A stretch of 64,000 nt of DNA from the NCBI GenBank assembly GCA_964188305.1, contig OZ076896.1; one strand, given 5' to 3'. Made by a program: the position numbers and the translations under genes. The notes under the pieces were generated by a model. It made no database searches. It was not told where the DNA came from and saw only the letters and a program-made list of their open reading frames with translations. Source of the DNA: Podarcis bocagei. Taxonomy: Eukaryota. Positions 1 to 64,000 of the stretch are shown in pieces. The stretch's first letter is position 1. Every line of letters starts with the position of its first letter.

Positions 1-173
1 TTCTTTTTTTACAAATTACCAGTTTAAACAGAGAGTCTCACCTGTAGCCAGTTCTCTTTGCAATTCAAAATAACAAAAAAGCATCTGCCTCTGAGGGAGG
101 GGGATTTTTCCAGCTATATTAGAAATACACGACGTCAGGTGTTTTATTTCTCTCTCTTTTTGTCTTGTTTTAG

Positions 174-275
174 TCCGTGAACGAACTGTAAGAATTGCTA
201 AAGGAACGGGCGATTACCCCTGGGGATTCAGAATCCAATTCTCGAAGCCCATCCTTGTAACTGAAGTGGACACCA
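174..275 (+). CDS. PDZPH1: PDZPH1 exon, N-terminal half of PDZ domain
   Basis: Polypyrimidine tract + TTTTAG acceptor, A|GTAAGT donor; encodes RERTVRIAKGTGDYPWGFRIQFSKPILVTEVDT (PWGF carboxylate-binding loop). Confidence 0.9.
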
Positions 276-3200
276 GTAAGTGATACCCACAAAGTTCATT
301 TTCCTTATGAGCAGATCCTAAGTGACTTGCATGGCAGAGTGCTTAAAAGGAAGCTCAGAGCACCACTGAATTTATGATGACAAAGAGCCTCGGGGCAAAC
401 CGCTAGCTGGCAGCTCAACAAGTCTCCTGTGTTCTTTTTATTATTGTTGCTATGAAGTTGATTTTTTCTGCAATATAGATAGCGACATAAAAGTATCATT
501 CTGTATTATACCCGTACTTAATTTTATAGTCCTCCTGCAAATGGATTAGGGGTTGCTTTTGCGAATGACGTTGGCTGTTATACTGAAAATGATAAGAGGA
601 GGAACAGATGCCCATTTATGTGCCATTTACTTATTGATAAATGATCTTCCCTGACTGACTTTTCATTTAATGAAACTAAAAGGGTCAGGCACAGCCTGGG
701 GCAATTTCCCCTCCCAATCATATATCTCTGCTAAGGAGAGGTGATGATCATGACAAAAAAGGTCAGTGATCCATATAAAGCAAGAAACTATTTGGCAGTT
801 AAAAAATCATACAGGCTTTTTCTTCTCTTTCTGAATTTTTAACAAGATCAGCTCCCTACATCTGACTTGCTCCTGTAATAGCTAAATAGGATTCCTATAT
901 AGGCAGCGCTTTCTTTCTGGGGGTACGCGGGGGTATGCATACCCCTAAACATTCTGTGAATCTAAGTTTGACCTCATTGAGGGGCAGTATTTCAATATAA
1001 GTAGGAAAATGAGAGAACCCTTAAACATTTCTTTTTTAAAAAAAGCACTGCCTATAGGAATTATTTAGGATTATAAGCATGAGCCTACTACTTCACAGGT
1101 ATGTTCCTCTCCTTCCCCTCATGTGACTGACTTTGCCATTTCATGCAAGCCTAGTGTATTATGGCTTGTCTGTACCAATGTTTTGCTCACCGGTGAAATC
1201 TGCAAGCCGCTGTTTGCAATCCCAGCATACAGAGAAACTATGGTTTGAAGAAACTGCCACTTACCAGATTCAGATGAGGTGGGAAGTTGGTTTGCTACTA
1301 GATCAGGAATGGAAGTTTTCAGTTGCCACCCCCACCTGAGGGAAGAAGCTAGTCTTTGAGGAGCATGCTTTAGCAGTACATCTGAATGCTGTTATAATTT
1401 TGAGGGACCATGTAGCCAGGATGGAGAAGTTGCTGTATTAGAGCCAACCCCTGATTACATAGGAGCCAACTACAGTCTTCAGCTGCCCCAGTAAAATATT
1501 TGAGGTGCCCGCCCCTCTCCCAGTTGATGGGCATTGCCATTCAAATGGTGTGCACACACTGCGTCATGTGATCAATTATGTGGGGCAGGCCTTACCTGGG
1601 CTCCCCCAATATTTTATTCAAGTTGGCACCCCTGCCTGATTATGACATTTATCACAATTTTCCTGCTATACTGGGACCAGACTTCCATTTCTTCCTTAAG
1701 CTAAATGCTTTCTGAAACATTATGTTTGGGTCTTGGAAATGTCAGTGACTGAGGTGGATTTTCAGAAGCCATACACGATTCAAGAGTAGAACACAGAGAA
1801 GCCTAAAGTAGTTACCGTAAAAACTATTTTGGCCATTTGCTTTCATTTCCAAATGGCAAGAGCCAATAATTCTGGAACAAATTCTTACAAAATGGCTTCT
1901 TTTGTCCAAAATGAAGCAAATAGAGATCACAAAAAATGGCATCTGAAGTCCTTAAATTGTTGAGCATACTGGAATAGCTTCAGAAATCTCATATCACCTC
2001 TCTAGAGTTATCAGTCTGTTGAATAGCAGAATGGTCATAATGTATAATTTATCATTTTGCTTTTTTATGGAAAGAGAAGAAATTCACAGTGGTCTTGTAT
2101 CTCTCATTCTCTGTTAACCTTCTGATTTCCTTCCCCATTGCTCTAAGACAGGACTCTGGGGTTTATATTGTAAGACACACTTATTAAATCACAAGGTACT
2201 AGTAATGTTAAAATTTTACTTAAGTTAATCAAAGAGGACATTTATGTGTTTTTTTCTGGGGGGTGGGAAACATGCTTACCTGGTACATTATGACAGTTTA
2301 ATTATATACTGAAAACGGAAGGTAAAATGATGCTTCTGGTACACATCCTCGTAGGATTCAAATGCACCTACGTTGAACATATTTTCTGCTTATGTAAGTT
2401 CTTGTCTATTCCTAGCCTGACTTTATATAAGTCTTCCTATAAAAGTAGTCCATGCAGTTTTCAGCTGCCGAACAATAACCCAAAGGAGGATACCTTAGCA
2501 CTTTCGGATCAAGCGTGCTTTTCTATCCTACCAGCAATTGTTTTTCCTTCTAAGTGAATTTATGGCTTCCATCCTTCTTTGCAATAACGAGGAAGGCACG
2601 GCAGAAGAGCAAGAAAAATTCAGGCCTTTGACGCAGACTCTGCTCTGCTGTGTTTTGATCTTAAAATGCCTTTCCTTTGAATGGAACAGTGGGTGGGTGG
2701 GAATTCTTGCCTGTACTTCTGGTCTCTATACCAACATTGGATCTATTTCGGTTTGTGACATAGTATGATCTCTTTGTTTTCACTTTTAAGGGAGGAATTC
2801 AGCATAGTGCTATGGCAATCAGTCCAATATTTTCAGTTTGTCAGGTGGAACAACACTCTCCCCCCATGTTGGGGAGGCTGTGCCCCCACAGTCTTTTTTT
2901 CGAGGAGGCATGACCAGGCACCCCTACAACAGGCTCTGCCATCGGAGCCTGGCTTGCGCATGGCTGTGGCAACTGTGGAGGAAGGCCACAGAGCATGAGA
3001 AAGCTGCAGCTTCCTCGTCCCTGGCCGCAGTTCTGCTCCCTGGTGCATCCTGGGTACTCTTTGCGAGGGGAGCCACCACAGGCTCCCTCCATGCCCCGTG
3101 CCTACGATAACCAAGAATAACTTGAGCATATTCCAGATTTCCTCAACATTGTGCCTTCCTGATGTTTTGGACTATGACTTCTATCAGCCCCAGCCAGCAT

Positions 3201-6200
3201 GTGAAAGCTAAACTTTTCTATGTTGGTCAAGCTGCACCACACACACAAAAAATGGCTGGAAGGAAAACTGATCCCCTGACCCCCTTTGTGTTGTGTTTAT
3301 TTATGCGTGAGAGGTGAACTCTTGGCATATTATCAAAATGTCCTGAACAAGGGTCCTTTTCCCTTTCTGTTGCAGACAGCTCAGCAGAAGAAGCAGGCCT
3401 CCAGATTGGAGATATTGTGATGGCTGTCAATGGAACAGATGTTAGCAGCATGCCACACTCAGAGGCTGCAAATTTGGCAAGAAAAGGTAATGATACCAAT
3501 ACAGTTAACTGCTTTGCTGTGGTGGTTTTTTTTGTCAGGTTTTTTGAACCAAGATTTGTCAGTTTTTACAAACAAAAACCATAAACTTAGATAGTGGAAA
3601 TAAATAGGAGGCAACATTTTTTAAATAAATTGTACATAACATAGCAGTCCCGCCCCCAACACTTGAATCTCAAAGAATTTTGAATGTCCAAGGATTTTTA
3701 CACACACACTTGCTCCTGCTCAAAAGTCTGTTGCAAGTATGGACAGGGGAGAAATTAAATTCAGTTTGCATTTAAAAGAAAAACTTCCAAAATCACACTT
3801 TCCAAAACAATAGACGAACCAAAACATAGCCATCTCTTGAAATCCACACTCCTTGAAATTTTGCAGCACAGTTTTCCAGCCAAGGAATGTCTTCAAACAG
3901 GCATATATTACTAAGGCATGGGGTTCATGGAAACAGTGAAAATAACTTATGTATTAGAATAGGGAAATTTGTTTTGCAGAAATGCGTATATTAGGCAAAA
4001 TTGCATACAAACATGTGTATATTAGGAGAAATTCGCACTAAAATGCTGATAAATTTTCACGAGGCCTAAAATATATATCAAAAACTGATGTGGAAATGGG
4101 GAGAGAACTGAAGACTGGAAAAATGAGAAGCACAAAATTGACAGGTCTGCCTGTCACTAATTGAAGGTGTATGGGAGCATTTTGTGCAACTATTAATCAA
4201 TTCCTTGGTTCAGGAACTATTCAGTCCTTGCCTTGCCCAATTTTGTCTAGTCACATTTGGCTATATAGATTTTAAAAATCCACTTTCTAGGAGCCTAACA
4301 TCCTTCTGTTCACCAAACTCACTACCAAAGAGCCAGCACTCTTCAGGAGCTACAATCAGACTTTTATCTCCATGAGCTGGAGAGTGACAGGGTTGGTGAT
4401 GAAGGCAGAACTTGACATTTTTATTCCTGCTCACATGTAGTAGGCTTTACACAAGTTCAGAATGCTCGAAAAGGGCTGTTGTGTTATCCAAGATGAAAAT
4501 GTTTCTGTTGAGAAACATGTGAAGGAGCTTTGGGCAGGCTGTTCTCCTACCTGCATGTGCAAAAGAAACTCTGGCCTAGGGATTATTTTCCTTCATGAGT
4601 TCTTGCAATAATTGCAAGGGGGAAAGCAGGAGCAAATTAAAGAGAGGCCAGAGAAAACAGATTGACATTTCTGATGTAAGTGTGCTTGAAAGTGCCACAG
4701 ATTCAATTTTAAAAAAGAAAAAAAATCTTTCAAAGGAGAGCCTACCTATGAATTTTATCACTCAGCTGCATTGGAAAAGCTGACTTTGACAGTAAGGGCA
4801 AGTTACTTTGGACATGCGGAGACTGATGGAGCAATAAGGTGACAGTGATCCGAGAGGAAAGCCTTGGTTGGATAAAAGACCCTCATTTTCTCTTTGTGCC
4901 AGCTACTAATATTGTTATCTGCTCATAGTATCACTTAAGTCTAGGCCAAAATGTCAGGTGGAAAGAGCACATTTAGCAATATTGCTTTTGGGTCCCATGC
5001 CTCAAAGACAGATGGGTCCTGACAGTGGCCTTCAAGACATCAATCTACTATTTATCTCTGGTGTTTCTTCAGGAGGAAAATTCATAGCTGGCTCAATGAA
5101 CACGTTAGACCTGTCTGTGTATAAGAGAACCAACATCCAGGTGCAACTAATATGTTACTTGATGAGGAGAGTGTTTTATACCGGGCAAACAAAATGCCAC
5201 TTAAATTAATTTTGAATTATTTCCCTGGAATATATTAAAATCAAACTGTACCCTTTAGTGCATGTCAGTTACTTCCACCATATACTGAATTCCACCATGC
5301 TATGAATTTGACAGAGATCAATAAAGGTTTAATAATGAAAAATGATTTCACAAGTGACTGACAAATTTACCTTGACACACATACCAAATTCTTTAATTAT
5401 AGGAGTGCAATTCACACACTTGCGTTGAAAAGAATGGCAGTCATTTACCACATCTATCTCTATTTACTAAAGAGTGTTTTTTAAAAAAATATTGTCAGGA
5501 TGCCCCCTCGCATCAACCAGGCCTTAGGCTGATTAATATCCAAACACCCTTGTGAAAACAGGGGGTTATTGGTTAGTTTTCATTTTATTATGTATTTTGT
5601 GTTCTCATTTTGTATTTTGTATTGGATAAAAGGCGGTATACAAATTTAGTAAGTAATAATAATATGGAAGAGTTTTGCCCACCTCCCTGCTTCATAGACT
5701 TGGCTTTAATTTACCTTGTAATAGACCACAATATAATCAAATATTTCAGGTCCAGATATCTTGACATTGTTGGTTGGCTCTGATATCAGTCGTTGTCCCA
5801 ACACCCCTCGCCCAACATGTCGAGGATATCTGCACAAACGAACCCAGTCAGGAATCCTGAAGGGCTGGAGGAAGAGATGGTTTGTGCTAAAGCACGATGG
5901 CTGCCTCTACTATTACAAACACAAAAAGGTAAGGCATGTGTATAATTATTTCGTTTGTCCATTGAGGGAGCACGCTGGTAGTGGGTCTGTCCAAATTAAG
6001 TACAGTTGTACCTTGAAAATCAAACGGAATCTGTTCAGGAAGTCTGTTCGACTTCCGAAAAGTTTGGAAACCAAGGCACAGCTTCCTATTGGTTTCCAAT
6101 TGTGCAGGCATGCCGGAAACAATAGCGGAAGCCGCGCCAGATGTTCGGCTTCAAAAAAAATGTTCAAAAACTGGAACACTCACTTCTGGTTTTCAATTGT

Positions 6201-6461
6201 TCAGGAGCCAGAATGTTTGACTCCCAAGGCGTTCTGGAGCCGAGGTACGACTGTAGTGGGCAGGCCATACCCATAGCTGTCAACCTTCCCTTTTTTTGCA
6301 GGAAATTCCCTTATTTCAGCATCATTTCCCGCTGCTATCCTGGATTTTTAGATATCCCGTAGACTATCCCTGGGACAGGTGAGGCTGCTGATCCCTTATT
6401 TTCAAATCTGAAAGTTGACAGCTGTGGCCATACCCTACTCTGTTTTTGAGAGCGCTCTCTT

Positions 6462-6508
<47 letters not shown>

Positions 6509-8994
6509 ATTCGTTGGACTTCTGGGAGAGTGTAATGTTAGTCTACGTTTTCAGTTTGTTCCAGTTCACCAGACTCTGGAGCAATCTAGTCCAGGCCATA
6601 CACAAACCTCTGGAGACTAGCTGCCGAGGCAGCTGGGGATATTTTGTCATACCTAATGCATGTTTTGGTCACCATCCTTTGTGCAAAAAGTACATCTGGA
6701 ACAAATTGCCCTTGTCAGAGGTTGAAACAGATCAGTTACAGAGGGCTTCCCCCTCCTTGCATCCATCCCTCTGTCTTGTCCCTGCCCACCCCCTTTTTCC
6801 TCTCCTCCCTGCCTTCTCTTCCTCTGAGCTCCCACCCCACACATGAAATAGGCCAAGGACCATTTGAAGAAAGCTTGAGGATAGCAGGTCCCCTACCCCT
6901 GATTCAAAGGCTCTAATCTCAGAGGGTCAAAATGAATCCTATCTTCAAATAGACATCAGATGAAAATGGAAGGGAATCATCCAAGTCTGAGGCCTGTTCC
7001 TCTTCCTTCTTGCAATCTGAGGAATAAATTTAGAGTGCACCCTTATTTTATTTTTAATCTACTGGGTGTTTGTATAATTATTGATTGCTTTCCAAACTTG
7101 ATTTAATTGGCTTAAAGCAAGTTACGTTTTGAAGACTGTTGCTGGGAGACACATCTTATTACATAACTTCCCCCCTAAAATAAGCAGTAACTGTACAGGT
7201 AACGTTGCATAGACATTTACATTCAGTTGTTTTCTGTTTATTTTCTTTATTCATATAAATAATAAACTCAACAATGTTAGAAATTAGTTCACTTTGCGCA
7301 CTGAGAACCCATCTTGTACTGAGTCCCTCGAAGAGCCAGTGTTAATTTCAAACCATATCCAGCAGGTGGAGAACTTTGATCAGAGATCTTTCTGAAAGTA
7401 CTGGGAAAAGTCAATGTGTGGGTCCTCAAATGAGATTTTATCAGACCTGAGTGCATTTTAGCTCCCTAAACCATCTACTATCATGAAATAAAAGGTCAGT
7501 GTAACTGGGAAGAGCTGAAGTGCAGTGGCAGAACATCTACTTTGTCAATGGTCCAGCATCTTCAAGTTGAGCTGGAAAAGATTCTTGTCTGAAACCTTGG
7601 ATAGCCATTTGCAGATGGACCAGTACTTTCACTCAGTATATGGCAGCTTCCTATGTTCCGAATTGAATCTGGATTCTTAAGATAGACCCAAAATATTACC
7701 TCTTCTGCGTGTGAATGGGTGTGCATATATGTTTGACAACATGATTCCCCCCCCCTTTTTTTTTGCATACAATGCTAAGTTGTTAACAGGGTGATTGTGT
7801 GTCACTTAATCTAAATAGTAAGTTAAATGTTAGGAGCTAACTTCTTCACTTAGTCTAGAAAAGTGGTCTTAAGCAGGTGGGCCACCACCCACTTCTGGAT
7901 TACCACCTGACCTAAGGTGGGTCACAATAACAGCCAGGAGTGTCAGCTTGGCCTCACAACTGTGGGTACCCAGGGCCATGGGCCCTGACACCAAAATTTA
8001 GCCCATTTGGCCCTGGCACCAAAATTTGTGGGTGCCCACCCCCTTCATGGGGAATTTTGTGGGTGCTCGGGGCCCCAGGGAGTTGTCAGCTGTGATAACA
8101 GCAGTACCACCAGGCAAATATATGGCAAAAAGTTAATAAAAGGGTTGAGGACCCACCATATGGGAAACCTCTGCAGAGGATTGCAGTGCCTGGAGACAGG
8201 CAGTCAGGTTTATCCACAGCAGTGGCCAGAGGAGGAATGACCGCTGGGAGGCTTGCAGAGAAGAAATGCCATGGTGCATCCAGACACCTTCATCTGCCCC
8301 ACCTGCAATGTCTCTCCCATATCAGTCTCTACAGCCACAGCAGGCGCTGTAACTCTCCAATGGTTTGACTTCACCACCACCCCCCAAGGTACACGCTTCC
8401 AGTGTCTCCCGAGACAGACGGATTCCAACACAACACACAGGTCCTGAGTTTGACAAGGCTGAAGTCAACCCTTCCAAAGAGTGTGAGATATGATCCATCA
8501 CCTACAAAACATCTACTTTATATATGTGGTAGTGCTTAAGGAAACTTGGTAGTTAATCATAGTTTCCCAATATGTACAAATGAGGAACTGGTACGAATGG
8601 CTTCCAAACAAACTAAGATTTGGAATAAAACTTTACTCCGCTAAAACACTCCATTCCATTCCCACTCCTAACATGCTTTTTTATATCCCCATCAGTCATT
8701 CAGCACTTTATGAGTCATCATCAATAGTCCTCATTGGTCAATTTAGGGAGTCTATCCTCTTAAGTCCCCCTTCCCCAATATTTACTGTAATTTTACTCTT
8801 TACTATTGGGTTCAAATGGGTTATTGAATATATATTTATTTGATATAAGTTTTTATTTTAAAGTTATTGTGTCTTTTTATATTGGATCAGATTGTTACTA
8901 TTAACATTTGATGTTTTATTATTATTTTATGTGTGTTGGAAGCTGCCCAGAGTGGCTGGGGCAACCCAGCCAGATGGGCATGGTATAAATAAAA

Positions 8995-9054
<60 letters not shown>

Positions 9055-10025
9055 TTTTCTACAACCCAACCCTACTGATACCTTCCCTCTTGTGTGAGGT
9101 TTGATATTTTGGATACATAAGCAATGACACTCATGTCTGAACACTGGAAACGGAGGGGATGATAAGGCCTTTTTATCATTAAAATGCTCTATACTAGCCA
9201 ATTTTTTTGCTTCTAGAGAGATTTGTTTGCATTTGCAAGTGCTTATTTAAGATCTGAATATGTATTTTGACTTTTTTTTTTAATGAAAGAGGCTTAGCCT
9301 CAGGAGCTGTAGCTCCTGCTTCCTCTGCCTGCTCAAGGACCCACAGATGTTGCAGAGACAGGAAGTGGAAGGAGAGACAGCTCCCTAGAGAAGCATTGTT
9401 TACCACCAAGGAGAGGACTGGGACAAGTCCCAACATCCTCTGTGGGGAAAATGGTGCTATCAGCATCTATTTCTCTTGGGGAGAAGGCCATTCCAGTAGC
9501 TTCATTTCCAACCAGGGATGCTGGGACTCCGGGGATCTTTCTTGTCGGTTAAGGTTGGTGTGCAAGGAAGTTGGAACATCTGCTGTCAACTTCAGTACTA
9601 ACAGCTCCCCACCTCTCTTTGCGGGCACTTGGAAGGAAAGGCATCAGCGGGAGTTCACATGTGCAAGGTGACCCGAGTTTTGCTCACCTTGCAAATGCAA
9701 GCAGATGTTCAAACAGGGGTGCTCCCATTTGCAAATCCCCTCCCTTTTAAAAAAATAGATTGTCACCTCTCTGTGCTATTCTGATTCCGATGTCACACAA
9801 TATGAGAAAGGAACAGCAGATGGAAGTCATTTTTAATTTCTTGTTTTATAAGTTTTACAATCGTTCACATCATTGGGAGCACAAATGATGTTAGTTATAA
9901 GAATTGTGTTGTTTCATATATTGCTATTGTCTGTTTGTCAATTTATAGTTTATTTGATTGTATGTTGGTTGGTTGGTTTGCTTTCCAGGGATAAATGTAT
10001 CTATTTTAAAAACAGTAAAGATATA

Positions 10026-10083
<58 letters not shown>

Positions 10084-13000
10084 GGAGCAGCAAATAGTCG
10101 CGTTGCTCAAAACTGTATAAGATTTCTCGCCAGCTTACCGGCAGACATTTCCTCCCAAAGGTAGATACATAAAACTCTGTTTAAGAACCACGCTCTGCAT
10201 TACAGTAGGCGCACAATCTTAGTGCCTTCAGGAAGCCCCAAGGCAAAGAGCTTGTGCAACTGCGTAGCAAAGGACAGCAAGAAAGACAGGGAAAGACCGT
10301 GTACTTCCTCACCACAGCAGCGGGTCACTCAGACAATCTAGGTCAACAGAACCTAGTCTTATAAACTATTAATAGATGGGTTAGCCTGATTATCACCAGA
10401 GGGCGTTGGTTATCTGAAGATGTGTGTTGCCTGGGCTATCTTATTATCTCAGTCTATTCTTCTCTAAGCCAGGTAAACCTAATCCCGCAAGTGTGGGTTG
10501 TGCGTACAAGCTTCCCTTCTGTACATACACGTACGCCACTTGCCAGATTGACTTCCACATGTCCAACGGCTACTACATACATGGCTCCCCTGGCCAGATG
10601 CCAGGGGAATTGTTTTATTTTGGGGATCTTGCATTCCATACCAAGTAGATGTTTGCCAGCCTTGGGAGAAGAAAAGGAATCAAGGCTTGGAGAGGAATTG
10701 GACCCATCCCCTAAACTAATAATTGGTTGTGTAAGAGCTGAGAGCTTCCTAAGTAGCAGTTGTAAAGGAGTTGGCCAGTTTGGGCAACTAGCCGTCCATA
10801 GGCTTTTTAAGCCAGTGATGGGGAAGCTGTGGCCTTCCAAATATCATTGGATTCCAGCTCCGAGACCCTCCAATTGCAAGGGATGATGGGAGTTGGAGAT
10901 CAACAACATATGGTGGGATAAAGGTTCCACATCTCTCTACTTTAAGCATTATTGCATGGTCTGTTTTGGCCAAGGGGGACAATATAGGTTGAAGACCATT
11001 CAGATAGATAAGCATCAGTACATCATCTAAATTGACACCCTGGAAGTCAGATTGAATATGAACAATTTTGCTTTTGCAACATAGATGCCAAACTCATCAT
11101 AACAAGTACAAGATCACTCTATCTCTGCATGGAGCCAGCACAGCTTCACTTTTTGGACAGCTTTGCAAGTAATGGCAGCTGAGAGATACAATATATTCAC
11201 TGTGATAATTGGCATAGAATTAGCCATAGTCCTTCTAAAACACTGTGTCACAATTGACCAGCTTCAGAAAGCATCCAGCACAACCTGTACTCTGAGCAAT
11301 CTCTCTTGCCTGGAAGCCACCAGCCCATTTCAGACATAATGCTTAAAGGTAAAGGTAAAGGGACCCCTGACCATTAGGTCCAGTCATGACCGACTCTGGG
11401 GTTGCAGCGCTCATCTCGCTTTATTGGCCGAGGGAGCCGGTGTACAGCTTCCGGGTCATGTGGCCAGCATGACTAAGCAGCTTCTGGCAAACCAGAGCAG
11501 CGCACGGAAATGCCGTTTACCTTCGCGCCGGAGCGGTACCTATTTATCTACTTGCACTTTGACATGCTTTCGAACTGCTAGGTTGGCAGGAGCTGGGACC
11601 GAGCAACGGGAGGTCACCCCGTCGCGGAGATTCGAACCACGACCTTCTGATCGGCAAGCTCTAGGCTCTGTGGTTTAACCCACAGCGCCACCCGCGTCCC
11701 TTAGTTTATGCTTAGTTGTGAGAAAATACAACCATGAGCCTTTCCTTATATTATTGCCTTCCTCCTCCCCTTCTTCTGTCCTTCACATGCTTAGAAGGAG
11801 GGCAGGAACAGGACAGTGCTCTCTCTCCTGTGCTCTCTATCAGTTGGTATTCAGACAAATACTGATACTGAGGGTAATAAATAGCCATCGGGACTATATG
11901 TCCTTACAGAATCATTGAATCAAAGATCTGTACAGTTGGAAGGGATCAAGAAGTCTCATCTAGTCCAACCCCCTGCAATGCAGATATCATTTGCCCAGTG
12001 TGGGAATCGAACCCATGACCCTGAAATTGGTCTCCTGCTCTACCAACTGAGCTAAAGTTGGACTATAAAAAATAATTTGGGGTATTAATTTTCCCATACA
12101 TATTTCACCTGTTGTTGCCTCCACCCCCCTATGATTGAACCAAATAACGGTTGCAAGGTGAAAAGAGAGGGAGAAAAAAATCTTTGAAATTATCTTAATT
12201 TCCAACATTGCATCCGGAGCCCAGTTTATATAAAATACATTTTCAGCTCCCTGGGTCTGCGCCTTTCACATTGTCTCACTCCCTGATGGAACATCCAAGC
12301 CCGTCTTCTTTCAAGCCCACGTATTCACTGCTAAGTCTAAGTGGTTTATATAAAAGGCTTAACTATAAATAGATTTAGGTCTGAGCTATTCCTCCTAGAG
12401 GTACAATGTGCATTTGCTCTCCATTCTAACAGAGAGCTTTATCCTCCACAGGCAGAAAGTCGTCCCATTCTATATAACCAGCCTGCAATCTGATTCCATT
12501 TGCAGAGCCTCTGTGAGGCCCATTGTGAGTGGATTGGTTTGCTAATTAAACACTATGGTTCTATCTAGGCTCTAATTCCACAAAAGCTTATGTCACAATA
12601 AATCTGTTGGTCTTTTAAGGTGCCGTGACACTCCCTTAGGCATGCTTTGTGTTTCCTCTGATTAGTCACTGATTAATTTTCTTTGCAGATGGAAAGAGCA
12701 ATCTACAAGTTGCATGCTAGGGAGTTGCACGACCTTAGATTGGAGTTCCACTCCTGTTTCCAGCACAAAGTGGACTACCCAGTCTAGGCCCCTGTGGGTT
12801 GGAAGCTCACTACATTGTGAGCCACTGTACTGAGGAAATGGTTTGGGTACCACAAAGGAGTGGGGAGGGTAATGGTAAAGGTAAAGGACCCCTGGACGGT
12901 TAAGTCCAGTCAAAGGCGACTATGGGGTGCGGTGCTCAACTCACTTTCAGGCCGAGGGAGCCGACGTTTGTCCACAAATAGCTTTCCGGGTCATGTAGCC

Positions 13001-16000
13001 GGCATGACCAAACCGCTTCTGGTGCAACGGAACACCATGACGGAAGCCAGAGCGCACGGAAACACCATTTACCTTCCCACCACAGTGGTACCTATTTATC
13101 AACTTGCACTAGTGTGCTTTCGAACTGCTAGGTTGGCAAGAGCTGGAACAGAGCAACGGGAGCTCACCCTATCATGGGGATTCAAACCGCTGACCTTCTG
13201 ATCGGCAAGCCCAAGAGGCTCAGTGGTTTATACCACAGCGCCACCCATGTCCCGTGTGGGGAGTGTAGAAGCAATGTGACTCACACCCTCCCGAGACACA
13301 CCCCTCACCAACCCTGCCTTGCACCCTGCTTGAGTTTCTTTGCCCTGAACTCTAATAATGGCTCTGGATGGAGGATAGAAGGGGAAGTGTGGCTGTGGAC
13401 TCAGGTGAATTTTGTCTCTGGACATGCCCACCATTGACATTTCGCCCCCGGGGTTCTACCTAGAAGGGAATGTTACTCTCAGTCTGAAAAAAGTTCCCCC
13501 ACCCCTCATCTATAGCAGAGTCACCACCTTGGGCCAAAGATTGTGGGGGGCTCAGTGGCCCAGTGTGCACATGGTGGTGAAAGGAGGTACATTGTTGGTA
13601 GGAGGCCTTGCTCAGTGCCATGCAACTTCAATGTCCATGGCTCCTCTTCTCTCATGCTCAGGAGGAGCCTGCCTTTCATGCTTCGCCATGCTCAGCTTGG
13701 CTAAGGAATATTGAGGGGGGCTGGCAACACCACTGCCCCCTAGAGTTGGCACACCTGATCTATAGGAAGCTGTTGGGAGTGGTGATTAGAAGATTCACAA
13801 CATGGTGTCGCCAGTGGGCTGATGATACCTAGCTCTGGTTCTCTGTTACAGCTGAATTGAGTATGGTGGGGCAAGTCCTAAGCTCGTGCCTAAACAGGGT
13901 GGTGGGCTAGATGACGGCCAATAAGCCCAATCTTTAGATGGAAGATCTGTGGGCGAGTGATTCCTGGGTGTACGTGCCTCTTCTGGGCTGGGTTGCAATC
14001 TCTCTGAAAGAATAGATGCACAGTCTAGGGGTAGTCCTTGATCCATCTTTATCTGTGGTGACCTTAGTGGCTAAGAGTCCCATAACATTGGCTGCTATGC
14101 CATTATAGCTTCAGGGAATCATTCATTGGTAACCTTGGGATTGGACTATTGTAATGTGACACCCTACAACTCCCATAATTCCTGACCATTTGAATATGCT
14201 GTCTGGGGCTGATGGGAGCTAGAGTCCCCATCAATGGTCCAAACAGTGCTAGTGATTCTGCATACAAAATGGGACAGTGGGTCTTATTTGAGATTAATTA
14301 TGCCACACTAAAAGGATCTGACCTTGTTTATGTAGTCTTAGACATGCAGCAAAATGCTTATGCTTCTCTCTAATGGCTCATTTGCATTTTTGAATATTTT
14401 GCAACTTTTGTGTTGCACAGCTGGACTGGGGGAGGCCTGGAATGGATCTGCATTTCTGCTTTTTCTCTGGCCGGATTCCTCCACCTCTGCCATCACCACC
14501 ACCACAGAGTTTACAACAGATGGTGGATGAGAGCAGACAATATAATGTTGTAATGACTCAGATATGAGAAATCATCATGTCTCAAGTAAAGCAGACCTTG
14601 TGCTTTTTTCCCTTTCCGTTTTTTACAGAGCACAGTCCTCTATTTGGTGGGCTGTCCTGTCCAATATTAGGAATCATCAAAGGGGAGCTTGTACAGCAGA
14701 CTAACAGAGTCTGTGACTGCATAACACCTGGTCATAGTCTTTGTTGTCATGCTGCTATATAGATTTAATTACAGTTATTATTTCTACATTTATATCTATA
14801 GATATAAATTAGCATGTGCTTCTTTTCTGCAGATCGGTACCATCTTTTATTGTGTATTTGTGATGCATTTCCTTATTTTTTGCAATACAAGCCCTTCGCT
14901 GAAATTTAGGGAGGGCCTGCTTTGACAAAATTTGTTTGCTCTTACGATCAACAATCTGGTGTGAAAAGTAGATTGTGCTGAGACTGTTCCTGTTTCAGAT
15001 GGTAAGATTGTCAGTGATGCTTCACAACAGAAGTAAGAAAAAATGAGTGTAGTAAGAAAATAGTCCAGTAAATGCAGGGTTGAAACTGAGTCTAAGAGGT
15101 CTGGGGTATAAGTTGGACAGACTCATTGCGTAGATTTGGTGAGCTATTTCCTTTCATCAGCCTGTTCCACTGGCTTGGTTCAGGTATAGCACAAAGCCAT
15201 GGTTTGTTTGAACCTAAGACTGCCCACAAACTGTGGTTGACAAATATTGATTTAGAATTGCAATTGGAGCCTGGTTTGAAAAACCACCATTTTACAAGCT
15301 GATCTGCACACTACTCTTTGCTGTTGTGCCTGAATTCAAGCACCATTGACCAACCACAGTTAAAGTCATTACTGCACCGTAAGAGGCTGCTGTGCTGGGG
15401 AGATGGAAGTGAACTTATGAAGCTGAGCCTTGAGCAAATGAGAAACAAAAGCTGACAAGTAGCTTAAGATTGTTGTTTGCCTGCTGTGCACATGGAAGCT
15501 AAAACCATGGAGTAGGTTCTTTAGTATGCTTAGCACAAACCATGCGTTCCATTTTGCATTACATCTGAACTCATCCACAGTCTCTTTAGGGAGTGATCTA
15601 AACCAGTGTTTCCCAACCACTGTTCTGCGGCACACTAGTGTGCCGCGAGATGTTGTCTGGTGTGCCGCGGGAAAAATTAAAAAATTCGAAAGATTTTTTT
15701 TTTAAAAAAGTCAAATTTTCGATTGGGGCGCCGTCACTAGATGACCCCTGGGGTTCCCTCCCTCCCTCCCGCTCTGTGCCTCCCTCCTCCTCCTCCTCCG
15801 GGGAGGCCCTTCCTGGCTCTCGGCCAAGGCTTGGCGGCTGCCACTCACTCACTCGCTCGCCCACCCGTCCCTCCATCCCTGCACCCGGCCTCTCCCCCTC
15901 CGTCCCCGGCGCGGGGGCTGCCGGGATCCGTAGTCCCCTCGCCCTTGGGCTCCGCGCCCGCGCGGGGTGCACGAACTACGTTTCCCAGCGTGGCCTGGCG

Positions 16001-19000
16001 GGCCGGGCGTTTTGTTTGAAGCGCTCTTCTCCCGGCCATGGAATGAGCGCAGCGGCGGCGGCCGGGCAGGCAGGGGCTCTTCCGCGCAGACCCCGCGCAG
16101 CCTGCCTGCGCCCCCGCGGAGATCGGGCGGCAGGATGGAGCCCGGGGATCCCCGCGGAGGCGGAGCGGCGGCAGCGGAGGCTGCCCCCCAGGTAGGGCTG
16201 CGTCGGGGGGGTTTATTTTTGCAATGCTGCATCCGCGCCGGAGGGGACGCATCGGACCGCGGGGAGACCCCTTGGCGGGCGTGCAAGGCAATGCCTGCGT
16301 GCAGGCTTTGCATGGAGTGCAGTGCAATGCAATGGCAACGCGGCGCCCTGCATGCATGCATGCAACTTCCACCGGCGCTCCGGACTTGGCAGGTGAGGGG
16401 GGTCCCCAGTGGGCGGCAGAGAGAGACGGGAGGGCGAAGGGGAGCCGGGGGGGGAGCAGCGCTGCTCCCCGAGCCGAGCCCAGGGGGAAACTTCGGCGTC
16501 GTTGCGCCGGGTGTTGGAAGCGGAGGCTGGAGGGGGCCCCTCACCTGCAAAACCTGGTCGCCTCTCATATATTTCGTGCATTGCATTCATCGCCCGCTTT
16601 CTCCTCCAAGGAGCTCCCGGGGGCGCGCGTGGTTCTCCCCGTGTTATCCTCGCAACAACAGCCCTGCGAGGTGGGTCAGGCGAGTGGCCCAATGGAGCAC
16701 CAAGGGATTGTCCTGGCCAGGTGGGGTGATTTGAACCCTGCTCTCTGCCCGGTCTTCGTCCTCATTTAGCCCCCACATGTGCATGACTGTGCATGACTGA
16801 GGTTTTCCCCCCTCGTCTTGGCTATGGTGTGAGTCTGTGCTGTTAATTAATGGGGTTCTGCCTTCGGAGAAGATGAGCCAGCCCTCAAGGAGGTGATTAT
16901 GTAATTTGCTAGCAATTCATGTCCCTCCCGGCGTGACGCTGTGCGCTGACGTCACGGGGCTGTAATGGTGGTGTGCCTCGAGATTTTTTTCATGAAACAA
17001 GTGTGCCTTTGCCCAAAAAAGGTTGGGAAACACTGATCTAAACTGGTGTTGGCAGTCAGCACAAAGGTCAGCACACAGCATTCCCATTGGGAAATTCTGG
17101 GAATGAGGTTGCATCAGGAAACAAAATGCATAGTTCATCAAGGGAGGAGCTTAATAGATCACACTTGCAAAGGAAAGTATGACCTAATTTTCACAGCAAT
17201 TGCTATGTAAGTATATTAGGCATGTAGTGATCACATGCTCTGAGAAGAGTCCTCTCAGAGTTAAAAGCAGAAGAGCACAAAGGTAGTCTTTACTTTTGCT
17301 GCAGGGTTTTACTTTTTCTGAAATATTGAAGTTGGTCAAAATAAAAACCACAGCCGCTGGAAATTTAGAGTAGGCTGTACAATAGGAAGTGTTAGAGGGT
17401 TGGTTCACTGCAAGCAAAGGGCTAAGACATTTTGCTGCTTGAGGCAAAGGACCAGATGGTGCAGTCCATGTACGGAAGCCAACTGGACTGGAGGGTGAAT
17501 GGTACATCAACAGGACAGTGTCCTTCGCCACACTTGAGGGCAGTAAGCTAGCTTGGGAGAAGCTCTGTCCTCCAACACTTTGTCACCACTGCCCCTCTTC
17601 CCCTACTATCTGCTACCTGAGGCAACTACCTCACTGTGCCTAAGGATAGGGCCAACTCTGTGAAAGCCCAAAATGATTCCCCTAAAAAAACACAACTAAG
17701 TCCAGCATCATAGGAAAAGAACAGGATCCTCATGTAAAAAATAAAATGTGATCCTCTTGTAAAACGTATCCAAAGCATGCAAGTATTTTCTCTTCTTTAT
17801 CTCACATTCGGGGGAGGTTAATGCATATGTTTCCTTCTAAGTAGAGCAAAAGGGATTGGGACAGCTGCAGTGAATCCCCTTGACTTTAAAGAGACGGCAT
17901 GATTATCCTCAGGGACCCTCCCAACTCTACAATTCTATGATTCTATGGAATCAGCTTCTTTTGGGGAAATCCCATAGTACCTGGCTTTACTATGCAATCT
18001 TTGCTTTTTAGATGAGAAGCAATTTGTGGAATTAAAGGGGATGTTTAGCAAAAACACCACCACCATGTCTCTTAAGCCCCCCCCCCCCACGGCTTTTCTC
18101 AAAAACTTTTTTTCTTCTTCTTCTTGTCTTCATTTCAGGATGAAGGAAAGTGCAGACCATTAGAAGTCACAAAGTTAGAAGGTGCTGAAATTGGTGTGGA
18201 CAGTACCCTGGGCAAGCCCTTTGTATTTAAGTGCATTCCTCAGACTGGAAACAGGATTTTTTACTTCTGTGCCACATCAAACCAAGAGATGAAAAGGTAC
18301 ACAATCCACTCACTACATTCCTTTCTATGTTTTCTTTCTTCCTAGTTCTGCAAAATGGATTTGCTTATTAAGGTCAATTGCATAAGCAGCAGGAGAGAAA
18401 ACATTTGCACTGAGATTTAATTAGGGTTACCACATATACAATTCTCCCCTCCCCCATCAGCATTCTGTCAGTAACTTGCATAATATGTTATTTTATTTTG
18501 CATTCCTCTGGTTTTTTGTTGTTCTTTAGCATAATCATTTAAGAAAAGCAGTCCTGGATGGACCAGACCAAAGGCCTCTCTGATACAACATTTTCCATTT
18601 ATTTATTGCATTTATATCCATCTTTCCTCCATGGGGCTTGAGCTGATGTACAGTTCAACCTCACAACAATTCTCTGAGGTAGAGGTTAGACTGCGAGTGA
18701 GTGACTGGCCCAAGGTCACCCAGAGGCCTTCATGGCCAAGTGAAGATTAGAACCCTGGTCTCCCAGGTCCTAGTCCAACACTCTAACCACTTCACCACAC
18801 TGGCTCCCTGCTTGTTTCCAACCAGCTTCCTGTGGGAAATCAGCAAGCAGGGTATGAGGTCAACAGCCTTCACTCACTGTGATTTCCCCAGCAACTGTAT
18901 TCAGCCTGCTTTCAAGATTTCCATTTGCGCATTCTCTGCATATTCTATACATACATAATTCCTTCTCCTACTAGGAGACACCAATACTGTTTTGGATATA

Positions 19001-22000
19001 GGTGGCTATGTGCATATTTGTCCTCCGACAGCAGAGGAAAAGAAGTATGGCAATGGTGGAGATGAGGAACATTTGCAAAATGTTTCTTCATACCAACCAG
19101 TATGAGGAATGCTGTGAGGGTGTTAGCACCTGTTTTTGTGAGGTACAGACTCCTGCATGTGTTTGAAATTGGCCCTGCCAATTATTTTATCGCACAGGCC
19201 TGTGTAAGTGAGTAGCTGTCTACCATTTTCCCTAAAGGGCCACAATGTTGCACTATTCCTGTCAAGCAAACCTATTCTCATCTATGGGTTTTTTTCCCTC
19301 CATAGGTGGCTGGAGGCCATGGAGAAAGCTGTGCATCCCGTTCATCAGGTAATCCTTGCCAGAGCCTTTGTTTCTGTTTGTGCATGTCTGTTTCTAATTT
19401 ACAGGCTTTACATGCTGAGGGTGACCTTAATTTGTGCATAGACTCACCAAAGTCTACGAGAGAGTACTTGACAAGGGATTAAGTCCCCCTTCTGGTCTCT
19501 CACATATGCCAATCCTAGGGCACATGCTGAGTGAGTACTTTATCTTCATGGCCCTCAGCTCTTGGCAGTCATTCATGGGGCAGGCGGAACCAACTTCAAG
19601 TGTTCTGCATGCTATTTGCAAACCAACAGGTGAGCTGCTGTGTGAAGCTGCCCTGCACTCTGGGATCTCTCTGTAATAGATCTTTCTTAGCCATAGCAAC
19701 AGCTTTGCTAAGCCATTCTTGAAAACAGAAACATTAACTCTGGTAGGGTATCCAGATTTGCAACTCCAAGCAACCCTTAACAAAGGCCCAGAATTCCTCA
19801 ATAGAAAGAATATGCTTAAGAAGGTCTAAATCAGGAACAAGAAACCTCCAGGCCTCCAGATGCAATCCCCATCATCCCTAACCATGATGGTTCAACATCA
19901 TCTGAAGGGCTACCCTGGTCTAAATGCTGCCAAAAATACTACATATATACAAGAATATTAAAGCAGTCAGAACTATGCAGGATGTAAAAATAAGTCAAAC
20001 ATTGCTAAGACCAGGGGTGAAAGGTTTCTTCGGATAATGTGGTTTTAGACCATTTCAGCCTTTTAGCAATTTTCTACTGCTTGGGAAACCCATTATTTTT
20101 TATAGATTACTACTTTGCTGCTACGCTCTGGTTAAGACATCATTTTGTTTTCTTTTTCATTTCCTTTCACATGAACAGATGCAAATACAATCACATAACA
20201 GGTCTCATTAGTAATTTTTGCTTACAGTTTATGGTTTCTCCCTTTTAAAAAAATGTAACGGAATAAGCGAATGCTAAATTACAATCCTCTTTAGCCTGAC
20301 AAGCCACCCAGAGGGTTGTTTGGTTTTTTAGGCAAAATAACAAGAACTCCCTTTTGCAATGGACAGTGGTTCTCTTTATTGCAAACTCAATGGTGCCACA
20401 CACTGAAGCGTTGGTGCTATGTCATCCTAATGAGACTGAGAGTAAAGCATCTATTCCGCATATGTGCCAAGCATCTTTTCAGTCATCTCTTTGCACTTTG
20501 CCACCGTACATCCCAGAAGGTTCACTGGCAAGGGATGGCGGGGCATGCACTTAACAGTATTTCCTGAAGTTAGCTCATCTCCTCCTCTGCAGGCTCATCA
20601 AGGCTCCAGAGGAAATAATGCAATTTAAAGGGAAATAGATCATCAACATTGTATGGCTTCTCTCCAAGGACTTCAAATGAGGAAAGACATAGGCTGCTTA
20701 CCAATTTTGCTGATAAACAAGCACATTTGCTTTAGACCACCGAGGCTCAACTCTTGAGCTTCCATCTGATGTGAAAATGAGGAGAAATGACCTGGTTTGC
20801 AGCTTGATGCTTTTCACATAGCCACACATTTGTTTGTACATGAGACCGTGGCACCCTGATTTAATTCTCAAGAGTTTTGTTATCGTTTTTAGGCCTGTTC
20901 TGCATAACTAGGCATGGATATATGCACACCTTCCACTCTAGGTAGCAGCAGGGGAATCTTTGAAAGATGTCAGGAGATAAACAATCACAATAGATCAAGC
21001 GATGGCCTTCATTCAAGCTGTTCTCTAAGTTGTACAACCTTCCAATTTCATATAAATGTCAGTAGGAGTCGTTGTTCGGTAACCTCTGCTGTGTGAGCAG
21101 ACTTCCACTCATGCAAATGATGTTACATCTCCTCCTCCTTTTCCTTGCAAACTCTCAGCCCTCTGGAGTGGATTTCAGGTGTGAAGCAGACAAAAGCAGG
21201 AAGAAGTGCAAGCAGAAGGTTATTCTGCTGATTGATGGGCACCAGTTGGATTGTCCTCTGTTTTTCTAAGAATCTTTAGAATTGTTTGTTTGCACACTCT
21301 GCTTCAGACAATGTTTAAGCAACTAGTGAACTATTTAATTTATTATCTGGAATGAGTAGATTGTATTAGCCTCAGGAACAAGTACCTCTAGCAAAGCAGT
21401 TGTCTGAGTAGTCCCATCACAGACAAGAACCACAACTTAATGTAATGCTGCTTAACCCTAACTAGAGCAGTTATATGCTGAGTTGTGTCATGGCAAGGCA
21501 TTCTGATAAGACTTCATTAGGGACAACTTAAGAGTTTTGTGGCAACTTCAAGACTAAAAAGGCTCATTAAAGGCTAAGCTTCCACAGACCAGGGCAAGGG
21601 TGGGGCCCATGTGGCCTTCCAGTTGTGGCAGGACTACAGCTACCATCATTCCTGACCATTAGACATGTTGGCTGGGGCTCATGGGAACTGGAGTCCCACA
21701 ATATCTGGACTGCTTGCAGGCTCCCCATCTCTGAATTGGAGTCTGTTCCATCAGATGCAGCATATGCTATATGTGATCATGTATTTGTTTGTGCCACAAG
21801 ATACTTAATACGTTTTGCTACAGCTGACTAACATGGCCATTCCATCTAGAAGCTAACTTCAAAGCAAGCTTCAAGCTTTGCAAATGCTAACATCTGAAAA
21901 CAGCTTCTAATGTTAGATTCCAACTGCATGCCTTTCAGACCCATATATTAAGATGAATGTCAGATGAATGTCAGTGTAATTAAAGAATGGGTTCATTTCA

Positions 22001-25000
22001 CTGCTTCAAGCATGCATTCTTTATTCTCATCCCCACCAGATGTATTTGGCCAGATACGTTGCTTAGCAAATCGTCATTTGACATATCACATGCTACATTT
22101 GAAGGCATGAGACTTGAGAAATGTGCTGATTAACGTGATATCCAAAATCACCGTGAAGCTAATAACCAAAATGAAAAATGAGCATTAAAATGGGCACAGT
22201 ATGGATTTATAGAATGCTGACAGCAGGAAATCAGAATTTAACAGGCCAGAGTATGCGCCTTATGGATTGTTGAGAGATCTGCCTGTTTCACAATACAGTG
22301 GTACCTCGAGTTAAGAACTTAATTCATTCTGGAGGTCCATTCTTAACCTGAAACTGTTCTTAAACTGAGGTACCACTTTAGCTAAATGGGGCCTCCCGCT
22401 GCCGCCGTGCGATTTCTGTTCTCATCCTGAAGCAAAGTTCTTAACCCGAAGTACTATTTCTGGGTTAGCGGAGTCTGTAACCTGAAGCGTCTGTAACCCG
22501 AGGTACCACTGTATAGACTGGACAAATTATAAGCTGACATCTTAACTTTCTAAATTCTTGCGGCTTTAAATATGCTTGGACATGTTTGTGTGCATTGAGC
22601 TCATTTAACAACAGTAAAAGTGATCTCTTTACTAACTCCAATGTGCAGAACCACGTCTGGGTAGATGTCACCATGCACAACACAAGCCTTCCACCACTTG
22701 CCATCAAAAACCCGGAGTGCCTGGGACTTCTTCACCAATTGGACAAGAACAAGGACATGTGGGTTCAACACTACTGCATTCTGAAAGATGGCTGCTTGTA
22801 TTTTTATGCCAGCATACGCTCTACACATGCCCTTGGTAGGTGCTCACCTTTCCTCCTCCTTTTTTAAAACCAAGTAGGTTTTTTTCCTATACATAATACA
22901 AAAATGCCAATAATGTAAAACAGGAAGCTTCAGTGTGGTGTAACCATTAGAGGGTTGTGCCACCTGGGAGACCAGGGTTCAAATCTCCACTCAGCCATGA
23001 AGTCGATGGGGTGACCTATGCTTTGCTAGGTCTACTTTCAGTATTCCTTTATTACATTGTTGGTGCTTTGGCCTGGCATTCCAGGGGTCCTGATTCTTAC
23101 AGTGACTTTTCAAGATACAATCACTTTATTTCGTTGTGACACTGTGCATCCTCTGCAACACAGAAATATTTGAGAAAATGTCAATAAACAGCTGACGGGC
23201 AGAGCTAGAGTTCTTGGGAGTCGGTCAAGGAGGTGTAGTGGACCTGATGTGATCTGGAGAACCTTGCTCAGGAAAAGCACCTGATCTGTTAGGTTTATGA
23301 ATGCGGGAACCTGTGACCCATTTAGCCTCATACCGGCAGTGATTTCCTCTGGGTCTCAAAAGAGATGACTTTCCCAGCCTGATTCCTGGGTTTCTTCTTC
23401 TTTTTGCTGGAGACTCTGTGGCCATCTGTGTGCATAGTGTGTCCTCTACGTTTTGCCTATTGTCCCTCTTTCTTTTTCTAGGTGGGATTTACCTGCAGGG
23501 ATACATTGTGAGTGAACAGGCCCTTGGTTCCAGGAGGTCCGTGATTGAAGTGAAGCCACCTTCGGAGGAGTTTAAAACCTTCTACTTATGTGCAGAAAGT
23601 GTGACCGAAAACAATCGGTAGATGATGTGCTCCTCTTTCCTCTGAAATTGTTTCTCTAGCCCATTTCTATCTGTCTTTTCACTACCTTTCCATAGTTGCA
23701 GACAATGAGTGAAGTAGAGAGTTTTGAGGCTTCTGAGTAATCTGAGTGCTCTGGTGGTGTTTCCTGCTTGGCAGGGGGTTGGACTCGATGGCCCTTGTAG
23801 TCTATTCCAACTCTATGATTCTATGATTCTGATTGTCTGGGCAGTGGCGTAGCGTGGGTTGTCAGCACCCGGGGCAAGGCAAGTAATTTGCGCCCCCTAA
23901 CCCGTGGATTTGCGCCCCCTAACCCTAACCCCCAGATGTTGCGCCCGGTGCGCCCGGCTCCCCCTGCACCCACCACGCTACGCCACTGTGTCTGGGTGGT
24001 TGACTACCTTTAAGTAGAACTGAAGTTTTCTATGAACAATTATGGTTCGAATAGGGACATTATTACTGTGTTTCTTTTAAAGATGCATTGAAGGAGAGGT
24101 TCAGTGGGAAACCTTGGTGGGAAGGAAACTCAAACACCTCTGGAATAAGAAAAAATGAAAATAAGTACAACTGACAAATTCAGGACATATTTATTGTGGC
24201 ATTTCTAAAATGTGCACACAAAGGGGGGGAAATGTAAACAGTGGACTTGAAAAAGCTATGAAATGCATTGTGTTATTTCTGTACAAAGCTCAAATATATA
24301 CAATATATAAACAGAACAACAAAACGGAATCTAATAGCATCTTTCTACCTTTGCTATGTTAATTTATCACCTGTAGTGGAAGAGAAACTTGAGTCTTAAA
24401 CCAATACAGTCAAATCTGCTGATAAATTCTAATTCCACCATTTCACAAGAGAGTCTTCCTTTAAAGCTGTGTGTGTGTGTGTGTTGGAAAATGGTGGCTT
24501 TAAGAGAGTAGAAGAAAATGAGTTGTGCCTTCTTAAAATCTTAAAATCCTAATGAGACGTCCATAGATATTTAAAGATATCCATACACGACAATTTCATC
24601 ACAGTAACTGAGGAAACAGAGTCACTGTGGAAGTGATCTATGCTAAGGGGAATGGTCCTTCAAACTTTTGATGCATCACATATAGGGAAGTAAGAATGTA
24701 TCATTTTCCATTCCCTCCTGTACTCATCACATACAGCATGGTTTCTATTCTACTAGAGTCAGTGGCGGAACTTCATGCTTTGACATGGGGGGTGGGGGGT
24801 GGAGAGCAGGTGGGGCGGGGCTGGTGCACCACCCACAGGGGCATGGCGCCCAGCGTGGGCGAGGGGCAGCCACGATGGCACCCCACCGGGATCGCGCTGC
24901 CAGGGGCAGTGCACTCCCCCCACACTCCTCTTCCTCTGCCAGTGACTAGAGTTTGTCTTCCACCAGAAACCTTTTCGATGAAATGAAGAGGGGAATAATG

Positions 25001-25695
25001 TAATGAGAATGTAATTTATATGGCAAAATTATGCAATTTACGCAATTTGCACAATTAATTACGTAAAGTGCATTGTCATTACATTTTCGTCAGAATTTCC
25101 CACATCCTTAATCACAGACCCACAGAAAGAGCAGGACTTATCCTGTCTTGGTTTAAGCCACATTTTGTATATTACTTTCCAGGACTTGGTACAATGCAGA
25201 CATTCCAGTTATCTATCACATGTCAAAATATTCAAACCACAATCTCAGTCAGTTAGTTATCCATTTTATTCTGAATCCCACAATGCTTTCCATGCCTGGC
25301 TTAAAACTAGATCAAAGAATAAGTATTTGCAGGAGGAAATGTAGGAGTCTCCCCCCCCCCAAAAAAACCACCCCATAATTGTTGTGTTGAAAACTAGAGC
25401 TACCGTCCATTCCTCCTAAATAATTCTTTTTACAAAAACTTTGCCATGCTTCCAGTCCCTGCTACTTTTGGCAGCGCATTTGCTGTGACATGATTGTTCA
25501 TCTGCCATATTGATGCAAGCTCAAGCAGTCTTGAGCTTGCTGTTATCCAAACACCATTCATTTAGTGACCAGCTCTGCCTATTCCTTTCTTCCAGATGGA
25601 TCACGGCACTGAAAGCCTCGGTCAGTAAGTGGTTGCCATTAAACCAGGCCATTCAAGACTTCATGAACCGACCATTGGAGGAGACCAAGATGTGA
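174..25695 (+). CDS. PDZPH1: PDZ and pleckstrin homology domains 1-like gene, 3' part (8 coding exons: 174-275, 3376-3486, 5750-5928, 18139-18296, 19306-19348, 22649-22835, 23482-23617, 25596-25695); 5' exons lie upstream of the window
   Basis: All introns are GT-AG with matching phases (1,1,0,2,0,1,2). The spliced frame is open for ~338 codons: PDZ (RTVRIAKGTGDYPWGFRIQFSKPILVTEVDTNSSAEEAGLQIGDIVMAVNG...), PH1 (RGYLHKRTQSGILKGWRKRWFVL...EMKRWLEAM), PH2 (ECLGLLHQLDKNKDMWVQHYCILKDGCLYFY...NRWITAL), ending ...LEETKM*. The symbol is inferred from domain order plus position convergent with MACIR, as for human PDZPH1P. Confidence 0.85.
904..1050. mobile_element. hAT-type MITE
   Basis: TIRs CAGCGCTTTCTTT / AAAAAAAGCACTG; degenerate 8-bp TSD TATATAGG / CCTATAGG. 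Confidence 0.65.
1458..1634. mobile_element. hAT-type MITE
   Basis: TIRs CATAGGAGCCAAC / GTTGGCACCCCTG; 8-bp TSD CCTGATTA. Confidence 0.8.
3376..3486 (+). CDS. PDZPH1: PDZPH1 exon, C-terminal half of PDZ domain
   Basis: TTGCAG acceptor, AAG|GTAATG donor; SSAEEAGLQIGDIVMAVNGTDVSSMPHSEAANLARK matches the PDZ motif A..GL..GD.I..VNG....M.H..A. Confidence 0.92.
3745..4160. repeat. Old interspersed repeat, with related copies at ~27820-28230 (inverted) and ~57140-57480
   Basis: Shared degenerate blocks (GAGAAATT..ATTCAGTT ... AAATTTTGCAG.ACAGTT) seen by eye in three places. Confidence 0.5.
5750..5928 (+). CDS. PDZPH1: PDZPH1 exon, PDZ end and PH1 N-half
   Basis: TTTCAG acceptor, AAG|GTAAGG donor; GPDILTLLVG...GYLHKRTQSGILKGWRKRWFVLKHDGCLYYYKHKK. 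Confidence 0.93.
6003..6253. mobile_element. Tc1/mariner (Tigger/pogo-like) MITE
   Basis: TA TSD; TIRs CAGTTGTACCT / AGGTACGACTG. Confidence 0.8.
6272..6426. mobile_element. hAT-type MITE
   Basis: TIRs CATAGCTGTCAAC / GTTGACAGCTGTG; 8-bp TSD GCCATACC. Confidence 0.85.
6472..6507. repeat. (CA)n microsatellite
   Basis: Direct observation. Confidence 0.95.
7935..8094. mobile_element. hAT-type MITE (degenerate TIRs)
   Basis: 8-bp TSD ATAACAGC at 7927-7934 and 8095-8102. Confidence 0.65.
8150..8436 (+). mobile_element. RTE-clade LINE 3' fragment
   Basis: Broken frames WETSAEDCSAWRQAV and FICPTCN...IxLYSHSRRC (C-terminal zinc finger typical of RTE ORFs); ends in a CAACA repeat tail. Confidence 0.65.
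8903..9052 (+). mobile_element. L2-like LINE 3' end with (TAT)n tail
   Basis: GGAAGCTGCCCAGAGTGGCTGGGGCAACCCAGCCAGATGGG...ATAAATAAA, the same end as at ~43790 and 49095 (inverted); (ATT)n at ~8996-9052. Confidence 0.75.
10031..10078. repeat. (GA)n microsatellite
   Basis: Direct observation. Confidence 0.95.
11345..11700 (-). mobile_element. Sauria SINE, full length
   Basis: Minus strand: GGGACGCGGGTGGCGCTGTGGGTTAAACC head with B box GGTTCGAATC, core GTGCAAGTAGATAAATAGGTACC, (ACCTTT)n tail. Confidence 0.9.
11908..12056 (-). mobile_element. tRNA-derived SINE with CR1-type 3' tail (related copy ~42250-42362)
   Basis: Minus strand: TAGCTCAGTTGGTAGAGC...GGTTCGATTCCCAC head fused to GGGGGTTGGACTAGATG...CCCTTCCAAC...GATTCT CR1 tail. 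Confidence 0.75.
12868..13253 (-). mobile_element. Sauria SINE, second subfamily
   Basis: Same core with a longer middle part, as at 40797-41172; (ACCTTT)n tail. Confidence 0.88.
15740..16750 (+). promoter_or_regulatory. CpG island / promoter-like cargo inside the hAT element
   Basis: Very GC- and CpG-rich against an AT-rich background. Two divergent ZNF143/THAP11-type ACTAC-nnn-TCCC(A/G)G motifs (15916-15935 minus, 15973-15995 plus) and TTTGAA at 16015-16020. Confidence 0.7.
16135..16191 (+). other. Putative captured first coding exon (MEPGDPRGGGAAAAEAAPQ) of an unidentified host gene
   Basis: Kozak-like aggATGG at 16135, 19 codons, CAG|GTAGGG donor in phase 0. Confidence 0.55.
18139..18296 (+). 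CDS. PDZPH1: PDZPH1 exon, PH1 C-half
   Basis: Long pyrimidine tract + TTTCAG, AAG|GTACAC donor; DEGKCRPLEVTKLEGAEIGVDSTLGKPFVFKCIPQTGNRIFYFCATSNQEMK. Confidence 0.92.
18600..18805 (-). mobile_element. Old tRNA/CORE-type SINE
   Basis: CCTCACAACAA..CT.TGAGGTAG...GACTGGCCCAAGGTCACCCAG...GAACCCTGGTCTCC...CTCTAACCACT. Confidence 0.65.
19306..19348 (+). CDS. PDZPH1: PDZPH1 43-nt exon, PH1 terminal helix
   Basis: CCATAG acceptor, CAG|GTAATC donor; (R)WLEAMEKAVHPVHQ supplies the invariant PH Trp. Confidence 0.88.
22296..22511. mobile_element. Tc1/mariner MITE
   Basis: TA TSD; TIRs CAGTGGTACCTCG / CGAGGTACCACTG. Confidence 0.9.
22649..22835 (+). CDS. PDZPH1: PDZPH1 exon, linker and PH2 N-half
   Basis: TACTAAC branch point (22630-22636) + GTGCAG acceptor, G|GTAGGT donor; NHVWVDVTMHNTSLPPLAIKNPECLGLLHQLDKNKDMWVQHYCILKDGCLYFYASIRSTHAL. 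Confidence 0.9.
23482..23617 (+). CDS. PDZPH1: PDZPH1 exon, PH2 C-half
   Basis: TTCTAG acceptor, CG|GTAGAT donor; GGIYLQGYIVSEQALGSRRSVIEVKPPSEEFKTFYLCAESVTENN. Confidence 0.9.
23842..23988. mobile_element. Young hAT (Tip100-like) MITE, 147 bp
   Basis: Perfect 16-bp TIRs CAGTGGCGTAGCGTGG; perfect TSD TGTCTGGG. Confidence 0.92.
24760..24944. mobile_element. hAT (Tip100-like) MITE
   Basis: CAGTGGCGGA...TCTGCCAGTG termini; TSD ACTAGAGT. Confidence 0.85.
25596..25695 (+). CDS. PDZPH1: PDZPH1 terminal coding exon
   Basis: TTCCAG acceptor; (R)WITALKASVSKWLPLNQAIQDFMNRPLEETKM-TGA. Confidence 0.9.
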
Positions 25696-25832
25696 AGGGG
25701 AAACTAATACAGTCTTCTGTGCTCGGCTTCAGAACAAGTGTGTACCTGCTACCAGCAAATGATAATTTAGTAACATTTGACCATCACATCTCTCATAACT
25801 TACAAGCTGCACAATTTTGTAAGCAATTAGTA

Positions 25833-25838
25833 AATAAA
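25833..25838 (+). terminator. Candidate polyadenylation signal of PDZPH1
   Basis: First AATAAA after the stop codon, followed by a GT/T-rich tract; more distal signals also exist (e.g. ATTAAA 26037, AATAAA 28372). Confidence 0.4.
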
Positions 25839-28800
25839 CAAAAAGCCCTTTGTGTGGATATTCCCCCATTTGTTTTGTGTCTTTTTTTTTAACTGCACCT
25901 ACTACTCAGGAGGAGCTACAATTAGACATGCAATGTGTTGTTATGATCTTATTTTCAGTGTGGAAAACATCATTCTCTAAGGGTTGGGGGGGTGCATGTT
26001 TGCTCCTGAGAATTGTTGTCCTGTGCTTTTACAGGCATTAAACTCAAATATCCCTGAATAATATTTTTCCCATTTTCCTCTGGAGTTTCAAGCACATTTG
26101 CAAGCTAATACTAATGGACAACTGCAGTTATAAATAGCAGCATATAATTTGATGTGCAGACATTTCAGTTGACTTAATTATAGGTATCTATTGTCACTAT
26201 AACACATTGATGATGTTTTTCACAGCAGTGAATTGGTATTTTTCTCCCCAGATGTCCCTCTATGTTCTTGTTCTTGCCAAAATCATAACGGCATTTACCA
26301 ATGTTATTTTTTATGGGGTTTTTTTTTGGGGGGGAGGTTGTTTTTTTTTAAAAAAGCCATTTCAGAAAGCTTTTTGTTTGTTTATATCAAACATATTTCT
26401 TTGGAAAGAATCATGATGTATGTATGTATGGTGTTATTAATCATGGGTGTAATCATACAATGGTTTGTCTTTATTGAAACTAGGCTATAAGGTTGCAGTC
26501 CTACACTCACATGGAAATACGCCCCATTGACATCTATAGAAGTGACTTCTAAGTAGACACATGCAGGATTGAACTGGAAAACTAAATAAGATTGAAAGCA
26601 TAATGTTTATCAAACCAGACCAGAAATTGATGCTTGTGGTTTATCATGAAGCCCCTTTCCTGCCCCATATAGGAGAAAATGTGCACCTCCATTCTGCAGA
26701 AAGCAAACCACAGGAGGTCTTTTCACAATGCCCTGAGTGACTACAGGTTCATTACTGAACAACAGACAAATGTCAGAGTTTTGACTGCCTATCAATTGGC
26801 TGAAGGACACCAAATTTTATTTCTTCCGCTCTGTGTTTCAAAAAGTTTTATTTCCCAGAATCTGGCCATTTTGGTGTCCTCCTCCCGAAAATTATGTCTA
26901 GTTTATTTCATCAACTGATTTTGCACAGCTTCAAAGGACAGTAGTGGAGAGTTAAGCTTTCTCTTGACTCCTAAGCAACCAGCATTGCCAGATTCTTAGA
27001 TGAAAATCCAGTTGCCTTGTAACCAGACTTCAATGGCATACCCACATATATGCCCATCTGCTGTGCTGGCATCGTGCCCCACTAGCATGATAGAGTGCTA
27101 ATTTTAAATGAAGGGGGGGATTATAGGTTTTTATAAAGAGGAGAATGTGGGGGAATTATATTTCATATACACCAAAGGATGGCGATATTAAATTGTGGGC
27201 ATTGCATAAAAGAGACTGTACAGTATTCATGGACACTTCAGGAATTAAATATTATATTTCCCTGATTACAGTGATGTCAGGTGTAGCTTGTTAAATGATG
27301 GCACAGACATTATTTACTAATGGTTGCTTCCTGTAAATTTTCTCTGCTAATTGATTAAGTTTCATTCTGTTGCATCAGCTGAGCAAACCTACAGCAAACT
27401 GCTTTGCTGATTGTACTGTAGCTTTTGGGGGGCAGGGGGGGTGTTTTATTAGTACTGAGCAGCCATTGTACAGAACATTTTAAATTTCAAAACTTCCAGC
27501 TTTCATGCTTTAAAAATGATTCCACTAAGGACAGAGGGATCACTGCATTTTGAAGATTTCTTAATGGTGTCAGGCGACAAACCTGTACACTCTTACCTAA
27601 GAGTAAGGGGGGGTGTATTAACTAAACCGACATTCCATTGAACTCACTGGGAATTACGTCTGAGTAAACATAGAGGATCCTTAATGCCACATTGACACTA
27701 GTGTTTGTGTACACAATCTGTATGGGTTAAGAATGGTAAATGGGTGCAAACACACAAATCCATTCATTATGTAACTGATTGAACCACAGTAGAATATGCT
27801 AAGCAAATGTATGATAGCCAATAAGGAAAGCATGAATCTGTTCATTTCAGTTTCTCATTTTCCCCATCAGTTCCACAGCAATCTGCATTTTTAAAAAACC
27901 CTCATGGAAATCCACCAACATTTTAGTATAACTTTCTCCTAAGAGGCACATTTTTGTATGCATATTTTACAATTTTGTATGCAGTTTTTACAATTTCCCA
28001 TACTTTAATGCATTTGGGGTAAGTTGTTTTTCATGAACGTATGCATTTTTATGCATGCTTCCCCCTCAAACATGCATTCTGAACACTGTGACTGGAGACC
28101 TGCTTTGCAAAATCTGGAGAAGTCCGGAATTTGAAGGCTCATTGTGTTGTAGCTCACCTTTTGGCTAGGGAAGTGTGAAGGAGGTCATTTCCCATTAAAA
28201 TGGAAAGGAAATTAAATTTCTGCCCCATCCATACAGCCAGTTAAGATCTACCTACTTAGTTGTGAGATAGCATGTGATCATCTTTCCAGTTTTTCACAAC
28301 ACATAATTCCAGATGCAAAGCAAATCATATCCTTCTCTCACCTTCTACATGGGATTGACTGTAGTTTTTTTAATAAAAAAAAGTGAAAGAGAAGAGACGC
28401 TAATTTGGAGGTCAACATTCCTTTGTTAGGAAATGCTCTGCACTGTTGCCAGTAAATTGGCTGCAGCAGGAGGAGATAATTTGAACTGAACCATTTGTCA
28501 TCTGCTACTAAGATATGACAGAAACATGTCCCAAGGTCTGTTACGTCAGGTCAGAGATCACAAACAAAACACACATGATTTCATTGTTTAACGTTCCTGG
28601 GATTAATCTTTGCATTTATTTATATTGTAGGTGAAATGCATTTTCCATGTGGTAAACATGAAGAAATGTTTGAATTATATGTCATTTTCTCTGGATGGGA
28701 GACAATTCATTCTTAATTGTTACCAAAGCCCTATTCTGAATAACTTCAGGTAGCAAACAGTCTGGCTGCGTTCAAGAATGGACTTGCTAACTGGGATTTT

Positions 28801-29252
28801 CTTTGTTTCCAATGGTATATTAATTATTGTCTTAGGCCTTGATCCAGGTATGACTATTCACAAAAGGCACTGAACACAACAATGGCAGTACAGATGAAAA
28901 CAACAGAGAACAACCTAAACAAGATGGATGCAAAGGTGCACCGCTCTTTGTCCTGAGCTAAGATGAATGTGGCCAATTGGCATGGACTTTTGGCTCAGCT
29001 GATCCACTTACCCCTGGCACCCTGTATACATCCTTAAGAGGACAGATTTAGTTAGAAACAGAGGAAGCTGTCTTAGACTTAAGTAAGCCATTGGCCCCCT
29101 CAATCTCATCATGCTCTACACAGGCCAGTGATGGCTCTCTCCAAGCTATCAGACAGGAGTATATATAGAATTATTATTATTATTAAATAATATATATTTA
29201 ATAATATATATATAGAATTATATATATGTATATATGTAATATGTATATAGAA

Positions 29253-30118
29253 TTATTATTATTATTAAAATTTGTATTCCACCCTTCGTCCGCAGATCTC
29301 AGGACTGTTCACAACATAAAGCTACAATATAAAAACCACTAAATACTTAGTGAAAATAATAACAGCAACAAACCAATAATCCCCTCTCCCACAACACATT
29401 TAAAAAGGCATTGGATGTCCATCAGGCCAAGGCCTGGTTGAAGAGGAACATTTTTTGTCAGGCACCCAAAGGTGTATAATGAAAGTGCCAGCCGAACCTC
29501 CCTGGGGAGCGTATTCTACAAATGGGGAGCCACTGCAGAAAAGGCCCATTCTTGTGCTGCCACCCTCCAGACTTCACATGGAGGAGGCACATGAAAAAGG
29601 GCCTTAGACAATGATCTCAGGGTTCAAGTAGGTTCATCTGGAGAGAGGTCGTCCTTGAGGTATTGCAGTCTTGAGCCATAGGTCAAAACCAACACTTTGA
29701 ATAGGGCCAGAAACTAAATGGCAGCCAGTGCAGTCGGGCCAGATTGGTGTAATATACTCAAACCATCTTGCCCCGGTGAACAACCTGGCTGCCAGATTCT
29801 GCACCAGCTAAAGTTTCCATACTGTCTTCAGAGGCAGTCCTACGTATAATGCGTTGTGGTAATCTAACCTAGATGATACCAGTGCATAGACAACAGAGGT
29901 TAGGCTATCCCTGTCCAGATAAGGCTGCAGCTGGGCCACCAGCTGAAGCTGATGGAAGACACTCTGTGCCACCGAGGCCACCTGAACCTCAAGCGACAGC
30001 AAAGGATTCAGGAGCAGCCCCATGTGCCTGCTCCTTCAGAGGTGGTGTGACCCCATCAAGAGTAGGCAAGCTGCCATCCATCCAGTCTAGGGAACCATCC
30101 ACAAACAGTGTCTCAATC
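29253..30118 (-). mobile_element. L2-clade LINE 3' fragment
   Basis: ORF remnant ...PYLDRDSLTSVVYALVSSRLDYHNALYVGLPLKTVWKL (SRLDYCN motif); (AAT)n tail at ~29253. Confidence 0.85.
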
Positions 30119-30371
30119 TTAAAAAAAGAGTTGCTCTACTGCTAAGCTATGACACTTCTGTACAACCATGACCAGCAAAGCTGTGCATCAAGGATGGAGT
30201 AAGGCTCCAATGCCACAGAAGGAGACAAGTTGTCTTCACGCATCAGTGGTGGAACCTTTGAGCTGCTCCTTCAGCACAGCAGCTTACAGGGTCAAAAATC
30301 CAAGTAGCTTCAACCCTAAGGCAAGCATAGTTAACAGAATTACACAATTAATGTGCATACAGTCTCTAGAA

Positions 30372-30500
30372 CAGGCATAGGCCAACTTGGCCCTCCAGAT
30401 GTTTTTGGCCTACAACTCCCATGATCCCTAGCTAACAGAACCAGTGGTCAGGGATGATGGGAACTGTAGTCCCAAAACATCTGGAGGGCCGAGTTTGCCT
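30372..30500. mobile_element. Palindromic hAT-type MITE with inverted CTACA.CTCCCA motifs
   Basis: GGCCCTCCAGATGTTTT...AAAACATCTGGAGGGCC inverted arms; left flank CTCTAGAA. Confidence 0.8.
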
Positions 30501-31329
30501 AGAATGATTGGTTTGCCCTTTCTATCTTTAATCTGTACTTTTTCAGGTTTTTCCTGTGCCTAGTGGCACTTTGCTTCTTCATGTCTTTGAGTTTAGGCAT
30601 TCTTTTCTCTAGATGTCTCATCCCAGAAACATTCTTGTAGGGGACAGTTCCCCCCCCCCAGGCCTCTGTATTGGTTATTGAGTATGCATACACAATAAAT
30701 ACAAATATTTACCAACAGCATTTGAAGGTTGCATCTAACAGAAAATTTTCAGCACAGGTTAATTTCCCCTCATTTGATTCCATTGCTTAGAATGCTAGCC
30801 TGATGCTTTTGCAAAAGCAACGGACCAGAAATGGGTTCAGCTCAGAAACATTTCAAGAGAGCAACGGGGGGGGGGGGGGCAAACTCTGTCTCCCGAGCCT
30901 TTTGCTGCTTTCTCCTGATTGCGCTATGGGTCAAAGAACAAAGGCTCGGGAGCAATAGCTAAACAATTCACAGTGTACAGCTGTTTGCCCTTGACATCTT
31001 TTCAATAGTGCACCAATGAGAAAAGAGTGCTCTCTTTCACTAGAAGGGCTACAAGGAAAATCTGGAATGCTGACATTGTCTGGATTTGTTTGGTCCATGA
31101 ACAGACAGGAGCTGAATTCAGATGAGCTGCTGTGGTGTCAAAGCAGACATGTGCTGATTTGTGCTGCTGTCGTGACGTCGCAGATCAGGCTGTAAGTTGC
31201 TATCTTCTGGCTCACCTTCACATTTCAAAGTATTTCAAAGAGGAATGAGGTACAATACAGTTGTACCTAAATGCATAATTAACCTGCCAATATCTCTTAC
31301 TCAGTTTTACACCTTAACCCACCCATAAG

Positions 31330-31333
<4 letters not shown>

Positions 31334-31390
<57 letters not shown>
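31334..31390. repeat. Compound (CT)n(GT)n microsatellite
   Basis: Direct observation. Confidence 0.95.
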
Positions 31391-31393
<3 letters not shown>

Positions 31394-32064
31394 TTATAAT
31401 ACACAGTAGATGGTAACTAAAGCATTTTAAATGTAGCAACTGCTTTATTAAGTATTAGAATATTGGACCTGAATGGGTCTAGTAGTTTGAAAGGCAATGG
31501 GCCGCACTCTTTTTTCAGCACCAAAATACAGTATAATGGAAATTATGTCACAATAGTTGTGCAACAGAGTCCAGTGATTCTAAGATAGCCTTATTTCACA
31601 AGGCAGCCACTATATCTCTGCTTCTTTACAACGTGCTAAATGCTGTACGAAATGTTATTTGTTTATTTTGTTTAAGAGCTACTTCCCCTGAAACATCCGA
31701 AAGTGATCTAACAAAAATAAAAATATTAACAGAAACATATATAGAAACAATTTCAGGTCCAATATGGATGCAGTTGTTAAAAAGCAAACTGGTCCCTGGT
31801 GAAAGAACACACACAGTCTAAAGCAACATGGGGGAAAGAGAAAGGAGATGCAGCTATAATACATCTCTTGGTCTGTGACCATAATAAGCAATTAATTTCA
31901 ATATTGTGGTTATCTTTACTTTGCATAGAAAGAACAATGGTTAAAGCTACATTCCTTTACTTGCCTGTTGTGCTTTGGGGGCAAAGCTTTGTTAGGGAGG
32001 GAGAAACCAAGCAGAGATGTGTGGAGAGGAAGGGAAGAAGACAGAGCTGAGGTTGACAGTGAAG

Positions 32065-32323
32065 AAGGGTTGCCATATTTCAAAAAGTGAAAATCTGGAC
32101 ACAAAAGGCAATTTTGACAAAGTTGTTGAGCATTTGGGGTGGGGCAAACCTGTTGAGCTGTTTTTAGTTTTGTCCAAAGTTGTTGAGCTTCTTTTGCAAA
32201 ATCTCAACAAAAGTAAGTTTTTGAGCTATTTTTAAGCGCATTCACCAAAATCTAGACTTCCGAAATGCATACGGACTTTCCTGGACATCGAAGGGATTTT
32301 CGCCCGGACGTATGGCAACCCCA
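32065..32323. mobile_element. hAT (Blackjack-like) MITE
   Basis: AGGGTTGCCATA / TATGGCAACCCC termini; 8-bp TSD CAGTGAAG. Confidence 0.8.
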
Positions 32324-34622
32324 CAGTGAAGAGACCCACGATTCGCAGCATTGGCCAATATATATGAATCCAGTAGGGTCTGGTCAGAATATTGGACAAA
32401 GTTGATCCTGCTTTCAGCACAACTACCAGGGCTGCCGACTCCCGGCCTGCTTCCACAAGCTGCTTAAGTACTGCAGCACCTACTGGTAGTTTATCCTATT
32501 GCTGCACAATGTACAGCTTCAGCTCTTTTCCTGCCAGATTTCTAATTGCTTTTGCCTGCCAAATTAAAGAGGCAGTTCGATGGCATCAGGAAGCTCTTAC
32601 TCATTTAGGTATTAATAGAACAAAATGTCATTAAAAAAAAACACAGAGAAGAGATGTAAAAGGTCTCTCTGCAGGGAATCATAAGGAAAACATTGTGAAG
32701 GGTCATCATGATACACAGTCAACAAAAGCCTGTGGTGAAAGTGGCTGTTGGGACCATAACAACCACCTTCATCTTTCCATGGGCTTTCTGTGTAGTATCT
32801 TGACAACTGGATGGACCCAGAGGTGGGTCTACTCTAATTGTGTGTCCAAGAGGAAACTGCTCAGTGATTGGGGTCAACCATATTAAAGAAGACAAAGGAC
32901 AATATTATTGGGATGAAATAGGTCGCAACTTTATTGATAACACATATAAACCAGATTAGGAGAAGGCATCGGGTATGTGTCCAAGATAAACCAGCCTGCC
33001 TGCTGGTTGATAATGAGATTGTTTGACCCTGTTAAGGAGGTTGCGCCCCGACACACATTGAGTGTGACACTCCCTCTAGGGCCACCTCTTGAAGGGGTGC
33101 TGTGGTCCATGTGGGCTCCCAGACAGCAATGTCCCTTCCAAGACCCCTTTAATGGGGTACCCAGATGTTAAAGATCGAGGCCCAATGCTTTACCCACCAC
33201 CCAAGCTGACACTCTTGACACCACACCACCAAACTGCTCACATCTGCAACCAATCCCTAAGGCCCCTTGCCACATCCCAGAGCCAGAGTTTGTTCTGTGC
33301 TGCTGATAGGTGTGTACCGTCTGGTCTAAAGAGGTTGCCATCCGAGAAGATGGTGTTGGGGTGTTGTATCATCCTGCCTCCAAGCGGTGTGACTCAACTA
33401 CAGATTTCCCCGTTCATCTTCTTTCTTGCCAGATCAAGGCGTGTGTGCTCTGATGTGCCCTGCCACAGCTGCCACTGCAGGGGCTCGGACAAAATCAAGG
33501 ACACAGTGGGCTGGGCTGGGTGCAATGACCTGAGGTCTTTTTGACAAATATTACACATTTAAAACATGTCCCCCTCCATTATGAGTTCCTGTACAATAAC
33601 TTGATGAAGAGATTCTCTACTTAACAGGGACCTGTTTATGCTACTTACAAGAGCATAACTCATCAAATCCCTAGCATGCTTAGATAATGTCTGACAGATT
33701 AAATGTTTGTCTCTGTGCTTCTGCTTTGATGTGACCTTGGGCTCATGTCAATGCTGCGTAATATGAACACATCAAGATCACGGCCAACCACGCACTGCAG
33801 AAAGAAAGATTTGCTGAAATCAGCCACTTGTAAAAGACACTGGCAAAGGCATCAAAGAGAGAGAGAATGTGTTCTCCAGAACAGAAATCTCCCCCGTCAT
33901 CTACATCATTAAATCATGCCCCTCCCTACACAACCGTTTGCTTGCCTTGCCAGCAGTGACTCATTGGAAGTGCTTAGCTGTGAAAGCTCTGAGATCCACA
34001 GATTATTTGTTGCATTATATCATTCCCTTGAGGTCCTGCTCTAAAACAAAGGCTCTGTATCAGACAGCATCCACCAAACCACAGTCATAAGACCTAGTAG
34101 TGTTGGGAGCACAGCCAAATGAAAGGATTTCTTTAACCGATCTTGATATGATACCATGGTCACAGATATTGTTACATATATCCCTGTCAGGTATGAAAGC
34201 ATTATAAATAATGTGCAGTATTGATCTAGCTCTATAATGTCTCTCTTTCTCTCTGTTGCTATTTGGTTTGAATGGTTTCTTTCACAGGCTGCAGCATCTT
34301 ATTCTATATGGCAAATAATTAAACTTGTTCCAAAAGAACGACAATAACCTATGCCCAAAATAATTATTTGCCGTATAGAATAAGAAGGCCCATAGATGCA
34401 TTTGCCAGATTCACCCAATTTCCCCCTCCCCACCTACTTTTTGGAAAGGAGAATTGTGCAGAGCAAGCCTCCATTCACACATATATACCAAGCACCTGTT
34501 TACTATCTAGTGCACCCATGCAATGTGCACCCACATGCATTAGGCATGTGCGAGAGTGGATCACCCTCTGGTACACATTTGGCGACTTCTACTTTTAGCT
34601 ATGGGTCGCTGTGATGACTCTA

Positions 34623-35668
34623 CAGTGGTACCTCAGGTTACATACGCTTCAGGTTACATACGCTTCAGGTTACAGACTCCGCTAACCCAGAAATATTACC
34701 TCGGGTTAAGAATTGTATAATCTGATATTAGAGTGGGAAACAAAGGATGAATTAGTTAAAGCATCAATGATTAAATGGGCGCAAGATATTGGGAAAAATA
34801 TTATGTTTGAACAATGGGAGAAATTGTGGAAAGAAGATATGAAATTCACCATGTGTTATATACTGAAAGAAAATTACCTTAAGATGCAACATAGATGGTA
34901 TTTAACACCTGAAAGAATAGCAAAAATGAATAAAAACTGTAGCGATATCTGCTGGCGATGCAACACGGGAAAAGGTACTATGACACATATATGGTGGAAT
35001 TGTTTAAACATCAAACAATTTTGGGAAATAATATATAATGAAATGAAAAAAATGTTTAGATACTCATTTAGGAAAACGCCAGAAGGTTTTCTATTGGGAA
35101 TAGTACCAGGAAGCCTAAAGGAAGAAGATAAGACCTTATATTTATACGCAACAGTAGCAGCAAGGCTATTGATTGCGAAAAACTGGAAAAGTGGTATAAT
35201 ACTGACAAAAACAGAGTGGCTTGCCAAATTATTGGAGTATTACAATATATCCAAAACAATGGAAGAAATTGGAAGGATTTCAAAAGAAAAGATAGATAGG
35301 GACTGGAAGGTGTTTAAAATATACTTGCAAAATCATATCGAAAAATCAGAACTCCTATTAGAATAAACAAGTTCCGTTTCAAATACTGAAATATCAAATA
35401 AGATGGAAAACAATGTGTAATAGAAAAAGAAGAAGGAAATTAGGGTAAAGGTGTGTGAAAGAAAGTAATAGAAGTGTAAAGAAATTGTAATTGAGTAGAT
35501 TGGAAGTCAAACACAAAGGTGGGGTGAAGGGTTGGTGGATGGTGATGGGGAAAGGAACTATTTGTGGGATTGAGTGTAAGTATGTTTGAACATTTTTAAG
35601 GATTGTATGAAATGTATGTTTGTATGCTTGTATATGTGTATTAATGATGAATTTAAATTAATTAAATA

Positions 35669-35714
<46 letters not shown>

Positions 35715-35869
35715 GAATTTTGCTTCAGGATGAGAACAGAAATTGTGCTGCGGCGGCACGGCAGCAGCAGGAGGCCCCTTTAGCTAAAGTGGTGCTTCAG
35801 GTTAAGAACAGTTTCAGGTTAAGTACGGACCTCCGGAATGAATTAAGTACTTAACCTGAGGTACCACTG
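34623..35869. mobile_element. Tc1/mariner MITE interrupted by an L1
   Basis: TA TSD, CAGTGGTACCTCAGGTTA TIRs; rejoining 34623-34714 with 35720-35869 gives the same family as 55370-55599. Confidence 0.9.
34715..35712 (+). mobile_element. 5'-truncated L1 (ORF2 C-terminus, 3' UTR, (AAT)n tail)
   Basis: Open 217-aa frame with CCHC knuckle CWRCNTGKGTMTHIWWNC; TSD AAGAATT; TT|AAGA target. Confidence 0.9.
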
Positions 35870-36246
35870 TACCCATGAAAAAGAGGATGCATTCTGGAAA
35901 AAGAGAACATGGCTTCTCCTTAAAAAAACACCTGGGAATTCTAGTTTATCCTTCACAGGAGCATCATTCCCAGCTCCCTTAAAAACTACAGTTCCCAGGA
36001 TTCTTGGGGGGAAAGAACGTACTGTGAAGGAACAGTGTCTACACAGCCTAAGAAGGTCTAAATCAGGGACTGGGTCTCCAGATGTTTGACTACAATGCCC
36101 ATCAACCCTAACTATGATGGTTCAACATCATCTGGAGGGCCAAGCTGGTCCAAGAATAGTCAAAATGCTACATAAATACAAAAATATTAAAACTATGCTG
36201 CTCCCAGACTTAGTCCCTCTGTGTACAAATATATTTAATAATAATA

Positions 36247-37511
36247 TTTTTTATTGAATTTTCAATTTTACAAACAAAACAAACATTTTACATACTATTA
36301 AATATGCAGTGACTTGCCTCCCTCTCCTTCCTTTGTTCATTTTTATCTTCTCTTCCTGCATATTTTTTTGGGGGGGCGGGAGTTATTTTAAACATTTTTT
36401 TCCAGCTTATTATATATCATTTCCCAATATTCTTTTACCTTTTTACATGTCCACCACATATGAAAAAGTATGTTCCATTTCTTTACATTTCCAACACATA
36501 TCTGATTCTGATTTATACATCTTAGCTAAATACCATCTATGAATCATTTTCATATAATTCTCTTTCAGTGAATAACATACAGTAAATTTCAAATCGTATT
36601 TCCAAAGTTTCTCCCAGAGGTTTAAGTCTATATTATGCCCTATATCTATTGCCCAGTGTGTCATTGAAGTTTTAACTAACTTGTATAATTTTATACTAGA
36701 ATGGGAAACAAAAGACATTTTAGACAAATGTTTATCCTTGCTCTGTAATAATTCTCTTTCAAATTGTGAGCTTTGGTCCCAAACCTTATTTTTTAAATTT
36801 AGCTTAAACATCTCATTTAACTGGTAGTATTGTAACCAATCTGTGACTCAACTCCTTAAGTCTTCCATAGGTTCCAATCTGGGCTCCCTCCCTGTAAAAT
36901 CCAGTAGTTCCCTATAAGCCACCCATTGTCTATCCATATTAACTCTTTTAATTGTAATTGCTTCAATGGGAGATAACCATAGAGGTGTTTTCCTTTCCAA
37001 CAATTTTTTATACTTCTCCCAGACTCTATGTGGTTCGTAAAACTCTTATAAATTTTACCTTTCCTGTACCAAAGACAAACATGCCAGCCAAATTTTATGT
37101 CATGACCCTCCAGATCTAAAATGTCTGCATTTTCCAATACGATCCATTCTTTTAACCAATACAAGCATGCTGCTTCATAATACAATTGCAGGTCTGGCAG
37201 GGAAAGCCTCCTCTTTCTTTTAAATCTATCAAAATTTTGTGTTTAATTTCTGGCTCCCCCCCCCCCATCAGATAAATTTGGAGATGACTTTTTTCCATTC
37301 TTTGAGCCAACTTAAATTATTTACAATTGGGATTGATTGGAATAAAAACAATATCTTAGGTAATACATTCATTTTAATGGCTGAAATTCTGCCTAGCAAA
37401 GAAAGCTTCATCCTTCCCCAATCTGTGTCCAAATCTAAACAGAGAAGAATCTTTTCTTTTTTCTCAAACACTGCCTTGAAAGATTAACATTTTTGTTAGT
37501 TAGCTGTGTTC
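36247..37511 (-). mobile_element. Degraded 5'-truncated L1
   Basis: Frameshifted pieces [40 protein letters not shown] and CWKCKEMEHT; A-rich tail near 36247. Confidence 0.88.
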
Positions 37512-38473
37512 CTATGCTGCAGGATTGACAGTGACTTCTGTTCACATTACTCCATCTAAGGTATCAACATCTATACATGGATAATAGGCAGAAGGCTGTG
37601 GAGCTATTGTGAATTCACAACGCAACGCATATGGATGATTGCATGGGTCTTCCTCATGCAATTGCCACTCTATCATGAAGGGTACCTTAGAAGAATAAAC
37701 AGAAATTAGTCAGAAGAAGTTATCCTTTAGCAAATGCCTGAGGTTTATTTTGTTTTATTTTCGGAAAACTAGTCTTGAGATGTCTCACATTGGGAAAGGA
37801 TTATGAGTTTAAACTCCTGCCCTGTGGTAGTATCATCAATCATGGAGAATCTAATAATGTGCTTAGAAATGAGATCTTTGTAGACTGTGTAGAAGTGGTC
37901 AACATATTAAATTCTACAGGTTACTATTCTGTTTTTCCCATTGGAGGAAGGGTACTGTATACATAGATGGTTACTGAGATCCTGGGCTATTCCAATAGGT
38001 AAAACTTTCTGCTTCCTCATCATAAATATCAAGCCACTTTGAGGGAACACCACCTAACAGAGTTAGCTGAAGGAGAATCAAGTGAGGATAATTCAGCATA
38101 CATTGTCTCCAAATTGCCTGTTCGGCATGTGATGCTTCCAACCTGAAGCACCTAGAAGTCAGCAGAAAGATACCTCTTGATTTCAATGTGCTTTGGACTG
38201 AAATACGATTGCAAAGTATAATCAAGCAGACATAAATTGCATAGTGTCTGTATTAGCCGTGTCACATCATGGCCTTTTCTTAAGCTGCATGTGTATAATT
38301 TAGCTTGTCTTTGGTACAATTTTCATTTTGGAAGCTTTTGTGCTTACAGAGGCAACGCGTAAGGAAATATGAACCCCAAAATGGGAGAAACTTAACACTA
38401 TGGGTGATAACCAATATTAGTCATACTCCGAGTAGACGTGTTCTTTGATTTCAGTGAAACTATTCCTTAGTTG

Positions 38474-40356
38474 GGGGAAGCGGGTGGCACTGTGGGTTAA
38501 ACCACAGAGCCTAGGACTTGCCGATCAGAAGGTCGGCAGTTTGAATCCCCGCTATGGGGTGAGCTCCCATTGTTCGGTCCCAGCTCCTGTCAACCTAGCA
38601 GTTTGAAAGCACGTCAAAGTGCAAGTAGATAAATAGGTACTGCTCCGGCGGGAAGGTAAACGGCGTTTCCATGCACTGCTCTGGTTCGCCAGAAACGGCT
38701 TAGTCATGCTGGCCACATGACCCGGAAGCTGTACGCCGGCTCCCTCGGCCAATAAAGCGAGATGAGCGCCACAACCCCAGAGTCGGCCACAACTGGACAT
38801 TTCGAAATTTGTCTGGCAGGGCAAAAAGCCCAGAATAAAATTCAAAATACTGACAGATGCAAAAGAAAGAGGGGGATTTGCCCTGCCGGACTTAAAATTG
38901 TACTATGAGGCAGCAGCGTTTTGCTGGCTGAAAGAGTGGATGCTCCTCAAGAATACAGATATCTTGGACTTGGAAGGTTTTAATAATGTATTTGGTTGGC
39001 ATGCATATTTATGGTATGATAAAATCAAAGTGCATAGGGCCTTTAAAAATCATATTGTCAGAAAAGCTTTATATAATGTATGGATAAGATATAAAGATCT
39101 GTTGGAAAACAAAACCCATAGATGGTTGTCACCCTTGGAGGCTAAAGCATTAAAAAAGCTCAATATGGAGGCCGGATGGCCAAAGTATTGGGAAATTTTG
39201 GAACAAGAAGGAGATAAATTGAAGTTACAGAGTCATGAGAAATTGAAACCCAAGGTACGAGATTGGCTCCATTATTATCAAATAATGGAGGTGTACAAAC
39301 AAGATAGGAAAATTGGCTTCCAGGTGGAGAAATCAAAATTAGAAACTGAACTGTTAGAGCCCAATACTAAGAATTTATCAAGAATGTATAACTTGCTGCT
39401 GAAATGGAATACGCAAGATGAAACAGTCAAATCAGCTATGATTAAGTGGGCACAGGACATTGGTCATAACATCATGTTTACTGACTGGGAATGGTTGTGG
39501 AACACCGGGATAAAATTTACGGCATGTAATGCCTTAAAGGAAAATATTATGAAAATGATTTACAGGTGGTACATGACCCCAGTCAAGCTAGCAAAGATTT
39601 ATCATTTGCCTGACAATAAGTGTTGGAAATGTAAAGAATCTGAAGGTACTTTTTATCACCTTTGGTGGACGTGCCCAAAGATTAAGGCCTTCTGGGAAAT
39701 GATTTATAACGAAATGAAAAAGATACTTAAATGTACCTTTCCCAAGAAACCAGAGGCCTTCCTCTTGGGCATTGTCGGCCAATTGGTGCTAAAAGGAGAC
39801 AGAAACTTTTTTATGTACGCTACAACAGCAGCAAGAGTTCTCATCGCAAAGTATTGGAAGACACAAGACCTACCCACTTTGGAAGAATGGCAGATGAAAG
39901 TGATGGACTACATGACACTGGCTGAGATGACCGGCAGAATCCGTGATCGGGGGAAGGAGACGGCGGAAGAAGACTGGAAGAAGTTTAAAATTTATCTTAA
40001 GGACTATTATAAACTTGATGAATCTTAAAATGTCGAGGCTTTGAGAACGAAAGGGTTACAGTGATATAAGATTAGATTCAAGGAAAGATTAGGAAGACAT
40101 ATTTCGGATAGAACTATTTAAAAGTTGCTGAAAAACTTTGGACATTGGGATGCAGAAAGGGGGGGTATGGGGGAGTCCGAGAAACAAGGTTTATGAAAAA
40201 AGGTTATGAAAATTATACGTGTTTGTATGTCTTTTTTATATGTTTGTACTGTGTTAAAAAACTTTTGTAAAACTAATAAAAAATTTATAAAAAAAACAAC
40301 AACAGAGTCGGCCACAACTGGACCTAATGGTCGGGGGTCCGTCCCTTTACCTTTAA
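38474..40356 (+). mobile_element. Sauria SINE interrupted by an L1
   Basis: SINE body 38474-38798 and tail 40324-40356; 13-bp TSD TATTCCTTAGTTG at 38461-38473 and 40357-40369. Confidence 0.92.
38799..40302 (+). mobile_element. Young 5'-truncated L1 (uninterrupted 409-codon ORF2 C-terminus 38799-40028)
   Basis: KERGGFALPDLKLYYEAA motif, CCHC CWKCKESEGTFYHLWWTC, AATAAA plus A-rich tail; 21-bp TSD CAGAGTCGGCCACAACTGGAC. Confidence 0.93.
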
Positions 40357-40796
40357 TATTCCTTAGTTGACTATCACCCTGTGTTGTAAGGAAGAGATGT
40401 AGCTCAGAGGTGAAGCACTAGAATTGCATGCAAAATGTCTCTTAACATAGGGCTGGGCAGGGCAGGGGTGGGGTCTCTGGTCTGAAAGTCCTCAGCTGCT
40501 GCTGCTGCCAGCCCATGAAAACAATCTTGAGCTACATAGTCTGACTTGGCCTGCATTCAGATGGTAGTTTATTCCATTTCTGCAGTGTTTCCCTCTCTGT
40601 TAATTTCCACATTACATTTGAGCTTTCACATGATATAAAAGCAGCATCCACAAAATGAATACAGTGCATGTTTAGCACTCATTTCTGTGTCATCTGATTC
40701 CAAAAAGACAGAGCTATTTTAGCCCCCTAAAGCTGGAAAATCAAGCAAGTAAAATGGTGGACTTTGGGGGTAATATACGCTGTTCTTTCTTGCTGT

Positions 40797-41172
40797 GATG
40801 CAGGTGGTGCTGTGGTCTAAACCACTGAGCCTCTTGGGCTTGCCGATCGGAAGGTCAGTGGTTCAAATCCCCGCAATGGGGTGAGCTCCTGTTGCTCTGT
40901 CCCAGCTCCTGCCAACCTAGCAGTTCAAAAGCACACCAGTGCAAGTAGATAAATAGGTACCACTGTGGTGGGAAGGTAAATAGTGCTTCCATGTGCTCTG
41001 GTTTCCATCACAGTGTTCTGTTGCTCCAGAAGCAGTTTAGTCATGCTGGCCACATGACCCGGAAAGCTGTCTGTGTACAAACGCCGGCTCCCTCGCAGCG
41101 AGATGAGCGCCACAACCCCATAGTCGCCTTTGACTGCACTTAACCATTCAGGGGTCCTTTACCTTTACCTTT
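40797..41172 (+). mobile_element. Sauria SINE, second subfamily
   Basis: A/B-box head, core, (CCTTTA)n tail. Confidence 0.88.
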
Positions 41173-42791
41173 TGTTAACTTTCTTGCTGTTTTCATAGGG
41201 GAAACAGAAGCATGTATGAGCTGAAGGGATGAAGTTATCCATGCTTCTCGCTGTTATGTCACACCATGGTCACTGGTGTTGAATGAAATTTAGTACGACT
41301 TATCAGTATATTGGTTAAAAAAAGCCACAATTTCATAACACATATTACACCTTCTGCAAAGGGCTACATTAGATAGTCCATTCTTATACAAACCTAGGGA
41401 GTCCAGCCCTGATATAGTTTTATCTAGCTACAGAAAGGTATAATCTCTAATGGGAGAAAGGGGATGTACCTCCTTCATCAGTTTGTGCCTCCAACTTTTC
41501 CACACTAAAATAATGGCCTTTGTGAAAGGGTTACAGAGCCAATCTAAGTTCCCTATGGACAATCAACCTAGAATCGGTGATTCCAATTTAGTTTTCTCCT
41601 CTGTTGTAACCTCCATCCACATCCAAAATCTATTCTCCAGTTCATGAACATGCGCTATTGCATTTCTCTGTTGAAACACCCCATTGTACCTTAAAGAGGC
41701 TTTGTTTCTCTCAGCCCCCTTGTTTTGGGTTGTTATGCATAAAGCCTTTGCATGACCTCAGTTTGGAACTTGAGTGGATAGATTCTGCAAATATTGATTG
41801 CCAAAGAGCAATTGTTCTGTGCAGAATGGTAATTGGCAAAATCTCAAAATAAAAGTAGGGAGTAAGATCATTTTGATTGCTTTAATTCTGCCTGGCATGG
41901 TTAAATTCCTATAATGTCCCATATTTGATTGCCTTTATTCTTCCGGTTCCGGTGTCAGTCTATGAGACGCATTTGAAAAGAAAATGAATGACTATGGTCA
42001 TGTCTTCCACTGAATGCAGCAGATGGTTTTTGCTTACTGAGAGGGGGGAGCCCTAGAGTGGAATTTCCTTCATGCTCTCGTAGTTTGTATAGCGGGATGA
42101 AGTAGGTCACAGGGTTTGTTTGCCTAAAGCAGTCAGCGATCTTAAAGCTGCATTATCTTTTTACGCAGGCAGCAGTACATGCTAGTGTAAAACAAGTCAG
42201 CCAACTTCCATAATATGCACAAGCGCTACAGTGCTCTTATATAGGCAGTAGAATCATATAATTGTAGAGGTGGAAGGAATCACCAGAGTCATTTAGTCCA
42301 ACCCCCTGCAACCCATGGCCCTGAGATCAAGAGATTTATGCTCTGTTGACTGAGCTATCCCAGGATATAAGTATTTTAACACATTGCATAAACATTTGAC
42401 GTATTTTTTAAAAAGCTTCCTGGAAATTCTTTAATCATTACAAATCTGAAGCTTTGGAAACCGAGGAGCTGTTTCAGAGACAACTTTTGCAGCAGATGGG
42501 CAAGTTGTTTCAAAACAGATTGCTGTGCGTCATGTATAACTTGCTCACTAGTGAACTTCAAAACGATCAGCTGATAAAAATAAGCCAGGCTGTTAGGAAC
42601 CTATTCCATAATTCTTTGCATGTAAAGGAGGCAGAAGAGTTACAAAAGGCAACGCCTGAACTAACCGCCCCCCCAAAAAAAAACCCCTCAGAAGCTTCCT
42701 GTGAATTGTCAAGAAGAGCGCACCAGTTCTTGCACCACTGCTATCACAAATAATAATTAGGTCTGAATAAAATGCATCCCTCCGCGCAACG

Positions 42792-43490
42792 TTTATCTAT
42801 TTATTTTGCAGTATTAATACACTGCCTGGTGGCAATAAAACCACAGAGCGGATTGCCAAAAGAATGGAAGATAGAAGTATCGGTGGAAAACAGTTAAAAC
42901 AAGTATTTAAAACATTCCAAAAAAAATTTAAAATCAGCAACAAGGCAAAACCAGGTTAAAAGCTTCAAAATGTCTGCATAGGCTTGCCTAAACAAACATA
43001 TTTTTAACAGGCACCAGAAAGAGTACAGTGAAGGCATGTGCAGGGGCTGACACACCAAAGGATAGATTTCCATCTTTTGCACAGCAAATATTATGTGGCA
43101 CCTGACCTGTAAAACGGTGACGGTTCCTCAGATCAAAGCAGTGGAGTGGGCAAATGAGTCCCAAGATGTTATGGGCTTTATATACTAAGAGTAACAACCT
43201 GAACTTGACCCAGTAGCAGATAAGATTCTATTTGCAGGTCTCTAAGCAAAGGTGTTAGATGCTGACCCGGCCTCATTCCCCTCCAGCAATTGTGTCACAG
43301 CATTCTGCACTAACTGCAGCTTCTGGGCTAAGCACAGGTAAAGTCCCACAGAGAGAACACTGCAGCAACCCAATCCCGAAGTAGCCAAATCATGAACTAT
43401 TGTGGACAAGCTCTCCCAGTCCAAAAACGGTCACAGCTGCCATATCCATTGCAACCAGTAAATGGCATTTCTAGCTACTGAGGCTACCCA
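42792..43490 (-). mobile_element. Degraded L2-clade LINE 3' fragment
   Basis: Remnant ...TSGLGCCSVLSVGLYLCLAQKLQLVQNAVTQLL and LLVYKAHN. Confidence 0.7.
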
Positions 43491-45659
43491 GGTTTGTTAA
43501 AGGTGCTGGGAATTGTAGTTCTGTGAGGGGCACTTGGAGGGTCTGTGCCCCTGTTTTCCAGGGACAGTCCTGGGTTTATAGAAGCCATCCTGGTTTCTGA
43601 TTTGATCCCAGAATGTCCCACTTTTCCTTAGGACATCCCTATTTTCATCAGAGAAATGTTGGAGGGTATGCAGTTATGTGAACCCACCCCCAAGTCAAAG
43701 AGATAACTATACAACCTCCAGAAGACATCCACAGGCAGACCTGTATAGGGAAGTTATTTAAATGTTTAATGATTTATTATGTTTTTTTATATGTTGGAAG
43801 CCACCCAGAGTGGCAGGGGCAACTCAGTCAGATGGGCGGGGGGGTGTTGTTGTTGTTAAATAGGACACCCCTCTCTTCATCGGAAAAATGTTGAAGAGTA
43901 TGAAACTACAGTTCCCAGGATGGGGGGGGGGGTTGAGCAGCTGAATTCGAGGGAGAAGCAATTGCTTGTTGAAATACTAGTCCTGTTTGGCATCCAATCA
44001 TAGCCAAGGAACTAGGTTTCAACAAGCTCTGCCCAACTAGCACAAAAAACAAAACCCCTGCCACATTTTAATTAGTTAAACCGTAACGATGTTTTTCTCA
44101 GCTCTCACAAAACCAAATAATCATCGCGTGCTGCCTTCCTTTCATGCACGCCACCAATTCCGAAGCAACAATGGGCACAATCCACAGGGAATTTCTTCTT
44201 TATTTATTCCCGATAGGAATAAATAGAAGCTCTCGCTCCTCTCAGTACAGCGTGTGCAGAAGCAGCTGCCAATGCACTGGGGAGCAGGTTCGCGCTCATC
44301 TTGTCTCTCGCAAAGAGGAGCTTCTGCATCTCTGAGCATATTACGCCAGGCTGCGAGGAAAGGCCTGCGCAGAGGAGTGACCTATATTTGAAGGTCTGTG
44401 TGTATCTGTGCGTTCTGCTTGAATTAGAGAGTCATTAAAATGCCTCATCAAGCAGCATCAGTACCATGAATCTAGGCTCATATTTTACAGCCTAGTGAGA
44501 GGGGAACATATATAGATAAGGTCCTGCCTGCCTAGCTATCTCCCTCCTTTGTCATCTCATTTATAAAACACACACACACGTTGAGTGACATATTTATTTA
44601 CTCCTGTGTTAAATATTTATAAAAAGATGCATTGGAATTAGTCTTAATGCGTCGGAAACAATTCTGATTAATATGTCCTAGTTTCGCATCATAAAGCTGC
44701 CTTTCCCTAAATATCTCTGCATTAAAATCAGCTGGCTGCTGCGATAAGCTATCGCCTTCAGAGTCTCAGCCAGTTTAACTGAGTGGTGATCTCTGCAGGT
44801 TAGAAGCCCAAGCTTGAGCTTCTCTTTATAATAAATCGCTTGCGTTGCAGTTATGCACTCTGCACTCTTTGGCCATGCGTTCAGGTGATTATTTGCACTC
44901 AATAAACTGAGACATGAAGGTGTGCTTTAAGATCCCAGCTGATCCAAGCCTGCTAACCATAATTTCCCAGGGCAGATGCAATTGGAAACTATGGTTAATT
45001 GAAGACTTCCCAACTTATTAGAGCATGCGGAAAAGGGCAGTCCGAGGACAGACGACCCAGGCCAAAGGCTGATGCATGTATCTCAGTATGGGAAGACAGC
45101 CACTGATTAATTTAGGCCATTTTAGACTGTGGACAGTGGTCTTGTAGTGGAGGTAGGGAAGGGCTTTTTAGATAGACATATGCAGGGCTGTTTTGCAGCC
45201 AGAACTCACTGGAACTCAGTTCACTGGACCTCTCAGGCGGGCACCATTGCAAGAGAACAAGTGAGGCATTCAGAGTGAGTTCAGGCACCTCTTTTTCTGC
45301 AAAAATGGCCTTGCTGCCCTCCCCTCAAGTCTCATTATCCAGCTCTCAGGACTCTTCTCTTGTCACACCCCTCACCTGCCCTGCTCCACAGACTCCGAGT
45401 GCTTTTGCCTGGCTGTAATAATGTTTCTTGCTTGCCCGGATGGGTGATAAAGATAATGTGAATGTAGAAACAGTTGACGTTTGTGGGGGTGCAACATAGC
45501 CTATGGCTCAAATGTTGGGGCTTGTATTCATTGCCGCACCCCTTTTTGCCTCAAGCTCTGCCCCTGTGACGTTCCTTCCCACAAGGGGATGTTGCTGTTG
45601 GCCTGAAAACATTCCCAACCCGTGGAGTAGAGGACACTGAGCTAAAGAACCTCTGAAGA

Positions 45660-46690
45660 TGGTTGGGAAACTTCAGCTGGTACAGAATTCAGCAGCCAGG
45701 TTGCTCACCGGAGCAAGACGGTTTGAGCATATTACTCCGATCCTGGTCTGACTGCACTGGCTATCAATTAGTTTCTGGGCCCAATTCAAAGTGCTGGTTT
45801 TGACCTATAAAGCCTTAAATGGCTCAGGACCGCAATACCTCAAGGACCGCCTCTTTCCATATGAACCTACTGTCAGGAAAAAGCAGCAATGCAAGAGCGA
45901 GCTGCAAGTTGCTGGAATGCAAAACAGGATGTTGATGTTTGGGACTGTACTATTGGAACAAAGGGGCAGTCTATTCACTGTGCTGAGCACCGGATGTTAG
46001 CTCAGAGTGTCATCTGACCTGTACTGGAAGTACAGGGGTGGAGTTTTCTCTCTCTACTGTTGGAGACTGGAGAGTGCAGACATGTTTCTCTGTACTGCTG
46101 AAATGACAGAAATAAAGCGATGTAAATAGATTTCTGTCTGTCTCTTTCCCCCTCCCTGAGGGAGGCAGGGAGGAGGGAGGAGTTGGTGTGTCCCTCTCAC
46201 GCTTTGTGGGATCGCCGATAGTGACCTTGCCTGTATCCTGCCGGGAGACGCAGACGGGGAGGTCAGGCAGGATCTCAAGCCGAATGCCTGGAGAAAGGCC
46301 AGTTACCTCTGACTGCGGCTGAGAATCCGACACCTACCTGGACCCCGAGATCATCTTCTGAGGTCCTCCTTCGTGTGCCGCCTCCTCGAGATGTCCGGAA
46401 GGTGGCAACATCAGAATGGGCCTTTTCTGCAGTGGCTCCCCATCTATGGAATACTTTCCCCAGGGAAGTTCGCCTGGAGCCTTCATTGCACGCCTTTAGG
46501 CGTCAGTCAAAAACGTTCCTTTTTTACCAGGCCTTTGGTTGATCTGTTTGACATTCTATTCCCTTTTAAAATGTGGTTCTTTTCTTGGGGGGGGGGGGTT
46601 GTTGCGTTGATGTTTTTATTCTGATTGTACATGTGATCTTTTATGTGAACCACCCTGAGACCTCTGGGTATAGGGTGGTACATAAACTCG
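45660..46690 (+). mobile_element. L2-clade LINE 3' fragment interrupted by a solo LTR
   Basis: KLQLVQNSAARLLTG...LHWL...FKVLVLTYKALNGSGPQYLKDRLFPYEPT, resuming after 46337. Confidence 0.85.
45871..46332. mobile_element. Solo LTR (462 bp)
   Basis: TG...CA ends (TGTCAGGA / TCCGACA), 5-bp TSD CCTAC, internal AATAAA at ~46110. Confidence 0.82.
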
Positions 46691-48179
46691 AAGAAGAAAA
46701 AGAAGATGACGGCGATGACAAATACTGTATAAGGCTGTTTCATATGATCAATAGCACTCCCAAGCATATGCCTAAATGTTATATTCTTCACTACCCTGAA
46801 ATAAAGAGAGCTTCGGAGCTGGTTGAAGATTTAATTTCGAAGGATAGTTTGCCTAACCTGTTGGTGGCACTGTCACTGGCAGCTTGATGCTGACCCGTGA
46901 CAGACTTTTTTCCTTCCTCTTTTGCAGGATGCCCTCCCTGGTGAATCGGTTTCCATCATTATTAACGTTCCAGAAGAATTCAAAAACATTCCTGGTTGAC
47001 GCCTGAAAGATCCTGTCAACTGTGAAATAATTAGGTGTAGGTGATTGTTTTCAGTTGCTTTTAATTGTTTGAAATCTATATGTTTATTTTAATTGTATTG
47101 TTTTAAGCTCTTTTGTGTTGGCCACCCTGGAATTGCATCTATTATTGATCAATGTTATCATGATCATCATCATCACCATCACTATTATTAAATGTATTAG
47201 CTGCCCTTCCTGAGCAGGTCCCAGTGTGGGTTACAAGAAGCTAAAATTCAATATTAGAAACGCTTAAAACAAATGAGGCACAGGAATAGTATAGATTTAA
47301 TAAATAATGAATGAATGAATAATACAAAATGCAAAACTCTTTTCTGTCTAACAATCAATGGATCCCAGCAAGCTTTACATAAATTTAAGAGCTGGGCTGT
47401 AACTATTTATTTAGATGAAGGTTCCCAAACTATCCAGTTGGTGGACTAACAGAAAACTAAAATAAAAAGTAGCTAACTTGTGACTTTCAGCTGATAAGTG
47501 CCATATCTACAATGGAGTGGGGGGAAATAAGCTATAGCCTTGTTATGATGTAGTAGTAACGCCCAGAGGGGGTGCAGGCACTGAGGTTCAAAACTGAGGT
47601 GTTTATTAGCTAAGCAGGATACAATGATTAACAAATTAACAGGGGGCTCCCTGATGTTATAATTAGGATTGTTATCTTGAGATGTAATTAGGCCAAAGAG
47701 AACAGTGAAATTTTAAACAGGAGAAATGCTATATTAAGACTGTCAAACTGGTTGGGTGAAAATTAGCTCAGAGGATTTCAAGTATAAAGGAAGAGCTGCA
47801 TTAAAATATTTAAGAAAAAGAAAACAAGCAATCACAGAGAGCATATGGAAATCCTGGAGCTCTGGTGATTAGATCAAACCTGTACATTTCTGAATTAAAA
47901 TTAATCACCTCCTCAAGTATTTGGGGCAGAGCTGGACATGATGGTGGCAGGACCCAAATTGTATCATTTCAATTCTCTATAAAGGGGAGCATGTAAGTGT
48001 ATGAGGTGCACATTTTAAACACAGAATGCTCTGGGGGAAAGGACCAAATTATTTTGTTTCACTATTTGCTTAAAACATTTTTACATTTTTAAAAAATAAA
48101 AAAGCAACATAAATCAATTAAAGAAAAAAGAAAAAAGTTGGAGTTCTGCACAGTCATTTTCCACAAAAAGTGTCCACAA

Positions 48180-48350
48180 ATAGTCATAGAGTCATAGCAT
48201 TGTGGAGTTGGAAGGAACCCCAAGGGCCATCTAGTCCAACCCCCTTCAATGCAGGAATCTCAGCTAAAGCATCCATGACAGAGGACCATCCAACCTCTGC
48301 TTAAAAACCTCCAAGAGAGGAGAGTCCACAACATCCTAAGGGAGTCCATT
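48180..48350 (-). mobile_element. CR1 3' end fragment (shorter CR1 tails also at ~17905-17947 and ~23760-23830)
   Basis: CATAGAGTCATAG..GAGTTGGAAGGAACCCCAAGGGCCATCTAGTCCAACCCC. Confidence 0.75.
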
Positions 48351-49089
48351 CTCAGTGATTAAGGTGAAGCATAAGGAACCAGATGGTTCTTAAGTTCCTT
48401 TGGGCATAAATTGTTTAGACCTTTGTGAATTAACACAAGAACCCTGAACCTGGCCTGAATTAGATCTTTGAATCCAGACCTTAGATCTTTGAATCCAGAC
48501 TCAGGCTAAACAAAGAGAAATGTATCTTTCATTAAGCTGAACATAATTCTTGGGGCAAATAATCACACGACATGGACAAGTTCCAACCAACATTATGGAA
48601 TTGAGATTTTTTATTATTATTTTTTTTTTTAGAATGGTGAACTATCTAGGTTGATGCAGCATTTGCGAAATAAATTCATAGCATCATAACTAAACCTACA
48701 ACTTTAATCCACCATGTCCTGGTTTTTGAGGACAAGATCGAGAGGCTGCCTTTACAAAGGTAAAGTCCATGATTTCATGAAGTCTCATTGCTTTATGCCA
48801 CCAATAAATCCACAATGGTCAGGGCTGATGCAAGCAGTTGACGGACGCCAGTTGCATTTTGTTCCAGGAAAGATGATACACAAACTGAAGAAGACTATAC
48901 TGGTAGTGTTTGGAAATGCAAAGCTTTCTGCAGATACCTGCATGGTCTATCTTATTTCAGAAACTTTATAGAAAATAACTCTTTAGTGATCTTGATAAAA
49001 GGAATATATTTGGTCCAGGGACCATTACAGTGCCAATGTCTTCTAATAAGAATGAGATTCAACCCAGCAACCCTGATGGTGATGATGAT

Positions 49090-49397
49090 AATAATTTATT
49101 TATATCCCGCCTATCTGGCTGGGTTTCCCCAGCCACTCTGGGCAGCTCCCAACAGAATATTAAAAACACAATAAAACATCAAACATTAAAAACTTCCCTA
49201 AACAGGGTTGCCTTCAGATGTCTTCTAAAATCAGATAGTTGTTTATTTCCTTGACATCTGATGGGAGGGCATTCCACAGGGCAGGCGCCACTACCGAGAA
49301 GGCCCTCTGCCTGGTTCCCTGTAACCTCACTTCTCGCAGTGAGGGAACTGCCAGAAGGCCCTCGGAGCTGGACCTCAGTGTCCAGGCTGAACGATGG
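49090..49397 (-). mobile_element. L2-clade LINE 3' end
   Basis: ...FRRHLKATLFREVF* then the same 3' UTR as 8903-9052. Confidence 0.8.
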
Positions 49398-52038
49398 GAC
49401 CCAGAAATGGGTCACAGCAGACATCCTGTCTCAAAGCCTCCCATCTATGTAGATTGTTACATGTTAGAAGAGCATGTTAATGTCGATTGGGGTCAGCCAT
49501 TCCTCTCTTCCTCAAACAGCCCCAGGAACAATGCTATGTTACAATTGTTAATTGCATTTATCTATTCAAAAGCAAACAGGAATGCTATTGGGTTGTTTCA
49601 CTGGTGCTTGAAAAGCAGCAGCAATATCTCTATTGAAGAAAGGGTGGGGGGACTCTGCCAACTTGTCAGTACAGTAAGTCACCACCCTAAAAACCTCCCC
49701 ATTTAGCGGATGGATGGATGGATCCCAATCGAAATGTATGCATGTATGTTTGGGTGCGGGGGTAAATATTCAACCCCACCCCAATTCTGATTGTGAAAAG
49801 ATGCACACAAACACCTCCCATCTGAAGCCGTTTGTGGAAGGCAACAGATATGCAATAATTCTCAATTGTTGCTCGCTCTTTTGTTAACTCCATTGTTTTT
49901 GTTGTCTTACCAGCCTCTCCTCCAGATAATTTCTAAAGCCTGACTTTCAGCTGCTTTCTCTTGAAAGGGGTGCACAGAAAAACCCCCACTCAGCTGCAGA
50001 TGCAGACTTTCTTCAGCTTTAATGATCTGAACAATCTCTTAAGAATTTTAACAAAGCAAAGAAAGCAATAATAACAATTCACTTTTTCCCAGTATTATTC
50101 CAAACAATGAAGAGATTCTGGCACTTTTTACTGAATTCAATTTTCTGTCACTGAGGCAGAGAAGACAGAGTCAGGCAAAACACAGGGGAAAACAGAGCCA
50201 TAATGATATATGAGTGCCTTCTGAAATCTTGCCATCTTGTGCTTCGTATCAGCACATTTGAAAAGGCTTGCTCTAAAATCCAAATTAACTACCAAGCCTT
50301 CCTGAAATATTAAATTTCTCCATGGCTAAGAGCAGGCAGAAAGCAATATTGATTTAATCCTCAGCTGCCTACCATGAATGAGATCATCACACTTGCATGA
50401 AATGTAAATTAAGGCTGTTAAGATATTAAGGATGCATCAGTCTATCATAGCTCCAAAATCAACATTATTATTTTCTTCACTGGGTTTTCATAGCACTCAT
50501 TTCTGGCAATATATAATTGTTCCAGACAGTTTGTGCTGCTTTCGTTTCTCCCTTAAAAATTATTATTGCAGAGGACGCTTTACCCGTTATCTTTTCAGGT
50601 GTACTTCCACAGGGCATGACCTCTTAGCCCCATCCCCTATATGGATTATTTCAGAGAGAAAAAGCCTCCATTATGCATTATGGGGATTTTCTCTGGAATC
50701 ACACAACTCTGGAGAGCATATGTGGATGGGTCTATGCACCTGAAAAGGGTGAATACAACACTTGCAATTTATAGAGCTCAGAATTTTCATGTTACTAGAC
50801 ATTTCTCTTTGAAGTGGAGATGTGACAATCTAGAAACAGTTACAAATAAACGTTTTGTACAGGCAATATGGTGCAATGGTTATCGACTTGGACTAATCCT
50901 TGCTCAGCCACTCAACTCACTGGCTGACCACTTACTGTATCTGAAAATAAAGATGAAGAGGACCACATATGCTGCCTTGAGGTCTGTGGAGGAAAGGCAA
51001 GTTATAAATACAGCACGCTATGGTGTAGTCATGCGAGTTTGTATGAAAACACCCACCTATCTTTGGGTGGTCTCCGAATAGTTGATATTCATGTGAGTGT
51101 TTATGAGCAATCTGTATGGCTGACCACCCAAACTGCCCTACCAGAGGGCTTTACCATTTGAATAATAGCCTGAGGCAGCTTCGAGAATTGCATTGCAGAA
51201 TGTGAATTAAGAGTAATTTTACAAGACGGCTACGTTTCGGTTCTCGGGAATGTTCAAATTTGATAAATTCCAAGTGAATCAATTCTTTCCCCCCATTGCA
51301 ACTCTGGAGTGATCAGCTTTTTAACATCTGCATCCACGTTCTCGCACACATACACAAAGAGAAAATGCAAAGGAGAGGCACAGAGAGGAGATAAAAGCAG
51401 CCAGGTTCACAAAGCGCAGTGTCCTTGTGTGACCCCTATAGCATGCTGGCTAACACGCCCGGCAGCTATTAGATGATGTGGACTGACACACACAGTTCCT
51501 ACTGTCAGCAGTGGAATGTCACAATGGAAAACATAAATAATGCTTCCTGACACTTGGCAGATAAACGGCTTTAGAATCCTCCCCCTCCCGCACCACCTAT
51601 CACCATGTGCGGGGATTCACTAATGAAAAACAGGGATTAAAGGCTGTCAATCACATGACAAGTGTGGGGAACTGTTGAAGTTAAGGCACAGACAGGTAGA
51701 GAAGAAAAGCTTGCCGGTCGATGTTAAATGTCAAACTCATTTTATTTTCAATCTGCATTTTACTAAACTGCTAATTTTTCGGTTTAGGTTTTGTAACTGG
51801 ATTGCCTTGCATGCATTTTGAGAATGCATTTTGTTTTATGTTGCTGCAATTGTGTGTGGAAGCGGCCTTGAGAAGCCCTTGCAGTGCAGTGTAATGGTTA
51901 AGAGTGTTGGCTTGAGACCAGAGGTCAAATCCTTCTTCTACCATGAAGCTCATTTGGACCAGTCGCTGTCTCTCAGTCTAAGTTGGGGGGCTAAAATGGG
52001 GAGCACCACCTTGAGATCCTTGGAGGAAAGGCAGGATA

Positions 52039-52391
52039 GGTAAGGTAAAGGAAATCCTGACCATTAGGTCCAGTCGCGACCGACTCTGGAGTTGCAGCGC
52101 TCATCTCGCTTTACTGGCCGAGGGAGCCGGCATACAGCTTCCGGGTCATGTGGCCCGCCTGACTAAGCCGCTTCTGGCGAACCAGAGCAGCGCACGGAAA
52201 CGCCGTTTACCTTCCCACTGGAGTGGTACCTATTTATCTACTTGCACTTTGACGTGCTTTCGAACTGCTAGGTTGGCAGGAGCAGGGACCGAGCAACGGG
52301 AGCTCACCCCGTCAGGGGGATTCGAACTGCCGACCTTCTGATCGGCAAGTCCTAGGCTCTGTGGTTTAACCCACAGCGCCACCCGCATTCC
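52039..52391 (-). mobile_element. Sauria SINE
   Basis: Closely similar to 11345-11700. Confidence 0.9.
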
Positions 52392-53499
52392 AGGCATGCA
52401 ATAATAAAAATAAACAAATGTAACTTCTAAAATAAATAAGCAATATTTTATTTTTGTCACTGCATCTTTATCTTAATATTTTTACTGAACTTCAAAAGTC
52501 AAAGTGAATACGCTACAGAAGCAACACTTTTATTTTTGAAATTCAATTAAAAATACAATTCATCGTGTCTTCTGACATCAAAATTAACCTTAAGAATTTA
52601 TTTTGGTTCTATTATTAAACAAAGTTACAATTCGTTGCACCTTTCTGACATTAAAATTAGTTATAACATTCTCTCCCACTGGTGTCTTCATTATACTTCC
52701 TCTGCTTTCTACGCACGCTGATTTAGCCTGATTCAGACACTGACAAGCACTGCCTTGTTTTTGATGAAATGCATATTTAATCTTGAGGGCTCAACACCAC
52801 AGCTCTGATGGCTGCTGATGTGGCTTGGTCAAGTCATGCGGCAAGACACGGCTGCAAGCCTGAAACCCCCATCACATGGAAGCAATTTTTCACCAACAGC
52901 CACACCGTGCTATTTTATTAACTTAAGCTAATGCTCATGTGTTTTTGTTTTTTAAAAAAGAACAACTGGAAAATAGCTTAACATTAATGGGACTGTTGCC
53001 ACCCTGTCCTATATTTCCACTGATGTTGTCCGCCCTTTTCCCTTCCTCTCCCTTTATTTGCCCACCATTTTATTGTGATTTAATTGATTTTCATGCTATT
53101 TCAATACAGGATTTCCAGAATAAGCAGTCCAACGAACATAACAGGAGCTGTTCCTCCATTTTCAGCTGATTTCAAAGACGGTGGTCATAGGATTGGCTTT
53201 AGCACATCTTTGCTGCACCTATTTTGGGCTGCTTTGCAACAATGTGCTGAATCAGTTGTGGTGATGCGCTAAATCCAACACACAGCTGGCTCAGAAATCA
53301 ATAAAGTCAACTTGAGTTGATTTCACCATGTCAAGAAAAGAGCCAGAAAGGTTCATCCTTTATCATTTGAATAACAAACTAATTTTAAGGGTTCAAAAAC
53401 TTAGGGAACGATTTGGAAAACATTACTTTGCTTCTCATTTGAGAACCTGTGCGTATTGATAATAGAGTCCTGTACACTAGAAGTGTCTACTGTGTTATA

Positions 53500-53746
53500 C
53501 AGTGGTACCTTGGTTTATGAACTTAATCCATTCCGGAAGTTCATTCTTAAACCAAAGTGTTCTTAAACCAAGGCGTGCTTCCCCATAGCAGCAGGGGACT
53601 AAAAAATGGAACACACTCAACAGGAAGCGAAACATGTTCTTATTCCAAGGCAAAGTTCACAAACCGAAACACCTACTTCTGGGTTTGCAGCGTTCTTAAT
53701 CCAAGTTGTTTACAAACTAAGCTGTTCTTAAACCAAGGTACTACTG
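53500..53746. mobile_element. Tc1/mariner MITE
   Basis: TA TSD; CAGTGGTACCTTGGTTTA / TAAACCAAGGTACTACTG. Confidence 0.85.
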
Positions 53747-55369
53747 TACTTTGGGAAGCCAATGATCTTATTTTCAAAATTTGTGGTGAAGTTTGCATTT
53801 CCTAAGAGATTACATGAAACCTTTAGATAAGGGGTAGGGAACCTGTGGTCCTCCAGGTGTTACTGACTTACAACTTCCATCATTCCTGACCATCGGCCAT
53901 GGGGCTGATGGAAGTTGGAGCTCAACAACTTTTGCTTCTCTACTCCTGCTTTATATATTTTGTAGGATCCTGGTGGTGTTCTCATATTTAGACTTTCAAC
54001 CAGACAACTGCCTTAATGTGAGGGTTAATAGCTAGTTGGACATGATCAACCCAGCGAATGGTGCCTTTTAGATAACATATCCTTGGTAATAATGAGTAAA
54101 CGATCTAATTTAGCTTGTCTCGAACCATAACACGTACTCATGCTATGAAATGCCACTTCTGTTTCCCCACTCACCTCCGCTTTTTCTCTCTACCTACTGA
54201 TAAGATTTGAGACTCGTGTTTTTCTGTTCAACGTAGCTGAATATAGCTCAGCTTGTTAACCAGATATAAGCAGCCCACAGAATTTCACATGCTCAAGGTT
54301 GCGCATTAATCATGAACGGCATTTAAGTCTCGTTTCCCCTTTCCTCTACACTGTTTTAAGAGAGATAAAATGCCCCAGAACCTAAATCTTTTTATTTCCC
54401 TCTTGACAAACAAAATCCAATTAAGCACACTTTTTGAAGTCTATATAAACACCTCTGAAATTTCCCCTGTAGAAATTGCTCACTAAAGAGATTCTCATTT
54501 GTTCCACAGACATTTTGCCTTCTGGCTTAGGTTCAGCTCATTTAATCATGGAAGCCACCACACTGGATTGGATGTGGAAGCCTACAGCTGTTTTGAGAGA
54601 TAGATCTGTACTTCAACAAGCTTTGGGAGGGTGGAGGGGAAGAAGATGGCAATGTGCACGGATATATTTTTTCAAAAACAAGCGAACACCCCACACAGCA
54701 TTTCCTTTGAAGAAAAGCCAAAAATAGAAGTTTACAGACAATGGCAAACATCTATCATCCTTTTCATTCTGGGTGCAGGCACTTTACTATGCACACAAGT
54801 ATTCAGTGATCCAGTAAATGGGTATCTGACTAAAATGCTGATGTGTAGATTGCAGTTTTCATGATCTATCACTGCTGTTCCTTTAAGAGGAAAGAGTATC
54901 AGCTCACAACACTCAGCAATGCTGCACGACAAGCAAGAGGAAATACAGTAAATTCAAAGAAGCAACACTGTGGTGTGACTGAAAGGTTTTCCATAGCACA
55001 TCTCTTAACTCAGCACATTCAAGAAATCAAAGTATGGGCTACACCAAGCTTTCTGGAGAAATGGGTACTCCTATTATCTCCCTGGAAGTAGTAATAAAAT
55101 GACTAGGTTTAATAGCATCTAACCCACAATTTGACTTGTTAGGGTCATACCCCAGAAATAGGCTTGTTTCACCACATTTCTGCTCTGGAATATTCTGCCT
55201 TTTAAAATCCTTTTATCCATGGAGAGATCAGCTGAAATATGCAGGCAGCATTCTAACCAATTCCTCAAGTAGTAAGTAGAATTTGCTACCATTTTCCCGT
55301 GTTCTGACCAATAGGTAGAAAAACAATGGGAAAATTAAACAATCATTTAGCCCCCCTTTTAGTACTATA

Positions 55370-55599
55370 CAGTAGTACCTCGGGTTACAAACACCTCGGG
55401 TTACAAACACTTCGGGTTACGACTCCGCTAACCCGGAAGTAGTACCTCAGGTTAAGAACTTTACCTCAGGATGAGCACAAAAATCGTGCGGTGGCAATGG
55501 GAGGCCCCATTAGCTAAAGTGTTACCTCAGGTTAAGAATGGTTTCAGGTTAAGAACAGACATCCGGAACAAATTAAGTTCATAACCAGAGGTACCACTG
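55370..55599. mobile_element. Tc1/mariner MITE
   Basis: TA TSD; CAGTAGTACCTC / GAGGTACCACTG. Confidence 0.88.
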
Positions 55600-57659
55600 T
55601 AAAAACAAATCTATTAAAAATATTTTAATACACATTGCTTTTATAGATTATTCATGGTTTACAGTGACACTGGCTCACTACAAAATATCTTGCAACAGGA
55701 TAGTGCAACACAGAAGCATATTTTTTTTCACGTGAAAGTGGTAAGGAGACGTTACCACACACACACACACCCTTCAGCATAAAACTGGCCTTGCTTAATT
55801 GATAATCTATTTGAAGCCCCAATATTTCCTTCTTTCCTCAACGCGGCATTTACTCTTCACCACAGCTTCGTATATCCCTGTACTGTACTGTTCTCTCCCA
55901 TTCTTGCTTTAAAGCTTAATCCATTTGCAGACGGCACATCGCACAGTGCCTCTGAAAAAACTACTCCGGCAATTTGCTCCAAAAATAGAATGCTAAAAGC
56001 ACTCGGAACGCGCTTGTGGAAACTGTGTATGTGTAAGAGGCAGAGGGAGAAACAAGATAATGTGCAGCCCTGCAGAAAGCTGTGGCTTTCTCCCACTTTT
56101 CATTAGGTGTTCAAACCACTAATGGGTAGCTGGAGTTCTTACAGGTAACCCTTGCTCATATCTCTTTGTCCTTCAGAGAAAGAAAGTTCACCGTCTTTGA
56201 CAACAATAGAAAATGACCGTGGATTAGGTAACATCACCGACCCAGAGTACACAAAACAGGGAATAACAGTTGTGGATGAATCATTAGGAGTGTGCAAGTT
56301 CTAGGTTGCTACAATAAGCTATTATCTTCTTTCACATAGTAATTTATAGGGATCAAGAAGATTTAAAAACCACCACCACTGCCTTAGGTTCAGTTGTCAG
56401 GAAACCATACAAAATTATATCCTGAAGCATTGGGAGGGTGGAAGGATGTTCCTAGATGCCAAAGCTGTCTTTCCTTTGCTCAAACTTGTACTCTAAAAAG
56501 GTGCCTTATGCTTCCTTCCTACAGATTCCTGTAAAACTTAATAACCACCTAGATATAAATACAGAATTCCCAACACAAAACAAATATTTTTAAAAGGGGG
56601 CATTGCTGCTGGAAGGAGAGAGGAAACAAAAGTTACATGAAGAAGCTTGTATTTATGATCAGTGAATTAAATAAAGCTTGCTGCAGGCCTGTGTTTAGAG
56701 CCCAGCAAAAAAACTGCATATCACCTTCTTAAATAACTCTGCTAGTTGCCAAAAGCTTCCTGGAGTCAGAATCCAGTAGTCAAGATTCAACAGAAAACAG
56801 AGGGATAGGGGGAGATAATTTCTCATATATGTCAGATTGCCAAGCACATTACTGAGCTGGTAACTATTAACTATAGAAGTGCTCAAATGGTTAGCGCAAG
56901 GTTTACTTTCACAAAGGATAAATAGATTGAGGATGTTAGCTACACTTGTTCTTTGACTGAGCACCTGGTGATCCTTAATATTTTGCACATCTTCTTTTTC
57001 ATACCTAATATTTGATAAAGGCTCCGTCTCCTGATGTCCATGCGCCACATATAATTGTTTATCCACATCCTCAAATCCATGCTGAAATCTAATCCAAGAG
57101 ACATAGATGCAGGTTTCATTATTTGCATTCAATATAAGAATTGAGGAGAATTCAGTTCAGTCCACAAACAAACTAACCTAATTCTTACCTCCAGGACTCG
57201 TACACAGATTGGAAAACCAATACTGTTTGGATTCTATACCTCTCCAAAATTTGCAGTACAGTTCTTAGCTCAATAAACACTCCCAAATGCAATTAAATAA
57301 CAACAACAAAAATGGGTATTTTAGAAAATACTGTTATAAAGTTTACATTGATATACAAAAACATATTTAAACTAAATTAAATTAAAGCAGAACTTTGTGG
57401 GTTGTTTTTTAAATCAAATTATGGTAATGTGGAAATGGGACATAACAGATATACGAATAAACATATACAAAACTGACCATTTCCAGATTTATATTAAATT
57501 CAAAGGCCTGAACACTGGATTAAAGTTTTTCTTCTCTGATTGGAAATTCTGAACTTAATTGGCTTTGGGGGGGGGTGGGGGAAGGGAGTGTTGCCACACA
57601 CTTTAGGCACATCACCAAGTGTCTAACTCTCAAAGCAACAACACACGCCAGGACCATAT

Positions 57660-59286
57660 AAAAGTATGCACGTCATCCTTTTTATTTCATAGTCAACAAT
57701 GTCGTTCCACAGGGTAAAATCAATAAATAATGTTTAATCAATAAGTGTAAAAACCCTCTTTGGCATTGGACGGTATTCTTCTGGTCAAACTAAAAGCTAT
57801 GTAGGAATAGTTCCTTAAGAAATCATTCTTCACTACAATATAACGGTGCAAGTTGTAATAATTACTAGCGCTCCCTCAAAGTTAAACAAAATCTTTTGAC
57901 AGATTCTGCAGGTTTGACATAACTGTGGGGGAAAGGTGTCAAAGATGAGACAAAGCCTAGTTTTCCAAAGCATGTGCTCCCTTCTCTAATTCTTCCCAAG
58001 AGATAAATAACCCTGTCTTTCTACTCAGAAAAGTCAGAACAGTGTCAGGAATTATTAGAATTATTCTTATTATTCTTTTTAAATGATTTTGTTTCACAGT
58101 CAATTTCTTCAAAATTGAAGCTTTCACTTCTAAATAACTTACAGATCAAAAACATTAAATGGTTGTACACTGCTTCAGTAATAAACTGCACATCCTAAAG
58201 AGACTAACAAACAAAATTATCCATTATTTTTAAATGCTATGGTTAAGCCAAGATAAATTAGGATTTTTTTTGACATGATTTTTCAAAGAAACATTTTAAA
58301 TCAGTGCATTCGACATGATTCATAATCCAGTAAAAGCCTTCAAGGCTTTTTTTTTAAACAAACAAACAAACCCAAATCGCAAATCCAGGTTTAAAAAGTA
58401 GTATTCAGTGCTGTAAATAAACTGGAATGTTCAGGTGCAGTGCTAAAATGTGGTCTAGCAAGACCCTCCCCGCAACAATAATAATGTAATATGATAGTTC
58501 TAGAATCTAAACTAGTATTTGTATACTGCAGATGCAGATGCAGCTGTTCACGATGTATATACACAACATAAAGATCCTCATGTAGGTGTTAAGACAACTT
58601 TTTAAAAAGAAACAAACAAAACTAAATTAAAATCAGTTAATGTTTGCCTTCCAATATTCCATTTTTCTCCAAAACAGTTGAAGTTTGTTTTTGTTTTAAT
58701 TACAATGAAATCAATTTGAAACTTGAAAAGTAATTCAATTACATTTTTTTAAAAGTTGTAGTAACTTAAGTACTCAGGCTTAATTTCATCATTGGATTTT
58801 TTTTTTCGTTTTGCTTTTTCCCCAGTGCAAAACCAGTTACGGCAAACGTAAACTGGATTCTTTTAAAGAGCACATGGGCTTACTCAAACATATTTTTCCT
58901 ATGATGCAAAAGTCATTACATTTACACACATATGCTTAGTATTAAGTAAGAGTGTGGTTCAGTGCTTATCCATGAGTAATTTCTTACAGCAAGTCCAGTT
59001 AGAAACAGAAGTCATAGTACACCGATTTCCGAATTTATATCGTCACAAGTCCAGGTATCCATGTGCAAAACCCCGTTTTGTTATACTGTTCTAAAGATAT
59101 CTGCAGACAGAATTTCCAAGTAGTTCCTTCTACGTGATTTCCACCCCATGCTGTCTTCACAATCTTACTCATACAAACAGCGGTCTGGTAACACTTTGCT
59201 GCTGCAGCAGCCAAGAACCCCGTGCATGGCTTGTCCACCTTGTAAAGAGCTTTTTGATGCGAAGATTAGCCAAGGGCAATTTATCT
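57660..59286 (-). other. MACIR: MACIR 3' UTR (approximate end)
   Basis: No recognisable TE in this AT-rich stretch after the stop; minus-strand AATAAA at 57681-57686 and ATTAAA at ~57733. Confidence 0.55.
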
Positions 59287-59913
59287 TCATGTGTTGTTCT
59301 GAGCAAACATACGGTCCCCTCTTAGGGTGAGGTGTTGGAGCTGATACTGAAGTACGTCTGTGTCGGCTGGTTCCTTGATGTTCATTCTGTCCAGATTGAG
59401 GTAGTCTAGGGATTTAGAGTGAGCCCTTTTACCCTTGAAAAGGCAAAGAGGCAAAGGACCGTGAAAAGCCTTGTAGGGTTCATAAGGTAGTGGCTTGGTG
59501 CATTTATCCCCTGAGCTGGGCATCCGCCTCCTTCTCCGGCCATTGATAGCCGGGATCTCGTAAGGCTGGTAGTACCTGCTTCTGGCTTTACACACCCGGG
59601 AGGAGCGGGAAAGTCCTGAATCGAGCTGTTTGGAACGCAAAGTAGGCACTACCGCTTCGACTTTGTTCTCCTCCCCTACAGTGCACTTCTGAGCTAATTT
59701 CAGCAACTCCTCCCCTGTCGTGAAGCCAACCAAATAGTTAGAATCCATGTGGAGGATCTGGTAGCCTGAAACAGTTTGGCGCATCGGCGAACATGGGGTG
59801 CTGGAGCAGCGAGGTTTCTCGGACTCGGCCTTGCCGGTGGCACTCACATCAGCAATAGGCAATGGGAGAGTAGCTAGGATAGACCTGGACTCCCCATTAA
59901 TGTCAACTTCCAT
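59287..59913 (-). CDS. MACIR: Macrophage immunometabolism regulator (C5orf30), 208 aa, complete CDS in one exon
   Basis: MEVDINGESRS...KPRCSSTPCSPMRQTVSGYQILHMDSNYLVGFTTGEELLKLAQKC...NGRRRRRMPSSGDKC...LQYQLQHLTLRGDRMFAQNNT is recognisably MACIR. A TTTCCAG acceptor at 59935/59934 lies 21 nt upstream of the ATG, so the 25 extra residues in the ORF track are intron/UTR. Confidence 0.96.
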   Translation of the reverse strand: MEVDINGESRSILATLPLPIADVSATGKAESEKPRCSSTPCSPMRQTVSGYQILHMDSNYLVGFTTGEELLKLAQKCTVGEENKVEAVVPTLRSKQLDSGLSRSSRVCKARSRYYQPYEIPAINGRRRRRMPSSGDKCTKPLPYEPYKAFHGPLPLCLFKGKRAHSKSLDYLNLDRMNIKEPADTDVLQYQLQHLTLRGDRMFAQNNT

Positions 59914-59996
59914 TTTAAATATGAATCGGCTAGCCTGGAAATACAAAAACAAAACAAAAAGCAGTTTGATTAGTGTGTTGCAATGCACAGAGCGGC

Positions 59997-59997
<1 letters not shown>

Positions 59998-60037
<40 letters not shown>

Positions 60038-60345
60038 TTTTATTTATACCCCGCCCTCCCCAGCCAAGGCTGGGCTCAGGGCGGCTAACAAGCAATAATA
60101 AAAACAAGTTGAATGAATACAACTTAAAAACAAGATTAAAATACAATTAAAATATTGAAACATTAAAATATTAAAATGCAGCCTCATCACAGGAGGAGAA
60201 AGGAAAAAGGAAAAAGAAAGCGGGGGAGCCAGGTTGAAAACCCTGGCTCTGGTTGAAGCTAATCTAACTTCCTTAGGGCCCGGGACCACTAGGGTGTTGC
60301 TATTTATGGACCTTGAGGCTCTCCGTGGGGCATACCGGGAGAATT
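59998..60345 (-). mobile_element. L2-clade LINE 3' end with (ATT)n tail in the last MACIR intron
   Basis: SRYAPRRASRSINSNTLVVPGPKEVRLASTRARVFNLAP remnant, 3' stem-loop region, microsatellite tail 59998-60036. Confidence 0.75.
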
Positions 60346-62179
60346 TGAGATTTGCTTCTTTGTGGCCGCCATTTCTCAAGTGATCCCAAGTTCCAAAGAC
60401 TAGGCTAGGGTGGAAAACCTGCAGCTTCATGTTGGTGGGGGAAACCTGGGGGGGGGGGAGGACGGTGAGGGAGAGGGGAAGCCAAAACAGGCAGAGCAAT
60501 GGAACAAGGCGGGGAGCTGTCTGCAAGCAAACAAGTTTAGACGTCTGGCAAGGAAAAGGGAAACCAGGTGGTGTGGGTAGAGGGAAAAGAGAGCCCCAAT
60601 GGGCTAAGTGGTAAAAGGAACGTGTGAGGCAAGAGCGATCCATCCCTCCCCTAAGCAAGCGAGGAAGGGGGAGAAAGTGAGAAAGGGGTGGCAGAGAGAG
60701 AAAGAAGGGGTGGCCTGCCCTGCCCATTTCCAGCATCCAGTCCCCAAAGGAAAGGAAAAGTTGCCCACCCATGCTTTAGATTTTCATGGGCCAGAGTAAG
60801 GCCATGCATTGTAAGAGAGTTGGACTTGGATTCAAGTCCCACTTTTGTCATGAACCTGCCCTGTAGCCTTAAAGACCTTGCTTAGCTCCCAGGTTCTGTT
60901 CCCAAAATAGGAACTGTGGCCTGTCTACAATGTGAAGCCAGACACAATAACCACTGCAGAACCCCATGGATATGCAAACATTATATACTGTACACAATAA
61001 ATAAGATTACAGTGAACACAATTCCCAGGTCTTGCCTGGTACTGAAGCCACACAACAGATCAGCTGAAGGCATTTTGACTAAGCCCAACTTGGACGTCTG
61101 AAAGAGAGACTACTAGCAAAATAGTAGATCTTAAGTTTTCGCATGCTCACAGTTCAGAAGCTGAACTGGTGGATGTGAAGGTCAAAATATCACTAAGTTT
61201 TTTTTGAAGACATACACACACATTAAAAAGCAGCTACTTTTCCAGAAGGTATCTTGGGCTTCCTCCTCTGTAGACCTCAGTGAGAACAGCTTCCTCTGAA
61301 GCTGGTCTGACCTTGTACATCTCCTATTCAAGAACCACTGAAGCAACTGGTGCATGCCAAGTGAAAAGCTACGAAAGTAATCTAACTACAATCATGTACA
61401 TTTCTCATTACTTTCCGTGGGACTGCTTATTTATGTAAAAAGTCTTTTTCCACCTCTCAGTGAACATTACCTTTTTAACATCTGGTTTAGAGAGGGAAGA
61501 AAGTCAGCATGTCCTCACACAAACCTTCCAAAAGTAGATTAAGAGTACGTGATCCATAATCTGTGTTCACTGTGAAATGCTCACAGACAGCTAGCTGCCT
61601 GACCCCAAGAGAATCAGCAACCTTGATTGCATCTATCTAGTACTTGACACGACAAAAGCTTCAGGTGAATAGGAAGGCGTCTTTGAAAGTTATTTGCACT
61701 AAATCTACTATAGGGATGTCAAATCAAGTGGCAAACAATGATAGAGTCTTCCAAACATTTTTCAGTCATTTAGAAGCTTGCCTTATACACACACCAATCA
61801 AAAGAAAATATACTCTGAAAGATCTATATTTGTGACTTCTTTCTCAATCCTACTCACAGTTACTTGGAAACACATTCTGTTGATCTTTCATGGACTCATT
61901 TTTACTTTAAGTAAATGTATTTAGGTCTAAGATTCCAAGAAAAGGAAGCAAGATATCAATTTCTAGAACTAAAACCTACAACTTTTATAGCTTTAAGTAA
62001 ATTTCAAAATGTAGAATTTCATACCAACAAAATACACATTTTAGCAATCTGGTTTATCTTTTTTCAAGCTGTAAAAAGAGGCACATCTCATCTAAACATA
62101 TGCTCATAAACATTATTATAGAATACGTAATATATTGTCAAAACGGAAAGGGGGAAATCTTGAAAGCGAGTTTCAAATA

Positions 62180-62650
62180 CAGTGGTACCTGCGGTTGTGA
62201 ACGGGATCCATTCCAGAGGTCTGGCCGCATCCCAAGGAATTCACAACCGGAGGACCGCTTCTGCACATGCGTGTGGCACGTAGAACGCTTCTGCGCATGC
62301 ACGTATGGCGAAACCCAGGAAAATACAGTGGTACCTCTGGATACGAACAGGATCTGTTCCAGAGCCCCATTCGCATCCTGAAGTAAACGTAACACGCGAC
62401 TGCACGTCTGTGCGTGCGAGGGTCGCGTTTCGCCACTTCTGCGCATGAGCGTGACGTCATTTTGAGCGTCTGTGCATGTGGCGAAACCTGGAAGTAACAC
62501 GTTCCGTTACTTCCGGGTCATCGTGGAGCGCAACCTGAAAATACTTAACTTGAAGCTACTTCAACCCAAGGTATGACTACTTCTGGGTTTGCTGCATTCG
62601 CATCCCGAAGTTTACATATCCAGATTGATACGTAAGCGGAGGTACGACTG
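62180..62650. mobile_element. Nested Tc1/mariner MITEs (inner copy 62326-62577)
   Basis: Two TA-CAGTGGTACCT starts (62178, 62324) and two ends (AAGGTATGAC-TA 62577, GAGGTACGACTG-TA 62650). Confidence 0.78.
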
Positions 62651-63470
62651 TATTGTTATGGAAGCTGCAAATGTTGTAGTAATAATGCAACTGAATGGAC
62701 TTTTCAGTGGTGGCCTCCACTTATGGAATATGCTCTCCCCAGGCACCATCACTGCCTGGCTTTAGACCAGGCAAATACACTGTTATTTACCCAAGTCTTC
62801 GGCCCTTAAATTGGAGGGTTAACTCATTATATCTATGGCCTCTTGTTGTGCTCATCCTTTTAAGTGGGATGGGTAGAATTCAACATTTATATATGCATAT
62901 AAATATCTAGACTAAGATTTTAGGTTTTTGTTTTATTGCTGTTGTTATATTTGGTTTTAATATTTCTTGGGGGTTTTTTTCCTATTCAAATGAAATAAAT
63001 AAATAATGTGACTGGGAACACAGAACATGTGCACAGCATGGATGAAAATAAATCCACTGCAGGTATTGAATAGAAAAAGCCCCTTCCTAGATTTTGAACT
63101 GTCTTCCTAATATATTCCAGGAAAACTGGAGCTTGGGTCGTATATACTGAAAATACCTTCCGCTCCTCCCCTCTGTTCCACTGCAATTTCAAATGTCAGC
63201 AGAGAATTGTCCATTGATTATAACCATCAATGCCCTGTGTTGGGAGAACAAGGACATAACTGTGCCACTCTCAAGGGCCTTGGCCAGTTTGGGAAGAATT
63301 TTTATGGTGTGTGTTTTTTTCTGAGCTGTTTAGGAGCAAGCTGACTCTAGGGTCAAAAGAAACAGGAACCTTTTTGTTTTATACCACAGTTACATGAGAG
63401 TAAGCATACTGACTTGAAAGATACACACTTCCTATACAAAAAGTGCTTTCATGAAGGAGACACTATAGAA

Positions 63471-63800
63471 CAGAGATGTCCAACAGGTCGACTGTGATCT
63501 ACTGGTAGTTCCCCATGGTGGATCTCTGACTCCTACCACGCCCCTTCACCCCACCCTCCATTCTTGTATGATCTCTGGAAGGGAAGACGGAGCTTTCTCT
63601 GTGCTGCTGTTTTGATCCACAGTGATCTTTTTGTGAGTGACTTTACCCCTTTGTCCCTTGCCTTTAACCCCCCCCCCCATGGAACTGCCCTCCCAAAAAG
63701 CTTTTTTTGTAACCCCTAAAACCCCCAAAATGGAGGTAGATCACTACCAGTTTTTAATTCTGAAAGTAGATTGCAGTCTCTTGAGAGTTGGCCACCCATG
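63471..63800. mobile_element. hAT (Charlie-like) non-autonomous element
   Basis: CAGAGATGTCCAAC / GTTGGCCACCCATG termini; 8-bp TSD CTATAGAA. Confidence 0.8.
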
Positions 63801-64000
63801 CTATAGAAGATTACCCTGAACCTTGGGAAAATGTTAAGACAGAAATAGTTTCCAGATTTTTAAAAATGTAAGCCACAATGCTATAGAAACATTTACCTAG
63901 GACTAAGTCCCACTGAACCTAGCAGGAACGACTTCTGAGTAAGTGAGCACAGAACTGCGCTGCATTTCATACAAACCAGGAAGGCCTTTCGGACATTGCT

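Follow-up and report, generated by a model that had tools for sequence, protein, structure and literature searches.

A non-autonomous hAT transposon with a CpG-island interior, possibly derived from a host 5' gene end, in a lizard intron

Boundaries and identity of the element

The whole stretch of DNA that was analysed, 64 kb from Podarcis bocagei, is referred to as the window. It contains an element in which a perfect 15-bp terminal inverted repeat (TIR, CAGTGTTTCCCAACC) and a perfect 8-bp target site duplication (TSD, ATCTAAAC) enclose 1432 bp (Table 1). A PH-domain gene has a 12-kb intron here, into which the copy would have inserted in sense orientation. Allowing up to two mismatches, CAGTGTTTCCCAACC has two matches in the 64 kb, namely the element's own TIRs. 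An arithmetic estimate (23 matched bases, ~3e8 position pairs) gives ~5e-6 expected occurrences of such a TIR plus TSD, hence the pairing is not due to chance. Pfam was searched with the eight long open frames of the element and yielded no match of any kind at E ≤ 1, hence no transposase remnant. Both the boundaries and the lack of a transposase in the original prediction were thus reproduced. A composite 'macrotransposon' of two MITEs was rejected, since no inner TIRs are present.

Table 1. Coordinates of the element and its parts within the window.
Feature	Position	Strand	Remarks
Left TSD, ATCTAAAC	15596-15603	.	right TSD at 17036-17043
Left TIR, 15 bp, CAGTGTTTCCCAACC	15604-15618	+	starts CAGTG
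Conserved left hAT terminus (TIR and GTGTGCCGYG subterminal repeats)	15604-15672	+	repeats at 15638 and 15660; inverted copy at 15629
A/T-rich linker between conserved terminus and GC-rich interior	15673-15722	+	in all Logan copies; absent from L016; may belong to terminus or cargo
CpG-island part of the interior, putative promoter region	15723-16640	+	defined by GC content and CpG o/e
Putative 19-codon first coding exon, MEPGDPRGGGAAAAEAAPQ	16135-16191	+	donor GT at 16192-16193; ends in phase 0
Old interspersed SINE-type repeat in the cargo	16560-16778	+	homologous to window 18570-18800
Spacer between SINE piece and right terminus	16779-16919	+	no match in the window
Right terminal region	16920-17035	-	GTGTGCC motifs at 16971 and 17001; TGACGTCA palindrome at 16947
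Right TIR, CAGTGTTTCCCAACC inverted	17021-17035	-	inside the right terminal region
Right TSD, ATCTAAAC	17036-17043	.	perfect copy of the left TSD

TIRs of hAT elements are short (about 10-25 bp) and typically start with YARNG, which CAGTG fits. Together with the 8-bp TSD and the absent transposase, these properties identify the element as a non-autonomous, probably Charlie-like hAT transposon without its own transposase. The TIR is one mismatch away from that of Anolis hAT-N3_AC (CAGTGGTTCCCAACCT), and of the 6 positions specified in the target consensus of Anolis hAT families (NTCTAGAN, or nTnnnnAn; Novick et al. 2010, PMC3014272), the TSD agrees with 5.

The termini were compared with those of two relatives, the Logan contig L011 and the metagenome contig L016, instead of a library consensus. 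The conserved left terminus is 89% identical to the left end of L011 and 74% to L016, and beyond the TIR its alignment scores 55, compared to 29 ± 4.3 for shuffled sequences. L016 has the same TIR, the same GTGTGCCGYG repeats and ~65 bp of terminus, after which it continues into AT-rich DNA and not into the interior of the window element; its neighbouring frames gave only a sub-threshold match to Dimer_Tnp_hAT (E 0.11). Because the same TIR and subterminal repeats are joined to another interior in L016, the hAT ends are, as judged from this alignment, a module separable from the interior. L016 is a terminus-only relative with a different interior, which answers the suggested search for siblings with different cargo. 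About 100-120 bp at each end had been taken for ordinary terminus, but on the left only about 65-70 bp are conserved with relatives. A self-BLAST against the 64-kb window detected neither sibling termini nor a second copy of the element.

Anatomy of the interior

The interior (15731-16900) has a GC content of 0.67 and a CpG o/e of 0.73. In its core (15731-16640), GC is 0.67-0.74 and CpG o/e 0.78-0.81, which exceeds the limits usually applied to CpG islands (>200 bp, GC >50%, o/e >0.6); the values for CpG o/e in the flanks of the element are 0.10-0.21. Near 15950-16000, the GC skew rises from -0.38 to positive values; the ATG at 16135 follows about 150 bp further downstream. This ATG has a Kozak-type context (A at -3, G at +4) and is followed after 19 codons by the splice-donor-like CAG|GTAGGG at 16192, while an upstream ATG at 16038 opens a frame of 2 codons only. 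The putative exon encodes 19 low-complexity residues, which are too few for protein searches; a homologue was not detectable and no gene was matched. Downstream of the donor, intron-like DNA with a SINE but no poly(A) is present; the exon/intron call is an anatomical one only.

One promoter-like motif was evaluated in addition, the ZNF143/SBS-like sequence ACTACGTTTCCCAG at 15975. Counted as ACTACnnTTCCCAG, the motif occurs 7 times in the window compared to 0.26 expected occurrences, and most of these are located within other repeats. It therefore constitutes weak promoter evidence and was dropped. Of the interior originally described, the CpG island, the Kozak ATG, the 19 codons and the GT donor persist, and one promoter motif is withdrawn because it is frequent in other repeats of the window. 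Rfam found nothing between 15000 and 19000, and TRF reported four tiny microsatellites and nothing else.

CpG o/e drops to 0.35 across the SINE-type repeat, which we take to be a MIR/CORE-SINE-like sequence in antisense orientation. A local alignment of 16664-16761 with 18691-18776 has a score of 43, compared to 17.6 ± 2.2 for shuffled sequences (z about 11). Accordingly, the repeat in the cargo has a relative 2 kb downstream in the host intron, as ordinary genomic DNA would. With its CpG island and, downstream of it, the old SINE-type repeat, the interior has the anatomy of low-copy genomic DNA.

The same features bear on whether this DNA is genic. An ordinary non-autonomous hAT with a non-genic filler (GC-rich intergenic DNA or a repeat mosaic), in which promoter, exon and donor arose by chance, is in our view rather unlikely. 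GC-rich DNA contains open frames of 180-260 AA on both strands by chance, and combinations of ATG and GT arise likewise; further, the promoter-like motif is TE-borne elsewhere in the window and the exon is without a homologue. Interiors of non-autonomous hATs are commonly unrelated to the autonomous element, and such filler often includes TEs (PMC3014272, PMC3260210). Against a filler stands that the features are ordered and spaced as at a genuine 5' gene end: a 0.9-kb island (o/e about 0.8), a skew switch shortly before a Kozak ATG, and a consensus donor in the same orientation. In addition, CpG density falls into SINE-bearing DNA as it does at a gene 5' end, and a CpG density of the unmethylated type is unusual for intergenic filler.

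Further copies and movement as a unit

Logan contigs were recovered via spurious ORFs in the cargo. This resulted in 15 independent contigs from about 15 sequencing runs, which are ~98% identical to 15657-16950; in all of them, this interior adjoins one and the same subterminal hAT sequence. Copies within one genome and copies across related species are indistinguishable in this set. L011 includes the same cargo and left junction, and beyond the left TIR it continues into another flank (...GGATAGAT|CAGTG, compared to ...ATCTAAAC|CAGTG in the window). This second site is the left side of one extra site only, taken from a single contig of a de Bruijn assembly of one sample, run ERR14032420. Because of the different flank, the element with its cargo exists in several copies and transposed with the interior already in place; going by this contig, it moved as a unit, cargo included. 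The forecast of TIR-flanked copies elsewhere was borne out by the same contig.

In-situ gap filling, in which a short hAT MITE at ATCTAAAC broke internally and was repaired with ectopic DNA without the cargo ever having transposed, is largely refuted by the second flank and is considered highly improbable. This process explains most of the 281 unique animal Pack-TIRs (Tan et al. 2021, PMC8277862), and the TSD proves only that the ends were inserted jointly. However, besides the same cargo and left junction in L011, at least three sequence variants of the left part exist, and the breakpoints are located near the termini and not centrally. A parent is also lacking in the 64-kb window, compared to 57% of gap-filled cases having one within 15 kb (PMC8277862).

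The left part is present in at least three sequence variants among the copies. Among themselves, the contigs are nearly identical, with 0-4 differences per 780 bp, and the window copy differs from the majority sequence by 15 substitutions per 1139 bp (1.3%) and 3 indels. According to these alignments, the divergence pattern is that of a repeat family, and the window copy is young without being brand new. The recent transposition claimed originally is therefore to be taken in a weaker sense, given 1.3% divergence and 3 indels. All 14 contigs which reach the right side end at 16949-16950. From these stops and k=31, the sequence common to other copies probably starts near 16921.

Origin of the interior and comparison with known systems

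The donor of the interior was searched in several data sets. The self-BLAST against the window (-15.6 to +47 kb around the element) gave no parental copy, and the Logan ORF searches gave no donor either, since every recovered contig was of the element type. The plus-strand cargo ORF and the ORF across the left junction of cargo and terminus had no match in a set of 5.8 billion proteins. An HMMER representative search with the ORF covering the right terminus plus flank returned only four matches, all of low complexity and to long proteins; neither a sibling nor an empty site was among them. In an exact look-up of eight window ORFs, including flank-only ones, none was found in the collection; this look-up had no positive control for the locus, hence nothing is concluded about occupied or empty alleles. 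Of the proposed capture of a host 5' end, the hAT, the interior without transposase, the second site and the terminus-only relative L016 stand, and the donor, sought in the window and by Logan ORFs, was not found.

We propose, with about even chances, that the interior is foreign low-copy DNA, most likely a host 5' gene end, carried by a multi-copy non-autonomous hAT. In this proposal, the ends (15-bp TIR and GTGTGCCGYG repeats) would serve as the recognition module for the transposase. The ~1.2-kb interior would comprise a promoter within a CpG island, a short coding exon 1 with its donor, and the beginning of intron 1, in which an old SINE is embedded. It may have been gained once, presumably when a template switch occurred in the course of replication or of double-strand-break repair. 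A related autonomous hAT would then have provided the transposase in trans, by which the whole unit was cut and pasted, leaving an 8-bp TSD at each site. What is inferred here is the descent from a host gene, the way of capture and any activity as a promoter.

Alternatively, the element might be a Ds-like internal-deletion derivative whose interior is the autonomous element's own promoter, short exon 1 and intron 1, with no host capture; an interior belonging to an autonomous hAT had been named originally as a refuting case, and we consider it unlikely. The succession of terminus, CpG island, ATG exon, donor, intron-like DNA and right terminus is the layout expected of a derivative retaining the 5' part, no donor locus was found in the Logan ORF searches, and a longer element might have the same break at 16949-16950, which would then mark the junction of a deletion. 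However, no frame has a transposase-coding remnant according to Pfam, an old host-type SINE is located within the interior, and the only terminus relative seen, L016, runs into AT-rich DNA. In an autonomous hAT of 2.2-3 kb, a promoter and intron of together 1.1 kb could hardly be accommodated. This is the length of autonomous Charlie-like hATs in Anolis (PMC3014272). In maize, on the other hand, the Ac transposase gene is multi-exon and Ds2 keeps subterminal parts of Ac (PMC3260210).

A capture of host DNA can be compared with the Pack-TIRs of Tan et al. 2021 (PMC8277862). By their definition, both ends match a single TIR element over ≥ 10 bp of its termini, the interior measures 100-5000 bp, and a unique parental copy (≥ 90% identity, 80-120% length, not TE-flanked) exists at another locus and was captured at DNA level and not as a retrocopy. 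The lizard element has 15-bp TIRs of one kind and an interior of 1.2-1.3 kb, and L011 provides the same cargo at a different site, as in a multi-copy Pack-TIR. Such capture by vertebrate hATs had been described to us as rarely documented, which is outdated given 208 hAT Pack-TIRs in animals (PMC8277862). Multi-copy, gene-fragment-bearing TIR transposons are nevertheless very rare in vertebrates: 4/370 Pack-TIRs in 100 genomes were multi-copy, and the surveyed lizard (anoCar2) had 0 Pack-TIRs (PMC8277862). The closest counterpart is Pack-hAT-N8_XT of Xenopus tropicalis, also a non-autonomous hAT with a host-like, non-TE interior at several sites; its interior is the CAPSL 5' UTR and its sites have distinct TSDs (PMC8277862). 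In contrast to Pack-hAT-N8_XT, the class-defining parental copy of the lizard element was not among the searched sequences. The lizard cargo is also longer (about 1.2 kb compared to 291 bp) and resembles a complete promoter together with exon 1 and the beginning of an intron.

Amplification of a promoter plus first exon in vertebrates has so far been that of bat Helitrons. Their captures are of the kind proposed for the lizard interior, in that a promoter was taken up along with the first exon and a portion of the first intron; they were amplified and scattered, and can give start codons or splice sites to host transcripts (2014, PMC4224331). The vehicle in bats is a rolling-circle Helitron, whereas the lizard element is a cut-and-paste hAT with TIRs and 8-bp TSD; further, the bat donors were identified by cross-species homology, in contrast to that of the lizard element. 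If the interior is a host 5' gene end, a cut-and-paste hAT does the same as the bat Helitrons, and in a squamate the family may be a source of alternative promoters, chimeric first exons and CpG islands that are portable. If the interior is the 5' end of an autonomous element or plain filler, the family is an ordinary young non-autonomous hAT family.

Unrelated filler of ~1 kb between hAT ends is also found in maize Ds2 and Ds-l4 (Du et al. 2011, PMC3260210) and in Anolis hobo (PMC3014272). These fillers are occasionally genic with introns, often contain other TEs, and for many a source cannot be found (PMC3260210, PMC3014272). They have not been reported as CpG-island 5' gene ends, as is proposed for the lizard interior, and the lizard hobo families have other TIRs (TAGGCTTG... 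compared to CAGTGTTTCCCAACC).

Plant Pack-MULEs resemble the lizard element as non-autonomous TIR elements and, on the proposed reading, in carrying host gene fragments; they are biased to GC-rich 5' ends; they differ in belonging to the Mutator superfamily of plants, with a 9-bp TSD and long TIRs. A wider proposal, which we put forward only tentatively, is that a recently active hAT family in the lizard lineage repeatedly picks up and scatters CpG-island 5' gene ends. If true, vertebrates would have a cut-and-paste equivalent both of Pack-MULEs and of the promoters captured by bat Helitrons, which would yield portable promoters and first exons able to splice in frame into host genes. At the present locus, the exon at 16135-16191 and the PH-domain exon at 18139 are both of phase 0, and the former could be spliced to the latter.

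Element ends and hAT membership

The 1432-bp element is real: a fairly young hAT transposon, multi-copy and non-autonomous, with a CpG-island-like interior. Its terminal inverted repeat (TIR) CAGTGTTTCCCAACC occupies 15604-15618 and the exact reverse complement 17021-17035, directly inside the target site duplications (TSD) ATCTAAAC at 15596-15603 and 17036-17043. By our own estimate, this arrangement of 23 matched bases would arise by chance about 5e-6 times per window. Only these two TIR matches were found in the 64-kb window with up to 2 mismatches allowed, and scanning it for degenerate versions gave no further match. An 8-bp TSD and a TIR beginning with CAGTG are hallmarks of hAT elements. 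In Anolis, hAT TIRs include CAGTGGTTCCCAACCT (hAT-N3_AC) and CAGTGRTTCCCAAA (hAT-HT3), and the hAT target consensus is NTCTAGAN (Novick et al. 2010, PMC3014272); the TSD found here agrees with it at 5 of 6 specified positions. The subterminal repeat GTGTGCCGCG is present on the left at 15638 and 15660, with an inverted copy at 15629, and GTGTGCC motifs are present on the right at 16971 and 17001. The GC richness of the element gives rise to eight long open frames, none of them with a Pfam match at E ≤ 1. Coordinates, TIR scan and Pfam search thus bear out the perfect TIRs, the perfect TSD and the missing transposase of the original prediction.

JGI metagenome contigs were pattern-scanned for the TIR followed by GGTGTGCCG, which gave one match, L016 (Ga0247629_10033852, 1-1151). 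In its terminus (729-770, minus strand), all 15 bp of the TIR are unchanged, and GTGTGCCGYG occurs three times. Identity across the outermost 65-70 bp is 74% to the left terminus in the window and 82% to that of L011, a contig from a Logan assembly; past the TIR, the alignment scores 55 versus 29 ± 4.3 for shuffles. As the likeness ends there, the conserved left terminus measures about 65-70 bp, shorter than the 100-120 bp assumed before, and the GC-rich interior lies outside it. Past the terminus, L016 continues into unrelated AT-rich DNA. The neighbouring frames read, by their sequence, like a disrupted Charlie-type hAT transposase; Pfam gave no more than a sub-threshold Dimer_Tnp_hAT match (E 0.11). 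The contig as a whole is AT-rich and eukaryote-like, and there are hints that this hAT lineage is present in a very different organism, possibly by horizontal transfer.

Further copies and age

Among the entries of the protein collection are ORFs predicted from sequencing runs assembled by Logan. A search with a spurious 245-aa ORF on the minus strand of the cargo gave four clusters, every one from Logan, and fifteen of their contigs, which stem from about 15 separate ERR runs, were retrieved. All 15 align to all or part of 15657-16950 with 96-98.6% identity. L011 (1406 bp, run ERR14032420) passes the left TIR into a 69-bp flank without similarity to the window (...GGATAGAT/CAGTGTTTCCCAACC versus ...ATCTAAAC/CAGTGTTTCCCAACC). 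Cargo copies at other sites had been foreseen as possible, and this contig, on its left side only, provides one with the same cargo, the left TIR and a different flank. Since the flank differs, the cargo-bearing element occupies at least two genomic sites and hence transposed after gaining its interior. Gap filling in situ, which accounts for most single-copy animal Pack-TIRs, i.e., TIR elements carrying a host gene fragment (Tan et al. 2021, PMC8277862), is removed by this second site; the window self-comparison, which covers 15.6 kb upstream and 47 kb downstream of the element, shows no parental copy and points the same way.

Six Logan contigs end on the left at 15657, next to a position (15656) which is T in the window and C in L011; on the right, all 14 contigs extending that far end at 16949-16950. 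We read the left stops as points where the assembly graph branches among copies with common cargo; the right stop would be either a shared terminus beginning near 16921 (with k = 31) or the point where the graph branches off to another element type. At least three versions of the left part occur, one in the window, one in L011 and one in Logan contigs of the L001 type. Between window and L011, the left terminus (15604-15700) has 89% identity plus a 9-bp indel and diverges far more than the cargo (11 substitutions in 780 bp, ~1.4%). This could come from family members exchanging termini, from decay of CpGs in the subterminal repeats or from effects of the assembly path.

The window copy departs from the Logan majority at 15 of 1139 aligned bases (1.32%), with about 4 of these substitutions being CpG transitions, and by 3 indel events; among the Logan contigs themselves, 0-4 substitutions per 780 bp are seen. 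Judged from these sequences, the window copy looks like a family member that has aged slightly relative to the consensus. With 1.3% divergence, about 0.6 changes are expected over the 46 bases of TIRs and TSDs, so intact ends are unremarkable, and the high CpG content does not require hypomethylation. Of the proposed recent transposition, "young" is fair at this divergence; "just transposed" would claim more than these data show.

Origin of the interior

GC content climbs from 0.42 to 0.65-0.76 within 15700-16700. The CpG observed/expected ratio is 0.78-0.81 at 15731-16640, an island of about 0.9 kb, and 0.35 at 16641-16900, compared to 0.10-0.21 in the flanking intron. The sign of the GC skew changes near 15950-16000, about 150 bp upstream of an ATG (16135) whose context has A at -3 and G at +4; such switches are typical of CpG-island transcription start sites. 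Nineteen codons (16135-16191) are followed by the donor CAG/GTAGGG in the orientation of the ATG. CpG island, Kozak ATG, 19-codon stretch and GT donor are thus present as originally described. CpG density falls into cargo DNA holding an interspersed repeat (16664-16761 versus 18691-18776 in the window; alignment score 43, shuffles 17.6 ± 2.2), which we take to resemble an antisense MIR/CORE-SINE. The island, the skew switch, the same-orientation consensus donor and the CpG drop into repeat-bearing DNA favour an interior that would be an ordinary piece of host genome, specifically the 5' end of a gene.

The main rival is a Ds-like deletion derivative, whose interior may be the promoter, first exon and intron of the autonomous element itself. 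A deletion junction would fit the contig break at 16950 in all right-reaching contigs, but a SINE is embedded in the cargo, no transposase remnant is present and the known lizard Charlie-like autonomous elements are small, 2.2-3 kb (Novick et al. 2010, PMC3014272). Another rival is non-genic filler with exon-like features arising by chance. The gene-like features should not be read too far: the 19 residues are of low complexity and too short to be matched to a gene by protein searches, an upstream ATG with 2 codons is found at 16038, and the ZNF143-like motif at 15975 recurs in the window, mostly in other repeats. For the cargo, captured DNA from the 5' end of a host gene is the best explanation, with chances we consider about even. 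No donor locus appeared in the 64-kb window or in cargo-ORF searches of the protein collection, and none of the fifteen Logan contigs is donor-like: all that reach the cargo edge run on into hAT subterminal sequence.

In animals, 370 Pack-TIRs were found in 100 genomes, 208 of them hAT; only four, in frog and alligator, are multi-copy, and the lizard anoCar2 has none, with only 77 TIR elements annotated there (Tan et al. 2021, PMC8277862). The definition used there demands an identified parental copy; the present element is a candidate. Bat Helitrons, which amplified promoter, first exon and partial intron with a 5'-end bias, are a vertebrate precedent for such cargo (PMC4224331). Maize Ds2 and Ds-l4 (Du et al. 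2011, PMC3260210) and Anolis hobo (Novick et al. 2010, PMC3014272) are hAT elements that took up filler of often untraceable source.

Genomic context

The element sits in the intron between two PH-domain exon halves, sense to the host gene. As the putative captured exon finishes in phase 0, the phase in which the next host exon begins, an in-frame chimeric transcript would be possible; such agreement has a chance of one in three.

Features of the window outside the element
Feature	Coordinates	Strand	Remarks
Host gene, PH-domain exon half	ends 5928	+	AAG/GTAAGG, phase 0
Host gene, next PH-domain exon half	18139-18296	+	phase 0 start, good acceptor tcatttcag/GATGAAGG
MACIR/C5orf30 homologue	59290-60039	-	single long ORF, full-length Pfam UNC119_bdg match, E 4.6e-107
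Interspersed repeat family, four copies, probably SINE-type	11340-11675, 12821-13198, 38555-38902 (-), 52015-52338		open frames share ...RLWGCSAHLALLAEGAGVQLPGHVASMTK...TARLAGAGTEQRE...
Long open frames, related sequences	34710-35363, 36446-37242, 38766-40025	+, -, +	weak zf-RVT match

The frames matching zf-RVT look like 3' fragments of LINE ORF2, lying in both orientations. Ahead of the MACIR/C5orf30 ORF, a CTG/CAG repeat gives a poly-Leu run. A ZNF143-like motif in the cargo (15975) recurs in the window, with 7 matches in all versus 0.26 expected. The motif, ACTACnnTTCCCAG (ZNF143/SBS-like), is also found at 30457, 35932, 35985, 39485, 43506 and 43905, mostly within other repeats and as an inverted pair at 35932/35985; repeats of the Podarcis bocagei genome seem to carry it.
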